From: Candidatus Obscuribacterales bacterium
GTDB taxonomy: Bacteria; Cyanobacteriota; Vampirovibrionia; Obscuribacterales; Obscuribacteraceae
Direction: 5' to 3'
Assembly: GCA_965228855.1 (NCBI GenBank)
Contig: CBDDIJ010000003.1
Span: 1,920,001-1,984,000, forward strand
Length of the DNA stretch: 64,000 bases
Position numbers and translations under genes: made by a program. Under the pieces are notes generated by a model, which saw only the letters and a program-made list of their open reading frames with translations, had not been told where the DNA came from and made no database searches. Of the stretch, positions 1 to 64,000 are shown piece by piece (positions within the stretch are counted from its first letter, which is position 1; each line of letters opens with the position of its first letter).

Positions 1-1
1 T

Positions 2-2029
2 AATGAACGCGAGCTGTTTGAAACTGCAAATACCTTTCTGGATGAGGCTTTTGAGCCACGGCTGGAACTCGCCGGCGCTCTCCACGAGCATATGACAAGT
101 CAGGAATTTGAAGTGGAACTTACTAAATCCGACGGCGAACAACAAGCCCATTTGCATATACGAAACGCCACCGATGGCAAATACGGACGGCGCAAAAAAG
201 GGCAATTCTATACGCCACCATGGGTAGTGGACTATTGCCTGGAGAAGAGTTTGAGCCCAGACTTAAACCGTCTAATGAAAGCGCTCCAACAGCGAAAAGA
301 TATATCGAACAAAAGCGCGCCAGTTACCGAATTCACTATCATCGATCCGTCTTGCGGAACCGGAAACTTTCTTCTTGGCATTCTTCGCTTCTTAAATCAA
401 CGCGGAGCTAGCGCGAACGAACTCGTCTCCGCGGCGACGAATTCTATATATGGACGGGATCTCGACGGCAAAGCGGTTTCAATCGCAATCTGGTCAGTGC
501 TTTTATATTTGAACGAAGTCGCTCACAGCGCAGATTTCCCACTTGCGGTCGAGTCAATTCTTTCCAGACTATCCAAAAATATTCGTGTCACTGACGCCGT
601 CTTAGATTCGTTCGCTTTGCGTTGTTCACAAGAGTCAAATTCACAGGATAAAAACTCAATCGGGAAGGTTTCTGACGAGCGTATCTCGGAAGATCAAACT
701 TCAGGCGAACGGATCTCAAGCGACGGTTTTAACCCACGAGAGGACGAAACCGGTTTCGATCTGGTCATTACGAACCCGCCATATATCAGCTTTGGAAGCC
801 GTAATCAAGAGCGCATTCTCGATTCGACAGCTTCGTTTCTTCGACACTTTTTCAGCGCATCGGCCGAGTACAAAATCAGACTCAACTCGATTTTCCAGGA
901 AGTCGCACTCAACTACGCAAAAGATGGTGCCAAGATTTGCCTCTTCATTCCAAACAGTTTTCTCACAGGCAAGGGCTACGCGAAACTCAGGAAAGCTCTG
1001 CTGAAGCGCACCCGCATTCTCAGTTTCACTGAACTCCGCGAAGACACCATGAAAAACGCTGTCGTGGGTAGATGGTGCGTTGCCGTTTATCAGAAAAAGG
1101 AGAAAGCGCTCGCCATTTCGTCCGGAAGTCTGGAAAGAGGACAGCCTCAACCGCAAGCGGTCTCAGGCATTGATGACCAACTGAACTACCCCGTCGAACT
1201 CGTGACATTCTCAAAACAAAACAAAATGGATCGTTATGAGATCCAGGCATCGCATCTGGTGACAAATGATCACAGCCGCTTTCGGCTGGTCTTCGGGAAG
1301 CTTGATGAAGAACTGGCTTTAAAGATGGAACAACTTCCGATGCTTTCATCTGTCGCGCGTGGTCACACCGGCATTCGAGCAAGAAACGGTCAAAAAAGTA
1401 TTCTTGCCGAAAACAGGGAAACGAATCTGTTTAAAAAAGGAATTCGCTCCGGTGGGCGCGTAAAGCCATTCTCCGTGGCGTGGGATGGAACATGGATGAA
1501 GATCGATCCGAAACTTTTGTTCAGCGGCGGCTTCGATGACAGAGTCGTTGAAAATCCGAAATTGATGGTGCGGCAAACAGGCGATCGGATTGTCGCGGCC
1601 TATGATGAAACCGGGCTCTATCACTTAAACAATGTGCACAGCTTCTCATGCCAACTTGCGACCTCGCAAAGAAAAATTGATTTGCATCTTCTGCTTGCCT
1701 TGATGAATTCAAATTTTTGGCACTATCTCTATCGAATGAAAACCCGAGAAGATGGCCGGGCATTAGCACAGATCGATATAGAAACAGTGGAAACAATGCC
1801 ATTACCCACATGCGAAGATTCGCTATCCATGAGCATCGCAAGCCTGTGCAAAAAACTTTGTCACGCGACAAGCGAAAATACTTCTCACGAAGAGATTGAA
1901 AAAGTAAACGCTGAAATCAACCAGCTAATCTACTCCGCTTACAAACTCTCACACAAAGAAGTCGATCATGTGGAGAGCAGTTTAGGATTACGATACAATA
2001 GCCCGTTATTGAAAACTGGCGCTGGCTAA
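2..2029 (+). CDS. N6-adenine DNA methyltransferase with TaqI-like C-terminal specificity domain (Eco57I/type IIG-like), 5' partial
   Basis: Motifs GQFYTP, DPSCGTGNFL (motif I), NPPY (motif IV) and C-terminal KLMVRQTG...LMNS. The frame is open from base 2 (NERELF...LAGALHEHM), so the gene probably starts before the window rather than at ATG 92. Confidence 0.85.
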   Translation, partial: NERELFETANTFLDEAFEPRLELAGALHEHMTSQEFEVELTKSDGEQQAHLHIRNATDGKYGRRKKGQFYTPPWVVDYCLEKSLSPDLNRLMKALQQRKDISNKSAPVTEFTIIDPSCGTGNFLLGILRFLNQRGASANELVSAATNSIYGRDLDGKAVSIAIWSVLLYLNEVAHSADFPLAVESILSRLSKNIRVTDAVLDSFALRCSQESNSQDKNSIGKVSDERISEDQTSGERISSDGFNPREDETGFDLVITNPPYISFGSRNQERILDSTASFLRHFFSASAEYKIRLNSIFQEVALNYAKDGAKICLFIPNSFLTGKGYAKLRKALLKRTRILSFTELREDTMKNAVVGRWCVAVYQKKEKALAISSGSLERGQPQPQAVSGIDDQLNYPVELVTFSKQNKMDRYEIQASHLVTNDHSRFRLVFGKLDEELALKMEQLPMLSSVARGHTGIRARNGQKSILAENRETNLFKKGIRSGGRVKPFSVAWDGTWMKIDPKLLFSGGFDDRVVENPKLMVRQTGDRIVAAYDETGLYHLNNVHSFSCQLATSQRKIDLHLLLALMNSNFWHYLYRMKTREDGRALAQIDIETVETMPLPTCEDSLSMSIASLCKKLCHATSENTSHEEIEKVNAEINQLIYSAYKLSHKEVDHVESSLGLRYNSPLLKTGAG

Positions 2030-2045
2030 CCACTACGAGGAATTC

Positions 2046-3572
2046 ATGCGCAATCGGAACTTTCGCCTCCATTTGTTTTGCTTGTTTCTTTCACAAGCGG
2101 TTCTTGCCTCGTTCGTGATGAACCTCGCAGCGTCAGCGCAATCCGCGCACAGTCCGTTGAACACGAGCGACGCGCCCGAAGCACCACACACGACTATCAA
2201 GCAGTCTGTTTCCGCAGCTAAAGCGGCTTTGAATCCAGTCAACGCTGCGAAGAAGGCAAAACAAGCCCTGAGCTCAACGAATAGCGCAGCGAAAGCTGCC
2301 AAAGAAAAGCTTACAAAAACTCTGGCTCCGCCGGAACCGACCAACACGGTTCGAGACAAATGGGCATTCCTGGTCGGCTTGGAAGCATTCAATGATGACA
2401 CAGTGAAGCCGGTAAAAAACGCTCAGCAGAATGCCGTTTTGATCTCCAGCTTTCTGGCGAGTCCGGACCTCGGCAAGTTTGGACCGTCTCGCGTTGTCGT
2501 GGTCACCAACAACAAGGCGACAAAAAACAATGTCACCAAAGCTCTTGGCGACACATGGCTTTTGAAAAATGCTCTGCCCAACGACTTGATCGTGCTCTAT
2601 TTCTGCACAAGAGCGCAGTGGAAGTCCGACGGCAGCGACCTGCTGCTCTATATGTTCGACACACCGAGCTCGCAACCGGAACTCGCCGCGATTCCACTTA
2701 AGGCGACTCTTACAAATTTACAGAAACGCACCCAATCCAAGCATATTCTCTGCCTTCTCGACCTTGGTCCAGTCGTCCGAACCGATGACACCGCGGAAGA
2801 AACAGCCACGAACGATGACTCTGCCGCTACAGCTGCCGGAATGTCACTTGAAAAAATTGCCCAGGAGTCCGGAACGACAATTCTTGCGTCCAACGTGATC
2901 GGTGGAAAGACTTACCCGTCCTCGACCAAAGCATGCTCAGCGTTTGTGGAAAACCTGCTGGAAGGGCTGGCAACATCAAAAGGCGAGATTGAATTCGAGC
3001 AAGTCGCGCAATACGTCGTCAAAATGGTCAAAGACAAAGTCGCTCAAGACTTCAGGAAGGAGCAAACACCGGTTTTTGCACCGTCGGAAACCGGTGCGCC
3101 TATGCTGAAAACAGTAGTTGCGACAGCAGTTAAAAGTTCCACGCCCGAGAAACACGCGAAGTTCGGCCACCCTCCGGAGCGCGCTCCGGACGACTCTCAT
3201 CACGTGGTAAACATTCCAGCACCGAAGATTACAACTAAAACGAAAGTCGAAGATGACGACGATGACATCGATTACTCCAAGTTTGGACCAGTAGATTATG
3301 GTCCATACATGTCGAAAATGAAGCGGGATATTCAGTCGAAGTGGATTCCCCCCAAAGGTTTCAAAGACCAAAAGGTGGTCGCGGTTTTCACCATCATGAA
3401 AGACGGCTCGATTACCAATGCCTCGATCGCTGACGGCAGCGGGGTCGCCCAGATTGATGAATCGGCGATGGCTGCTCTGAAATCAGCGTCCCCTTTGGAC
3501 CCTTTGCCGACGGGCGCGCCGCCCTACGTACAAATGCGGTATGTTTTCGAATGGAAAGTGACGAAAAACTAG
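2046..3572 (+). CDS. Exported caspase-like (C14) domain, catalytically degenerate, fused to TonB C-terminal domain
   Basis: Signal peptide; DKWAFLVG and DLIVLYFCTRA/LCLLDLG caspase-fold strands; C-terminal YM..MKRDIQSKW.PP...F.I.KDG.I......SG...D.SA..A.....P..PLP is TonB_C-like. Confidence 0.7.
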   Translation: MRNRNFRLHLFCLFLSQAVLASFVMNLAASAQSAHSPLNTSDAPEAPHTTIKQSVSAAKAALNPVNAAKKAKQALSSTNSAAKAAKEKLTKTLAPPEPTNTVRDKWAFLVGLEAFNDDTVKPVKNAQQNAVLISSFLASPDLGKFGPSRVVVVTNNKATKNNVTKALGDTWLLKNALPNDLIVLYFCTRAQWKSDGSDLLLYMFDTPSSQPELAAIPLKATLTNLQKRTQSKHILCLLDLGPVVRTDDTAEETATNDDSAATAAGMSLEKIAQESGTTILASNVIGGKTYPSSTKACSAFVENLLEGLATSKGEIEFEQVAQYVVKMVKDKVAQDFRKEQTPVFAPSETGAPMLKTVVATAVKSSTPEKHAKFGHPPERAPDDSHHVVNIPAPKITTKTKVEDDDDDIDYSKFGPVDYGPYMSKMKRDIQSKWIPPKGFKDQKVVAVFTIMKDGSITNASIADGSGVAQIDESAMAALKSASPLDPLPTGAPPYVQMRYVFEWKVTKN

Positions 3573-3704
3573 CCCGGACTGCACGCTAGCGCCCACGGCG
3601 CGCATGTGTGAGGACAGCCTCTATAGATCTAATGGTTAGTTGATAAGTCAGGAAGAACAGAAAAGGCTTATGTGTGATTCATCTTGGACTACGTATTATC
3701 CGCA

Positions 3705-3733
3705 TTGACGCTGCCGGCACTAGGGCGTAAGCT
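3705..3733 (+). promoter_or_regulatory. Putative sigma-70 promoter
   Basis: TTGACG-17 nt-TAAGCT upstream of the ORF at 3852. Confidence 0.4.
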
Positions 3734-3851
3734 CGTATATGAGGCAGTACTGTGGGCACCTATGGCGCTCTAGGCAATTAAACCACCACCCTTATCGATA
3801 CCCATGGAAGTAGTTGGCGAATACGTGGGTTTAAGAAATCAGGAGTTCTAA

Positions 3852-4364
3852 ATGAGTAAATTCGAATCCGGCGACAGCAGTAAATCGGACTCCGGAAAAT
3901 CAGCAGATAACAATCCGCTGGGCATGGAAGCGTTCGAAAAGCCGAAAACGACAGAACAACCGCAACAGAAGGCTGAGCAAAAGCCAGCCAAATCTATGGA
4001 CACGACCGCCTTTGCTCAAAAGGCTGATGCATCCGGCGAAACCAGCGAAGAGCAAGAAAATAAGTCGGAACAAACCGAACTATTCGAGCAAAAGGAAATC
4101 GACAACAATAATCAGACGATCAAGGCTCTGCCGACGGCAACGACCACCAGCATAGCCAACAAAATCACGGCGCTCAGCACCCCTGACGGTAGAGCAGCTG
4201 TGAGAGATGGCGTCGTCACCGCCTACAACGATATGTCGGAACTGCCCAAGATGGCGGCAAAAATGCTGCATCCAGGCAATCCGAACCCGCCGATTGATCC
4301 GATCTCGGTAGCCGCCAGCTCATCATGGGCGACACACACCAAGACGATCGAGGCTATCGTTTAA
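3852..4364 (+). CDS. Hypothetical protein with low-complexity hydrophilic N-terminus
   Basis: 170-aa ORF with AGGAG RBS, followed by a terminator. Confidence 0.7.
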   Translation: MSKFESGDSSKSDSGKSADNNPLGMEAFEKPKTTEQPQQKAEQKPAKSMDTTAFAQKADASGETSEEQENKSEQTELFEQKEIDNNNQTIKALPTATTTSIANKITALSTPDGRAAVRDGVVTAYNDMSELPKMAAKMLHPGNPNPPIDPISVAASSSWATHTKTIEAIV

Positions 4365-4412
4365 ACAGACTCTCAAGTCTGGAACATCCAGAAGACGAGA
4401 AGCAAAAGTTAT

Positions 4413-4447
4413 AAAATCCCGCTCATCATCGAGCGGGATTTTTCTTT
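4413..4447 (+). terminator. Intrinsic terminator
   Basis: Perfect stem AAAATCCCGCTC-atcatc-GAGCGGGATTTT followed by a T-rich tail. Confidence 0.8.
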
Positions 4448-4728
4448 ACTACCTTGTTTTGCCCACCCTTCCAAATTCCAGGAGCACGACGCTCGCAGTT
4501 CCAAACGCGTGAAGAAGTCCCGAAGCGCTGCGTGGGCAGCTCCTGCCGCCGCACGGTTCGCCTCATATTGCCGTGGAGTGATGACCTCAGATGGCGCCAA
4601 CTGTTTTCAAGAACAAGAAGTCCGGATTGTGAAGGAAGTAAACAGAGAAAGCCGCGCTTGCCTTTGCAGACGTGTCACGAATGCTAAAATACCTGTTCGT
4701 TATATGTCCACCGGGGCGGAGCCTAGTC

Positions 4729-5004
4729 GTGCCTAATATTAAGTCTGCTATCAAAAGAGTCAAAACCGCTGAACGCAATCGTCTTCGCAATCGTGCGTGG
4801 AAGTCACAAGTGCGCACAGAGCAAACCAAACTCGAAGCAACCCTGAAATCTGCAAATGTCCAGAGCGTAGACGGCGATCTGTCGAACGTATATGCGATCA
4901 TCGACAAAGCAGTATCCAAAGGTGTAATTCATAAGAATACTGCCGCTCGCAAAAAGTCGCGCCTGGCGCTGAAAGCGGACGCTCTGAAAAAGAGCGGAAA
5001 GTAA
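4729..5004 (+). CDS. rpsT: 30S ribosomal protein S20
   Basis: (V)PNIKSAIKRV...IDKAVSKGVIHKNTAARKKSRL; GTG start at 4729 after GGAG. Confidence 0.97.
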   Translation: MPNIKSAIKRVKTAERNRLRNRAWKSQVRTEQTKLEATLKSANVQSVDGDLSNVYAIIDKAVSKGVIHKNTAARKKSRLALKADALKKSGK

Positions 5005-5119
5005 GCGATAGTTTCGTTGAGCATACGCAAGTTTCCAGTTATATTTTACGGAAGCTAGTCTGAGACTGGCTTCCGTTGACAACTATAAACGCTCTAACGA
5101 GCGATCTTGTGAGGCAAAT

Positions 5120-6586
5120 TTGGAAATCAACGTGTCGTCGCTTCCCAACAACTCTTTTACCAACACATCCCAAACCAATATAGAAGATATAGCCGCTCCA
5201 ATTCATTTCGTCGGAATTGGTGGCATCGGGATGTCTGCTCTTGCGAGGCTCCTGCTGGCCAGAGGGAAGCAGGTCTCCGGCTCCGACAAAAAGGGCTCAG
5301 AGATAACTGAAGAACTGCAGCAGCTTGGCGCTGATGTGCACATCGGTCACTCAGTAGCCAACTTTGCCAATGTCGGATGCGTGGTCGTTTCCACCGCTAT
5401 AACCGCGGACAATCCGGAGCTCGTCAAAGCTCGAGAATTGAACGTTCCTGTAATACACAGATCAGACATGCTTTCCGAATTGACGAAAGGCAAAAGATTG
5501 ATCGGTGTTTCAGGCACACACGGCAAGACGACGACGACAGGAATGATCGCTCAGACATTGATAGACGGCGGTCTGGACCCGTCGGTTGTTGTCGGTGGAG
5601 TATTCCCCAAGATCAACTCGAATGCCCGTCACGGAGACAGCGACATCTTCGTCGCCGAAATAGACGAGAGCGACGGCACCCAAACCAAAGTCGAATCCTA
5701 CATATCCATCATCACCAATCTTGAAACCGACCACCTGGAAAATTACCCTGGTGGCATCGACGATATCATTGCGGCGATGAAGAAATTCGTATTGAAGACA
5801 TCAAAAATGCTCGTCCTGTGCGGCGACGACAAACATTGCCTGGCTCTAAAAGCAGATCTTGCCAAAAGCAGCCAGTTGCCTGTTGTCACCTACGGCAAGC
5901 GCGATCCGAAAAACCCATTCGATTTCTCATTCGAAGACGTTGGTCCTTTCGGAATGAAAGTCTATGGAGGCGACACTCTTCTTGGGGAGATGAAACTTAG
6001 CGTCCCTGGTGCGCACAACAAATACAACGCGCTAGCCACTCTGGCTGTCGGTCTCGATCTCGGCATGAATTTCAAATCAATCGCCGATTCGATCAAAACA
6101 TTCACAGGCGTCAACCGCCGTTTTCAAATTCTCGGCGAAGTGAACAACATTCTAGTCGTCGACGACTACGCGCATCATCCCACCGAAGTTGACGCGACAT
6201 GCAAGGGAGCCAAAGACTACATCGCTGAACATCGCGCCGGGAGCAACGGTCACCGAGGTCGTCTTGTAATCTTGTTCCAACCGCACCAACCAGGCCGATT
6301 GAAAAATCATTGGGAAGAATTTTTGAAATCATTTGCGGACGCCGATGTAGTTTTTATATCCGATATATACATCGCGCGCGGCAAAGAGATCGAGGGAGTA
6401 ACATCCAAAGTATTCGTCGAGAGTATGCAACACGCAAACGCACAGTACATGCCGGGTTCTGTTAGCGAGCTGGCATCGAAGGTGGTACCATACTTGCAAC
6501 CAAACGATTTGATCATGACCGTCGGTGCAGGTGACATTACCAGTGTTGGACCCCAAATTCTCGACCTTCTCAAGCAAAGCAGCTAG
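5120..6586 (+). CDS. murC: UDP-N-acetylmuramate--L-alanine ligase
   Basis: IHFVGIGGIGMS, GTHGKTTTT, EIDESDG, DDYAHHPTE, FQPH. Confidence 0.96.
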   Translation: MEINVSSLPNNSFTNTSQTNIEDIAAPIHFVGIGGIGMSALARLLLARGKQVSGSDKKGSEITEELQQLGADVHIGHSVANFANVGCVVVSTAITADNPELVKARELNVPVIHRSDMLSELTKGKRLIGVSGTHGKTTTTGMIAQTLIDGGLDPSVVVGGVFPKINSNARHGDSDIFVAEIDESDGTQTKVESYISIITNLETDHLENYPGGIDDIIAAMKKFVLKTSKMLVLCGDDKHCLALKADLAKSSQLPVVTYGKRDPKNPFDFSFEDVGPFGMKVYGGDTLLGEMKLSVPGAHNKYNALATLAVGLDLGMNFKSIADSIKTFTGVNRRFQILGEVNNILVVDDYAHHPTEVDATCKGAKDYIAEHRAGSNGHRGRLVILFQPHQPGRLKNHWEEFLKSFADADVVFISDIYIARGKEIEGVTSKVFVESMQHANAQYMPGSVSELASKVVPYLQPNDLIMTVGAGDITSVGPQILDLLKQSS

Positions 6587-6590
6587 AGCC

Positions 6591-7493
6591 ATGGATGACG
6601 CTTTCAATGCGCCACTGGCTAAACACACTACCTTAAAAATTGGTGGCAACGCCAATCGGCTCTGTCATCCTAATACGGTCGACGAGCTTGTTGAACTCGT
6701 AAGCGATTTGAACGCAAAGGGCGAGCCCTGGTTCATTCTGGGCGGCGGTTCCAATTTGCTCGTATCGTCGGAAGGCTTCAAGGGCACGGTTGTCAGAACT
6801 ACCAATCTTACTGAGATTAAGACTCCGGAACCCGGAATCATCGAAGCCGCAGCCGGAGTGCGTCTACCTCACATCGCCAAGAAGGCGGCCAACCTCGGTT
6901 TGTCCGGCATGGAATTTGCAGTTGGCATTCCTGGCACCATCGGTGGAGGCGTCATTATGAATGCAGGTGCTCACGGCAGCTGCATGGCAAATATCCTGTT
7001 AAGCGCAAAAGTCCTTGATACCACCACTGGTGAACTCATGGAGATAGCAGCTGAGGATCTGGACTTCACCTACAGAAGATGCAAACTCGATCCTTTGAAG
7101 CACGTTGTCGTTTCTGCCGTATTTAAAATGGAACAGGGTTCAGCTGCGGATATCGAGAAGAAGACGAAGGAAAACGAAGACTACCGCTGGCGCACGCAAC
7201 CTATCGGTTTTCCAAACGCAGGCAGTACATTCAAAAATCCGGAACCGACAAAAACCGCGGGCTTCTTGCTGGACAAATCCGGCGCGAAGGAACTGAAAGA
7301 GGGTGGCGCAGCCGTGTCCTCTCTACACGCGAATTTTGTTGTAAACCTGGGCGGTGCCACCTCACACGATGTCACCACCCTGCTGAAGAGAATGCAGGAT
7401 TGCGTCGAAAAAGAATTCGAAATTCACTTGCAACCGGAATGGAAGAAACTCGGCAAGTTTACTGACTCAGAACTCGAAGTCTGGAAGAGCTAA
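6591..7493 (+). CDS. murB: UDP-N-acetylenolpyruvoylglucosamine reductase
   Basis: HTTLKIGG, GGGSNLL, GIPGTIGG..MNAGA, AGSTFKNP, HANF; ATG at 6591. Confidence 0.95.
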   Translation: MDDAFNAPLAKHTTLKIGGNANRLCHPNTVDELVELVSDLNAKGEPWFILGGGSNLLVSSEGFKGTVVRTTNLTEIKTPEPGIIEAAAGVRLPHIAKKAANLGLSGMEFAVGIPGTIGGGVIMNAGAHGSCMANILLSAKVLDTTTGELMEIAAEDLDFTYRRCKLDPLKHVVVSAVFKMEQGSAADIEKKTKENEDYRWRTQPIGFPNAGSTFKNPEPTKTAGFLLDKSGAKELKEGGAAVSSLHANFVVNLGGATSHDVTTLLKRMQDCVEKEFEIHLQPEWKKLGKFTDSELEVWKS

Positions 7494-7511
7494 GGCCTTT
7501 CGGCTTGGTCG

Positions 7512-8327
7512 TTAGCGAAACGACGGCGGCGTTTTCACGTATCCGAACACAGCTTTTCGCGTAGGATCCTGGCTGTTTGTCACAGCCATTTGCGTTCCAT
7601 AATCAAAATGCCACCATTCATATGGATAGTTGACGAAACCGTTATCTACCATCGCCCAGTACAGAAGACGCCGATTGCGTCTTGCTTCAACCACGCTGGC
7701 GCCGTCGTTGCCGGTCAGTTTTCGCTCGAAATAATCAGTATGAGATAAGTCCGTCACATCATCGAACACACTTCCGAAGAATAATTCTTGCTTCGATTCA
7801 AGCGAACGCAACGATAAGTCGATAGCACCACCGGTGCTATGGGTAGGCCACGTTTTGAAATTGGCCTCGTCAAATCCGCGCGGGTCGGAGCAGTAGAAAC
7901 CCGCGTAGTGGGCGCATTCTTCATCCGAAGGATTGCCGAGGACTCTACGAGCCTGCGCAACAAAGTCATCCCAAATCTCAACCTGCAAGGCAATCGGACG
8001 ATAGCCGTCAAGGAGATAAACTTCCACGTTAAACGTCGATAGCGTTTCATTCACTCGAACCAGTCTTTCGATAACTGATTTGCGAAGGTGAACGCTTTTC
8101 GAGGCTGAATTGAAGCTCTTGTAATAAGGGGCGTTTAAACGATCGGTGCGCGCATAGATACTCTCAGAAGCAAGACCGAAGTCAGACACAGGAACCACTG
8201 GATCTTCAGAAGGTTGAGAACCGGTTTCTATCGGCACGTCGTGATAATCGTGCGCGGAGGCAGCACCGTCCAAACGCAGAGGAATCGGACGTTCGCGAAG
8301 ATCGGAATCCGTTTTGAACTCATTCAT
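7512..8327 (-). CDS. D-alanyl-D-alanine dipeptidase (VanX/DdpX-like, peptidase M15D)
   Basis: DGYRP, HSTGGAIDL and EWWHF zinc-peptidase motifs. Confidence 0.88.
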   Translation of the reverse strand: MNEFKTDSDLRERPIPLRLDGAASAHDYHDVPIETGSQPSEDPVVPVSDFGLASESIYARTDRLNAPYYKSFNSASKSVHLRKSVIERLVRVNETLSTFNVEVYLLDGYRPIALQVEIWDDFVAQARRVLGNPSDEECAHYAGFYCSDPRGFDEANFKTWPTHSTGGAIDLSLRSLESKQELFFGSVFDDVTDLSHTDYFERKLTGNDGASVVEARRNRRLLYWAMVDNGFVNYPYEWWHFDYGTQMAVTNSQDPTRKAVFGYVKTPPSFR

Positions 8328-8540
8328 CAAAAATGACCTTTCGTATACGCAGTGAGGATATCACAAGATGTCCAAAGCAATTAAGACACCTTCAAACTCC
8401 GGCTTTAATCAAGGTTAAGCGAGCGTTGACTGAAGTTGTTTTTAGGTAAGAATGGGTGAGAAAATCAGTTGAGATGCTGACCTCAAGCGGGAATTTCGCC
8501 ATAATATGAGTTGCTAGAGCCGCATCGCGACCAGGGTTTT

Positions 8541-9341
8541 ATGGTAGGTACACTGACGAATAAGACGTTGAACAGCCAGTTTCTCAACACCGCACGAATT
8601 GGCGATACCGGGCATCCGATATTGATCATGCACGGTTGGGGACAGTCGCTTGAAGGCATGCGACCGCTCGGAGAGCTGATCGGCAAATCGCAGCAGGTTC
8701 ATCTTATTGACTTGCCGGGTTTCGGCAAGTCGCCTAAACCAAGCGAAGACTGGGATTCCATCGGATACTCCGAGCGTATATATCAGTACATGCAAGATAA
8801 TGGACTGGAGCGCGTCGATGTTCTCGGTCACTCATTCGGCGGAAAAGTGGCTACCCGCCTGGCAGCACGCCATCCTGAAGCGGTTCGCGGTTTGATTCTA
8901 ATGGACGCGAGCGGTTTGAAGCGCGTCGTGACCGGAAAGAAAAAACTGCGCGGCGACTTGCTTAGAACACTGTCAAAACTTCTCAAGTGGTCGGACAAGA
9001 CATTAAAAACGACGTTTTTCGAAAGCTGGTTTGTGCCCAAATTCGGTTCGCGCGACTACAAAAACGCCGGTCAACTTCGCAACATACTGGTCAAAACCGT
9101 CAACGAAGACGTTACGCCCGATGCGGAAAAAATTACAAGCTCTGCTCTGATAATCTGGGGTGAGTTAGACGATGAAACCCCGGTCGAGATGGGCGAAAGG
9201 TTCAATAGACTTATCAAAAACTCGCAACTGATTGTTCTACCGCGCAAAGATCACTTCCCGTATCTCAACGACGGTGTGCAGCTCTGCGCCCGCTACATTC
9301 TGGATTTCTTGAATAAGTTGCCCGCAGCGGAGACAAAATAA
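8541..9341 (+). CDS. Alpha/beta fold hydrolase
   Basis: HGWG oxyanion loop, DLPGFG, GHSFG nucleophile, WGELD, DHFP. Confidence 0.9.
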   Translation: MVGTLTNKTLNSQFLNTARIGDTGHPILIMHGWGQSLEGMRPLGELIGKSQQVHLIDLPGFGKSPKPSEDWDSIGYSERIYQYMQDNGLERVDVLGHSFGGKVATRLAARHPEAVRGLILMDASGLKRVVTGKKKLRGDLLRTLSKLLKWSDKTLKTTFFESWFVPKFGSRDYKNAGQLRNILVKTVNEDVTPDAEKITSSALIIWGELDDETPVEMGERFNRLIKNSQLIVLPRKDHFPYLNDGVQLCARYILDFLNKLPAAETK

Positions 9342-11036
9342 ATGGTTGAGATCGCGCTCTTCGTTGTTGGAGCCTTCGTAAACCTCTTCTTTTACTATCG
9401 GCGCGGGCTGCGTTACCTCAGCTATTTCCAGCAGGAAGACTACACCGGTAAGCGCTTCATCAAGTGGCTTTTCGAGAAGAAGGCTTTCGATCGCAGAGGT
9501 TCAATTCCCTGCGTAATCATGCTGCTGGTTGCGATTCTAGCTAAAGACGTCTCTGCAGTTGTTCTCGGACTCTCCGTCGTGGCGCTGATTGCCATCGTTG
9601 CAATCGCTTTGAAGGAAGAAGATCCCAGGACTACCGGCAAAATCAAGTTAAACATGACCGCTCGCGCTAAGCGGATTTTCAAGCTAGCCTCCGCACTTTA
9701 TGTGGTGGCACTGGCGGCAGCAAGCGCGCTCTGGTACCACTTCGTTCTTCCACAAGGTCCAGGCATGGTCCTGCTTGCCTTTTGGGTCAATCAAATCCTG
9801 CTCATCCGCTCGCAACCACTGTTCCTGGTCGCGGCAAACTCAATGCTTCAGCCGTACGAGACTGGTCTGCAAGAAGGTTTCGCAAATGAAGCGCGCGCCC
9901 TTCTCAAAAAATATAACCCGACCGTAATTGGTATCACGGGCAGTTACGGAAAAACCAGCACTAAAATTATCCTTCGTGAAATTCTCAGCTCCGTAGCGCC
10001 AACCTTCGTGCCTCCCGGCAGCATCAACAGCTACATGGGCGTGACTCGCGAAATCCGAGAGAAGCTTCAACCGATTCATAAGTATGCGGTCATAGAGATG
10101 GGCGCATATTACATCGGCTCGATTCGGCGCATGTGCACGTTGACGCCGCCGAGTGCCGCGATCATCACCGCCATCGGTATCATGCACTTAGAACGATTCG
10201 GCGGGCAAGACTCTGTGTTGAAAGCCAAGTCAGAACTCGCCCAGGCGGTTCCCGAGGACGGTATTCTGGTGGTAAACGGCGACGACATCAACTGCCGCAG
10301 AATAGCTAAAGAGAACCCGAAGAAAACGGTCCTGCATTATGGCTGGGACGAAAGCAACGGTCCGCTCGACGCCATAATCTACGACGTCACGGCAAATGAT
10401 AAAGGCTCGAATTTCAAAATTCGCTACAAGGGCGAAGTATACGAAGGCTTTACGCAACTCCTTGGGAAACCGCTTCTATCGAATGCTCTTGCATCTTTCA
10501 CACTGGCCTGCGCCCTCGGCATAGCACCACAGACGGTGATATCCGCCATGAGAAATGTGCGGACTGAGAAAAACCGTTTAGAGCCGGTCAAGGTTCCGAT
10601 CAGCACTCTCAAGGTCAAGGAAAACGGCAATGGCGTAGCGCCTTCGCCTGGTGAGGTATTGCGTTTGAACGACGCGTACAACTCCAATCCAATAGGTTTC
10701 GCAGCGGCACTGGACGTTCTTGGACAAGTGTCGGGCGGTCGAAAAATTCTTGTAACTCCAGGCATGATCGAGCTGGGAGACAGACAAGAGATGGAAAACA
10801 AAAAGGCCGCTGAAAAGGCCGCCGGAGTTTGTGACCTCGTGCTAGTCGTCGGGGACACGAATCGGAAGGCACTGACAGATGGTCTGATAGCTGGCGGTCT
10901 CGATACACAGAAGTGCCAGAACTTCGATGACATGCATACGGCCTTGACGTATCTGTCGACTTTCTGCCAGGACGGTGATGTGGTTTTGATTGAAAACGAC
11001 CTGGGCGATCTCTACGAGGGACCGGTCACGTTCTAA
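9342..11036 (+). CDS. murF: MurF-family ligase with N-terminal transmembrane region
   Basis: About five hydrophobic segments in the first ~165 aa; GITGSYGKTSTK, EMGA, HLERFG, NDAYNSNP, TPGMIELG. Confidence 0.85.
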   Translation: MVEIALFVVGAFVNLFFYYRRGLRYLSYFQQEDYTGKRFIKWLFEKKAFDRRGSIPCVIMLLVAILAKDVSAVVLGLSVVALIAIVAIALKEEDPRTTGKIKLNMTARAKRIFKLASALYVVALAAASALWYHFVLPQGPGMVLLAFWVNQILLIRSQPLFLVAANSMLQPYETGLQEGFANEARALLKKYNPTVIGITGSYGKTSTKIILREILSSVAPTFVPPGSINSYMGVTREIREKLQPIHKYAVIEMGAYYIGSIRRMCTLTPPSAAIITAIGIMHLERFGGQDSVLKAKSELAQAVPEDGILVVNGDDINCRRIAKENPKKTVLHYGWDESNGPLDAIIYDVTANDKGSNFKIRYKGEVYEGFTQLLGKPLLSNALASFTLACALGIAPQTVISAMRNVRTEKNRLEPVKVPISTLKVKENGNGVAPSPGEVLRLNDAYNSNPIGFAAALDVLGQVSGGRKILVTPGMIELGDRQEMENKKAAEKAAGVCDLVLVVGDTNRKALTDGLIAGGLDTQKCQNFDDMHTALTYLSTFCQDGDVVLIENDLGDLYEGPVTF

Positions 11037-11087
11037 TGAGAACGTGATGACAAGCGGTTTTACGGCTCACAATGAAAGGACAGAACG

Positions 11088-12335
11088 ATGACCAACGGTA
11101 ACATGGGCAAAAAGACAGTAGCTGTAATGTTCGGCGGGCGCTCAACAGAACACGAAATCTCAATCATCACCGCACTACAAGTCATCGAAGCCATGGACGT
11201 GGTCAAATATCGCGCCATCCCTGTCTACATCGCACCTTCAGGGAAGTGGTACACAGGCGATGCGCTTATGAAACGCGAGTTCTACAAGGGCATGCCCGGC
11301 ACTTTGAGCGACGCTCAGGAAGTGACACTATTGCCGGTGCCAGGCGTCGGCGGTCTTACGGTGCTGGGTTCGAAGGCAGCAAAGAAAGGCGGCTTCTCGC
11401 TCTTCGGTGGCGGCGCAAAGAAAGACGACGCGGAAGAAGTAATTCCGGTCGATATCTGGTTCCCAAGTTTCCACGGCTCATTTGGCGAAGACGGCTGCAT
11501 ACAGGGTCTATTGGAACTGGCTGATGTGACCTACACAGGCAGCGACTTGCTATCATCAGCCATTTCGATGAGTAAATATCACTGCAAGAAGTTTCTGGAG
11601 AGCCACGGCATTCCAGTGCTGCCATCCGTGCTACTTTCACGCGACAGCATGGGCGCGGGCGCGGACCTCACCGCATTGCGTGACAAGGTTTTGTCCACAC
11701 CAGGATTCGATAAGTTTCCGCTATTTATAAAACCGGCCAATTTAGGCTCAAGTATCGGTATCGCAAAAGCCACTGACAATGCTTCTCTCGACTCGGCGAT
11801 GCTGCAAGCCTTCAAATACGACCATCAAATTCTCGTCGAGCCGTGTCTCGACAACAAGCTTGAAATCAACGTCTCCATCATGGACGACGTAGAGCCGAAA
11901 GTTTCTGTAGTCGAAATTCCCGTATCGCAAGCTGGCGAAGAGCTGACCTACGAGGACAAGTACATCAGATCCGGTGGCAAGAAAGGCGGTCAAATAGCTC
12001 AGGGAATGGCAGGATTGAGCCGCGTCATAGACCCAACCGATCTAGATCCTGTAATTAAAAACGGTGCGCAAGACCACACGAAAAACGCCTTCAGATATCT
12101 CGGCTGCGGCGGCGTTGCCCGCATCGATTTCATGCTCGATTTGAACACCAACAATCTCTACTTCAACGAAATCAACCCGCTGCCAGGTTCGCTGGCATAT
12201 TACTTGTGGTCGAACTCGAAACCTTCGGTTCTCTTTACCGACCTGATTTCGACAATGATCGAACGAGCGATTTACAATAAACAGAAGAAAGCCGTCTTGG
12301 TCCGCGAGATAGGTTTTCACGCGCTGCTGAAATAA
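11088..12335 (+). CDS. ddl: D-alanine--D-alanine ligase family protein
   Basis: FGGRSTEHEIS, HGSFGEDG.IQG, KPANLGSSIG, YEDKY, RIDF, NEINPLPG. Confidence 0.9.
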   Translation: MTNGNMGKKTVAVMFGGRSTEHEISIITALQVIEAMDVVKYRAIPVYIAPSGKWYTGDALMKREFYKGMPGTLSDAQEVTLLPVPGVGGLTVLGSKAAKKGGFSLFGGGAKKDDAEEVIPVDIWFPSFHGSFGEDGCIQGLLELADVTYTGSDLLSSAISMSKYHCKKFLESHGIPVLPSVLLSRDSMGAGADLTALRDKVLSTPGFDKFPLFIKPANLGSSIGIAKATDNASLDSAMLQAFKYDHQILVEPCLDNKLEINVSIMDDVEPKVSVVEIPVSQAGEELTYEDKYIRSGGKKGGQIAQGMAGLSRVIDPTDLDPVIKNGAQDHTKNAFRYLGCGGVARIDFMLDLNTNNLYFNEINPLPGSLAYYLWSNSKPSVLFTDLISTMIERAIYNKQKKAVLVREIGFHALLK

Positions 12336-12404
12336 ATTCCAGCTAGCAGCTTCACCTCTCCTGCTACCATTTTCACCTCTCCAGTTAGCGGTTTCGATTC
12401 TAAG

Positions 12405-12800
12405 TCACTGCTGAAGATACCCACCGGTTTGCGGCATCTTCCAATCGTCGGCGCCAATTTCGCGACCGGTCGGCGACATCGCCAGACTACGGACAACCGT
12501 ATCAGTGGTGGGATTGGTGACGACTTCCAGACGCCAATAGATCGAAATTAGCTTCCCCGAAAAACTATACGGACCAGCTGGAAAGCGTAACTCGAAAGGA
12601 GTTTTTCTGTAACCGCCAGGTTTTTCAATGACAATCGAATCAACCATACCCGTGTCAGAATCACCTTTTCCAGTAGTCTTCCAGATCAAGCGAATCTCTA
12701 TAGCCTTAACATCACGCTCGAATTGCCACTCGACAGTACCTCGCACTACCTCACCGGGCAGGTAATTATGCTTATTTTCATCAAGTGTGACTTCAATCAT
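12405..12800 (-). CDS. Arrestin/SpoOM-like beta-sandwich protein
   Basis: Y.PGE.V.G.V.W, IEIRLIW.T.GKG, PYSFSGKLISIYW.L pattern; ATG overlaps the upstream stop. Confidence 0.6.
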   Translation of the reverse strand: MIEVTLDENKHNYLPGEVVRGTVEWQFERDVKAIEIRLIWKTTGKGDSDTGMVDSIVIEKPGGYRKTPFELRFPAGPYSFSGKLISIYWRLEVVTNPTTDTVVRSLAMSPTGREIGADDWKMPQTGGYLQQ

Positions 12801-13710
12801 TGGGCACCTCCGGCGGTACCAGAATGATCGGATAACTGTCATTTGTGTCCGGCCAAAACGGCACAACACCCTCAACCTTCATCTCCCAGAAGATTGAATT
12901 CGAGCCAGCTTCGAACGTGTGCATCGCAAGAGCCGGAATATCGATCGAAGTCTTGCCCTCGCGGATCTTCTTCTGTTCCTCGGTGTACATGATGGAGACT
13001 TCGCCAAGCACAGAATCATCGGTATAGGTTGTCGTACCGCGCGTGTAACGTGTTCGTTCCTTACCGACCAGAGTGATCTGCATATTCGACATCTGACCTA
13101 TGCCGCTAGTCGTCCAGCGAACTTGAAGCGCGCTACCTAACGGAATCACGCTAGATGGAACCGTGATACGCACTCTGGGTCCTATCGCCTTGAGCCAGTA
13201 GTACAGCGTCGGCACGACAGGCAATAAACCGACAAACGCGAGAATCATACCAAGAGACATATCCACTGAAAGCGCGTGCATGGTCCCGAAGATCCACATG
13301 GCACTAAATAAAGTTCCAAAGATCAGGAAACCTCCGACGCGCGGACGAGACTTGAGTACTACCCCCCAGGTTCCATCCTTCAACCTGACAGGATCAAGTT
13401 CTTGTCTCGCCTCCGTGAGGTTGCCACTTCCCGCATAGCCTGGAATTCCGGAGCGACGCTTGATACCGCCCACAGTGGCTGGAGAAACGGCGTTCCATGA
13501 AGCCTTGATCCCTCTCAAGGTTATCAGCGTAGCCGGGATAATTATAAACCAGCGGAACTCACCGAAATCCCATACCACCGCTAAAGTAATCCCTAAAAAC
13601 ACAAGCGGAAAGAGAACCGTAATCAGCCGCTGAACAGGGAAAAGGCGATCTCGCAGTTGGTCCCGCGGCAACGATTTCAGCTTGCTAAGCTCATCTTTAT
13701 TCACCGACAC
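12793..13710 (-). CDS. Membrane protein (4 TM) with C-terminal arrestin-like beta domain
   Basis: Two hydrophobic hairpins, then I.LG..LQVRW...ITLVGKE.TRYTRGT...HTFEAGSN.IFWEMKV. Confidence 0.6.
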   Translation of the reverse strand: MSVNKDELSKLKSLPRDQLRDRLFPVQRLITVLFPLVFLGITLAVVWDFGEFRWFIIIPATLITLRGIKASWNAVSPATVGGIKRRSGIPGYAGSGNLTEARQELDPVRLKDGTWGVVLKSRPRVGGFLIFGTLFSAMWIFGTMHALSVDMSLGMILAFVGLLPVVPTLYYWLKAIGPRVRITVPSSVIPLGSALQVRWTTSGIGQMSNMQITLVGKERTRYTRGTTTYTDDSVLGEVSIMYTEEQKKIREGKTSIDIPALAMHTFEAGSNSIFWEMKVEGVVPFWPDTNDSYPIILVPPEVPND

Positions 13711-14285
13711 ACCTCGCTGCGAGGCAAGTCCGCAAAATAATCATAAAGGTCGCGCATACAATCCCTGATGTTTCCGCCGTGACGGGAAAACAATTGCTCG
13801 AGAAAACCGGCTGGCAGTCTAGCTTTATGCTCGGCATTCAACATCTGATCTATGAGGCTCTCGAACAAAGGAAAAGTGGTTTTGCACTCATGCAGAATTG
13901 GCCAGCGTCCCGGCTCATGCTCCACTATCACTATGCCTGCAGCGTCTCGACACTTAAATTGAAACGCAATCCAGACAAACCACGGCAAACGCTCCTTCCC
14001 GTCAAGCAGAACATAGACGCCTTTCGTGTTACTGTGCCAAAACGCGTGAGGAATCCAGGAATACGCCTGATTGACCAGTAGACGCATCACAGTGAAACCG
14101 CGTGATTGAAGATACTGCTCAAGGTCCTCTACTAATGTGGTCTTGCCATTCCCATGCTGTCCTACGATGGAAGCACGTGCACCGAGCGCGTGCAGTCTTT
14201 CCAAAAGCGCACCGCATGTGCCATCAAGGCGATAACGAAGCTCGGATACTCTCTCAGTGGAAAACGGATTTTCACGCGGTTTCAT
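13701..14285 (-). CDS. Small P-loop ATPase (AAA-like)
   Basis: N-terminal RENPF, Walker A GQHGNGKT, Walker B-like VLLDG.E, C-terminal HGGNIR...LYD. Confidence 0.75.
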   Translation of the reverse strand: MKPRENPFSTERVSELRYRLDGTCGALLERLHALGARASIVGQHGNGKTTLVEDLEQYLQSRGFTVMRLLVNQAYSWIPHAFWHSNTKGVYVLLDGKERLPWFVWIAFQFKCRDAAGIVIVEHEPGRWPILHECKTTFPLFESLIDQMLNAEHKARLPAGFLEQLFSRHGGNIRDCMRDLYDYFADLPRSEVCR

Positions 14286-14297
14286 GAGAGACGACCT

Positions 14298-15578
14298 TTA
14301 ACCTCTACCGGTTATCCATCGAACGAGCCGCTGCCAGACAGATACTTCATTATGATGAGACATCGTGTCTTTCAAACTTCTTGTAGTTGATAAGCTTTCC
14401 TTTGTTGCCACCTTCTCTCGTGCACTATGAGTAGTATCACCTTCTCCGGCGTCGTGATACTTCGGCATCCGTTGATTGGACTGCTTCTGCCTGCTGACGT
14501 TTTCAAATATCTTGGAAATCGAGCTTGGCACTTCATCGTCAGTGAATACTTGAGCCTCGGGACCGCGCTGTGACGGCAAGCTTTTAGACGCCGACTCCGC
14601 AGCCTTCAAACCAGTCCTCATAATCTTTTGACTGACGAACTGATCCTCGTGGTTCTCAGCGGGCGCATCAAACACTTCATCGGGAATTTCAAAATCAGGA
14701 TGTATACTCTGATAGATTTTGTAGAGGGTGTGTCGCACAGCCCGCGCATTCGGAGGTCGCTCCGATGGACTGTGCGCCGTTAGCGAAGATATCAACGCAT
14801 CAAAAGTCTCATTGATCTCCGCGCCTTGCTGACTTGGAACGCTTGTAATCAAAGGTCTGGGACGAACGCCGGTAACAAGGTGCGCAAGCGTCGCTCCCAG
14901 CGCATACAAATCGCTTCTGACCTCGGGTTTGCCGAAATACTGCTCCGGCGGAGAATAGCCGGCAGTGACAACACGAGTGGCGGTGGTGGACGGCATAAGC
15001 ACACGAGCAATACCGAAGTCGATAAAAATAACCTGCCCCTCGGGCGTGAGCATGAGATTGCTCGGCTTCAAGTCGCGATAGATAATCGACGGCTTCTCAG
15101 GCGACTGATCTTCGTGCAGATATTCCAGAACTTCGCAAATCTGAATGCCGACTTTGACCGCGTCATCCTCGTTGAATGGACCGTAACTTTGAATCGTGGT
15201 CTCTAGATTATTGCCCGTGATGTAGTCCATCACCAGGAAGTAGCGTCCATCGTTGGTGACATGCCAGTCTCTAAACGGCACAATGCCTGCGTGATCGAGG
15301 TTGCGCAAAATTTCGACTTCACGAAGAAACAGCCTGCGAGCCTCCTCAAGCTCTTCTTCCGACCTGTTCGGATCGCTGCGCAACTGTTTAATTACACATC
15401 TGGCATTGTTATGAAGCTTTGCCTCGGCCAGGTAAACGGTTCCCATACCGCCCTCAGCAAGCGGTTGAAGCCACTCAAATTCACCGTAAAAATCGCGCTC
15501 GGCAGGCGTCACAAAAGGAACAACTCCAGGTCCGTAGTCCACAAACAACATACCCCGAACGGCCTGTCTCCCGGGCAA
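14298..15578 (-). CDS. Hanks-type Ser/Thr protein kinase
   Basis: GGMGTVY, VIK, YRDLKPSN, DFGIAR, GYSPPEQ, SDLYALG. Confidence 0.95.
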   Translation of the reverse strand: MPGRQAVRGMLFVDYGPGVVPFVTPAERDFYGEFEWLQPLAEGGMGTVYLAEAKLHNNARCVIKQLRSDPNRSEEELEEARRLFLREVEILRNLDHAGIVPFRDWHVTNDGRYFLVMDYITGNNLETTIQSYGPFNEDDAVKVGIQICEVLEYLHEDQSPEKPSIIYRDLKPSNLMLTPEGQVIFIDFGIARVLMPSTTATRVVTAGYSPPEQYFGKPEVRSDLYALGATLAHLVTGVRPRPLITSVPSQQGAEINETFDALISSLTAHSPSERPPNARAVRHTLYKIYQSIHPDFEIPDEVFDAPAENHEDQFVSQKIMRTGLKAAESASKSLPSQRGPEAQVFTDDEVPSSISKIFENVSRQKQSNQRMPKYHDAGEGDTTHSAREKVATKESLSTTRSLKDTMSHHNEVSVWQRLVRWITGRG

Positions 15579-15712
15579 TTGATGTAGAGGATCTTCTTAT
15601 CAGCTTAATGTCTAGATCTAACTCTTATCCCTTATATGCAAGAGCGAAACCGAAAGCAGCCGCCCAGCGCTGTTTTCGAGATTTTTCAAAATAAACCAAA
15701 TTACCAGACGTC

Positions 15713-15747
15713 CGTATGTTGACATACGCTTGTATGGTGTTTATGAT
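15713..15747 (+). promoter_or_regulatory. ssb sigma-70 promoter with overlapping inverted repeats
   Basis: TTGACA (15719)-17 nt-TATGAT (15742); CGTATG-ttga-CATACG and CATAC-gctt-GTATG overlap the -35 and spacer. Confidence 0.65.
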
Positions 15748-15814
15748 GTTCGCATCTCCCCAATTGAACCAAATGTAATTCAAACCCAGAGGCGCTATCG
15801 CCAGGAGGTAAGAC

Positions 15815-16480
15815 ATGAGTCTCGCGACTATTTCAATTGTGGGAAACCTAGCGAAAGAGCCCGAACTATTCAATTTGAATAACGGGCAAAAGAAAACCAC
15901 TTTAGTGCTAGCGGTAAACTCCTTCAAAACTGACAAGAACAAAAGAGAGAAGCGTACCGACTACTACAAAGTGGAGACCTGGGACCGGCTTGCAGACTTA
16001 GCCAACACCTATCTGCATAAAGGTAACCAGGTGACCGTATCGGGCAAATTCGTTATGGAAAAATGGGTCGACCGTGAAGGGAACAGCAGGATCACCCCTA
16101 CAGTTCAAGCAAATCAACTTGCCTTTCCTCCGCGGCAAAGACCCTCCGATTCCGAGCCGAGAAGAAGCGAAGTAATTTCCCGTGATGCAAGCACGGGATC
16201 CGTACTCGACGCCGTGCCTTTGGAAGCTGGTATGGTGCAGGACGAGGTTCAGACCGCCCCTCGTCCTGCAGTCGAGAACTCTGATTCACACTACGATGAG
16301 CCTGGTAACTCTGAGGAAAGTGAAGAAGAGAATGCAGATGGAGAGTCGCAAGACGAACCTGATGATGACTCGGTAAATGCTATCGCAACTTTAGACGGCA
16401 CTGTTGTTTCCGTTCCTCCCGACGATGATTCCGCAGCACTGTCTTATCAAAAGGCTTCCGAAATCAAAATGTCGGCGTAG
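15815..16480 (+). CDS. ssb: Single-stranded DNA-binding protein
   Basis: OB-fold IVGNLAKEPEL...TW..LAD....YL.KG.QV.V.G....KW.DREG; AGGAGG RBS; long acidic tail. Confidence 0.9.
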   Translation: MSLATISIVGNLAKEPELFNLNNGQKKTTLVLAVNSFKTDKNKREKRTDYYKVETWDRLADLANTYLHKGNQVTVSGKFVMEKWVDREGNSRITPTVQANQLAFPPRQRPSDSEPRRSEVISRDASTGSVLDAVPLEAGMVQDEVQTAPRPAVENSDSHYDEPGNSEESEEENADGESQDEPDDDSVNAIATLDGTVVSVPPDDDSAALSYQKASEIKMSA

Positions 16481-16525
16481 TAATACTCCGACGAAGCTTT
16501 TCCACACACTGTGCGACTGAGAGTT

Positions 16526-16560
16526 GAGAGGGGAAAGATTCTGCCTCCTTTCCCCTTCTC
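16526..16560. terminator. Hairpin downstream of ssb (possible terminator)
   Basis: GAGAGGGGAAAG...CTTTCCCCTTCTC stem between convergent genes; no clear poly-T tail. Confidence 0.45.
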
Positions 16561-16866
16561 TCCCTCTCCCTTACTCGTCAACCTGCATCAAAAAAGTAAA
16601 TGACAAAGCGACCCAGGTCCGGGTCCACGCTCGATGTCCGCGCTTGTGCACGCGTGCAGTGCAATTCGTGAGAACGAGGTGGGATACCACCGTGGGTTTA
16701 GCTTTTTCTACTTAGAGAAGAGGCATCTGCCAGTTGCTCTCTGAAATGAGAAGGAGCAGAGCCGTAACCACATACGGTGTCGTTACAGCATCGTGCATTT
16801 GCATGAACCGGTCTGTAGATCGCATTTCAAAATGGCAAGGAGCCCAGAAAATTTATGTCAATAAAT

Positions 16867-18108
16867 TCAGTTCTGAAACATGTCGATAGCCGGCCATTCT
16901 TTGATGTTATTCAGCACAGCTCTGATCGACTTCAATGTTGGTGGAAGCGGATTCACCTTACTGCCATCGGGCGAAGAGCCGCCGTTAAACATCAAGCAAA
17001 AATCAGTATTGTTAGGAAGGTGAACAATTTGAGTATGAACGCCCGGCTTGCCACCATTCTTGGTGAATGTCACACCTTGTGGTGTCATGCGCACAGAGTC
17101 CATTCCCAGACCAAAGTGACTGCCGCCAGGATCGCTTTGCATTGGCGGTGGAAGAGGCGCAATCATCTGCTCGAAAGAACTTTGAGAAATTCCCTGCATG
17201 CGACTTCCGTCAAGGGCAGTCAACAGCTTCACCATATCAACGGACGACGCCATCCAATTTCCAAAGTCGGGCATCAAAGGCACATTAAGTTGTCCTCCCG
17301 CAATCGCGTGCGGTGGATAGCCCACATAGCGGCTCGCCTGACCAGGGACCATGCCGCGCGATTCCGCACACATATCTTGAATGCCAATCGCACTGAGCTG
17401 CTCTTGCATGTACTGCGCGTAGGGCTGCTGAGCAGCGCACTCAATCACGTACTTGATCAAATTCCATTGACCGTTAGCGTACTTCGCTTGCGTACCCGGA
17501 GGATAGTCGAGTGGTGTCGCCAACAATACGCGCACCGCTTCACGATACGGAAGCCCTTGCGGAGCCAGCGCCTGCACTTCTCTACCAGCTTTAACGAATC
17601 CTGAATCGTCATTCCAGCCGCCGGAATGATGCAACAACTGACGCACCGTGATCTGCGCCACCAGTGGATCTGCCTGCATTCCGCGCACCAGATTTGGCCG
17701 ACCGATGACTGTGTAAAAGGGTGTGTCCAGATCTAGCCGACCTTGATCGACAAGCCTCAAAACGCCAAACATCGAAACTGCTTTTGTGCAACTCGCAAGA
17801 TTGAACAATGTAGCAGGCGTAACCGGTTCTTGCGTACGCAAATTTGCAACGCCAAACCCTTTTGCATAAACCAACTTCCCGTTGTGTGCCACCGCCAGCG
17901 ATGCACCCGGGATGTAATACTGCTGTAGAGCACCGTTGACGATGTCGTCGAGCTGAGACAGATTTGCCGGTCTCTGCGAAACCACCGCGGGACCATCGTC
18001 AAAAACTGGTGGCGCAAACGAATCGTCGCCATCACCTCCAGAGTCCTGCCCGTGCGCAGCTAGCGGGAGGAGAAACGTGAGCGCTAAAAGTAAGAGTAGT
18101 TTTTGCAT
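16867..18108 (-). CDS. Serine hydrolase, beta-lactamase class C/PBP-like family, secreted
   Basis: Signal peptide from ATG 18108; SCTK (SxxK), LLHHSGG, YAN (YxN), KNGG. Confidence 0.9.
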   Translation of the reverse strand: MQKLLLLLALTFLLPLAAHGQDSGGDGDDSFAPPVFDDGPAVVSQRPANLSQLDDIVNGALQQYYIPGASLAVAHNGKLVYAKGFGVANLRTQEPVTPATLFNLASCTKAVSMFGVLRLVDQGRLDLDTPFYTVIGRPNLVRGMQADPLVAQITVRQLLHHSGGWNDDSGFVKAGREVQALAPQGLPYREAVRVLLATPLDYPPGTQAKYANGQWNLIKYVIECAAQQPYAQYMQEQLSAIGIQDMCAESRGMVPGQASRYVGYPPHAIAGGQLNVPLMPDFGNWMASSVDMVKLLTALDGSRMQGISQSSFEQMIAPLPPPMQSDPGGSHFGLGMDSVRMTPQGVTFTKNGGKPGVHTQIVHLPNNTDFCLMFNGGSSPDGSKVNPLPPTLKSIRAVLNNIKEWPAIDMFQN

Positions 18109-18178
18109 GCGTCTATTAAACCCAAATCTGCCGTACACGATATCATTTAGAGCTAGAACTTGATCAGGGAAACTAAGT

Positions 18179-18709
18179 ATGGCGAAATTCGTTTTCAGCA
18201 TGAACCAGTCGCTCGACGGCTACGTCGACCATACGGAATTCATGCCTAGCCCGCATCTTTTTCGCCACTTCGTTGAGAAAGTACGAGGTTTAACAGGAAG
18301 CGTTTATGGTAGCCGCATTTACGAGCTTATGCGCTACTGGGATGAGGAGCGTCCTGAATGGAACGACGACGAACGTGAATTCGCAGTAGTTTGGCGAAGG
18401 CAACCCAAATGGGTTGTATCGAATTCGCTTAAGTCAGTTGGTCCGAACGCGACTCTCATCTCAACTGACATGGAAACGGAACTCCGACGATTAAAGGAGG
18501 AACTCAAAGGCGAGATCGATGTCGCAGGTCCGGTGCTGGCACGCAGCTTAACCAATCTTGGTCTCATTGACGAGTATCGAATCTATCTCCACCCATACGT
18601 GCTGGGTAAAGGAAGTCCGTTCTTCGCGGGTCCACGTCCGCCACTCCGCCTCAAGGCGAGTGAACAAGTAGACGAGAATGTTATGAAACTAACATATGAG
18701 CCGATTTGA
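18179..18709 (+). CDS. Dihydrofolate reductase-like (RibD C-terminal) family protein
   Basis: SLDGYV, YG.R.YE.M.YW, GLIDEYR...HP.VLG.G.PFF. Confidence 0.88.
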   Translation: MAKFVFSMNQSLDGYVDHTEFMPSPHLFRHFVEKVRGLTGSVYGSRIYELMRYWDEERPEWNDDEREFAVVWRRQPKWVVSNSLKSVGPNATLISTDMETELRRLKEELKGEIDVAGPVLARSLTNLGLIDEYRIYLHPYVLGKGSPFFAGPRPPLRLKASEQVDENVMKLTYEPI

Positions 18710-18771
18710 CGCGTTCAATCTCGGAGCATAATTCTATTCAACCTAAGCAAAAAGTGGAGTCTGAATTCTGA

Positions 18772-19074
18772 CTATCGACTCAAGCCGAAAACAGTTCCAG
18801 CCGTTGCGCAAAACACCGCCGCGATTACCGCCCATTGCCAGAGCGGTCTGGCTGCCCTGAGCTTCCATGTCGGTGCATTCTTGAGAATGGCATCTCGACA
18901 CATCAATGGAATTACAAGAATAGCAACAATCGCCACAATAACTGGGCTGCCAAAAATCCGCCATGCTAGCTCTTCCAGGCGATTCTTGCTGCCGCTTATT
19001 GTCGAACTCAGAGCTACATAGGCGGACGCGATGCCCCAGGCCATCAGAAGACCTTCAAACAGCTGTGTATACAT
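18772..19074 (-). CDS. Small membrane protein
   Basis: 100-aa ORF with three hydrophobic segments. Confidence 0.55.
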   Translation of the reverse strand: MYTQLFEGLLMAWGIASAYVALSSTISGSKNRLEELAWRIFGSPVIVAIVAILVIPLMCRDAILKNAPTWKLRAARPLWQWAVIAAVFCATAGTVFGLSR

Positions 19075-19250
19075 GGAAGTTTCTCGGTTAGATGCGCCAT
19101 GCTCGACGCGTTTTAACTATCTTAGCCTCAACACTTGAGAACCCTCGAATTCCTTAATACCGAATTTGGTATTACAGGGTCAGTCCCTTACTCGACCTCT
19201 GTTGAAAGCATCTACGATATCCAGAAGCCGCTTCGGTGGCGAAATCGTGA

Positions 19251-19631
19251 TTAATCGCTGCGACACATCAGTTTTGAAACGGTCACGAGGATTCCAGGTT
19301 GCGTCACCAAGTATTGTCTGGAATTTATTTTGAACCTGAATTTGGACCCCCTAGTAACCATGTTGTGTCGAGTGATGCGAACGTGGCCAGTTGCTTCAAC
19401 TATCCGCGTTTTCTTATCGAAGGCAATTGTGTCCGCTTCGATTTTCGCACCCTGACCCGCGACCTGACCTTGAGCGTTTCCGAATGCGACCAAAATCTTT
19501 CCGTGCTCCTTGCGTTCTGTGCGATCAGCAGTGATCTCGAATAGTCGTTCTGACGCACTTTTGGCACATGCATGTTCGAAACAGAAACAGGTGAGGAGGA
19601 GCAATATGAGCAGATTCACGGAGTACTTCAC
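19251..19631 (-). CDS. Secreted OstA/LptA-like beta-jellyroll protein
   Basis: Signal peptide; ITAD...A.GNA...I.AD.I.FD......A.G.V.I pattern. Confidence 0.6.
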   Translation of the reverse strand: MKYSVNLLILLLLTCFCFEHACAKSASERLFEITADRTERKEHGKILVAFGNAQGQVAGQGAKIEADTIAFDKKTRIVEATGHVRITRHNMVTRGSKFRFKINSRQYLVTQPGILVTVSKLMCRSD

Positions 19632-19716
19632 GAACCACCTCGCAACACGAAGAATGTACGCATTTTACCTCGAATGCGTGACGGTCAGGACGATAGTGGA
19701 CGTCGGAAGTCGACAC

Positions 19717-20330
19717 TCACCTTCGATTGGGTTCGGACGGAGATGTTCCGCAATCGTCTGACACTGATCTAGGTGGTCGCCGTAAACATCGCAGCGCTTT
19801 CCTAAGTCTCGATTCTACGGAATGATAGCCCATCCGTCTTTCTATCTCCTCAGCGGTGAGCCTTCGACCGAACCTGTGGTGGAGAATGTCTCGATCAAAA
19901 GGTCGGACGAGTTCAGTAATCCTGTCAATCTCCGCTTGGTCTCCGTTCTGACAATAGGTTGCCAAATCCGACGGATCGATAGTTTCCACGCCCAACTCAT
20001 CCAGTCCCTTGAGTATGGCATCATCAAGGTCTTCGCTCACCTTTGCATAGAAAGATCTCTGCTTCTTACCGGCAGAAAAGGTATATTTTTGAACAGCCTC
20101 CACGAGTAAACTTTGAGCGGCATCAAACAGTTCCATAGTTACCCCAAGCGACCTGTATCTGAGTGCCGCTGAAACTGCAAGAGGAAGATGGCTAAGCACA
20201 AGTAGAGTTCTTGCGGCGTTCGCTTTAGCAGCGCCCGATTCCTCGAGATTTGCGCAAAATCCATTTCTTCAGCAATGGACTCAGAGGAATAGTTTCACGG
20301 TTCTTCTGTATCCCGAACATAGAACCAGAT
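19717..20330 (-). pseudogene. Degenerate sigma-70 family factor
   Basis: Region 2-like ARTLLVLSHLPLAVSAALRY...LVEAVQKY and region 4-like RDILHHRFG...TAEEI...RKALRCLR. Region 1.2-like fragments (FYVRD, SIAEEMDFAQ) lie upstream, separated by frameshifts and stops. Confidence 0.55.
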
Positions 20331-20514
20331 AGGGTGAGGCGGCCGCACCTACTTATGAGGTTTAGTGCCAAGTTCGCATCTAAAATCCTCTATCAAAAAG
20401 GCTTGAACTTGCAGCTTTCCGACACTAAATCTAGTGCCAAAAGCGGCTGCGGCGCTACAACAAATAACAATCGACCAGGCAAGGAGCGACGGGCATTTTG
20501 GCAGAGAGATAAGT

Positions 20515-21042
20515 TTATTCATCGGTTCTAATCTCCGCTGCGGCAAATTCGGCAAAGTCATCGCTTACTTGTTTGCGGCGCCGCTCATACTCTTGGAAGC
20601 GTTTCAAAAGAGAACTCTCTTTGCCCTCTGGAAGTTTGTTTTGCCGCTTCAGTATGCTAATTGCCTCTTTGCGCGTTTTTCCATCGTTGCACAGCACCCT
20701 GATTTGTTGAGCCATCTCTTCTGTGAAAAATATTTTGCACGGTCTGCCTGAGCTTGAATAAGTCCGATATCTCCCGCGAAGCGGCACTTTAATATCTGAA
20801 AAGTCAGAAAAGAGCAAGTTGGCTAAGTAAAGCGCGAGTTGAAGAAAATTATGATGCTCTGCTGGATGAATGTCGGCGAAATCTAGCAGACTAGCCATCC
20901 TTTGTGCTGCGCTTATTGAGTCCTCGGTAGTTTCACACCCGAAGTAACGCGTTAAAAATCTGATTTCAGAACGGCGGAAAGCATGATAGGTATTGGGGAT
21001 CCCAATCATTACGTCTCTATCATCGGGTGAATTAATTCGCAT
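20515..21042 (-). CDS. Hypothetical protein, possible C-terminal HTH
   Basis: 175-aa ORF divergent from the ArsR fusion; no family recognised. Confidence 0.55.
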   Translation of the reverse strand: MRINSPDDRDVMIGIPNTYHAFRRSEIRFLTRYFGCETTEDSISAAQRMASLLDFADIHPAEHHNFLQLALYLANLLFSDFSDIKVPLRGRYRTYSSSGRPCKIFFTEEMAQQIRVLCNDGKTRKEAISILKRQNKLPEGKESSLLKRFQEYERRRKQVSDDFAEFAAAEIRTDE

Positions 21043-21180
21043 TGGTCAGTCTCTGAAGGGTTTCTGATTGAAGTCTCTCGCAAATCTCGCGAACAAACAA
21101 CAGCTTGAATAAATTCGCGATTGACAGACTTTGCTTAGCTCATTACCGAGTTTTCTTAATATTGTTGCTTTTGCTGAATG

Positions 21181-21200
21181 ACTTTGATAATATTGAAAGT
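21181..21200 (+). promoter_or_regulatory. Putative ArsR operator overlapping an extended -10
   Basis: Imperfect palindrome ACTTTGATAATATTGAAAGT abutting ATG 21201, containing TG-n-TAATAT; no RBS. Confidence 0.45.
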
Positions 21201-21935
21201 ATGAAACTAAAAGCCGCAAACGACCGAATATCGGCATTAGGAAATACCACACGATTGGTGATTCTGAAACTCTTGAGAGTTCACTCAACTGGCCTTTCCG
21301 CAAGCGCAATAGCAGAGAAGCTGGAGATACCGGCTCCAACCCTGTCATTTCATATGAGTCAGTTGGAGAAAACGCGGTTAGTGAGCGCTAAACGACACGG
21401 ACGTTCGTTGCTTTACACCATAAACGCTGGTGGGTTGACAGAGTTGGCACAATTTCTGACAGAAATAATACCAGGAGATACCATGCAGAAGACGCTAAAG
21501 CCAGTAGTGGCTGTTTCAAGCAGATACTTGCCGTTGCCTTGTGCAACGTGCGGTGAGGACTTAATACCAGATGCGGGTCGCGCGATCATTGCTTTCGCCG
21601 AGACTTTTCGTCGCGAGGACAGACCGAAGGAGACTCACGGTGTTTACGTCTCTCATAAGGGCAAGTGTGATCAGATCATGCGAGCCCAGTGGGACAACCG
21701 GGAAACACTGACTGGGTGGTCGGAGTTGGAATCTTTTACGAGCCCACCGGGATTTTTGCGACTGTTACTTACGGAGCTAAATCAAAGGCAAAGGGGCGAT
21801 TTGTACACTGAAGAGGCTCATAAGCAGTTCAGAGACATCGCCATGTCTCTTTCTCAGCTGGCACTTCGAGAAATGAGCGAGACCGAGAGAGAACGCTTTC
21901 TTGAGGACCGAGAACTTGATTTTATGAGGTCTTAA
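21201..21935 (+). CDS. ArsR/SmtB HTH fused to a Cys/His-containing C-terminal domain
   Basis: ALG..TRL.I.KLL...GLSAS.IAE.L.IP.PTLSFH..QL....LV...R.GR...Y; C-terminal CATCG...H..C. Confidence 0.75.
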   Translation: MKLKAANDRISALGNTTRLVILKLLRVHSTGLSASAIAEKLEIPAPTLSFHMSQLEKTRLVSAKRHGRSLLYTINAGGLTELAQFLTEIIPGDTMQKTLKPVVAVSSRYLPLPCATCGEDLIPDAGRAIIAFAETFRREDRPKETHGVYVSHKGKCDQIMRAQWDNRETLTGWSELESFTSPPGFLRLLLTELNQRQRGDLYTEEAHKQFRDIAMSLSQLALREMSETERERFLEDRELDFMRS

Positions 21936-22322
21936 GCGAAGCGCGACGACGCAGCGCCGCTGAATCTTGGCACCTATAAGAACCTTCGGTATTAAAGCGC
22001 ATGTGCAGGCGACTCCAATTTATATCGACTACTGGGAGTCCGCTCAGAGTGCACAATCAGTTTCCGGACTTGCAACGAAATTGAACCTGGGGCACATTCG
22101 CTATACCTGGTATTACCTTTGGTATCATCACCTTTTCCCCTTGTTCGGAAGAAACAATTTGACCGGATCGCCTTTATCTGGAAACTTTAGGTCAAATTTC
22201 CACGCCTCACAAGCACAAGGAGAGAAGCTAGCTGCGCGGAGTCGAGCAAGGACAGCGCAGTCTATCATTTGAGGTAAAGTGTTGGGTGTTTCAAGCGCAG
22301 AAGTGTGCCAAGGAATATTAGC

Positions 22323-23486
22323 TTACTCATCTACGTGCACTTCAAATCGAGTTGGCATCATAATCACCCAGAACCTTCCTCGCTTTTCCATCACTCCAAC
22401 CACCGTCACAATTTGTCCATCTCGATGAGCATCACACGCGAGGTGATAGTCATCTGCTTGAAGAAAGACACGGATGTTGATGATTCGGTCTTCTCGCGCG
22501 AAGTAGCCCGATAACGTCACGACCCTGTCCTGATGCGAATCTTCGGGATCCTTCTGAACCTCTCGGTCTTCAGATTCTTGGAGCCTTAGCTGAGTTATCG
22601 AGCCGGTAATTCTAACCAATTCTGGTCTCAGCGCTGGTCGGAGTGCAGTAGCCGCCATTGACAAATATCTCACAGTAGAGTGAGAGACTTTAATCGCACC
22701 GACGGAAGCGACGGAATCAGATGGGGCAAGGTCGGACGCCCATGAAGTACGAAATTCAAATCCTTCAGCATCGGCGACTGAGACCATTTCTACGATGGCA
22801 TCGCACATATTTGCATTCAGACCAGTCGCGTAATTCGCAATAATTGGTCCAGGGTCCTGTTGCGCCCTAGCGAGGTCAGCTTGTGCAAGACCTCGTGTAA
22901 TTCTCTCAACGACTCGCCGAGAGAACGGAATCGCTTTTTCTAACGGTAAAACCGGCAACGTGAGTTGACCGACATCGACGGGCGACTCTACGGTAAATCC
23001 CATGCTCCCCGAAAATGTTTGACCAAATCGACAATAACCCGCATGTGTTATTCCGATCGCAGACAACTTAACAAAGTGCGGTCGAGGAACAGCTTCCACA
23101 GTTGCTGCGCAAGACACTAATTCGGTCAACTGTTCGATAATTGTCGATGCAACATTGAGCGGCACGCTATCTTTTTTCTGCATAACTCGAACTCGAAATA
23201 TATCCAAGTCCTGTGCCACCATATCAGCCACTACATCTTCTGGCTTTCGGTGGGTCGTAACAGACAGTAGCTCAACAATTCCGCTCAGTCGTTCGATCCA
23301 ATCGAGAACATCATCGCTAGTGGGAAAGACTATAGTAAGTGGATTTCCTCGGTCGTCGTTTGGTCCACTAAACGTCAGTAGATTCTTGTTTTTTGATTTG
23401 ACGCGCTCCCACCCATTCCGTTCCAAGTAAGTCACAGCCTGGGATACAGAAATCTTTGTCAGCAATGTTTGATTTAAACCGACCAT
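22323..23486 (-). CDS. Hypothetical protein, partner of the DUF4365-like nuclease (possible C-terminal OB-fold)
   Basis: 387-aa ORF coupled by a TAATG overlap; YLERNGW N-terminus; V.ITG.I..L...Y..AC.AH..G..V.V.G C-terminus. Confidence 0.75.
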   Translation of the reverse strand: MVGLNQTLLTKISVSQAVTYLERNGWERVKSKNKNLLTFSGPNDDRGNPLTIVFPTSDDVLDWIERLSGIVELLSVTTHRKPEDVVADMVAQDLDIFRVRVMQKKDSVPLNVASTIIEQLTELVSCAATVEAVPRPHFVKLSAIGITHAGYCRFGQTFSGSMGFTVESPVDVGQLTLPVLPLEKAIPFSRRVVERITRGLAQADLARAQQDPGPIIANYATGLNANMCDAIVEMVSVADAEGFEFRTSWASDLAPSDSVASVGAIKVSHSTVRYLSMAATALRPALRPELVRITGSITQLRLQESEDREVQKDPEDSHQDRVVTLSGYFAREDRIINIRVFLQADDYHLACDAHRDGQIVTVVGVMEKRGRFWVIMMPTRFEVHVDE

Positions 23487-24004
23487 TAGACTACTACCCC
23501 ATCCTTTACCAACTCGATTAGGTTTAGAAGCCCTTCAGGCGTAAGCTGATTAGCCTTAGGAAGGTGAACGACCTGCGTTCCTTCGTTCGGAGATTTCTCT
23601 CCGGTGATAGACTGCCAATAGCAACTATATCGTAGAAGAACCTCTTGTGCTGAATGTGTTATCCACTCGGGTTTAAGTTCTGGCAAGTGCAGAACAATCA
23701 ACACACACGGAGTACCTCGACCTTGACGGTCAATCAAATAATTATAGGTCTGCACGTCAAGGTCGTATGCGATAACATCCTGGTTTCGAAGTTCTCGACA
23801 ATTGATTGACGCCTTCAACTGAAAATGAACGCAATGACCACTCTCTCGAAGCTTGCCTTCAATCATTGAGACTTCATGGAAAGAACCGTCCACACCGTAG
23901 TCAAAATTGTGTGCGAAATTGAAATTTATCCCCGCAGCTGATGCGACAGCCGCTACATGCGCGATACTGAGACCTTCCTCCATGTGCTGATAAGTTATTG
24001 CCAT
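23486..24004 (-). CDS. DUF4365-like PD-(D/E)XK nuclease
   Basis: E..S.A.V.AVA..AG, DYGVDG, FQLKAS, YNYL, P.VLIV..LP, YW.S..G; GGAGG RBS before ATG 24004. Confidence 0.75.
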   Translation of the reverse strand: MAITYQHMEEGLSIAHVAAVASAAGINFNFAHNFDYGVDGSFHEVSMIEGKLRESGHCVHFQLKASINCRELRNQDVIAYDLDVQTYNYLIDRQGRGTPCVLIVLHLPELKPEWITHSAQEVLLRYSCYWQSITGEKSPNEGTQVVHLPKANQLTPEGLLNLIELVKDGVVV

Positions 24005-24184
24005 GCGCCTCCAGAAGGAACGGAAGAAATGGTTATTCGCTTGAAAATTTTCCCAAGTTGTCAGATTACGAATCAGAAGCGTCACTCAAGCAAAGCTGAG
24101 CAATATGAGCAAGTAGCACTTACATTGCACTTCCAGATAAAAAAATGGATATCTGGGCGACTCCCAAAACCCTTGCTGAAAAAC

Positions 24185-24226
24185 AACCCTCCGAGAGATT
24201 CGAACTCCCGACACCCTCCTTAAGAC
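24185..24226 (-). repeat. att-site direct repeat (3' half of tRNA-Arg)
   Basis: AACCCTCCGAGAGATTCGAACTCCCGACACCCTCCTTAAGAC matches 29539-29580 at 40/42 nt; the adjacent CTGAAAAAC is also shared. Confidence 0.9.
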
Positions 24227-24376
24227 TGACGAAGTTTACCATTTCTCCACTGTTTCCCAAACACTCTCTGTGTTTATAATGGCGCAGCCAATGAGCGTCT
24301 TCGGAACTTTCGGTCTAATCGAAAGTCACTTCTAATACCTCAACTTTCATGTCCTAGGTAGGGCTGGAGACCAGAA

Positions 24377-25623
24377 ATGAATCCAGTAATATCATTTAGC
24401 TTCCGGCTCAGCGCCTTAGATGATCTATCTTGCCCAGCTGGACAAAGACATCTGCGCGTCATGGACAAAGGTCCAAGGTCTCGGTCTGCTAGTTCGACCG
24501 TCCGGCGCAAAAACCTATATCTATTATCGACGCTTGCCGGACAACAATGAGTCGCCGAGAAAGATCTGCGAATTGACGATCGGAAGATATGTCGATGTCA
24601 CCATAGAGCAAGCGAGAAAACGAGCGACCGAGATGAATCACGCTGCGGGTCTCGGAAAAGATCCAAGCAAAACGATGCCGCAGTCACCAACCTACGGATA
24701 TCTGTTTGCGAGATACATTGAGGACTATGCCAGCCTTCACAACTCAACGTGGCGAGAAGCAGAGAAAAACTTCAAGAGATATTTTTCTACATTCGCAAGT
24801 ATTTCTACATCATCGATCTCATGCGGATCGGGGGGGGCGGCTTCATCCGGAATACACAAAGGAAATAACCCTTGTGTCGTCGTAAGCACGTCCAAAACTC
24901 TTGCACGCGAGAGATTTCTGCAACCCGGCGACGAATATAAAAGATTTGCAGAAGCTCTCGTCGACGAGCCAAACGAGTCGCTACGCGATTTCTTATGGAT
25001 GTGTTTGTTTACTGGAGCTCGCTGCTCGAATGTTCTGAGTATGCTATGAGAAAATATCAATTTTGATCTTCAACATTGGCGCATTCCACTTACCAAAAGT
25101 GGAAATTCTCAGACAATTCCGCTGACATTAAATGCAATGCGAATTCTGAGAACACGCAAAACGTCTGCCGATGCGCATGATGTCTGGGTATTTCCTTTTG
25201 ACCGAAAAGGCTGGAAAACAAAGGAACTCGGGCACCTAACCTCGCCCTGGAAAGCATTTTTAAAGAATAATCCAACGGGCTGGAATTTCGTATTTTAGAA
25301 TCCACGATCTTCGGCGCACCGCTGGCAGTTACATGGCTATTCAAAACGTCAGTCCAACGATCATCAGAAAAGCGCTTGGGCACAGGTCTCCACAATCAAC
25401 GGCAATCTATGCTCTCTTAACTCAAGATCCAGTTCGAGAAGCACTCGAAAACGCACAAGCAGCTTCAGAAAATTCTGGGAAGCTGTTGGATTTAAAACCG
25501 CGAGGCGGAAGAATTTGGAGACCTAAAGGCTCAGAGCAGAGCGTTTTAGAAACTGCTCTACATAAACTTTGGCATAAAGATCCGATGCAACGCGTTTACC
25601 AAGACCGTGATATTATCCAGTAA
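24377..25623 (+). pseudogene. Tyrosine integrase with Arm-DNA-binding N-terminus, inactivated
   Basis: GGAG+ATG 24377; frameshift near 24465; GLGLLVRPSGAKTY...TIGRY arm domain; TGAR; in-frame TGA at 25047 (ML*ENI, likely TGG>TGA); frameshift in the T-run near 25260; HDLRR, LGH, TAIYA. Confidence 0.9.
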
Positions 25624-25717
25624 ATGCGCCAACTTCTTTTGACTTTAGACGGAAAGGGAACTGTAGAATTAAATGCAGGCGTTTTAGGCGCGGAATTTTT
25701 TCCAGCTTGTAATAGAA

Positions 25718-26044
25718 ATGGTTTCCGACGCGTTGAAAACGATAAATGTGGAAACCGGTCCAGGTTTCCTCTCCGTTGAAGACGAAAATGGATACGTGCA
25801 GGTCGCTGGAGATGGTCGGGAATTCGTCGTTGAATGGAGCGAATTTCACGGAGACGAAACGACGCTATATGCTGCGGGCAAACTGAATGGTGACACCGCT
25901 GATTCCGAATTTCGCGCTCTTCATGGAACTATCAGCATAAAAGAACGCGAACGCCTGAACCTTAGCAGCGCAGCCTTCATCTGCTCAGAATTTGTTGAGC
26001 AAAGAGTTCGACCGGACAGTTATACTTGGCGTGAAATTATTTGA
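25718..26044 (+). CDS. Hypothetical acidic protein, possibly immunity-like
   Basis: 108-aa acidic beta-rich ORF ending in P...YTWREI. Confidence 0.55.
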   Translation: MVSDALKTINVETGPGFLSVEDENGYVQVAGDGREFVVEWSEFHGDETTLYAAGKLNGDTADSEFRALHGTISIKERERLNLSSAAFICSEFVEQRVRPDSYTWREII

Positions 26045-26178
26045 GTCCACGTACTACTCGCCGACAGGTCCTCACCCACTTCACATGACCAGCCCCGAAT
26101 GCGATTACCAGGTATTACCTGTGGTGCAGCGTTTCAACGCTAATGCGAGAGCAGGTAAAAACTCTCACTCAGCGAGGG

Positions 26179-26205
26179 TTGCCAGAAGCTTTCGCCGGGT
26201 ATAAT
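26179..26205 (+). promoter_or_regulatory. Putative promoter of the toxin operon (leaderless)
   Basis: TTGCCA-15 nt-TATAAT; 7 nt separate the -10 from ATG 26213; no RBS. Confidence 0.5.
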
Positions 26206-26212
26206 GCTCGTG

Positions 26213-26437
26213 ATGATTCCAATTCCCGACGACTGCTACTTGCACTCATGCGAATCGCTAGGATTTGTTTATGGAAGCAAACGCTGGAAGGATGGCAATG
26301 GACACTTACTCACCTGGGATAGTCAGCACGGTGAGATTGAAGTGTTCAATGCGAGAGGCAGACATCTAGGAGCCGCAAACGCTGTGACAGGAGTCATTTA
26401 CAAACCACCAACCAAAACGCATAGGATAAAGGTTTAG
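26213..26437 (+). CDS. Stand-alone colicin E3/pyocin S6-like cytotoxic RNase domain
   Basis: KRWKD..G.LLTWDSQHGEIEVFN.RG.HLG.....TG matches the ColE3 WDSQHGELE catalytic motif, with D, H and E intact. Confidence 0.85.
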   Translation: MIPIPDDCYLHSCESLGFVYGSKRWKDGNGHLLTWDSQHGEIEVFNARGRHLGAANAVTGVIYKPPTKTHRIKV

Positions 26438-26458
26438 CTCTACTTCGGGGTTAACAAC

Positions 26459-26791
26459 ATGGCTAAATCAGTCAAGGAAAACTTTTTTGAATTGTACTCC
26501 CAGGGCAGAGCTCTGGCAGACGAAGCCGACGACTACATCGATGAATGGCACGAATCTGGTGAAGAAGTCACTTGTGAGCTGCACGAATTCCTTGGTCTAA
26601 AATGGAACGAATATCAAGCATTCGTTTCTGACCCGACAGTCTTACCACTAATTCTAAAGTCGCGAAACGAACACAGACCACTAAACAACGTCATTGAGCT
26701 TGCAATGAAGGAAGACGACCGAATTGCGGCTCGGGCACAAGATATAACGATACTTCGGAACTGGCTGTTAGAGCAAAGAAGCCAGTCTTGA
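26459..26791 (+). CDS. Acidic 110-aa protein, candidate antitoxin
   Basis: D/E-rich N-terminal half (ADEADDYIDEWHESGEE..ELHEFLG...EY); lies between toxin and protease; TTGA overlap with the next gene. Confidence 0.75.
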   Translation: MAKSVKENFFELYSQGRALADEADDYIDEWHESGEEVTCELHEFLGLKWNEYQAFVSDPTVLPLILKSRNEHRPLNNVIELAMKEDDRIAARAQDITILRNWLLEQRSQS

Positions 26792-27792
26792 GTGATATCA
26801 CTTCAGTCGAGTTAAACCTGGCGAGACATATTTCTCGACGTTTTAAACTCACGCCTCCTCTCACTCATACACTGCTAAACGTCGTTGAATATTTTGCAGA
26901 CGTGGAGATAGGCGATCTTCCGGTTAAGGTGGACGGCGCCTGCCTTAAGCGCCAAGGCGAACGACCTACAATTCTTATCAACAAAAGACAAATTGAAACG
27001 CGCAAGTTGTTCACATTGGCTCACGAGTTCGGTCACGTGTTAATCCCAACCCACTATGGAACCATTGTAGATGAATTCGTTGATGGTTTCGATTATTCGC
27101 CAACAGAAGCGCAAGCAAACCGATTTGCATCTGAGTTATTGTTGCCCCTTGCTTGGGCGAAGCAGTTTGTAGAAACAACGGACGAACCCGGGAAGTTGCT
27201 AACGACCATATCTAAGCGAGCGAAGGTTTCATTATCCTGCGCGGCGTACAGGCTACCAGACATCCTTGGCACAGGATATGTGTTTGCCGAAATCTCAAAC
27301 GACAATAGGATTAAGGGCGCAATATCCACTACCTATAAAATTGCTGCGCCACAGCGAGGCGCGATAGTCAGGGAGCCGGAATCTCGCTACAAGACCGCGA
27401 CAAAGCAATGGTCCTTCAAACGTGAAGATAGCACTTATTGGTGGTGGCAATTTGATACCGCAAGCCCCTTGGTCAAGAAGATAGAAACAGCATCAGACAT
27501 ACTACGAGATATCTTCAATGACTGCGGAGTTCCAGAAGAAGCCAAGCAATCGCTTCGTGGCTCAATTGGCGGAGTAACCGGCGGCAGCGTAAAACGTGAC
27601 GAATCCGCCGAACAAGGAGCCTCTCGTATCAAGGAGGCATTTGTCCGAAAGGCAAAAGTTATTCCGAACTACGAAGACAAAAACAGGGTTCATTACCAAA
27701 ATATCCTCAGACATCCTCGATTTGAGGAGTATTCAAAATTAGTAGCATCAGAGCTAATTGCCAAAGCTTATTGGATTGCGAAGAGTGACTGA
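26788..27792 (+). CDS. ImmA/IrrE family zinc metallopeptidase (M78)
   Basis: RKLFTLAHEFGH (HExxH), EAQANRFASELLLP, VS...AAYRL; no N-terminal Xre HTH; long C-terminal extension. Confidence 0.9.
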   Translation: MSDITSVELNLARHISRRFKLTPPLTHTLLNVVEYFADVEIGDLPVKVDGACLKRQGERPTILINKRQIETRKLFTLAHEFGHVLIPTHYGTIVDEFVDGFDYSPTEAQANRFASELLLPLAWAKQFVETTDEPGKLLTTISKRAKVSLSCAAYRLPDILGTGYVFAEISNDNRIKGAISTTYKIAAPQRGAIVREPESRYKTATKQWSFKREDSTYWWWQFDTASPLVKKIETASDILRDIFNDCGVPEEAKQSLRGSIGGVTGGSVKRDESAEQGASRIKEAFVRKAKVIPNYEDKNRVHYQNILRHPRFEEYSKLVASELIAKAYWIAKSD

Positions 27793-28446
27793 CTGAGACA
27801 AGAACTATTTCTTTGTCCTGCATGAAGTTTTTGGACTGCCTTCAGAGCGATCTCCAGTTCTCGCAAAAAAATCCGGGTCTGCTCCCATTGAATGGACTTT
27901 GAGCAGCGTACATATCGCCTCGTTGAATTCCGCTGTTTTACTTAAGCAGCGGATCCATACTGACAGCAATCATAAAGAGCAGATTCTATGTCGCTGTGTC
28001 GCTGGCGAATTACTCCATAGTTATTGATTGATCTCGATGTCCGACCTTAGCCCCTTTCACACGCACTCCTGAAGTCCGAAAAATCAACTCACTGCACATT
28101 CGCGTCATCACGACGGATGCGCATTGACAGTACGTCTAGAGGGCAACACACTGCGAATCGATAGAAAACTTTGTAGACGATCTGCCAACGCGCATCACTC
28201 CCGGAAGAACTAGAGAGATTTCGATTGTTTGAATTTATTTTGTCAGGACAGGATAAAGAATGTCGGCACGAGTGCCGAAATCAGCCATCAGCAAGGCTTC
28301 CGCTGTCGACAACGTCAAATCAGTTGTCGACAAGTACCTCTAAACCATCAGCGATTGACATTCCAGCAGCAGACGGTGAAGTGCAATTGATAGAATTGAG
28401 ACATCTTCGAAGCGAGAATAATCAGATGACTTGCGCTTGTCTCAGC

Positions 28447-28902
28447 ATGGATACCTTGCTCGACTACATCGAGCGATACCACTCATCAACACCCGCCTCG
28501 GTGAATGCTTCCGTCTGTGAAGACTTCGAGAGAAACTTTGGACGAATGCCCACGGACTTGGAGTATTTGTACTCTCAATGTGCATCGCTCTCTCTCTTTA
28601 ACGATAAAGTTGTGATACTTCCGTTAAGCGATCTCTCCTGGGCGAACGAGGCGGTTTTCGGTAAAAATCATACCAATCAGTTCTCGACGACCTGCGTCGC
28701 ATTCTGCAGATTTGATACTGGCGGCTACGTGGGCTACGAATTGCCACCGACGGGCTCAGCGAATACCTCCTTTAAGGATCTCGATTCGTTTTTCGAGAAC
28801 GAACCAACGACTATCAGCCGATGTTTGACAAATTTTCTCACAAACTTACTGGTGTCAGAGGGAGAACTCTTTTGGCTTGATCCAGGCTACAAACATCATT
28901 AG
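28447..28902 (+). CDS. SMI1/KNR4 (SUKH) family immunity-like protein
   Basis: PAS.....FE..FG.MP.DL..LY, then F...DTGGYVG...LT.FL pattern. Confidence 0.65.
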   Translation: MDTLLDYIERYHSSTPASVNASVCEDFERNFGRMPTDLEYLYSQCASLSLFNDKVVILPLSDLSWANEAVFGKNHTNQFSTTCVAFCRFDTGGYVGYELPPTGSANTSFKDLDSFFENEPTTISRCLTNFLTNLLVSEGELFWLDPGYKHH

Positions 28903-28953
28903 ATACTTACTCGATTGCTTTTTCGACAAGCAATTCACCACGTCGAGGTAATT

Positions 28954-29476
28954 GTGAGTTTAGAAACTAGGTGGCAATCGATTTATGAAACCGCTGGCTA
29001 TCTCGCAGCTCATGCCGTTTGGCATCTTCATGAAGAAGATATCGTAATTCCGGTGCTCGCGTATGAGGCGCAAGGTCAGCGCATTATCGAAGAAATTTTG
29101 GCAAACACAATGGCGGAGTTGGAAACTGGCATCGGAAAAGCGAGTGTGGCGTTAGCAACTAATCCAATGGCGGCGTCGTTCGCTCTCCTGATCTTTCCTG
29201 CATCTATTGAATTAAATCAAGAAGCACGAACTTGCATAGTCATCGACATGTGCGACTACGCCTCCGAATTAACCTCATCAGCCAGACTTGTCGTTCCATT
29301 CACGCTCACAAAAAAAAATGTTTGGAAAAGAATTGGTGCTCCATCCTCCTGGGCAGATGGATCGCAGTGCGGATTTTGACGTCCCCTTGGCGATGCAAAG
29401 TTTTTTTAAAGGAGTCTACGACCATTCTGAAGGCGCTGCAATTTGGAACAAGTGCCTGGATCAGTCTCAGCTATGA
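28954..29476 (+). pseudogene. Hypothetical protein split by a +1 frameshift in an A9 run
   Basis: GAGGT+GTG 28954. Removing one A from 29310-29318 joins ...PFTLTKK to MFGKELVLH...FFKGVYDHSEGAAIWNKCLDQS*. Confidence 0.6.
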
Positions 29477-29538
29477 TTAGTCTAAATTTTATGTAGGACC
29501 CTTGTAGGGCCAACAAAAACTCAAATCCTGAAAAACTA

Positions 29539-29610
29539 AACCCTCGGAGAGATTCGAACTCCCGACACCCTCCTTAGGACGGAGGTGTTCTTCCACTGAA
29601 CTACGAGGGC
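29539..29610 (-). tRNA. tRNA-Arg(CCT)
   Basis: Cloverleaf GCCCTCG-TA-GTTC-AGTGGAA-GAAC-A-CCTCC-GT[CCT]AA-GGAGG-GTGTC-GGGAG-TTCGAAT-CTCTC-CGAGGGT-T; CCA not encoded. Confidence 0.93.
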
Positions 29611-29655
29611 AGATTGGATATCTATTCTAGCGCATCGCTGGAGACAGGACAGGGC

Positions 29656-31563
29656 TTACTCGAACTTTCCGACTGACAAGAAGTGAATGGTCTTGCCGAG
29701 CAGCCGGCTTAGCCAGAAGAATGAAAGGAAGGCGTTTATCAAGAGGGCGGCGACTGCCAGGTTAAAACCGAGCCTCTGCGAAGCAGGTCGACAGTCGAAA
29801 GTGACGAGATGAGAGCCGGCTGTGACGAAAACAGCCCGGGCGAAGCCGTTGGCTCGATACATTGGAGCCGGAGTACTGTCCACGTATGCTTTCCAGCCTG
29901 GATAAAACGTATCGCGAACAACCACGAAAGCCGGACTTTTCGCGTTTACAGACAGGGAAACATGCTCTGGCTCGTAAGCCATCACGTCAACCGGCTTGCA
30001 CCGCGCCTCGTTCGCTAACAATTCCGCACCTTTCGAGTCGGAAAGCGGCGGACCACTCGGCGGATTCACTTGCGAAAACGGCAATGCGTCCAGGCGCTCT
30101 ACATCAACATCGACAGACTGAGGCTTCTCAACGATCAGTTGAAAGCGCGAATCAAACGACCTCCCGCCTTCGAAGTACTGTTGAACTATCTCGTTTCGAT
30201 CTTTCACCCAGTGCCAAGCGTCCATCGTATAAGCGACCGGCACCACAACCTCCTGCTGAAAACAATGCCAGGACTTCGGCTCATCCTTCATCTGCAGCAT
30301 GAACGGGCGCCAGTCCACAAGCGCCGTTTCTGCCTGTTTCAACGCATCCCCCTGAGAAGTCACTATCATCCCAATCGAGCAGAATGAACTGAATTTCGCG
30401 AGCTTCTCTTCCAGCGCTGCGTCGTCAGCTGAAAACGAAATCGACTCATCCGGTTCAAAACCGATCGCGTCTTTCACGAATGTTCGGTACGAAGCGACCG
30501 GATGACCGAGATATCCCATCGGGCTCCCCAACTGGCTTTTCATGTTTACATCCGGCAGGATGGAACGCACTACTTCAGAGTCGATGCCATTTTTCCCAGA
30601 TGCCACCAGATACCGCCCCTGATGCCCGACAGTTCCTTGAATTGCCTTCAGCATCTCGTCTCGTTTCCGAGCAAATGTATAAAGTTCAGTCTTGGTCATA
30701 GTTTCCGGCACAAGGAAATTTCCGCCCGCTTCGAGTTTTGGACCAGATCGGAGGAAGTTTCGAACAGCACCACTAGCAGTGTCACCTTGCACCCAGTCAA
30801 AAACTGGCAGTAGAACAGGCGCTGCAATACAAGCAGAAACTAGAACTGCCATGCCATACATCCCGAAGCGCGCATCTTGTCCGCGCAACCGACATGCCAG
30901 CAACATTAGAAAGAGAAACAAAACCGCGCCGAATGCAAAGACGAGCGAGCCGGACATAAGCATTAGAGTGATGAACGTTGAATTTACAACGATCAGACCG
31001 ACTTTATGCGGCTTGGGCTCATTTCGGACGGCGCACCGCGCGGCTCCGAACAAGCAGAATGGAAACCATGCGAAAGTAGCAGCCAGTGCCAGGTTTGAAT
31101 CCATCACCATAAGCAGGGCTCCTCCGCAATATAGAAGAGAAAGCACCAGGCGCACCACCGGTTTCGCCCGGACCTGACTCAAAGCCAAATAGATTCCGGT
31201 GAATCCAATGATTTGATGCAGCAACAGAAACAGCCCACAGGCGAGGTCATAGTTCTCAATCAGAAGAACTACATTGAGTGGATAATACGAGCCTGGAAAG
31301 CATCCGGGCAACAGCGGCATTCCCAGATAACAAAACGGGTTCCACGCTGGTACCGTTCCATGAATCTGTATCTGTTCTCTGAAAAACTCAACCGTCGGTC
31401 GAAGATATCGCAAATGGACCTCAGAGCTGAATACTGCTCCACCGGCGAACACAGACGCGTATCGCAGCGCCAAAACGAAAGAAACCGCAAGCGTGTATAA
31501 AACCACATGCGGTATCGTTCCAGGTTTTGATTCAGTTTTGATCTCGTCTATCGACTCAGTCAC
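29656..31563 (-). CDS. YfhO-family membrane protein (GT-C-like)
   Basis: WNPF..LG.P...YYP N-terminus, many TM segments, C-terminal D.FYPGW.A.VD...RAN...RAV.V.AG.H.V.F. Confidence 0.8.
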   Translation of the reverse strand: MTESIDEIKTESKPGTIPHVVLYTLAVSFVLALRYASVFAGGAVFSSEVHLRYLRPTVEFFREQIQIHGTVPAWNPFCYLGMPLLPGCFPGSYYPLNVVLLIENYDLACGLFLLLHQIIGFTGIYLALSQVRAKPVVRLVLSLLYCGGALLMVMDSNLALAATFAWFPFCLFGAARCAVRNEPKPHKVGLIVVNSTFITLMLMSGSLVFAFGAVLFLFLMLLACRLRGQDARFGMYGMAVLVSACIAAPVLLPVFDWVQGDTASGAVRNFLRSGPKLEAGGNFLVPETMTKTELYTFARKRDEMLKAIQGTVGHQGRYLVASGKNGIDSEVVRSILPDVNMKSQLGSPMGYLGHPVASYRTFVKDAIGFEPDESISFSADDAALEEKLAKFSSFCSIGMIVTSQGDALKQAETALVDWRPFMLQMKDEPKSWHCFQQEVVVPVAYTMDAWHWVKDRNEIVQQYFEGGRSFDSRFQLIVEKPQSVDVDVERLDALPFSQVNPPSGPPLSDSKGAELLANEARCKPVDVMAYEPEHVSLSVNAKSPAFVVVRDTFYPGWKAYVDSTPAPMYRANGFARAVFVTAGSHLVTFDCRPASQRLGFNLAVAALLINAFLSFFWLSRLLGKTIHFLSVGKFE

Positions 31564-33272
31564 TATCTAACTGAAGGTTGTTTAGCGTATCCAATCTGGT
31601 TGCCGGTTTTTGGCTTCGCTACGTTCGCGGAGTCCGAACGATGGCCAATCAAGGCATCGTTTTCAGCGCTGCTAATCAGCTTGGGTTGCGGTCTCTGACT
31701 GATTTCGCGAACCTTTGCCGGATCGATGCTATCAGCAGCTCGACCGGAGATGCCCATAATCGGGTCGATCAGGAATGTACCTGCGGCAACTGTAGCGATC
31801 GAGCATGCGAGAAGTGCAGCCCATGGACCTTCCTGAGGGCTACCGACGAATGTGCGGGTCGCGGGAAGCTGAGCCACTTTCTCAGATGGTTCAGGCACAA
31901 TCATTTTGATAACGACACGGCAGTAGTAGAAAATTGCCGGGATGGAAGTCACAAGCGCAACAGCCACCAGCCACCAGCCAAGGTTGAGGCTGCCGAACAC
32001 ACTGTGTTGAACCATCGCACTCTGTGCCGACGGGTCTGTGAGCATCGGATTGCCTTCAAGACCGGCTTTGAAAATGAAGACCTTCGCAAAGAAGCCGGCG
32101 GGAGGGATTGGGAGCCCTGCCAGGTTTAACAATGCCAGCGTCATCATGACAGCCAGAACGGGGCGTTTGCGAATCAAACCAGCGTAATCGTCGATGCGAT
32201 CGCTGCCGATTTCGTTCTCCACGAGGATGGCACCGGCGAAGGCTGCGAGGTTCAAAAGACCATAAACAATGATGTAAAACACCATCGCTTGATATGACTC
32301 GTTGCTGAACGCTACAAAACCGATGAGCATATAGCCCACGTGCGCAATTGATGAGTAGGCAAGCATTCTCTTGAACGACGATTGCGCAAGTGCGATTAAG
32401 TTTCCGGCAATCATTGACACCATAGCTAGTGCGGCGACAACAACAACCCAATCGAAGTAGACGCTGTTGAAGATGGTGGTGAGCAAGCGTAGTGCGACCA
32501 CGAAGCCGCCTGCCTTGGAGCCGATTGAGAGGAATGCCGTCACTGGCGTCGGAGCGCCTTCATAAACGTCCGGCGTCCACATATGGAACGGGACGATTGA
32601 AAGTTTAAAACCGATTGCGCTGAGCGTAAGAGCGATGATCAAGAATTCAAGCAGTGAGCGACCGCCGTGTGAGATAAACTCCATCTTCTGAGCGATAGCA
32701 TCGAATGTGGTGGCACCGGTCATTCCATAGATGAATGACAGCGCGTACAGTAAAGTCGCAGTGGTAGCTGCCGTAGAGAGAAGGTACTTAAGCGATGCCT
32801 CGCCGCTTTTCCAGTTGCCTTTTTGGAAACCGGCAAGAAGAACACAGCAGATTGAAAGGGTTTCAAGACTGACGAACAACATGATGAGGTCGGTTGAGCC
32901 AGCCAGGAACATGACGGCGACGACCGCAGTTAGCAGAATCGCGTAAAACTCACCGCGATTGTTTTTGAAGTGCTGCACGTAACCGGTCGTCATCAGAACG
33001 ACAATCGCTCCGACGCCTGAGGCAATTAAACCGAAAATCGTAGTCAATGGGTCAACTGTGTAGACACCGCCGAAGAGCTTTTGAGTGGTTTCGATCTGCG
33101 CCGCCTGGCTGGCAAACGCAAATACGAGCGAGAGAAGCGCTATCCATGGCGTCCAGTGCTTCAGCTTGGGATTGAATAAGTCCCAAACCGCCGTCAACAG
33201 TACGCCGATAATCACCAGGATGTGTGGTGTGAGAAGCGCTACTGCATTGGAATAATCTGCGATCGTGTTCAT
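31563..33272 (-). CDS. nuoN: NADH-quinone oxidoreductase subunit N / NdhB
   Basis: EASLKY, FKLSIVPFHMWTPDVYEGAPTPV, KRMLAYSSIAH, LAGLP.PP.GF..K. Confidence 0.93.
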   Translation of the reverse strand: MNTIADYSNAVALLTPHILVIIGVLLTAVWDLFNPKLKHWTPWIALLSLVFAFASQAAQIETTQKLFGGVYTVDPLTTIFGLIASGVGAIVVLMTTGYVQHFKNNRGEFYAILLTAVVAVMFLAGSTDLIMLFVSLETLSICCVLLAGFQKGNWKSGEASLKYLLSTAATTATLLYALSFIYGMTGATTFDAIAQKMEFISHGGRSLLEFLIIALTLSAIGFKLSIVPFHMWTPDVYEGAPTPVTAFLSIGSKAGGFVVALRLLTTIFNSVYFDWVVVVAALAMVSMIAGNLIALAQSSFKRMLAYSSIAHVGYMLIGFVAFSNESYQAMVFYIIVYGLLNLAAFAGAILVENEIGSDRIDDYAGLIRKRPVLAVMMTLALLNLAGLPIPPAGFFAKVFIFKAGLEGNPMLTDPSAQSAMVQHSVFGSLNLGWWLVAVALVTSIPAIFYYCRVVIKMIVPEPSEKVAQLPATRTFVGSPQEGPWAALLACSIATVAAGTFLIDPIMGISGRAADSIDPAKVREISQRPQPKLISSAENDALIGHRSDSANVAKPKTGNQIGYAKQPSVR

Positions 33273-33706
33273 CAAAATTCCCTTACGTGACCCCTTCGGT
33301 CGTTTCTTTATCGCGGCGAGTTTCGTGCATGCACATGGCAACCGCTATAAAGAACCAGGCAAATTCTACAGAGGCTAACTATTAATAGGTGAGATTTTGA
33401 GAAAAACAAATTCGCCTCATTGCATCGTAATTGCTGAAAGAGCCAACGGCAGCACCTTTCCGGCGTTGAGGTCACAACTTAAACCTGTCCAATGCAAAGT
33501 TGATTCGTCACAGACCTAAACATGAGATATGCCTTCAATCCCAAGTGGAGGCATGTCACGGGTTTACAACCAATGTCACAGGGTTGCGACTTGTCTTCCG
33601 AACGTTCACAATCGACCAGCTAGAAACTTCCGAAATTCTCTGTGCAGAACACATAACAAGTTTCTCATTTAAGGGTAAGATAGACATACACGGTATAAAT
33701 GCGGTC

Positions 33707-34846
33707 ATGGAGAAAAAAACAATCACTGGCAATAGTGTCAAAACCTGCTTACTAGCCCTCGAGGATGGCAAAGTTTATACGGGCAAACACTTCGGCGCCG
33801 AAGGCACGGCAACGGGTGAACTTGTATTCAACACCAGCTTGATGGGCTACCAGGAGATCCTGACGGACCCCAGCTATGCGGGTCAAATCATTACGTTGAC
33901 CACGCCGGAAATTGGCAATTACGGCACCAACGATGGTGATATGGAGTCGCGAAAAGTTTTCGCACGAGGGCTCGTAGTCAGGCATTTGAGCAAGGTATAC
34001 AGCAACTGGAGAGCGACCGACAGTCTCGACCAGTTTCTCAAAAAGCACAATATTGTTGGGATTAGCGATATCGATACACGCGCAATTACGAGACACATTC
34101 GCGACAAAGGCGCGATGCGATGCGCACTGACAACGGAAATCGGTAACGATCTCGAGGCTGCAAAACAAAAACTTATCGATACCGCACGCCAGAGCCCGGA
34201 GATGACGGGGCTGGACCTCACCCGCGACGTCAGCTGTGATAAAGCGTACACGTTTGGATCGGGGAACATTCGAGTCGCAGTGCTCGACTTTGGTATTAAG
34301 CAGAATATATTGAATCTACTTGCCGGTGAGGGCTTTGCTCTGACCGTCTATCCATCGGACACTAAGGCGGCGACAATCCTGGAGACTAAACCAGACGGAA
34401 TTTTTCTATCCAACGGACCAGGCGATCCGGCTGCATGCACGGGCGTTCTGGAAGAGCTACCCAAGTTGATCGATTCGAAAATTCCGATTTTTGGAATCTG
34501 TTTAGGTCACCAGTTACTCTCAATCGCGCTTGGTGCCCGCACTTTCAAACTCAAATTCGGCCATAGAGGAGGCAACCAACCGGTAAAGGATCTGCTTACT
34601 GGAAAAGTAGAGATAACTTGTCAGAATCACGGATTCGCCGTTGACAAAGACACAGTGCCGGCTGACCTCGAGATTACCCACCTCAACCTCAATGATGGAA
34701 GCGTGGAAGGTTTCAGACACAAGAGCTTGCCGATATTTGCAGTGCAATATCACCCGGAGGCGAATCCGGGTCCCAACGACTCTAACTACCTTTTCGCCAG
34801 GTTCACCGACCTGGTGAAGTCAGACAATAAAGCGAAGGTGATCTAG
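33707..34846 (+). CDS. carA: Carbamoyl-phosphate synthase small subunit
   Basis: LALEDG, GELVFNT...GYQE.LTDPSY, LSNGPGDP, GICLGHQ, QYHPEA.PGP. Confidence 0.96.
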   Translation: MEKKTITGNSVKTCLLALEDGKVYTGKHFGAEGTATGELVFNTSLMGYQEILTDPSYAGQIITLTTPEIGNYGTNDGDMESRKVFARGLVVRHLSKVYSNWRATDSLDQFLKKHNIVGISDIDTRAITRHIRDKGAMRCALTTEIGNDLEAAKQKLIDTARQSPEMTGLDLTRDVSCDKAYTFGSGNIRVAVLDFGIKQNILNLLAGEGFALTVYPSDTKAATILETKPDGIFLSNGPGDPAACTGVLEELPKLIDSKIPIFGICLGHQLLSIALGARTFKLKFGHRGGNQPVKDLLTGKVEITCQNHGFAVDKDTVPADLEITHLNLNDGSVEGFRHKSLPIFAVQYHPEANPGPNDSNYLFARFTDLVKSDNKAKVI

Positions 34847-35512
34847 TTGTATAAAATTGCGATTTTTGATTTCGATGGAACACTAGTTGATTCGGCGCCA
34901 GGAATAGTAGATGTTATGCACCAGGTGGTTGATGAGTATCAGCTACCCGCCGAAGTGGCGGAGCACTGGAAGACTCTTATAGGTATCCCGCTTGTTGATC
35001 AGGTTGAAATCATCTGCCCGACTCGTCCAAGAGATTGGCATCAAAAAGTAGTCGAGCGCTATCGCGAAATTTACGACGCTAATAGTATCGAATTATGCCC
35101 ACCGTTCCCCGGTCTTCTGAATATGCTTCAGACATTGAAACGGATTGGTATCGCAAGTACGATCGCTACTTCCAAGCGAAGAGAAATCGTGGAGCCGGTT
35201 CTCGACCATCATAAATTGATGCACTTCTTTCATTTGATTTTGGGACAACAAGATGTAACTCAACACAAGCCGCATCCTGAGCTAGTTTTAAACACATTGA
35301 AACACATGACGCTAAATCCGCACGATGCAGTCGTGATCGGTGACAGCACATATGACCTGGAAATGGCTCGGAATGCAGGAGTTGACGCCATTGGAGTTTT
35401 AACCGGAGTGCATAATCGCTCTCAACTCGAGACGGCGAAACCGACTTACATTGTTGAAAATCTTGAACAGGCAACAGAACTAATCTTGCAAGGGAAAAAA
35501 CGCGTCGCTTAA
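34847..35512 (+). CDS. HAD family phosphatase (Gph/PpaX-like)
   Basis: FDFDGTLVDS, ATSK, KPHP, IGDS..D. Confidence 0.9.
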   Translation: MYKIAIFDFDGTLVDSAPGIVDVMHQVVDEYQLPAEVAEHWKTLIGIPLVDQVEIICPTRPRDWHQKVVERYREIYDANSIELCPPFPGLLNMLQTLKRIGIASTIATSKRREIVEPVLDHHKLMHFFHLILGQQDVTQHKPHPELVLNTLKHMTLNPHDAVVIGDSTYDLEMARNAGVDAIGVLTGVHNRSQLETAKPTYIVENLEQATELILQGKKRVA

Positions 35513-35734
35513 GACTGGCTGGGCACGACCACTTGTCAAGCACTGGATCTAAAAAACTTCTTCAGCCAGCATAACCACTGGCAACCCTTCCGGCTTTGAT
35601 AAGATCAGGCTTTCTCGATAGATCGAGAGGTTGATTGTCGATGTGAGAAAGCTCTCAGCTTGGGAGCGGAACTTTCATGGAGTCGTCGTATTCCATAAGC
35701 TCAATCGACTCGACAGGAAAAGCAGGAAGGAAAT

Positions 35735-37168
35735 ATGAACCGCTCAAAATTTGCAGCGAACAGTATCCATACAATAGTTTTAGCGCTCACTGTGCCGTTC
35801 TTGATCGTCATCCCGGCAAAAGCGCAAGACGCTGGTAATACCAAATCCGGTGCAGCAGACAATCGCACCACAGGCGAAACTGGCGGAGGAGCCAGCGGCG
35901 CGGCGGTGAACGGCGACGGTACTGCTGGCGCGACGGCTTCGTCGACATCGGATACAAGCGCTCAGCCAAAACGCAAAAAGATTATCTTTAAGCCAGGCGT
36001 TCCGCTCACAATAACAACAGCCAACGAAACCATCAAGGTCACCAACGACGCCAAAGTCGCACGAGACCAGGTGGCGAACTTCCCCGACAGCCCTGAGGCG
36101 CACTTCGTTCTGGCAGTTGCGCTCACCAGAACGAGCCAGGTGGAAGAAGCCCTTAAAGAAGTACGTAACGCCCGCAAGCTTTCGAATCAAAAAGGCGGCG
36201 CTGTTTATTTCGACCAGATGATTCAAGAGTACGAGAAGATGCTGGCGAACTACCCGGAGGATAACGAGGTCCGTTATCACCTGGCCTGGGCTTATTACAT
36301 GAAAGCTTACGTGCTCGCGCGGTATTCGAAGGGCAATACGCCTGCAGCACCGCAGACAGTGGCAGCCAACGTGGTAGCAGCGACAGCCAAGCCGGAAGTG
36401 AATGCTGACAAAGAGAAGAAGGCAGATTCCACAAAGGTTGCGGGAAAAACCGAGGCGGCGAAGACTGACGCATCAAGGTCTGATTTAGCCAAAGCAGACG
36501 TTAAAAACGACGACGCTGAAAAGACAGCCGACGCCGCTCCTGCCGATGCTGATAAGGCTGAGAACTGGCACGCTGACTGGGTATCGCAGAACACAGTTCT
36601 GTCCAAAGAAGAGCTGGATGACGCAGGTGACGCAAAGCCCTCCGCAAACAACGAAAAGACCACCGTCAAAGCCGCGGATAAGACCGAAGACAAAGGCTAC
36701 ACGAATCTGGGCGAAGAGCCGGAAGAGAAAAAAGCCTTCACACCGCCTGTAGTAGCACCGGCAAACGCCACTCCTAATGGTGGCAACAATAATTTCTGGA
36801 GCAATCCGCTCGGCTCACTCACAAACCTGGGTCCTATCACAGGGATGGAATATGCGAAGGCGAACGCATCACCGGAAGTGATACCACAGATCAAGGCGTA
36901 TTATCGCCGCTCGCTGAAAAAACTCGACGAAGTGCTCGAAAGAGAACCGGATGATATGCACGCCAAGCTCTATCGCGCACACTTGAACGCCGAATACTCA
37001 GGCGACATAGATGGCGCAATGAAGGTCTGGGAAGCGTGCCGTGACTCCCATCCGAACAATCCAGCTCCCTACTTTTTCCTTGGTGAAGGCTACCTCAAAA
37101 AAGGCGACTTGCGAAATTGCCTCACCAACGTGTCCAAAGCAATCGCCCTCAGAGGCGTAGGTAACTAA
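35735..37168 (+). CDS. Secreted TPR protein
   Basis: Signal peptide; TPR-like helices separated by low-complexity linkers. Confidence 0.75.
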   Translation: MNRSKFAANSIHTIVLALTVPFLIVIPAKAQDAGNTKSGAADNRTTGETGGGASGAAVNGDGTAGATASSTSDTSAQPKRKKIIFKPGVPLTITTANETIKVTNDAKVARDQVANFPDSPEAHFVLAVALTRTSQVEEALKEVRNARKLSNQKGGAVYFDQMIQEYEKMLANYPEDNEVRYHLAWAYYMKAYVLARYSKGNTPAAPQTVAANVVAATAKPEVNADKEKKADSTKVAGKTEAAKTDASRSDLAKADVKNDDAEKTADAAPADADKAENWHADWVSQNTVLSKEELDDAGDAKPSANNEKTTVKAADKTEDKGYTNLGEEPEEKKAFTPPVVAPANATPNGGNNNFWSNPLGSLTNLGPITGMEYAKANASPEVIPQIKAYYRRSLKKLDEVLEREPDDMHAKLYRAHLNAEYSGDIDGAMKVWEACRDSHPNNPAPYFFLGEGYLKKGDLRNCLTNVSKAIALRGVGN

Positions 37169-37176
37169 GGAGAGAT

Positions 37177-37776
37177 ATGCCCAAGTTCATCAACGGCGGC
37201 GTTTTGAAATTGATGCTCGCAATGGGCATCCTGGTTGGAATTGTCGGACTGATCTACTTTGCTCACAACAAAGCGGATGAAGAATTGAAAGAATTCTCAA
37301 AACAGCAAGCGAAAGAAAAGACGCTTGATGCCGTCACCGTGGACAACTATGAGTTGAAGCAAATAGGCGACGACAACGTGCTCCACTGGACCCTCATAGC
37401 AAAGACAGGCACCATGGATCCGACGACAAAGGACGTGGCGCTGGTTGACGTCAACGTAAACTATTACAAAGAGGGCAAAGTCAGCATGCGCCTGGATGCG
37501 CCCGTCGGGAAGGCAAATGAATTAACTCGAATAATCGTCCTCAAATCAAAAGGGGACAAGAAAGTCATGGTGGGCGGCGACGAAAAGCAGGCGACGCTCG
37601 AAACCAAAGAATTGGAATTAACAAAAAACAATCAGTTTAAGGCTACGGGTGGTGTTAACATCATGTGGCCCGGGGTAGCCAAGGTGACGGGCAGCGACGC
37701 CCACGGCTCGTTCAAGAAGGGCAACCTCGACAAATTGACAATTTGCGGAAATACCCACGCTCTCATCGACATCTAG
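37177..37776 (+). CDS. lptC: LPS export protein LptC-like
   Basis: N-terminal TM plus beta-rich domain (W.L.AK.G); first gene of the lpt cluster. Confidence 0.7.
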   Translation: MPKFINGGVLKLMLAMGILVGIVGLIYFAHNKADEELKEFSKQQAKEKTLDAVTVDNYELKQIGDDNVLHWTLIAKTGTMDPTTKDVALVDVNVNYYKEGKVSMRLDAPVGKANELTRIIVLKSKGDKKVMVGGDEKQATLETKELELTKNNQFKATGGVNIMWPGVAKVTGSDAHGSFKKGNLDKLTICGNTHALIDI

Positions 37777-37788
37777 TCAAAGGTAACC

Positions 37789-39162
37789 GTGCTCTTGAGA
37801 AACTCGAACCGAATCATCAACGGCTTCAAACCCAATGCTCGCACATTGGCGCATCTTCTCGCCGCCACCATCGCGCTCAATCCGATGATCGCGCTTGCGC
37901 AAGACATGGCACCTTCCAGCGGTCCCATCGACATCGTCGCCGATGAGCAGGAGTTCGGCGAAGACCGAGTGATAGCCAGAGGTAAAGTCAAAGTAGTCCA
38001 TGGTGATACCATCATCCGCGCACCAATTGCGACACTATTCAGAGACGAAGCCGGCCAACCTAAACTCGCAATCTTCACAGGCAGCCCCACTCTCGTGCAG
38101 GGCACCAACTCAATTCGAGCAAACAAACTAACTTTTGATATTAAGGCAGCAAAAATTCTGGCAGAGGGCAATGCCCACTCCGAAGTGCTTTCAAACAGCA
38201 TGGATGCTGACCAGAAGCCCGCTCCGGCTGGAGCTAAAGCAGGAGCACCGGCGAAGAAACAGCCGCCGAAGAAAATGACTCCGGACGATGAGATGGAGCC
38301 TGATCCGCCACCGGATGACGAGAAAGCCGACAATGGCGATCCGAAGGACCCGAGTCCAAACGCACCCAAAGCTGCGCAGACCGAAGCAAAACCACAAAAA
38401 ATCATCACCGACTCGGACAAACAAGAGTTCGACCGCACGTCCGGCAGGTTCGAGGCGCACGGCAACGTGCGCGTAATCACGCAGGGCATTAACGTCCGCT
38501 CCAATCACTTGCGTCTGGTATACGGTACAGATCAGAAAGCGGAGGCGGTCGTCTTCACCGGCGATGTCACCGCGAAACGAGACGCCAACGTCACTCAGGC
38601 GGACGTGATGACGTACTTCCTGACGACGCAGCGATTGCAAGCAACAGGACATGTTAAATCAAGAGTGGTTCAGGAGAAAGCAGCCGGACCAAAAAAGGGG
38701 GGCCTCCAGGTAAACAATAGCTCCCAAAGCGGCTCTAATTCCGGCATGATGAGCCTTTCCAAGAACGACGCGCAGGAGATCATCATCATCTCTGACGCAC
38801 AGGACTACAACAAGGATACGGGACGTGTGGACGCTGAGGGTCGAGTTCGCCTCTACTACGGAGCCACCACCGGCATCGGTCCCAAAATCTCGATCATGTC
38901 CAACGAGTTCGGTGAAACCGAAAAGGTCATCTTCACCGGTCGCTCGCAGATCACGCAACCCGGCAGACGTTGGATTGCAGACCGCATCACATACACGGTG
39001 GAAGACAACAAAGTTCTGGCAGAAGGAAACACCCGCGCCATCATCGTGAAAAACACTTCGGGAGGTGGAGCAGCAGCTCCGAAGGCAGCACCACCTGCAG
39101 TGCCGACCAAAGCAGAACCAGCATCGCGGCTGGCTGACGATGGTCACAACAAAACGCACTGA
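37789..39162 (+). CDS. lptA: LptA/OstA family protein with repeated jellyroll domains
   Basis: Repeated I.AD/SD.Q...A.G.V.V motifs; located between lptC and lptB. Confidence 0.75.
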   Translation: MLLRNSNRIINGFKPNARTLAHLLAATIALNPMIALAQDMAPSSGPIDIVADEQEFGEDRVIARGKVKVVHGDTIIRAPIATLFRDEAGQPKLAIFTGSPTLVQGTNSIRANKLTFDIKAAKILAEGNAHSEVLSNSMDADQKPAPAGAKAGAPAKKQPPKKMTPDDEMEPDPPPDDEKADNGDPKDPSPNAPKAAQTEAKPQKIITDSDKQEFDRTSGRFEAHGNVRVITQGINVRSNHLRLVYGTDQKAEAVVFTGDVTAKRDANVTQADVMTYFLTTQRLQATGHVKSRVVQEKAAGPKKGGLQVNNSSQSGSNSGMMSLSKNDAQEIIIISDAQDYNKDTGRVDAEGRVRLYYGATTGIGPKISIMSNEFGETEKVIFTGRSQITQPGRRWIADRITYTVEDNKVLAEGNTRAIIVKNTSGGGAAAPKAAPPAVPTKAEPASRLADDGHNKTH

Positions 39163-39189
39163 GGATTCGGGATTTAGAGGTTCAGTTCA

Positions 39190-39948
39190 ATGACAGCGAC
39201 GACAGCGTCAAATAGCACAGGTGAAAAAACACTTGTCATATCCAATCTGCAAAAGAGCTACGGCGGGCGCAGAGTGGTAAATGATGTGAGTTTTCACGTC
39301 AGCCGCGGCGAAGTCGTAGGGCTGCTAGGACGTAACGGTGCAGGCAAAACCACATCATTCGACATGGTGCTCGGTCTGGTCGTGCCGGAGAAGGGCAGCA
39401 TCAGACTAGGTCAGAAAGAACTTTCAAAATTGCCTATCCACATGCGAGCCAGGCTCGGAGTAGGCTACCTACCGCAAGAGAACTCGACGTTCAGAAAATT
39501 GACCGTGGGCGAAAATATCAAAATCGTTCTCGAACTGCGCGGTATCAAACGGTCGCAGCAAGCTGAAAAAATCAAATATCTTCTCAGTCAATTCGGTCTC
39601 GAACACCTTATTGACGTTACGGCGGTTCAACTCTCCGGGGGTGAGCGTCGCCGACTGGAAATCGCGCGAACTCTGGCTGGCGAGCCCGAATTCATTCTAT
39701 TGGACGAACCGTTTACCGGTATCGACCCTATCTCAATCGCCGATATCCAGGGTCTGATCAGAAGATTGAAAACCGAGTGGAATCTCGGCGTTCTTCTGAC
39801 AGACCACAACCCCCGTGCAACACTGCACATCACGGACAGAGCCTATCTTATTGATCAGGGCAAAATTCTCGTTCAAGGTTCAACGATAGAAGTCGCTGAA
39901 AGCCCCGTCGCGAGAAAACATTATTTAGGCGAGGACTTCTCTCTATGA
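39190..39948 (+). CDS. lptB: LPS export ABC transporter ATPase
   Basis: GRNGAGKTT, GYLPQE...FRKLTV, LSGGERRRLEIAR, LDEPF.GIDPI, TDHN, YLGE.F.L. Confidence 0.95.
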   Translation: MTATTASNSTGEKTLVISNLQKSYGGRRVVNDVSFHVSRGEVVGLLGRNGAGKTTSFDMVLGLVVPEKGSIRLGQKELSKLPIHMRARLGVGYLPQENSTFRKLTVGENIKIVLELRGIKRSQQAEKIKYLLSQFGLEHLIDVTAVQLSGGERRRLEIARTLAGEPEFILLDEPFTGIDPISIADIQGLIRRLKTEWNLGVLLTDHNPRATLHITDRAYLIDQGKILVQGSTIEVAESPVARKHYLGEDFSL

Positions 39949-41045
39949 TCTGGAACATGAAGCTGCTCGATCGGTATATCGCCAACGAGTTCTGGCAGCC
40001 CCTCCTATTCGGTATCGGTATCGTCACCGGCGTATGGTTCGGTGCTGACCAGCTCAAGACCATGTTCAGTTTGATCATGCGCTCCGGCGTGCCTTTGGAA
40101 CTCGCCTTCACCATTCTCGGTTTGCACCTTCCCGAAATTATCGTTTTGACGATTCCGATCGGGGTGCTGCTCGGTACATTGCTCGTATTCAACAGACTGT
40201 CCGGCGACTCTGAAATTATCGCGCTGAGAACAAACGGAGTCAGCTTCTACCGGATCATGGTGGCGCCGCTTTTGTTCGGTCTTCTGACCAGCTTTTTGAG
40301 CTTCGGGATCAACGAATGCGTCGTGCCAGTCGCAAGTAGAACCGCGAAAAAACTCGAATTCCTCGCACTCTATAAATCAGAACTGCCTCAGGGTCAGGCA
40401 AACTTTACTTATATGGAACGCGACAAAAACCTCGCGCTCAACCGAATCTTCTACGTGGGCTATTACAACGGCAAACGTCTGCACGACGTTATCGTGCTCG
40501 ACTTCAGCCGCGACCAGCTCTCGCAGATTGTGTGCGCCGCGACGGGCATCTTCAACCACGGTGAATGGACCCTGGAGAATGGGCGCTCGTATTGCATCAA
40601 CCGCCAGAGCGACATCACACAAATTCTGCAGTTCGAAACACTTAAAATTCCAAACGTGAAGAACGCCTCCAAGGTTTTGGATTCAGGGTCTATCAAACCA
40701 AAAGAAATGAACATGGCTGAGTTGGCGAGCTACATCGACACGCTCAAACAATCGAATGCCGTGTCAAATGACCTGCTCGTCCGACTCTATCAAAAGGTAA
40801 GCCAACCGCTCGCCTGTTTGATCGTGGCACTTGCCGGCGCGCCCCTGGGCTTGCTCGGTCGCCGTTCGCGAAGCAACATCGGTCTTATCTACTCGGCAGT
40901 CGTCGTATTCCTCTATTACGTACTGCAATCCAGCTCAGGCGCTATGGGTGAAGCCGGTCGTATCAGCCCGCTGGTCGCTGCCTGGTTGCCCAATATCGTA
41001 ATAGGCTTCCTCGGCATCGTGATTCTCTACTTCAAGGGCAAGTAG
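39945..41045 (+). CDS. LptF/LptG family permease
   Basis: LLDRYI, RLS.DSEI.ALR..G.S, W.L..G, AAWLPN. Confidence 0.92.
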   Translation: MIWNMKLLDRYIANEFWQPLLFGIGIVTGVWFGADQLKTMFSLIMRSGVPLELAFTILGLHLPEIIVLTIPIGVLLGTLLVFNRLSGDSEIIALRTNGVSFYRIMVAPLLFGLLTSFLSFGINECVVPVASRTAKKLEFLALYKSELPQGQANFTYMERDKNLALNRIFYVGYYNGKRLHDVIVLDFSRDQLSQIVCAATGIFNHGEWTLENGRSYCINRQSDITQILQFETLKIPNVKNASKVLDSGSIKPKEMNMAELASYIDTLKQSNAVSNDLLVRLYQKVSQPLACLIVALAGAPLGLLGRRSRSNIGLIYSAVVVFLYYVLQSSSGAMGEAGRISPLVAAWLPNIVIGFLGIVILYFKGK

Positions 41046-41183
41046 CGCGACAAATCCGACCATTTATGAGTTTCAGTTAAAGTGTAAACAATTGCGAGCC
41101 TCATTGCATGCGGCTTTCGGGTGCCGTGGGAAAAACCACATTGACCTCGACATTCGGCCTGCCTTATCTTCTGGATATATAAG

Positions 41184-42611
41184 TTGTGCCTTATCACTGC
41201 TCCGATTTCCTGTTGGCATTTCCCCTTGGCAAGCAATACTCAAATAGTCGCAAACATCCACCGGAGCAACCGCCCGGGCAAGAGAATCTGGATTGGCATT
41301 TTTGCCGCCATCGCTCTGGTGACATTGCCGGTATTGCCTCTGAAATTTCTGGGAATCCCAGGACCAGACCTGGATTGGCACTCTATTGAATCTCTTTTCA
41401 GTAAAATAGGCGTCCCCGGTCAATCAACCACGCCTCAGGCAGTTGAAACAGCCGCGCCGGCTCTGAGCTCCGACATCAAGCTCATGGATGTAACCGTGAG
41501 ATCCCTTCTGGCTCAGGTATCGAAAAATCCAGGGGATCCTGCCCTACATAATAGAATTGGCTTAGTTTATGCGGAATTGGGAGAGCCCCATTCTGCCGTC
41601 ACGCATTTCGAAGAAGCTATCAAGCTGTCCAGGCAGAAGATCAAAGGTCTGACGCTGACCAGCAATCAAGCCATGGAAAAGCATGATGTCGATAAAGCAT
41701 CCGGATGCACTCTTGAAATTTCGGCACTCAACGTTCAACTAGCAGCCGCCCATAGCAGTCTTGCACGTGTCTACGAGCAGCTCGGCAAGAGCGATAAGGT
41801 TATGGCACAACTCAACGAATTGAGCAAAGACATATCGTTGAGCCGCGTCATCAAAGCTTCTACGCTATCGACGATTGCCGCAGCACCCGATGGCAGCACC
41901 ATCCTCAGTGCCAACGGCAGGCTGGACGCAGATACAGCAGCACTTCTCGCTCGAGCGGACGCCTTGCGCCAAGCCGGTCGCGGTCTTGAGGCGATGAATG
42001 AATATAAGAAACTTTCTGAAAGAGTACCTAATCTTGCACTTGTTCATAAAGAATATGGTCTAACAGCTCTTGCTATGCGAAACACGTGGCTCGCGCAGGA
42101 AGAACTAGAAAAGGCAGTCAAGCTGAACGGGAAGGACTCGGCAGCGCACACCGCCCTTGGTACCATACAAGGACAGCTCGGGCAACGTGACAGGGCAATC
42201 TCCGAGTTTGAAAAAGCAATAGCGCTCAATCCTAAAGAAGTGAATGCCGCATTCAATCTGGGTAACATCTATGCTGACGCCGGTCAGTACGACAAGGCTA
42301 TCGGCGCATTTCAAAAGGCAGTCGCAGGTCAGCCGGGATTTGCCCTGGCGCATAATAACCTTGCCACCATGTATTCGTTCTCCGGCGACACAGCCAGCGC
42401 CGCTCGCGAATTTAGAACAGCGATTAACCTGTCGCCAAACATGGCATCGGCCCATTACGGTTTAGGAATCGCCTGTCTCAACGAGAAAAGCTATGCAGAA
42501 AGTGCAAAGTCGTTTAAACGTGCGTTGCAGCTAAATCCTGATTTAATCGATGCACAGAGTAAACTTGAAGTTGCACAAAAGCGGTTACGCGGACAACTGA
42601 AGTTTAATTGA
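41184..42611 (+). CDS. Membrane-anchored TPR protein (start uncertain)
   Basis: N-terminal TM followed by multiple TPR repeats. Confidence 0.8.
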   Translation: MCLITAPISCWHFPLASNTQIVANIHRSNRPGKRIWIGIFAAIALVTLPVLPLKFLGIPGPDLDWHSIESLFSKIGVPGQSTTPQAVETAAPALSSDIKLMDVTVRSLLAQVSKNPGDPALHNRIGLVYAELGEPHSAVTHFEEAIKLSRQKIKGLTLTSNQAMEKHDVDKASGCTLEISALNVQLAAAHSSLARVYEQLGKSDKVMAQLNELSKDISLSRVIKASTLSTIAAAPDGSTILSANGRLDADTAALLARADALRQAGRGLEAMNEYKKLSERVPNLALVHKEYGLTALAMRNTWLAQEELEKAVKLNGKDSAAHTALGTIQGQLGQRDRAISEFEKAIALNPKEVNAAFNLGNIYADAGQYDKAIGAFQKAVAGQPGFALAHNNLATMYSFSGDTASAAREFRTAINLSPNMASAHYGLGIACLNEKSYAESAKSFKRALQLNPDLIDAQSKLEVAQKRLRGQLKFN

Positions 42612-43294
42612 TCGACACCAACGAGTTTACCTGCGTTATTTTCACCGGACTGCCTGGTTCGGGAAAAACCACTTGTGGTGCGCACCTCGGCGAAGAACTC
42701 GGTCTTCCTTTCTTCGACACGGACGAGTTGATCGAGTCGAGCGAATGCAGAACAATCAAAGACATTTTTGCCACCGAGGGCGAAGCGCACTTTCGCCTAC
42801 TCGAACGCGAAGTTCTACGCCTGCTCGAACATGAAGTGGCGAAGAGATCACCTGCCTCCTCAGATTTGCCGGAGCTTTGCGATGAGCAAAAACCAGTTTC
42901 GGCCCAGCTTGCAGCTAGAATTGCCGACGAGATTGATGAGGCGAGCAAGGCAAAAGGCATGATTATTGCAGTTGGAGGGGGCGTTCCGGAATCGGAATCC
43001 AACAGAGAAGCACTTAGGCGGCTGGGCACAGTCGTCTACCTCGCGACTGAGCCTCAAGAAATCGCAGCCAGACTGACAGACGATGGACTGAGGCCGCTTT
43101 TGAGCGCAAACTCGCCGGAAGCCAAGGGCAGCGGGCACGCAAGGTCGAATATGGTTTCAAAATTAAAAGGGCTTCTTGACAGGAGAAGACAAGCGTATGA
43201 ATGCGCCGATATTAAGATAGACACCAAGGGGCTCAGCCCGCACCAGATCGTAAACGTGCTTCAAGAACGACTCAAAACGCACCTAAAGATCTAA
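42608..43294 (+). CDS. aroK: Shikimate kinase
   Basis: GLPGSGKTT, F.D.D..IE, IF...GE..FR..E, GGG, RPLL. Confidence 0.9.
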   Translation: MIDTNEFTCVIFTGLPGSGKTTCGAHLGEELGLPFFDTDELIESSECRTIKDIFATEGEAHFRLLEREVLRLLEHEVAKRSPASSDLPELCDEQKPVSAQLAARIADEIDEASKAKGMIIAVGGGVPESESNREALRRLGTVVYLATEPQEIAARLTDDGLRPLLSANSPEAKGSGHARSNMVSKLKGLLDRRRQAYECADIKIDTKGLSPHQIVNVLQERLKTHLKI

Positions 43295-43412
43295 AAGAGA
43301 GCTTCTAAGGGTATAGAATTAACTCCGGTATTTGTCGACGAACTGTCGGCAGAAGTCAGGAGATTAAACTCACCGCCCGCCTGACCGAGACATCTGAGAG
43401 GAGAAACACCCG

Positions 43413-44030
43413 GTGGTCACCCAAGACGAACTTATGTACCTTCAGTCGCAACTAGAAGGGCTTGAGTCGATTTTTATGGAACTGATGCCATTTGGTGTTG
43501 AGCTCAAGCGCCAGCAGGTGCAAGATTTTTACGATAAGCGCCTCGACGCCGCCAGCAACCCTGTTTCGTCGGTCGCGCCCACAGAATTGAGACGCCAATT
43601 CAACACCAAGGCAAACCAGGTCAGAAACCTTGTTGACAGCGCTGAATCATTGGGCGATGCGGGCAATAAGCTCAACCTGATTAGAGCAGCTTCCTCGCTG
43701 CCCGAGGAGCGCAGCCGCTCGGTCACCAACTCGGTTCTGCAATTCTGCAAAGAACTCACATTTGAAACCAAAGCAGATCCCAAGCTCCTTGACGAGATTT
43801 TGAGATCAGGCGATCTGCGACCAGTGGAGGCTCGAATGTTGCTGGCAGCAGCGATGTTCCTGATCGCCGACCGGGTCGATAATGGCGGACAGAAGCTTGC
43901 AGTACGCGACTTGCTCGCTCAGTTTATCGGCATGGTAAAAGCGGAAAGGCTGTTGGCAAGAAACGATCCGTTTCTTCTGGAAGCACAGTGTGCGCTTGAA
44001 GCTCTCGACATGGAAGAAGCCGGGAATTAG
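43413..44030 (+). CDS. Hypothetical helical protein
   Basis: 205-aa ORF with GAGGAG RBS, co-oriented between aroK and aroQ. Confidence 0.75.
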   Translation: MVTQDELMYLQSQLEGLESIFMELMPFGVELKRQQVQDFYDKRLDAASNPVSSVAPTELRRQFNTKANQVRNLVDSAESLGDAGNKLNLIRAASSLPEERSRSVTNSVLQFCKELTFETKADPKLLDEILRSGDLRPVEARMLLAAAMFLIADRVDNGGQKLAVRDLLAQFIGMVKAERLLARNDPFLLEAQCALEALDMEEAGN

Positions 44031-44032
44031 CA

Positions 44033-44479
44033 GTGAAGATCAAGGTAATTCACGGTCCCAATCTTAATTTGCTTGGAACGCGTGAGCCCGAAAAATACGG
44101 CGCGAAAACGCTCGCGCAAATCAATACTGAGCTGGAAAACCTGGCTCGGCATCTCGGTATATCTACTATCGAGTTCTTTCAATCGAATATAGAGGGCGAA
44201 ATAGTCAACGAGATTCAGAAGGCTGGTCGCGACAGATTCGATGCGATTCTGATTAATCCGGCGGCTTACGGGCATACGTCCATAGCCATTCGTGATGCCT
44301 TTCTCGGCGTGGCAATTCCATTTGTAGAGGTGCATCTGTCCAATATCTACAAACGCGAAGAATTCCGCAAAAAAACATATCTTTCTGATATAGCCGAAGG
44401 CGTCATAACAGGCTTCCAGTCTGAAAGTTACATGTTTGGATTAACGGCGTTAAAAACGCTGGTTGATAAAAGACGCTAG
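44033..44479 (+). CDS. aroQ: Type II 3-dehydroquinate dehydratase
   Basis: HGPNLNLLG.REP..YG, FQSN.EG, INPAAY.HTS.A.RDA, EVHLSN...RE.FR. Confidence 0.96.
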   Translation: MKIKVIHGPNLNLLGTREPEKYGAKTLAQINTELENLARHLGISTIEFFQSNIEGEIVNEIQKAGRDRFDAILINPAAYGHTSIAIRDAFLGVAIPFVEVHLSNIYKREEFRKKTYLSDIAEGVITGFQSESYMFGLTALKTLVDKRR

Positions 44480-44611
44480 TGGCGCTGGGCTCCGGAAGCA
44501 GCAAGATTGCAACACATTAATGAGCCAATAAGCCGTCTAACGGAGCGAATCGTAGAACCGGGCTATAATAGGGACTTGTTCGCTTGCGAACGTGGCTTGA
44601 GGATCAGTCTT

Positions 44612-45601
44612 TTGACTCAAAAGCAGAACGCAAAAACATCGCTAATCGGGTGCCTGGCTCTACTGTTGCTGTCTTCCGTGCCGCCCGCCTTCGCTCAAGA
44701 AGAGCAGGGCGAAACTAAAGCTGCACCGGCGGCGACACCAGCTGAAAAAACAAAAACAGATAGTGCCGCGAAAGGCGGAGGGCACTCGCATCCGCCTGCA
44801 GCTCGCGAGCACTACAACCGTGGAGTCGAATTGCACAGAAGCGGTTATCTGAACAAAGCAATTCTGGAATACAAAGAGGCCATCAATGCCGACGAGCATA
44901 TGGAGCCTGCATACAGTAACCTCGGTCTCGTTTACACCGCGCAAAAGAGCTGGAGCAAAGCGCTCGAAGCCTTTGACAAAGCGCTGACGATGAAGCCGGA
45001 TCGGACAACCAGTTTAAACGGTCTCGGCACCGTGCTCTACGCGATGAAGCGCAATGACGAAGCCATGGAAAAATGGAAGAAAGCGATTGAAATCGATCCC
45101 AATTTCGCATCAGCTTATTACAACATGGGCAATGCTTACGAGACCCAGGAGAAGAACAGAGACGCGCTACTGGCGTACGTCAAGGCATCGGACATCAATC
45201 CCAAAATGGCGGACGCATATTACCGCATGGGCTCACTGATGAATAAAACAAAGCACGGTCCGCAAGCGGCGGTGCTGTTGCAAAAGGCGGTGAAGCTGGC
45301 TCCCGATGCGGAGTTTGCTCGCGACGCCAAACGTCAGATTGAAACTCTGGAAAAACAATTCGAGAAAGACGGAGCGGAGTACAGCGCTTCCAGCCAACAA
45401 ACTTCAGATGATCGCACCGCCGGTGACACCAAGCCCAAAGCGGTCGCAACAGGAAATTCGACAGACAAAAACACGGACAAAAAAAAGCTTATCAAAAACC
45501 CGTTCAAGAAATCGGGCGACTCGAAAGAGGATAAGAACGTAAATATGTTTGTGCAACCGCCCTCAGGAGAAGCGGACCTTCGCTCGAAGGATACAGAGTA
45601 A
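44612..45601 (+). CDS. Secreted TPR protein
   Basis: Signal-like segment followed by about five TPRs; TTG start after GAGG. Confidence 0.8.
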   Translation: MTQKQNAKTSLIGCLALLLLSSVPPAFAQEEQGETKAAPAATPAEKTKTDSAAKGGGHSHPPAAREHYNRGVELHRSGYLNKAILEYKEAINADEHMEPAYSNLGLVYTAQKSWSKALEAFDKALTMKPDRTTSLNGLGTVLYAMKRNDEAMEKWKKAIEIDPNFASAYYNMGNAYETQEKNRDALLAYVKASDINPKMADAYYRMGSLMNKTKHGPQAAVLLQKAVKLAPDAEFARDAKRQIETLEKQFEKDGAEYSASSQQTSDDRTAGDTKPKAVATGNSTDKNTDKKKLIKNPFKKSGDSKEDKNVNMFVQPPSGEADLRSKDTE

Positions 45602-45604
45602 TCG

Positions 45605-46162
45605 ATGATTGACACTCAGGCAAAAATGAATGCAGTTGCCGAGATGCTGGAAGGCACTGTGATCGAAAACTCAGTCGGTTTGGAAGTTCAAATTAAAGGC
45701 TCAGTCTCCGGTTTTCCCGCGACTTTGCAGGCGCTTCGCGCAGGGTTTCCTTTCGGCATCACGTATATCGTAGAAGTCAACGTTATGGAAGAGGGAACAC
45801 AAGACGATCCTCTAAACATGACGATTATGCCTCGCTACGCGCGTGGTTGGTTCAGTTTCCTCACCAGACTGTTGCTGCTCGAATCGAAAGGTCAGGCGAT
45901 TGGCGACAAGAAATTTGATTCGAAATTTTTGCTCTCTTTTGCGGACCACAACATCGCCGAGCGTTTCATCAAATACCCGGGAGTCATGGACCGCATCGAC
46001 GCCTTGCAGTTGAACACAAAGTTCAGCGAGATGGGAGTGAAGTCGAAAGCCGGTCTCTACCTCACGCAGCCAACTAATTTCAATTCGGTAAACCTGGACA
46101 TCGTCAGAGTAACCTTCAAGACTCTGGGCGAACTGGGACAGGTCTTATTCGAGTCATTCTGA
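45605..46162 (+). CDS. Hypothetical protein
   Basis: 185-aa ORF in operon context. Confidence 0.65.
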   Translation: MIDTQAKMNAVAEMLEGTVIENSVGLEVQIKGSVSGFPATLQALRAGFPFGITYIVEVNVMEEGTQDDPLNMTIMPRYARGWFSFLTRLLLLESKGQAIGDKKFDSKFLLSFADHNIAERFIKYPGVMDRIDALQLNTKFSEMGVKSKAGLYLTQPTNFNSVNLDIVRVTFKTLGELGQVLFESF

Positions 46163-46228
46163 TACGATCTGTCTGTTCTGGAAGCATCGAGTCTTCAGAG
46201 ATAAACAGCTGCGCGTTATCAGAAACAG

Positions 46229-47203
46229 ATGACAGTCAACGAGAACCTCATTGTTGTCGACAAGCTCATCAAGGCGTACGAAGGACGTCCTGATTTGGCG
46301 TTGAAAGGCATATCCGTCGAAGTAAAAGAGGGCGAGTGTTTCGGTCTCCTCGGACCAAACGGCGCGGGTAAAACCACGCTGATGGGTTGCCTTCTGGGCT
46401 TGCTTAATCCTGATGGCGGCAGTATTTCAATCGGCGGGCTCGACCCCAATGATTATGCAGTAAGAGAAGTCATAGGCTTTCTCCCTGAAAGGCCAAACTT
46501 CGAAAACTGGCTTACCGCAAGAGAGTTCATCGAGTATCATCATGCACTTGCCGGCGGAGACAAATCGACCAGAAGCAAGGACGTCGAGAATATGTTGCGT
46601 CGCGTGGCTCTGCAAGAAGATGCCTGGTCGAGAAAAACCGGAAAGTTCTCACGAGGGATGTTACAGCGATTGGGATTAGCCCAGGCTTTGATCGGCAACC
46701 CCAAGATCATTTTTCTGGATGAACCCGGATCAGGCATGGACCCGCCCGGAGTCACACTCTTGCGCGAAATCCTGCTTGAACTAAAACGCAGCAATGCAAC
46801 CATTGTTTTAAACTCGCACCATCTCGACGAGATGGAGAGAATTTGCGACCGCGTAGCATTCATCAAGAATGGGGAAATTCAAGCAATCAAAATAATGTCT
46901 GACGAATCAGATTATCCCCATGTACTTCGACTGCGATTCCTACCATCGCAAGCGGAAACAGAGCTGCAGGAGAAGATCGAGCGCGTCGCGTTGTCCACAG
47001 AGTCAACGCTTCTGGAGTTCGACAAGAAAACCGCGCGGCTTGCGGTTGCCAGCGGTGAGGCTGCCAGCAAAGTCATTCAAAGTTGCATAGAGAATCAGCT
47101 GCAAATCCAATCGGCAAGTCCTGAGTCAACGTCGCTAGAGCGTCTTTTCACGCAGATTCCGTCGCCCCCAGAAACAGCGAGGCTGGACGGACATGCTGAG
47201 TAA
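46229..47203 (+). CDS. ABC transporter ATP-binding protein
   Basis: GPNGAGKTT, FSRGMLQR, LDEP.SG.DP, NSH.L.E. Confidence 0.93.
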   Translation: MTVNENLIVVDKLIKAYEGRPDLALKGISVEVKEGECFGLLGPNGAGKTTLMGCLLGLLNPDGGSISIGGLDPNDYAVREVIGFLPERPNFENWLTAREFIEYHHALAGGDKSTRSKDVENMLRRVALQEDAWSRKTGKFSRGMLQRLGLAQALIGNPKIIFLDEPGSGMDPPGVTLLREILLELKRSNATIVLNSHHLDEMERICDRVAFIKNGEIQAIKIMSDESDYPHVLRLRFLPSQAETELQEKIERVALSTESTLLEFDKKTARLAVASGEAASKVIQSCIENQLQIQSASPESTSLERLFTQIPSPPETARLDGHAE

Positions 47204-48062
47204 ACCGATTTATTTGCAGACGATCAAGAAAATTTTGAATCATAAGATGATCATGTTTGCTCTCATCATGCTTGGATTTTTCATACCATTCAGTTTGATC
47301 CTGAACCCACAAAACCCAAGCGTTTCAGCAGTAGAGAGTTGGGATGCCTTTTCAATTTCGGCGATGTCAGCGCTTTTGATAGTGACGGCCACGAACTCAA
47401 TTGGAACCGCTCTGACGCTAGGTGGTCGCAGCGACTATATGCCGTTAATCGTGACTCGCCCACTGCACAGGTTCCAATATATCATCGCAAAGTGGCTTGC
47501 ACTGTCCACTGTCATCATCGCCGTTTCTCTGCTACAGCACACCATTCTCACCGTCAGTGGTGCCTATGCCAGATGGGGGCTGACTAACGAAATGATTCTT
47601 GCTGGCTTTCCGGAGCGGGTAATTTCAGCATTAAGCGTAGCCAGCGTCTTGACCATGATCTATTCGCTTCCCAAGCAGAGCCTTGTTCTCTGCGGAATAA
47701 TCGCCTTTGAAATCGCGACCGGAATCAGCATCTTTTCAATGAGTATAGCGGTTCCTCTTCCGGAACAGACCAGCGACGTCTCCTCGATGATTGTCACCAT
47801 AATCGGTGGCGATCAGTGGGCGAAGACGACGCTGCTGCCTGCAATTTTCGGCGGGCGAGCATTCAGCTCGGTCCAGCAATACGCGACCGTTTTGGTGAAC
47901 GTAGCTAATTTCTTGGCACCGCAAATTCATCTTTACGATATGTTCACGGCTAAGCCCTTTCTCTGGACTCCATTTCTGGAAGTGGCGAGCAACATGCTGC
48001 TTTCCCTCACGATCGCCTCAGCGATTTTAAACGCAAGGGAGTACCACTATGATTCTGACTAA
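47193..48062 (+). CDS. ABC-2 type permease
   Basis: Multiple TM segments; L.V.RP..R......KW motif; overlaps the ATPase gene. Confidence 0.8.
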   Translation: MLSKPIYLQTIKKILNHKMIMFALIMLGFFIPFSLILNPQNPSVSAVESWDAFSISAMSALLIVTATNSIGTALTLGGRSDYMPLIVTRPLHRFQYIIAKWLALSTVIIAVSLLQHTILTVSGAYARWGLTNEMILAGFPERVISALSVASVLTMIYSLPKQSLVLCGIIAFEIATGISIFSMSIAVPLPEQTSDVSSMIVTIIGGDQWAKTTLLPAIFGGRAFSSVQQYATVLVNVANFLAPQIHLYDMFTAKPFLWTPFLEVASNMLLSLTIASAILNAREYHYDSD

Positions 48063-48804
48063 GAAAGGCTCCACCCGCGGAACTGTTTCCATACTCTTGA
48101 TGGCGGCAATGATTTTTCTTGGAACCCGCTTCCTGGTAAGTTACATAGAGGAAAACTTTCCAGCGTCGAACGCTCCCACAATAGCGTGGAAATCGGTGCC
48201 GGACGTCTTAAAGCGAAACGAGAAAGCGCTCGACGAAGAGACCATCGTTGACGTGAACACTGAAGGGGACGCTGGCAGCGATGCTGGAGGAGATGCCGGC
48301 GACATTGCAACGTCAGCGAAAACCAGTTCCAATAGCGGGGACAACGATAACACGGTAGCGGCAAGCGGTTCCAAACCTGTGGATAAAAACGGTAGTATCC
48401 GAGCCGACAAGAAAACCAAAAAGCGTTTTGCAGTTGAGCGACTCTTCCCTGACAATGTCGACCAGAAGCCGATCTTCTTCTTCTTTGCCGACGAGGGAAG
48501 TATTCTGTCGCAGCGCATGCAAAAACGAACCTTGTCCATCCCTGACATTCGAAACAAGATCAATCGCGAGTTTTATCCCGTAAAAATCAACTTTGATAAA
48601 CCGTTGACAAAAACGGAGTACAAACTTTATCACCAATACGCATCGGCTGCGGCTCCAGCTATAGCGATCAGATCGGCGACCGGTGATAATCTGGCTTACA
48701 ATGTCGGATATTTGAGCGGAGTAAAAACAGTAATCTTGCTGCAGAATGCGATGAACGTCCAGAAAAAACTTGATGAGGGAGGAGAAGCCGAACCGGACTT
48801 ATGA
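48049..48804 (+). CDS. Membrane-anchored thioredoxin-fold-like protein lacking CxxC
   Basis: N-terminal TM; IAW...KPIFFFFAD.GS..SQRM.......I...IN..F.PV.I.FD pattern. Confidence 0.55.
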   Translation: MILTKKGSTRGTVSILLMAAMIFLGTRFLVSYIEENFPASNAPTIAWKSVPDVLKRNEKALDEETIVDVNTEGDAGSDAGGDAGDIATSAKTSSNSGDNDNTVAASGSKPVDKNGSIRADKKTKKRFAVERLFPDNVDQKPIFFFFADEGSILSQRMQKRTLSIPDIRNKINREFYPVKINFDKPLTKTEYKLYHQYASAAAPAIAIRSATGDNLAYNVGYLSGVKTVILLQNAMNVQKKLDEGGEAEPDL

Positions 48805-49415
48805 GTACAGACTCGATATTGCTAACCCCACAATTCCTCAGCGAAGTATCAAGTGAGTTTCAAAATTACCTGAGCGCTTTTCCAGACGAACGCGACAAAC
48901 TAGACATTCTTGCAAAGCAGCTCGGAGAAGAAGACCGAAGACTCTGCGACCGTAAAAATATGACTGGACACTTGACTGCAAGCGCTCTGCTTTTGAACTC
49001 AGATGCAGATGCGATTCTGTTGATTTATCACAACTTCTTGAAATTGTGGCTGCAGCCAGGCGGGCATCTCGACCCCGATGAACTTCCTTTGAATGGTGCG
49101 TTTCGTGAGTTCAGGGAGGAGACAGGAATAGCCAACATCCGGTTGCATCCCTGGCACGAACAGAACAAGATCCCCTTCGACATGGACACCCATGCAATAC
49201 CGGCGAATGAAACGAAGAACGAAGGAAGTCACTTTCATCACGACTTCCAATACTTGATCGAAGTCGACGGCGACGGCTATTCGGATGACGCCATCAAAAT
49301 CGATCTAAATGAGGTCTCGCAATATCGCTGGGTTTCAATCGCTGAACTGATCGAAAAGGACCACGATGACCGGTTGAAACGAGTCGCGGCAAAAATAAAG
49401 AACACCCTCTGCTGA
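48801..49415 (+). CDS. NUDIX hydrolase
   Basis: GHLTASA, WLQPGGH.D......A.RE.REETG, H.H.D..Y. Confidence 0.92.
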   Translation: MSTDSILLTPQFLSEVSSEFQNYLSAFPDERDKLDILAKQLGEEDRRLCDRKNMTGHLTASALLLNSDADAILLIYHNFLKLWLQPGGHLDPDELPLNGAFREFREETGIANIRLHPWHEQNKIPFDMDTHAIPANETKNEGSHFHHDFQYLIEVDGDGYSDDAIKIDLNEVSQYRWVSIAELIEKDHDDRLKRVAAKIKNTLC

Positions 49416-49539
49416 TCGCCTGACATCAACATAACGTAGCGAAAAGCTCAATCTCGCTTGTCATATGGTAAAGTATACGTTGAATACCAGGTGAGTTGCC
49501 TTCGGGCATCGTTCACTGCATGACCTAAGAGGTGACAAA

Positions 49540-49896
49540 ATGGCCGAAACAACGACCACTAGCCCCGAAACCACGACAATCGTTTCACTGACCGAATCGG
49601 CGGCTGAAGAAGTAAAAAGACTTCTCACGGAAGAGCCTGACAAAGAAGGTCTGAGACTCGAAATCCGCGGTGGCGGCTGCTCCGGAATGTCGTATGGTCT
49701 GAGCTTCGATAAAGCACAAGAGAAAGACCACATTATCGAACAGCATGGCGTCAAAGTCTTCGTCGATCCGAAGAGCGCTATCTACCTGAAGGGCACTTTG
49801 CTCGACTTCGAACAAGGTCTCCAGGGCAAAGGTTTTGTGATCAAGAATCCGCAGTCGAAAGGCAATTGCGGATGCGGTCAATCCTTCTCGGTCTAG
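49540..49896 (+). CDS. iscA: A-type Fe-S cluster carrier (IscA/ErpA/HesB)
   Basis: GGGCSG..Y and C-terminal NP....CGCG.SF. Confidence 0.92.
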   Translation: MAETTTTSPETTTIVSLTESAAEEVKRLLTEEPDKEGLRLEIRGGGCSGMSYGLSFDKAQEKDHIIEQHGVKVFVDPKSAIYLKGTLLDFEQGLQGKGFVIKNPQSKGNCGCGQSFSV

Positions 49897-50027
49897 TCTT
49901 TACCGGCTAGCCGAACGCCCGCCAGTCAGAAATCGCGGCAATCTCGCCGTCATAAGCGCGCACGATGCTCACCCTCAAGGCGAATCGGCGCGCTTTCTGT
50001 TTCCAATCACTAATGAAAGCGCCTCAC

Positions 50028-51764
50028 ATGACAGTAACAACGAACACCGCTGACGATACCACAATGCTTAGAACCAGAGGCGGCTGGAGCGCTGTCGACC
50101 TCTCCTACATTCGCGTTCACGGTCCTGATGCAAGACGATACTTGCAGGCGCAGACGACTAACGACTTGAACAGTCTTAAGGAGTGGGGCTCGCAGAATAG
50201 CAGCCTCATAGATCGCAAAGCACGCCCCGTAGGCTGCTACAAACTGTTCAATCTGGGCAACGAATTCGTCATCATATGTGATACCAACCAGGCAAACGCA
50301 ATTCTCGAGCATTTAGAGAAGTATAAATTTGCAGACAAAGTCAACTTCGATTTGGTTTCAGACCCGAAGTTTCTGACAGTTCAGGGACGAGCAAGCAGAG
50401 CCGTTCTGGACTCATGCCTGACCGTCGACGATGGGGAAAGTAAACGCGATCTGTTTAACAGAGACTACTACGCTGGAAAAATCGCAAATTCGCAGATCGA
50501 AGTTTTTCGATACAGCCTGACAGGCGAGGAAGGTTTTCTCGTAAAAATTGAGGAGAAGAATTATGCTGCCGTTCATGATGCCCTTGCCGCAGCCGCAGCC
50601 AAATTCGAAATAAAACCACTCACGCAGTCAGTTCTAGAGTGCGCACGCATAGAAGCAGGTCTGTCGAAACTGGGGACAGACTTCAGCAGTGAAAACCTTC
50701 TGGCAGAAACAAATCTGGATGAGTCGACAGTAAGCTACAACAAAGGCTGCTTTCAGGGGCAGGAAGTTCTGGCGCGCATTAAAGGACAGGGCTCTCCGAG
50801 CCGTTCCATAGTCGGTCTGATTCTAGAGCCACCACCGGCGACACCGTTTTCATTTGACACCCCAATAGAACTGGGTAAGGAAATAATCGGCTGGATCAAG
50901 TCGAATTGTTATTCTGAATTCTTGAAGCGGTATATCGCCATCGCCATGCTCAAACGTGACTATCGCACACCAGGCAAGAGTTTCCAAACCGTAATCGACG
51001 GCAAGGAATTGACGGTCAGGGTTGAAACATTGCCGTTTTTCACCGCGGAGTCACCATCTGTAGTAGCACGACAGCTGTACGAACAGGCGTTATCTGTTTT
51101 CGCAGAAGAAGATGAGACAAAAACAGAAACACAGGATTGGCAGTCAATAAAGCTCTTGCGCGAAGCGGTCCTTCTGGACCCGCTATTCGAAGACGCATAC
51201 GAGTCCCTGGGCGTAATTTTGAACCGGCGCGGAGCTACAGACGAAGCCATCGAAGTTATGCTTCACCTGGCGAAACTCAATCCTGACTCGGCAATGGCAC
51301 ACACTAACCTGTCAGTGTTCTACGTGGAGAAAGGGTGGAAAGAGAAAGCCGAAGAGGAGATGGCAATTTCTATGAGCATCCGCATGAGAGAGGCGGCCGC
51401 GCAATTCTCGAAAGACAAGGAGGCCGAGGAAGAACGCAAAAAACAACAGGCGGAGACAATACAACGCATGTCGATGTTCGAACAAGTGTTGGAAATAGAT
51501 CCGGAGGACCAACTTGCGAATTACGGATACGGAGATTGCCTCGTCGCTCTCGACCGGTTTGAAGAAGCCGTTCCTCATCTTGAAAAAGCCATCCGATTGA
51601 AACCGTCGCATAGCGTCGCATACGTTTCCCTCGGAAAAGCTTACGAAGGTCTCAACCGCATAGATGATGCGAAAGCGACCTACATAGCAGGAATCGATGC
51701 AGCAGCTAAACGCGGGGACGGTGAGCCCATGAAGAAGATGAAAGACAGGCTCAACCAACTTTAG
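50028..51764 (+). CDS. ygfZ: YgfZ/GcvT-like folate-binding protein fused to C-terminal TPRs
   Basis: G.DA..YLQ.QTTND, RIEAG, KGCFQGQE signature, then TPR repeats. Confidence 0.85.
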   Translation: MTVTTNTADDTTMLRTRGGWSAVDLSYIRVHGPDARRYLQAQTTNDLNSLKEWGSQNSSLIDRKARPVGCYKLFNLGNEFVIICDTNQANAILEHLEKYKFADKVNFDLVSDPKFLTVQGRASRAVLDSCLTVDDGESKRDLFNRDYYAGKIANSQIEVFRYSLTGEEGFLVKIEEKNYAAVHDALAAAAAKFEIKPLTQSVLECARIEAGLSKLGTDFSSENLLAETNLDESTVSYNKGCFQGQEVLARIKGQGSPSRSIVGLILEPPPATPFSFDTPIELGKEIIGWIKSNCYSEFLKRYIAIAMLKRDYRTPGKSFQTVIDGKELTVRVETLPFFTAESPSVVARQLYEQALSVFAEEDETKTETQDWQSIKLLREAVLLDPLFEDAYESLGVILNRRGATDEAIEVMLHLAKLNPDSAMAHTNLSVFYVEKGWKEKAEEEMAISMSIRMREAAAQFSKDKEAEEERKKQQAETIQRMSMFEQVLEIDPEDQLANYGYGDCLVALDRFEEAVPHLEKAIRLKPSHSVAYVSLGKAYEGLNRIDDAKATYIAGIDAAAKRGDGEPMKKMKDRLNQL

Positions 51765-51942
51765 TCGTTTGCCGCCATTTAATTCTATCGACTACGTATT
51801 TTTCCCACTGACAGCGCAATCATTCCAGGCGACAATATCAAAACTTATAGCTGGGAAATTTCTCATTACCATTACCCAGCGTGCATCGCTGCACTGATAA
51901 CTAAACATAATCGCGTTCCGCGCGAACCACGAGGGTTTTGCC

Positions 51943-52833
51943 ATGCCAAACCAGGGTGACGGTGTCCAGGAGAAGGGTAAGACGATTGCGGCGGCTTTCG
52001 AAAAAGGCGTAGCCGATCCGAATCACGACATGAGACCCGCAATTCAAGCATTGCAGGATGCCGCGCGAGGCAACCCGCAGGAGTTTAAGCAGACAATTGC
52101 CGTAGCGAACCAATTGCTCGATAACAGCGCAAATCCGAACGTCAAAAAGTTTTTCGGCAACATGGACTTGATCGAAGGCACCGACAGTAAAGGTCTGCGA
52201 TTACAGCGCAGAGACGGCGCTCAGTTCGTCATGAGTGACAATGGAAAAGCTACCCAGGTCGGCACCGGCGCGAGCATGGATGCCACGCACAAAGACGCTC
52301 AGGGCAACCGAGTCGAGAAGGGCACTACCGCAGATGGTCTCACGAAAGAGCGTATTACGAGTGCCGACGGCAGCGCGAGCGTTGAGAAGTATACGGACAA
52401 ACAAGGACAGCACTGGGAGATCGAAAAGCACAAGCAGGCAGACGGCACCTTGAGACCTACGAAAGTCACGCTGCCCGACGGATCTACGATGAAATTCGAA
52501 TGGAATAGAGAAAGTGGAACTTCGGGAACGCTTTATCCCACCAGAATGACGGAATTGAATGCCGGTGGAAGGGTCGTTCGTGATTATCAAATGCAACCGT
52601 TGAAGAGCGTCGAGGGACGCTACGACACGTCCGCTTGGGAGCGCAAAGCAGGCAGCGAGCCGGCAGATAAGGAATTTCGCGGTACTTTGAACGTGGATTC
52701 CAACGGCAATACGAATTTTACGTTCCGAAACCCACTTCTCATCGAAAAGATCAACGCTGATGGCAATACCAGCAAGAATGGAGTGGACAAAAATCTGAAA
52801 CGAATTGAAGAGCACCACCGCCGGACTCGGTAA
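51943..52833 (+). CDS. Hypothetical protein with beta-hairpin-rich (RHS/YD-like) C-terminus
   Basis: 296 aa; repeated xDG turns (VTLPDGSTM.F.W). Confidence 0.65.
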   Translation: MPNQGDGVQEKGKTIAAAFEKGVADPNHDMRPAIQALQDAARGNPQEFKQTIAVANQLLDNSANPNVKKFFGNMDLIEGTDSKGLRLQRRDGAQFVMSDNGKATQVGTGASMDATHKDAQGNRVEKGTTADGLTKERITSADGSASVEKYTDKQGQHWEIEKHKQADGTLRPTKVTLPDGSTMKFEWNRESGTSGTLYPTRMTELNAGGRVVRDYQMQPLKSVEGRYDTSAWERKAGSEPADKEFRGTLNVDSNGNTNFTFRNPLLIEKINADGNTSKNGVDKNLKRIEEHHRRTR

Positions 52834-52937
52834 GCCAAGAACGGTCTTTGGAACGTGAATAGATGATAAACGTTGGAGATTCTCGCTGATCTCCGGCGTT
52901 TAATGGGTAAATAGACTAAGATCGAGATACCACCGAG

Positions 52938-53615
52938 GTGTCCTTGATGACAATGATTCGGACATTGAAACTTTCCGCGTTGAACGCGGCATCTATTGCG
53001 GTCGCGTTTGTTTCGACAAACGTGATACTGCAGCCGGCTTCAGCGGCTCTTACTGAAAGCACTACGGCGCAAGTAGAGAAAACATCGTCACTGCCGAGCG
53101 GAAGTCTGGTCAATGCGACCAAAGAATCGCCACCTACAATGGCTGATCCAATGGCCGATATTCCGGCAGAAACACCGGTAGTTGAACCAACTGTTGTGAA
53201 ACCGCTTCCAGCGGCGAGTACAACCGGACCAGCCAAGGCTGCGGTGAAAACACCGGCTAAGCCAGTTTCACAACTAGACCAGCTCAAGACCCTTTACAGA
53301 GCAGGAAAGTATCGCGATGCGCTTGCCTTAATCGCGAAGATGAAACAGTCCGAACTGACGCATTATTACACTGGTCTCTGTTATCAGGGACAGGGACAGC
53401 TAGCTCAGGCTGCGCAGGAGTTCAGCTTCACAGCATCGATTGCCAGAGATCCGCAACTCAAATACAACGCCCAGGTGGCGCAGCGTGCGGTGGCAGCTTA
53501 TGCAAGCAACAGAACGTACAAAGGACAGGGTAACTTCTTCGCAAAGACAGTGTCCGTTCCTAGACCGAGTGGTAGCGCCAGTGGTGCCGGTAGCTGCGGC
53601 CCACGACGTGCGTGA
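52938..53615 (+). CDS. Secreted TPR-like protein
   Basis: Signal peptide, Pro/Ala linker, HYYTGLCYQ.QG....A..EF TPR. Confidence 0.7.
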   Translation: MSLMTMIRTLKLSALNAASIAVAFVSTNVILQPASAALTESTTAQVEKTSSLPSGSLVNATKESPPTMADPMADIPAETPVVEPTVVKPLPAASTTGPAKAAVKTPAKPVSQLDQLKTLYRAGKYRDALALIAKMKQSELTHYYTGLCYQGQGQLAQAAQEFSFTASIARDPQLKYNAQVAQRAVAAYASNRTYKGQGNFFAKTVSVPRPSGSASGAGSCGPRRA

Positions 53616-53763
53616 GGAAGATAACTCAGAAGATCAGGTTGGTCTTCAAAATCTCTGAAAGTGACTCTAAAACCGAAATTCTCAATCAAGTATTGACACA
53701 GCTTCGCTCAAAGCGCTATTAAAGGTCAATCTAGTCTTCTCCGGGAAATTATCAGGAACAGAT

Positions 53764-54546
53764 ATGCGTAACCACCTCATCATCTCGTTGCTCGCAGTCT
53801 TTGCACTTTGCGGTTGCGACAACCCGGAAGACTTCAGTCATCCGGAGAATCCAAAGAAGCCTGGAGAGATTACGGTGAAACCGACTTCGCCTTCACCAGC
53901 CAATGATGCATCTCAAGCGCCTGCGCCGGTAACGCCACTTCCGGAAGATAGTCCGGGTCCAAGAGACACTTCGGGAGTGAAAACCGGCGATGCTGAAATT
54001 GCCGGTGAGTTTGATAGCGTTAATTCGTCCGCATCATTGGAAACCGAGATAACGATAGGATCTCCTGCAAAGGTGACAATCGAGGCTAGCGAAAAGAGTT
54101 TCAACGATATAAAGCTCGAAGTTAAAGACACCACCCTTAATATCACGACAACGCCCGGTTTTAATGCGACGGTCGCCAAGATAAATATCACGGCGCCAAA
54201 AATCACGAACATAACAACCTCCGGCGCGGCTCTTGTGAAGTTGATTGGCGCTAACGGGCCGACGTTGAATATAAGTGCAAATGACAATAGTTCGGTAGAT
54301 GGTTACGGTGCCGTAGACAGTATCAATGTCACCGCTAACGGTGCTTGCTGCGTGCGAATGAAAGGTTTAGTCGCCAAGGTCGGCAATGTGACCAGCAACG
54401 GCAAATGCGCGGTCGAGGTGAAGACGACCGAAGAAATCAACGCGACATCAAGCGATGGTTCAGTTATCAACGTGGCTGGGCTGCCTCGCAAAGTCAACAA
54501 GCACAAAACCGATCGAAGCTTTATCAACCTCAACAACGAAAGATAG
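53764..54546 (+). CDS. Lipoprotein with GIN/DUF2807 beta-helix domain
   Basis: Lipobox LCGC; repetitive I.(A/S)SG...V beta-solenoid; terminal V.G.P. Confidence 0.75.
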   Translation: MRNHLIISLLAVFALCGCDNPEDFSHPENPKKPGEITVKPTSPSPANDASQAPAPVTPLPEDSPGPRDTSGVKTGDAEIAGEFDSVNSSASLETEITIGSPAKVTIEASEKSFNDIKLEVKDTTLNITTTPGFNATVAKINITAPKITNITTSGAALVKLIGANGPTLNISANDNSSVDGYGAVDSINVTANGACCVRMKGLVAKVGNVTSNGKCAVEVKTTEEINATSSDGSVINVAGLPRKVNKHKTDRSFINLNNER

Positions 54547-54596
54547 GTAAGGGTATCGATACTGGTATCGAAGAAACGACTGCGCTGAACGAGAAC

Positions 54597-55637
54597 TTAG
54601 TTGGTGGTCTGACCTGGAGTAGCCGCGACCTGGGCTGGGTCTTCCACTCGGAACCCCTGGGTGCCGTTGCGCGCATTCAAAATTGCCGCCATTTTCGAAA
54701 CATCACCAAGGATTCGACGTTCTCTGACGCCGCTGTTGGCTTGACGCAAATCAGTCATCAGATCGTTATGCATCAAAATGCTGTGGACAGAGATTTCACT
54801 AATTGCCAGATGCGAATTCTCGACAACCTTGAATCCGCGCCTGGCAAGCCCATCTTTGGGACGCAGGTCTCGGCGTGACAGCTTCTTCTCACCGGCGACG
54901 ATTTCAGAGCCAGCAGCCAGAGCCAGAATTACCGGCTTATCGAACAAACCTTTTCGGTCGAACTTAGCTTTTATAGTTTTGCCGGTTCCATCCAGATTGG
55001 CGACACGCAAAACTCCCTTCTCGAGCCGCGCGAGGACGTCCCCATTGGACGCAATGGCGACCGTGCCGAAAGACGTTTTGATAACGGCTTGCTTTGATGG
55101 TTTTTTGACCGACACTAAAATCTCGCCGTGATCGAATTTCACTATGTACTCGTTCTGCTTGTTGAACCGCGAACCCTCGATCCACTTCACCGTGATGCCC
55201 GAGGTCGGTCCGCCCAATTCGTCGTCCTGAGGAAACTCCATGCTTTTGAGCATGACCGCCCCGTCGAGAGCTTTTTGATTGAACACTAAGTCCAATGGCG
55301 ACGTATTTCCGGGGAACGAATTGAGATTGCTCTGCAGGTCGGTCTGCACTAAAACAGGATTGAAAAACGGCCGGGCAGGAGTTACTACGACCGGTTTCGA
55401 CTCTGGCTGCGGCGGCGGTGTCACCACCGGGGGCGGAAAGAAAACCGGATGATTTCGTCCCTCGCCACCACCTCGTGGACCGCCTCCTTCGTAGCCTCCC
55501 TCACCGCCCTGTGGTTGAGCATTCGCACAAAGGGGGGTGAAAGACAAGACGAAAACAGCGAGCGAGACGCCTAGCGTTCGGCTGACAAGGTAATCTGATG
55601 AAGCGCGGCTCATTGAACCAATTCTCCGTTGTGACAC
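54597..55637 (-). CDS. Secreted hypothetical protein, FecR-like beta domain
   Basis: Signal-like segment, Gly/Pro linker, GEILV...I.T.FG.V.I...G pattern. Confidence 0.6.
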   Translation of the reverse strand: MSQRRIGSMSRASSDYLVSRTLGVSLAVFVLSFTPLCANAQPQGGEGGYEGGGPRGGGEGRNHPVFFPPPVVTPPPQPESKPVVVTPARPFFNPVLVQTDLQSNLNSFPGNTSPLDLVFNQKALDGAVMLKSMEFPQDDELGGPTSGITVKWIEGSRFNKQNEYIVKFDHGEILVSVKKPSKQAVIKTSFGTVAIASNGDVLARLEKGVLRVANLDGTGKTIKAKFDRKGLFDKPVILALAAGSEIVAGEKKLSRRDLRPKDGLARRGFKVVENSHLAISEISVHSILMHNDLMTDLRQANSGVRERRILGDVSKMAAILNARNGTQGFRVEDPAQVAATPGQTTN

Positions 55638-55798
55638 CGTCCGGAGTTCCCAATCGACGTAATTGTCGAAACCGTCCGAGTTTACCAGCTATTTGCAAGC
55701 TAAAATCAGCGATTGAAAAATTGCAACATTAAGAGGAGCCAATGAAAGCCGGTTACCGCACCGGATGTGGTGACAAGCAACCTCGAAAAGTGGCACAA

Positions 55799-56458
55799 CT
55801 ACTCACCGGCAAGCTGCCTGACGCGCATGGAAAACATCCCATTAGACTCACGATAAAGAACTTTTCCTCTATCGTCGAGATAAACGAAAGTAGGGTAACG
55901 ATCAACACCGTATTGATCAGCAAGACCTTTATTGCGCTCAGCATTCACACGCTCAAAGTCCATTTTGTCACGGTATTTCGCAGCTGTGCTCTCGAACTGC
56001 GGGACAAAAGCGTGGCAAGCCACGCACCAATCGGTTTCAAACATAATCACCTTGCAGCGACCATACTTCTTCGGCAGAGAAGCCGTCTCCGAAGCGGGCT
56101 CAGGGACGGGCGTCTTCGCGGCGGAATTGGAGCCGCTTGACGCGGGGAGCGAATTCAACGCAGCCTTAGCACGAGTTCGCTGCGACGCGTCTTTTGAACT
56201 GCTCACCACGTACTGGAAATGCTGACGTGCCGGGCCAAAATGTTTCAGGCTTTGATAGCAAAATCCGAGATACAGGTGAGCAGTCGCATCATAGGGCTTC
56301 TCGACTATAGCCTTCTCAAAATGGGAAAGCGCCTGTCGCAGATCTCCTTTGTTGTATGCTGCGACCCCTTGAGTCAGCGCTGTCGAATCGGCGAAACACG
56401 GGGGAAACGTGAATAACGTCGCCAGTGCGAAAACCTGACAAATGGTCCTGCCGCTCAT
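55799..56458 (-). CDS. Secreted TPR + thioredoxin-domain protein
   Basis: Signal peptide, TPR, WCVAC active site, YPT cis-Pro loop. Confidence 0.85.
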   Translation of the reverse strand: MSGRTICQVFALATLFTFPPCFADSTALTQGVAAYNKGDLRQALSHFEKAIVEKPYDATAHLYLGFCYQSLKHFGPARQHFQYVVSSSKDASQRTRAKAALNSLPASSGSNSAAKTPVPEPASETASLPKKYGRCKVIMFETDWCVACHAFVPQFESTAAKYRDKMDFERVNAERNKGLADQYGVDRYPTFVYLDDRGKVLYRESNGMFSMRVRQLAGE

Positions 56459-56469
56459 TATCTTGCCAC

Positions 56470-59319
56470 CTAAGTGCCGGCGCCGATGGTCTCCAGGAGC
56501 GCATCTGTGCAACTATCACAAAGATCAGGATATTTCTGGTGCACACCAATCTTCGTTGAATACTTCCAGCAACGAGCACACTTTTCGCCGTCGGCTTTAA
56601 GCACTCGAACTCGAATGCCATTCTCATTCAACTCAGAAAGAAGCTCATCATCACTCGCTTTACCATTGGTCGCCTCGGCGACTTTAGCTTGCGATACGAT
56701 AAAGAAACCGGGAAGCTCTTCGCCTAACGAAGAAACTTTCGACTGCAGGGCAGCATCATCGAATTGCAAAACAACTTGCGCTTCCAATGACTTCCCGATC
56801 TTGCGACCGGCTCGAGCCTCTTCCAGAGCCTTGTTCACGGCGTAGCGCACATCGATGAGTTCACTCCAGAATGTCGTGAGTTCGTCGTTGACGAACTTAC
56901 TGTCTCTTGTCGGGAAATCTGTGAGGAGAACGCTCTCTTCATTCGCTCCGGCTTTCTTGATAGCTTCCGGCGTGAACTGCCAGATGTCCTCGGCGAGGTG
57001 CGGCGTGACTGGAACCAGAAGGCGCACAAGCACCTTCAAGATCTCGTTTAACGCAGTTTGAACGGCACGGCGACTCTCTGACTTTTGACCAGCAGTGTAG
57101 AGTCTGTCCTTCACGATGTCGAAGTAGAAGGATGAGAGATCGACGACGCAGAAGTTTTGAAGTACTTGATAGTACTTGAAGAACTCGTATTTGTCGAAGT
57201 CTTGAGTGACTTCGCTAACGACTTGCTGCAAGCGATGAAGCACGTATTGATCCAGCTTCGACAGTTTTTCATATGGAACAGAATCGGTAGCCGGGTTGAA
57301 GTCGTGCAAATTACCCAGCAGATAGCGCGCTGTGTTTCTAAGTTTGCGGTAAACGTCAGCCAGCTGCGCAAGCATGTTTTTGCCGATCGGAATATCGTCG
57401 GTGTAGTTGACGGAAGCAACCCAGAGGCGGAGTACGTCGGCACCGTATTGTTTGATTACTTCGTCCGGATCGACGACGTTGCCAACCGACTTGGACATTT
57501 TTCGACCGTTTTCATCGACGACGAAACCGTGAGTGAGAACCTCTTTGTACGGCGCTCTGCCGTGAACAGCTACGCTCGTGAGCAATGATGATTGGAACCA
57601 TCCGCGGTGCTGGTCACTGCCTTCGAGATACATCTCGCAAGGAGTTCCTCTGAGTTCAGGACGAGCATCGAGAACGGAAGCATGCGTAACACCGGAGTCA
57701 AACCAGACGTCCATAGTGTCGGTTTCTTTCTTGAACTCGGTGCCGCCACATTCGCACTTCGTATCGCCGAGGAAATCTTTGACGTCGCGTTTCCACCAGG
57801 AGTCAGAGCCTTCCGTTTTGAAGATCTCAGCGACCTTACTGATGCTTTCAGGCGTGATCAGCGGCTTATCGCAGGCTTTGCAATAGAATACCGGAATCGG
57901 CACGCCCCAGGTTCGCTGACGGCTGATGCACCAGTCTGAACGATTTTCGACCATCGTGTAGATACGGTTACGACCGGATGCCGGGTGCCATTTGACTTCA
58001 TCGATCGCCTTCAACGCAGCCGCTCGGAAACCATCCACGGATGCAAACCATTGTTCGGTGGCTCTATATATGAGAGGCTTCTTGCACCGCCAGCAGTGCG
58101 GATAACTGTGCGCATATTTCGAATGCGCCATCAGTTTGCCGATTTCTCTAAGGAACTCAACGATTTCAGGATTGGACTTGTCGTAACGATTTCCGGCAAA
58201 TTTGCCGGCGTCGGCAGTAAAGATTCCGCGCTCATCGACAGGAGAGACGACGCCGAGATTGTACTGGGCTCCGATGACAAAGTCCTCGGGACCATGCCCA
58301 GGCGCCGTGTGAACGACTCCGGTACCGACTTCCGTGGTAACGTGCTCACCGACGATCACGCGACTGAAGCGATCGAGAAACGGATGTTTGGTTTCGATTA
58401 ACTCAAGAGACTTACCGGAAGCGTTACCGAGAATTTTAACGTCACCATCGGCGATACCAACGGCAGCCAGAAACGCGTCCTTGAGTTCATCGACTACTAC
58501 CACGACACCATCATTCGGTGTTTTGACGAATAAGTAGTTGAACTTGGGATGCAGAGCCACGCCGAGGTTTCCAGGCAAGGTCCAGGGCGTCGTCGTCCAT
58601 ATGACGAAGTTGACGGTTTCATCAGCAGGAACGAAGCTTGGGAGCTTGCTTCGACTGCCTGGTTCTACTTCGAACTTGACGTAGATTGAATGTGATTCGT
58701 GATCCGCGTATTCAACTTCGGCTTCTGCCAGAGCGGTTTCGCAATTTGGGCACCACTGAACGGCTTTCAGTCCCTTGTAGAGATAGCCCTTCTCAGCCAT
58801 CTTTCCGAAGATTTTGATTTGGGTAGACTCGAATTCCGGCTTCAAAGTCACATATGGATTCGCCCAATCGCCCCAGATGCCGAGCCTTCGGAAGTTCGCT
58901 TCCTGACCCTTGAGATTGTTCAGAGCAAAATCGCGGCAACGCTCGCGCAACTCAATCTCAGTCAAGGAGCGGCGTCCACCTTTGACGTCCTTGACGACAG
59001 CGGTTTCGATCGGCAAACCGTGACTGTCGTAGCCCGGAACGTACGGCGCGTAGAACCCTCGCTGCGCTTTGTACTTCGTGATGATGTCCTTGAGAATTTT
59101 GTTTAGCGCAGTTCCAATGTGGATCTTGCTTGAGCTCAAGTATGGAGGTCCGTCGTGGAGAACGAACTTGTCTTTCTTTTCGCGATTGGCAAGACTCTTT
59201 TCGTAAATCTTGTTGTCATCCCAGCTCTTTTGAAACTCGACTTCACGCGTGAAGCTGTTGGCTTTCATTGGAAAGTCGGTGACTGGCAGATTTAGAGGAT
59301 ACTTGCTCTTCTCACTCAT
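56470..59319 (-). CDS. ileS: Isoleucine--tRNA ligase (type 1)
   Basis: LHDGPPY, HIGT (HIGH variant), WTTTPWT, DWCISRQR.WG, EGSDQHRGWF, KMSKS, C-terminal CxxC-CxxC. Confidence 0.97.
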   Translation of the reverse strand: MSEKSKYPLNLPVTDFPMKANSFTREVEFQKSWDDNKIYEKSLANREKKDKFVLHDGPPYLSSSKIHIGTALNKILKDIITKYKAQRGFYAPYVPGYDSHGLPIETAVVKDVKGGRRSLTEIELRERCRDFALNNLKGQEANFRRLGIWGDWANPYVTLKPEFESTQIKIFGKMAEKGYLYKGLKAVQWCPNCETALAEAEVEYADHESHSIYVKFEVEPGSRSKLPSFVPADETVNFVIWTTTPWTLPGNLGVALHPKFNYLFVKTPNDGVVVVVDELKDAFLAAVGIADGDVKILGNASGKSLELIETKHPFLDRFSRVIVGEHVTTEVGTGVVHTAPGHGPEDFVIGAQYNLGVVSPVDERGIFTADAGKFAGNRYDKSNPEIVEFLREIGKLMAHSKYAHSYPHCWRCKKPLIYRATEQWFASVDGFRAAALKAIDEVKWHPASGRNRIYTMVENRSDWCISRQRTWGVPIPVFYCKACDKPLITPESISKVAEIFKTEGSDSWWKRDVKDFLGDTKCECGGTEFKKETDTMDVWFDSGVTHASVLDARPELRGTPCEMYLEGSDQHRGWFQSSLLTSVAVHGRAPYKEVLTHGFVVDENGRKMSKSVGNVVDPDEVIKQYGADVLRLWVASVNYTDDIPIGKNMLAQLADVYRKLRNTARYLLGNLHDFNPATDSVPYEKLSKLDQYVLHRLQQVVSEVTQDFDKYEFFKYYQVLQNFCVVDLSSFYFDIVKDRLYTAGQKSESRRAVQTALNEILKVLVRLLVPVTPHLAEDIWQFTPEAIKKAGANEESVLLTDFPTRDSKFVNDELTTFWSELIDVRYAVNKALEEARAGRKIGKSLEAQVVLQFDDAALQSKVSSLGEELPGFFIVSQAKVAEATNGKASDDELLSELNENGIRVRVLKADGEKCARCWKYSTKIGVHQKYPDLCDSCTDALLETIGAGT

Positions 59320-59506
59320 TACTTTGAACTCCGAATCGAATATACCGATGCCAGGGCAACGGCACACTTGTTATGCACAAACAGATATTATTACACTGCA
59401 TATGCAATTATGTGGTTCTAATTAAGAAGCGTACCGAAAACCGACTAAGATATCGGCTTGCGTTTTCACTGCAAAACCGGCTGGAGCTTAGCTCAAGCCC
59501 GAAAGG

Positions 59507-60313
59507 ATGGAGATTTTGAAGAACGAGAAGCATGTAGCGTTCCGCGCGGCACTGGAGGCTGGTGGGCTTATCAAGGAGCGGATGGGGCAGATCGCCTCGA
59601 TCGACTACAAAAGTGCATTCAACCTCGTCACTGATGTAGACAAGGCTTCAGAGAATCTTATTCTCGAAATCATTAAAACCGAATATCCTGGAGACGCAAT
59701 ACTGGCGGAGGAAAGCGGCGCTTCTAAAACAGGGCAAAAGCGTCGATGGCTTATCGATCCGCTTGATGGCACAACGAATTACGCGCACTCTTATCCATTC
59801 TTCTGTGTATCAATTGGTCTCGAAGAAGACGGAGAGATTGTTCTGGGCGTAATATACGATCCTGTAAAAGACGAGATGTTCTACGCCACCAAAGGCGGCG
59901 GTGCGTTTTTAAACGATGAGCGCATCAAGGTTTCTTCCGTAGATAAACTGGCAAACAGCCTTCTAGTCACAGGTTTTCCACCTGACACTCGCGGAACAGA
60001 ATTGAACAATATGGTGGAATTCACGACTCTCACGAATATGTCGCATGGTGTCCGCAGAGACGGCAGCGCCGCCCTCGACCTCTCATATGTTGCAGCCGGA
60101 AGACTGGATGGCTTTTGGGAAAAGAAACTGGCAGCCTGGGATGTGGGCGCCGGCAGCCTGATTGTGGAAGAAGCAGGCGGCAGGGTAACAGACCTCGACG
60201 GAAACAAACTGGACGTTGATAAAGGTTGGATACTTGCCACCAACGGTTTGATACACGACGAAGTTTTGAAGGTCTATTCAGATTTACAGCTATCGAAAAC
60301 CGCGACTGGCTAG
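59507..60313 (+). CDS. suhB: Inositol monophosphatase
   Basis: LAEESG, IDPLDGTTNYAH, GSAALDL..VA.GR.DG, WDV.AG. Confidence 0.93.
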   Translation: MEILKNEKHVAFRAALEAGGLIKERMGQIASIDYKSAFNLVTDVDKASENLILEIIKTEYPGDAILAEESGASKTGQKRRWLIDPLDGTTNYAHSYPFFCVSIGLEEDGEIVLGVIYDPVKDEMFYATKGGGAFLNDERIKVSSVDKLANSLLVTGFPPDTRGTELNNMVEFTTLTNMSHGVRRDGSAALDLSYVAAGRLDGFWEKKLAAWDVGAGSLIVEEAGGRVTDLDGNKLDVDKGWILATNGLIHDEVLKVYSDLQLSKTATG

Positions 60314-60398
60314 GCAACAAACTGACCGGTTCGAATATCGGATGCAATACAACGCGATTGCAGTTCCGCTTCGAGTTCGAGGCGCACCAGCGGCCGCC

Positions 60399-61133
60399 CT
60401 ACTTAATGCGAGCTCTGTACTTGCCCATGTAGGCACTCGCGGCAATTTTCAGCAATTCCACCAGCATTTTCGGAGAGTCGGTCAAGACGTTCACTTTTGA
60501 GCCGTCAATGTTCGTCCAGTTAATCGGAATCTCTTCAATCTTGTACTTGCGAAGGCGCGCCACATAGAGAACTTCAACATCAAAGGCGTAGCCGCTCATG
60601 CTCGTCACCGAGAAAAGATCTTGCGCGACGCTGCGGCGAAACATTTTAAAACCGCATTGAGTGTCGTGAAAACCTGGCAGCACAAGAGACTGTACGAGGA
60701 TGTTGAAAGTGTTTCCTATATATTTTCGATATGTGAGTGCTTCTACATGGCGAGTGTCATCCGGCTTGGCACGACTACCAAAAGCCACGTCGAAACCGTT
60801 CGCGATACTCTGCTCCAACTTCACTATTTCTTCGATTGGCGAAGCGCCATCAGCATCGTCGAATAAAACGCGCTCACCAGCGGCCGCAAGCATGCCGGTC
60901 CGCACTGCATAGCCTTTTCCGCGGTTGGGCGCGTATGAAATTAATCGAACATTGGGTCGGGTCGCGGCGAAACTGTCAACGGTATCGGCAGTATGATCGG
61001 CGCTGCCGTCATCAACAACGATAATTTCGAAGGTGCCACCACGATTTGAAAGATAGTTATAGACCGATTCGAGCGTGCGAGGCAGCCTGGCTTCCTCGTT
61101 ATATGCCGGAATGATCACTGAGAGCTCAGTCAT
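60399..61133 (-). CDS. GT2 glycosyltransferase (dolichyl-phosphate glucosyltransferase-like)
   Basis: SVIIPAYNE, VDDGS.D, NRGKG.AV, DADG, DTQCGFK, FDVE. Confidence 0.92.
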   Translation of the reverse strand: MTELSVIIPAYNEEARLPRTLESVYNYLSNRGGTFEIIVVDDGSADHTADTVDSFAATRPNVRLISYAPNRGKGYAVRTGMLAAAGERVLFDDADGASPIEEIVKLEQSIANGFDVAFGSRAKPDDTRHVEALTYRKYIGNTFNILVQSLVLPGFHDTQCGFKMFRRSVAQDLFSVTSMSGYAFDVEVLYVARLRKYKIEEIPINWTNIDGSKVNVLTDSPKMLVELLKIAASAYMGKYRARIK

Positions 61134-61231
61134 GCGACTAAGTATATGGCCTTAGAAACCTTGCCGAGCTTTTGTGTGCGAGGTTCAATCAACTTCTTAA
61201 TGAGAGTTCGCAAATATAAGTATTTGCTCGA

Positions 61232-64000
61232 TTATTGACCTTGCTGTTGCAGCTCTCGCTCACGACGAATGATATCGTCGACGTTGAAGAAAATACCCTG
61301 TCTGTTAACGCTGGCAGCGTCAACGGGTCTCTGGTCAACGCCAATAGTGGCATTGAATGAGGAGCCGAGATAGTCGGCGTTCGCTCCGATGCGTTTTGCC
61401 TCACCGCGGTGACGGTCGTTCAATCCACCGCCGAAAGTCGACCAGTAGGTATCAGCCAGGAGCGGAAGCGTGTTGCTGACGCCCGGGTCGCGAAGCAAAT
61501 CGCCTTTACCGAGGATATCGTGGTTGAAGCGTACTCGTCCAAGGTCGACCGCTGCCGTCACAGACTCTTGCATGCCGACGGCTTGGATGCCATATCGGAG
61601 GTTCTGAACGTTTTGATTTGCATAGTAGCCGACTTTGTCGCTGAGACCCAGCTTTGCTGCCGCACTCAATACGAGGAAATTCGTGGTGCCGCCTTTTGCG
61701 AAGTCTCCAAGGGCTTCGGTACCGGATTTGGTGCCGTTTAAATAGTTAGCAGTTTCAACCACACCGGAATATCCGTAGCCGCCGATAGCGGTTACTTTTG
61801 ACATACCGAGAGCTTCCGTAATGGAAGTCTTTGCGGCGCTCTGCGAGGTGCTCGCCAACTTTGCCGCTTCACCCCACTTAGCAGACATACCGAAGAAAGC
61901 CGAATTCATCAAGCCTTGCATAGCGAACTGCTTAGCAGCCTGGTCGGCTGGAGTCAAGCCCAGTGCAACGTCACCAGCAGTGGTGACGGCGGATGAGCCA
62001 AAACCGTATGCCATCGATGTTTTCGTAAGTCCAATCTTCGCGGCATTCTCTGCTACGAATGTTCTGGTACCATTGGCGATGGCACCAATTCTCGAGGTGC
62101 TGGCCGCGACGTTCGCGGTAGTTCCAAGTGCGCCGACTCCTTCCGTCGCTGCTGCCGTGCCGGCAGCTCTGGCACCGGATGCCCACGGAGCGACAATCAT
62201 GGATGAAGTCATGAAGCCAATCTTCGCACCTTTCCAGGCGCTCTCCCAACCGGCGTCTTTGTTGACGGTCCGCTCGATACCCCAGTGAGTCAACGCAGCG
62301 CCACCGGTACCAACTGCGGTGGCAGTGATAGCGGTCGCGACCAATCCGGCTCCCGCGGCAGAACCTAAACCGAGCGTACCGATAGTCAAACCAGCTGCGA
62401 CGACAATCGATGCACCAACCGCAACGTATCCCCAGTTGCGATTCCACCAGCCGCTAAAGCCGGGTTCGGTTTTACCGATCTTATCTTCGATGTTGAGCTG
62501 TTTCTTGAGAGCATCATCATGCTCACCGTTTTGGAATTGCTTGTACAGACTGTTCGCTTTGCTATAGTCCTCTTTGGCCTCATACCAGTTAGCTTCCAGG
62601 TAAGTGGTCAGGTTTTCTCTGCGATCCATGAATGCATGGCGCTGTTGCATTGTGTTATCGATCACTTGAATTTCGCGTTTCGTGCGTTCCAGATCGATTT
62701 TCTCTTCATCCGAAAGATTCTGCTTCTTCTCGAGTTCTTGTTGTTGTTTGAGCAGATTCTGCTTGTCGTTTTGAAGCACTTTGTCAGCGGCTTCCATTTC
62801 TTGCTTAGCCTTGACGTTTTGTTGCTTCATCTGGTCGAGCAATTCACCGGCAGATTGACCGGGTTTACTCGAATCGCGGTAGATGTCGCCTTTCTCCAGT
62901 GCCGCCAAAAACTTCGTTTGAGTAGTCTGGTAATCGCCACCGTCGTTCGACGATCCCATTGTCAGTTTCGTATCCAGAGCTTGCATACTCTGGTCTCTGT
63001 ATCCGCCCTTTTCATCGTAGATTAGCTCGGGCGTATCAGTTTTGACCTTATTAAAAATCGATTGCGCTTCGTTGAGTTGTCCATGCTCCGACATGTATTT
63101 CACCATGTCGAGACGGGCATGGCTACTGACATAGACGATGTTCATCATCTCTTCTGAAGTTTGATTTTCCAGGTTGCGCGGAAGAACCGCCTGACTGGCA
63201 AGCCAACCAACGTTCACTTGATCAGCAAGTCTGTTAGCCTCTTTCAGCAAGTCGAACTGACCGAGCTGTTTTGTCTGCCCGTCGATAACAACAGTTTGCG
63301 GTTGACCGGTTTTCTCCGCTTGAGTGGCAGCCGTCATCAACTGAATAATTTCCTGACTGCGCTGCTGTTGCGATGCGGCGAAGTTCATGCCGATTGACTG
63401 CTCGTATTGTGTATAAACATCCGAGACTTTCAAATCGGGGTCTTCCTGACCGGCACGCTTCATCAAATCGAAAGCTCTGCCCTGAGCTTCAGCCGGGACT
63501 TTGTCGCCGAGCGCGAGATTCGGATTGTCATAGCCTTTAGCAACCATTTCAGCTTCGACGAGCTTGACGAAAGCCGGCGCATGGCGCAGCTTTTCCATCT
63601 CCACGCGGTCTTGAAGGTTCAAATCGAGTTCGTCGATTTTTTGACGGCGGGCTGGGTCGGAACCTGCCTTGGCACGCTCTGCATCAATGACTTCTTTAGT
63701 AAGTAAGTTAGGATTCAATCCCAGTTCTTTAGCAAGATTATTGCGATCGCTGATGTTGCCGTTCAGCATCGCTTGCACTGTTTCCTGGTTGATAGCCGCG
63801 GCAGCGGTTTTCGCTTGCTCGAGTTCGGTGCGAAGAGTCTTCTTGAGCTCGGTGACGACATCTTTGACTTTCATCTGGCGATCGCCGATTTGAAGAACAT
63901 CGTCGCCCGTCTTGCCGGATCGCGCGATAGCATCGAGGTCTTGCTTGATTGCGTTGACTTTGCCGGCATGTAGCAACGGATCGTCCGGCTCGCCGCTCGC
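61232..64000 (-). CDS. Large hypothetical protein (5' partial) with coiled coils and Gly/Ala-rich hydrophobic C-terminal region
   Basis: Frame open to base 64000; WWNRNWGYVAVGASIVVAAGLTIGTLG... hydrophobic hairpin. Confidence 0.8.
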   Translation of the reverse strand, partial: ASGEPDDPLLHAGKVNAIKQDLDAIARSGKTGDDVLQIGDRQMKVKDVVTELKKTLRTELEQAKTAAAAINQETVQAMLNGNISDRNNLAKELGLNPNLLTKEVIDAERAKAGSDPARRQKIDELDLNLQDRVEMEKLRHAPAFVKLVEAEMVAKGYDNPNLALGDKVPAEAQGRAFDLMKRAGQEDPDLKVSDVYTQYEQSIGMNFAASQQQRSQEIIQLMTAATQAEKTGQPQTVVIDGQTKQLGQFDLLKEANRLADQVNVGWLASQAVLPRNLENQTSEEMMNIVYVSSHARLDMVKYMSEHGQLNEAQSIFNKVKTDTPELIYDEKGGYRDQSMQALDTKLTMGSSNDGGDYQTTQTKFLAALEKGDIYRDSSKPGQSAGELLDQMKQQNVKAKQEMEAADKVLQNDKQNLLKQQQELEKKQNLSDEEKIDLERTKREIQVIDNTMQQRHAFMDRRENLTTYLEANWYEAKEDYSKANSLYKQFQNGEHDDALKKQLNIEDKIGKTEPGFSGWWNRNWGYVAVGASIVVAAGLTIGTLGLGSAAGAGLVATAITATAVGTGGAALTHWGIERTVNKDAGWESAWKGAKIGFMTSSMIVAPWASGARAAGTAAATEGVGALGTTANVAASTSRIGAIANGTRTFVAENAAKIGLTKTSMAYGFGSSAVTTAGDVALGLTPADQAAKQFAMQGLMNSAFFGMSAKWGEAAKLASTSQSAAKTSITEALGMSKVTAIGGYGYSGVVETANYLNGTKSGTEALGDFAKGGTTNFLVLSAAAKLGLSDKVGYYANQNVQNLRYGIQAVGMQESVTAAVDLGRVRFNHDILGKGDLLRDPGVSNTLPLLADTYWSTFGGGLNDRHRGEAKRIGANADYLGSSFNATIGVDQRPVDAASVNRQGIFFNVDDIIRRERELQQQGQ

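Follow-up and report, generated by a model that had tools for sequence, protein, structure and literature searches.

The described system that most closely resembles the locus reported here is VapBC52 of M. tuberculosis, in which an IrrE-type peptidase activated by single-stranded DNA (ssDNA) is described as disabling an antitoxin, probably by cutting before an arginine, and so freeing an RNase (PMC13273310). VapBC52 consists of two genes: the antitoxin itself carries the peptidase and, with ssDNA, cuts itself in cis, probably at an FR motif, and the toxin, for which phage resistance has been reported, is a PIN-domain enzyme directed against tRNA (PMC13273310). In CapP-CapH (10.1101/2022.04.27.489752; 10.64898/2026.05.16.725639) and IrrE/PprI-DdrO (PMC12828697), a peptidase of the peptidase-HTH-GAF fold cuts its substrate in trans before an arginine, reportedly between F82 and R83 of CapH and between L106 and R107 of DdrO, but what they cut are HTH repressors, and the effect is on transcription. 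Three-component systems in which a COG2856 protease cleaves the antitoxin of an RNase toxin, much as proposed below, were predicted by Makarova et al. in 2009 (PMC2701414); these differ in pairing an Xre repressor with RelE or PIN toxins, and the word "colicin" is absent from the main text of that paper.

We analyzed a three-gene locus from a Candidatus Obscuribacterales bacterium, located in a 64,000-nucleotide stretch of contig CBDDIJ010000003.1 (the window). The locus comprises the following features.

26213..27792 (+): the triad, with toxin, partner, and peptidase genes in that order, all on the forward strand
26213..26437 (+): stand-alone colicin E3-type RNase, 74 aa (77 aa from the ATG at 26204), assigned by PF09000 and by alignment with colicin E3 in the PDB
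26315..26341 (+): WDSQHGEIE, the catalytic motif of the toxin, read from the sequence
26459..26791 (+): acidic all-helical partner of an unnamed family, predicted antitoxin, 110 aa, 3' of the toxin
26717..26734 (+): D87-R-I-A-A91/R92, predicted peptidase site preceded by a predicted latent ssrA-like degron, from motif comparison
26788..27792 (+): M78 peptidase of the IrrE/CapP type, 334 aa, peptidase-HTH-GAF plus a helical C-terminal domain at about residues 235-333
27022..27036 (+): HEFGH zinc motif (H79-E80-x-x-H83), with E107 as third ligand

Building on what was observed directly, namely, gene order, domains, the peptidase fold, and the tie of an A-R motif in the partner to the peptidase gene, we propose that the triad is a toxin-antitoxin cassette that carries a protease as its trigger. 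The colicin E3-type RNase, which has no other domain, would be bound and blocked by the 110-aa partner; the peptidase, of the IrrE/CapP type, would sense ssDNA, probably after DNA damage or phage attack, and cut the partner between Ala91 and Arg92; the ssrA-like C terminus thus laid bare would send the antitoxin to ClpXP; and the freed nuclease would cut 16S rRNA and stop translation. Sequence, structural models, and analogy together make this full mechanism a probable one.

Profile searches identified the toxin with 46.5 bits against PF09000 (cut-off 22), and colicin E3 chains in the PDB align with it, WDSQHGE included. The catalytic residues D39, H42, and E46 are present, as is a second histidine, H54 (77-aa numbering); the proposed active site of colicin E3 is D55/H58/E62 (PMC3482391). 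An in-frame stop at 26156-26158, 5' of the toxin, means that nothing is fused ahead of it, and no receptor, translocation, or secretion domain was found on the window toxin, whose frame is closed just upstream. The family is likewise mostly stand-alone: among the best 80 of 148 GTDB loci, no more than 30 open codons precede the toxin domain in 65, and more than 70 do so in 5. Toxins are basic (mean charge, +3) and partner cores are acidic (-9.5). In PADLOC-DB 2.0 the window toxin matched only NsnC, with an E value of 0.014. Colicin E3 cuts 16S rRNA at A1493/G1494. Four distant PF09000 members cleave 16S rRNA in the manner of colicin E3 (PMC9304027), and by analogy the toxin would likely do the same and stop translation. 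The window copy has His73 at a position where the family has a near-invariant C-terminal arginine (117 of 120), with an arginine one place further on; it sits on a long branch of the toxin and partner-core tree, and its island is decayed. These three features leave some chance, a minor one in our estimate, that this copy is weakened.

The partner has a net charge of -10 and a pI of 4.65, its predicted structure is all-helical, and it had no match in Pfam, NCBIfam, PADLOC, or the PDB. Clustering at 50% identity divides its family into 1,215 clusters, and the family has matches to four PHROGs, none with an assigned function. Known colicin E3 immunity families have an alpha+beta fold (PMC3482391, PMC9304027), whereas the partner is predicted to be all-alpha and showed no Pfam or PDB match to Im3, Imm-Cloacin, or Imm45; judged by sequence and modeled fold, it is unrelated to the colicin E3 immunity proteins. 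Its place and composition mark it, with high probability, as the antitoxin of the colicin E3-type RNase.

The TTG start of the peptidase overlaps the partner stop by 4 nucleotides. The protein scores 62.6 bits against PF06114, its best PADLOC model is capP (82 bits), and NF052239 reaches 39.8 bits, far under its cut-off of 335; no Xre domain was found at its N terminus with Pfam, NCBIfam, and PADLOC profiles. All 41 peptidases compared share the zinc-site residues H79, E80, H83, and E107. The structural model (pLDDT 88) matches IrrE (3dti, E value of 2.6e-9), PprI with ssDNA (8sln), and CapP (7t5t), with E values from 2.6e-9 to 3.3e-7, and contains the peptidase-HTH-GAF architecture of IrrE and CapP, while a structure search with the helical domain (about residues 235-333) gave no match. 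Position 95, which aligns with a cysteine of Thauera CapP in the switch-loop region, is Asp in 31 of 41 peptidases and Cys in 6, and R72 coincides with the position of CapP R90. In two Bacillota peptidases (L005, 4566-5855; L057, 5481-6848) the GAF-like part is duplicated, giving proteins of 429 to 448 aa; the partners at these two loci would end in KLVA after the predicted cut.

The initial annotation, made from the sequence of the window, had described a bare colicin E3-type core without delivery domains, an acidic 110-aa partner, and a translationally coupled HExxH peptidase lacking an Xre HTH and akin to IrrE and CapP. These points were borne out, the last of them by the architecture of the model; the parallel it drew between the partner and colicin E3 immunity proteins was not, since the partner is all-helical and has no relative among them.

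Two collections were scanned for the triad. A GTDB scan anchored on the toxin gave 148 loci, and a metagenome scan anchored on the partner gave at least 453, ranked by likeness to the full-length partner of the window; the best 80 of each were analyzed. In the GTDB loci the partner lies immediately 3' of the toxin in 79 of 80, the sole miss being 56 nucleotides from a contig end. In the metagenome loci 72 of 80 partners have the toxin on their 5' side. Among the eight exceptions, upstream sequence is missing at three, the toxin is cut or split at two, and at three (L131, L140, and L147) no toxin was found upstream despite room for one. The two genes thus form a conserved toxin-antitoxin-like pair, and since the order is repeated in two independent collections, it does not reflect chance. 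As the third gene, the best 80 GTDB loci have an intact peptidase in 48 cases, none in 28, a remnant in 1, and an undecidable state in 3, and triads are spread over eight named phyla. The synteny search proposed in the initial annotation returned a co-conserved triad in both collections, but the three-gene picture needs amending: the peptidase is missing at 51 of 141 loci, and since toxin and partner survive there without it, the peptidase is best seen as an add-on trigger. Tandem, partly broken toxin-partner repeats occur at L014 (4397-6023), L176, L185, and L186, and in P0166, P0168, P0171, and P0126 toxin and partner are called as one protein, either as true fusions or as frameshift artifacts.

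The 53 partners that adjoin a peptidase all share A91, R92, and W102. A motif defined on the GTDB set, [AV]AR[^P] followed by a Trp 8 to 13 residues on, was scored across both sets, leaving out nine loci with less than 250 nucleotides downstream or a cut partner and one locus without a partner. After deduplication, it was seen in all 84 loci that have a peptidase, in 7 of the 51 that lack one, and in all 6 with peptidase fragments. The split seen in GTDB (49/49, window included, versus 2/28) is repeated in the metagenome set (42/42 versus 5/27). On a tree of toxin plus partner core without the tail (120 rows and 142 columns; 21 loci dropped as fragments or for want of a full toxin), the state of the peptidase changes about 18 times and that of the motif 17 times. 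Seven independent pairs on well-supported branches agree in 5.6 cases on average and disagree in none (median P = 0.031, up to 0.125), on a tree that is short and has 47 of 117 forks open. In the 37 full-length partners from peptidase-less loci, W30, G46, and E51 are kept in 37 and W102 in 34, while the arginine is kept in 18 and a proline follows in 16. In these sequences, decay of the motif without the peptidase is specific, in that other conserved positions of the partner persist.

This comparison, together with the precedents, makes it highly likely that the peptidase acts at the A-R motif, the site that the initial annotation had guessed from RIAAR. A cut between A91 and R92 is the natural inference because CapP, IrrE, and VapB52 cut before an arginine and because the site falls where two helices of the partner model meet. 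The residue before the cut would be Ala, as against Phe or Leu in the three precedents, and the motif could instead be a binding site.

Such a cut would take off only 19 residues, and the tail it removes is missing at some loci: in 14 of 51 peptidase-less loci the partner ends before the motif. These 14 tail-less partners, taken with the intact catalytic residues of toxins at peptidase-less loci (kept in 39 to 41 of 41 per position), indicate that the core suffices as an antitoxin if it is expressed, so that clipping alone is probably not what releases the toxin; peptidase-less loci may also be silent. The direct release by cleavage at RIAAR proposed in the initial annotation is therefore disfavored. 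From the sequences, a cut there would probably not free the toxin by itself, and we infer a second step.

The would-be new C termini suggest what that step could be. In RseA and LexA, initial cleavage bares an Ala-Ala-type C terminus that is a signal for ClpXP. RsdA likewise exposes a VAA degron for ClpXP upon prior cleavage (PMC8165232), and a screen of C-terminal tags gave the ClpXP consensus [LFYW]-[LAR]-L-A-A, with FKLVA degraded like YALAA (PMC10862746). The 84 partners would end in LAA (39), MAA (21), IAA (14), AAA (4), VAA (3), LVA (2), or MVA (1), with Ala, Pro, or Arg at P4 in 73, Leu, Phe, Tyr, or Trp at P5 in 46, and no acidic residue among the last four positions in any. Twelve of the 84 match [LFYW][LAR]LAA exactly, one of them being YALAA itself, although the AA of the motif enters the YALAA score by definition; only one of the 84 uncut partners ends in an ssrA-like way. 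Across the long frames of the window's own genome, such a triplet precedes an arginine in 758 of 133,661 cases. The host genome encodes clpX and a tmRNA with a tag frame ending in RAAA. The pentamer of the window copy, DRIAA, is not among the strong forms, having a polar first residue of the kind disfavored in that screen (PMC10862746). Hydrophobic residues before the arginine could also be explained by helix packing or by subsites of the peptidase instead of by ClpX. On balance, sequence and analogy favor a degron step in which the cut would expose an ssrA-like end and ClpXP would then degrade the antitoxin.

The same cut might work without a degron if loss of the last helix itself loosened or unfolded the antitoxin, as proposed for VapB52. 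That precedent speaks for it, as does W102, which is invariant in triads and, being kept in most full-length peptidase-less partners, suggests that the tail may have a structural role. It is less easily squared with the 14 tail-less partners, with the preserved catalytic residues of the toxins at peptidase-less loci, or with the likeness of the residues before the arginine to ssrA-like tags beyond the AA, and we consider it unlikely.

For the cue to which the putative degron switch would respond, analogy points to ssDNA or DNA damage as the probable trigger. The case for ssDNA is weakened by ImmA and Rir, which lack a GAF part and are reported not to be stimulated by ssDNA, but the peptidase described here has one.

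Readings that give the three genes other roles fare less well. The partner might be a repressor like CapH or DdrO, whose cleavage would turn on transcription of the toxin, given that the best-studied substrates of IrrE-type enzymes are reported to be repressors and that the weak Foldseek rows for the partner include KorB (E value of 2.7). The LHEFLG segment of the partner, which looks HTH-like, also speaks for this reading. Sequence and structure searches returned no HTH match for the partner, and we regard a repressor role as improbable. A still more doubtful reading is that toxin and partner are a toxin with its immunity protein, orphaned remnants of a polymorphic toxin system, with the peptidase an incidental neighbor: PF09000 often forms the tip of Rhs, Hint, and colicin proteins, and the island of the window has other small open reading frames of unknown function, but the short upstream frames of most toxins, the all-alpha model of the partner against the alpha+beta immunity families, and a motif that follows the peptidase through many changes of state all argue against it, leaving it very improbable. 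Least credible is a RosmerTA-like arrangement in which the peptidase is the antitoxin and cuts the toxin while the partner is an adaptor docking through AAR, for although RmrA models match the peptidase (E value of 1e-11), the toxins at 41 peptidase-less loci keep their catalytic residues and the conserved arginine site is in the partner.

The triad of the window lies in a 5.4-kb island (24185-29583) bounded by a 45-nucleotide repeat at tRNA-Arg(CCT) and containing a broken integrase. The GC content of the island is 0.468, versus 0.514 for the genome.

24185..24229 (no strand): att site, a 45-nucleotide copy of the tRNA-Arg 3' end, direct repeat, 93% identical
24420..25623 (+): broken tyrosine integrase in two pieces, 24420-25049 and 25333-25623, with an Arm-DNA-bind_3 match on the first
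26179..26205 (+): possible promoter, TTGCCA-15 nt-TATAAT, immediately 5' of the toxin start, from the sequence
29539..29610 (-): tRNA-Arg(CCT), with the other att site at 29539-29583

The second integrase piece (25333-25623) is presumed to be such from a motif. The toxin was not found in 40 relatives searched, nor was the partner in 300 genomes from the phylum, which makes horizontal acquisition of the cassette likely; the stretch is present letter for letter in two public assemblies, which are perhaps the window's own source. No ribosome-binding site was seen before the toxin start in the window copy, and in this copy only, the sequence makes a leaderless start possible. A promoter scan requiring a spacing of 16 to 18 nucleotides did not report the TTGCCA-TATAAT element, and such an upstream element is not conserved, being present in 8 of 51 homologues against a background of 10%.

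Other features of the region were recorded alongside. Directly outside the att repeat, a DUF4365 gene and its neighbor (22323-24085, reverse strand) match PDC-M02A/B, a candidate defense pair in PADLOC (E values of 5e-53 and 6e-82). Three island frames on the forward strand (25718-26044, 28225-28902, and 28915-29379) have no Pfam match; by eye we take them to resemble orphan immunity proteins, the second being presumably SMI1/KNR4-like. The frame at 21105-21935 (+) encodes an ArsR-type HTH and then, in the same frame, a Cys/His-bearing domain of no known family, and may be two fused or abutting genes. In the same genome, 5 of 20 random windows carry Ser/Thr kinases that match PADLOC PD-T4-6 models, and the genome is seemingly very kinase-rich.

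The surroundings of the triads give a mixed picture of their purpose. Of 28 triad loci, 5 have a PADLOC match within 3.5 kb, to type I and III restriction genes, SoFic, DRT8, or RmrA, and the nearest neighbors include integrases and HEPN and Schlafen domains but are often housekeeping genes; the association with defense islands is weak, and so is the backing that it gives to the abortive infection put forward in the initial annotation. Complete triads also occur in viral contigs, for example, at L005, between a presumed integrase and an HNH-like/terminase-like region, both named from motifs. Partner cores without the tail, solo or fused to other domains, are found in viral contigs as well, and 62 phage records carry them, mostly from Mycobacterium and Gordonia phages; those without a toxin in phage genomes include L094, L095, L098-L109, and L192-L194. 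Such phage cores may act as decoy antitoxins, or they may be a domain that phages use promiscuously. In Gordonia phage Phabuloso (L191, 3481-5306; gp52-gp50), a toxin made of an N terminus annotated as HicA-like plus PF09000 is followed by a partner-core fusion, and the pair is flanked by the immunity repressor on one side and a short ImmA-like protease on the other; this arrangement may show how the toxin-partner pair came to meet an M78 enzyme. The genes annotated as HicA-like and HicB-like at this locus, and also in Kamaru and LitninMcQueen, are a colicin E3-type toxin and a partner-core fusion. Anti-phage action is plausible because of the precedents and the prophage copies, and we give it an even chance, with a role in DNA-damage stasis or in addiction about as likely. 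The boldest form of the proposal is offered tentatively: the triad would be a widespread suicide switch of three genes, whose peptidase senses ssDNA and, rather than releasing the toxin itself, bares an ssrA tag concealed in a new antitoxin family, so that ClpXP frees the ribosome-cutting toxin inside the cell, with the tail-less cores of phages as possible uncleavable decoys.

If the proposal is right, the colicin E3 domain, familiar as a weapon used on other cells, also serves as an intracellular effector with its own trigger, and an IrrE-type enzyme acts in trans on a protein that is not a repressor. The triad would also put a function to a large unannotated family that is common in phages, show at residue level how an antitoxin can be destroyed when a signal arrives, a long-standing question in the toxin-antitoxin field, and offer a natural source of the decoding-center damage that RtcB2-PrfH repair.

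Set against the described systems, the triad resembles several and coincides with none of them. PADLOC-DB 2.0 has no system whose models match all three genes, the partner being without any match, which agrees with the initial annotation, where the combination was not recognized as a named system; no description of the triad was found in full-text literature searches, whose coverage of subscription papers is thin. RosmerTA shares an M78 peptidase adjoining a toxin, and RmrA models give a weak match to the peptidase here; the initial annotation had cited it as a model, for which it serves poorly because its peptidase is the antitoxin: RosmerTA is said to consist of two genes, with RmrA carrying an N-terminal HTH and acting as the antitoxin. 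No HTH-peptidase fusion antitoxin of the VapBC52, COG2856-Xre-PIN, or RosmerTA kind was found at the locus, where the peptidase has no N-terminal Xre domain, nor was an adjacent Xre HTH repressor of the CapP-CapH, IrrE-DdrO, or ImmA-ImmR type. Colicin E3-Im3 and Tox-ColE3 with Imm-Cloacin or Imm45 (PMC3482391, PMC9304027) share the nuclease, whereas the triad is without a receptor or delivery domain, has an unrelated all-alpha partner, and has a trigger protease attached. The latent ClpX signals of LexA and the anti-sigma factors are likewise described as Ala-Ala-type ends uncovered by a first cut, but those proteins are transcription regulators, not antitoxins of a nuclease. With CapP-CapH and IrrE/PprI-DdrO the triad shares the peptidase-HTH-GAF fold, the predicted cut in trans before an arginine, and the switch-loop position, to which its peptidase adds a helical domain and, mostly, an Asp at the switch position. 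Compared with VapBC52, it has three genes, a separate non-HTH antitoxin, a colicin E3-type toxin, and a predicted exposed degron. We conclude that the triad would work like VapBC52 and CapP-CapH but belongs to neither; the logic of a trigger protease has precedent, and what is new is the type of toxin and the family of its antitoxin, together with a predicted trans cleavage of a protein that is not a repressor and a predicted cryptic degron.
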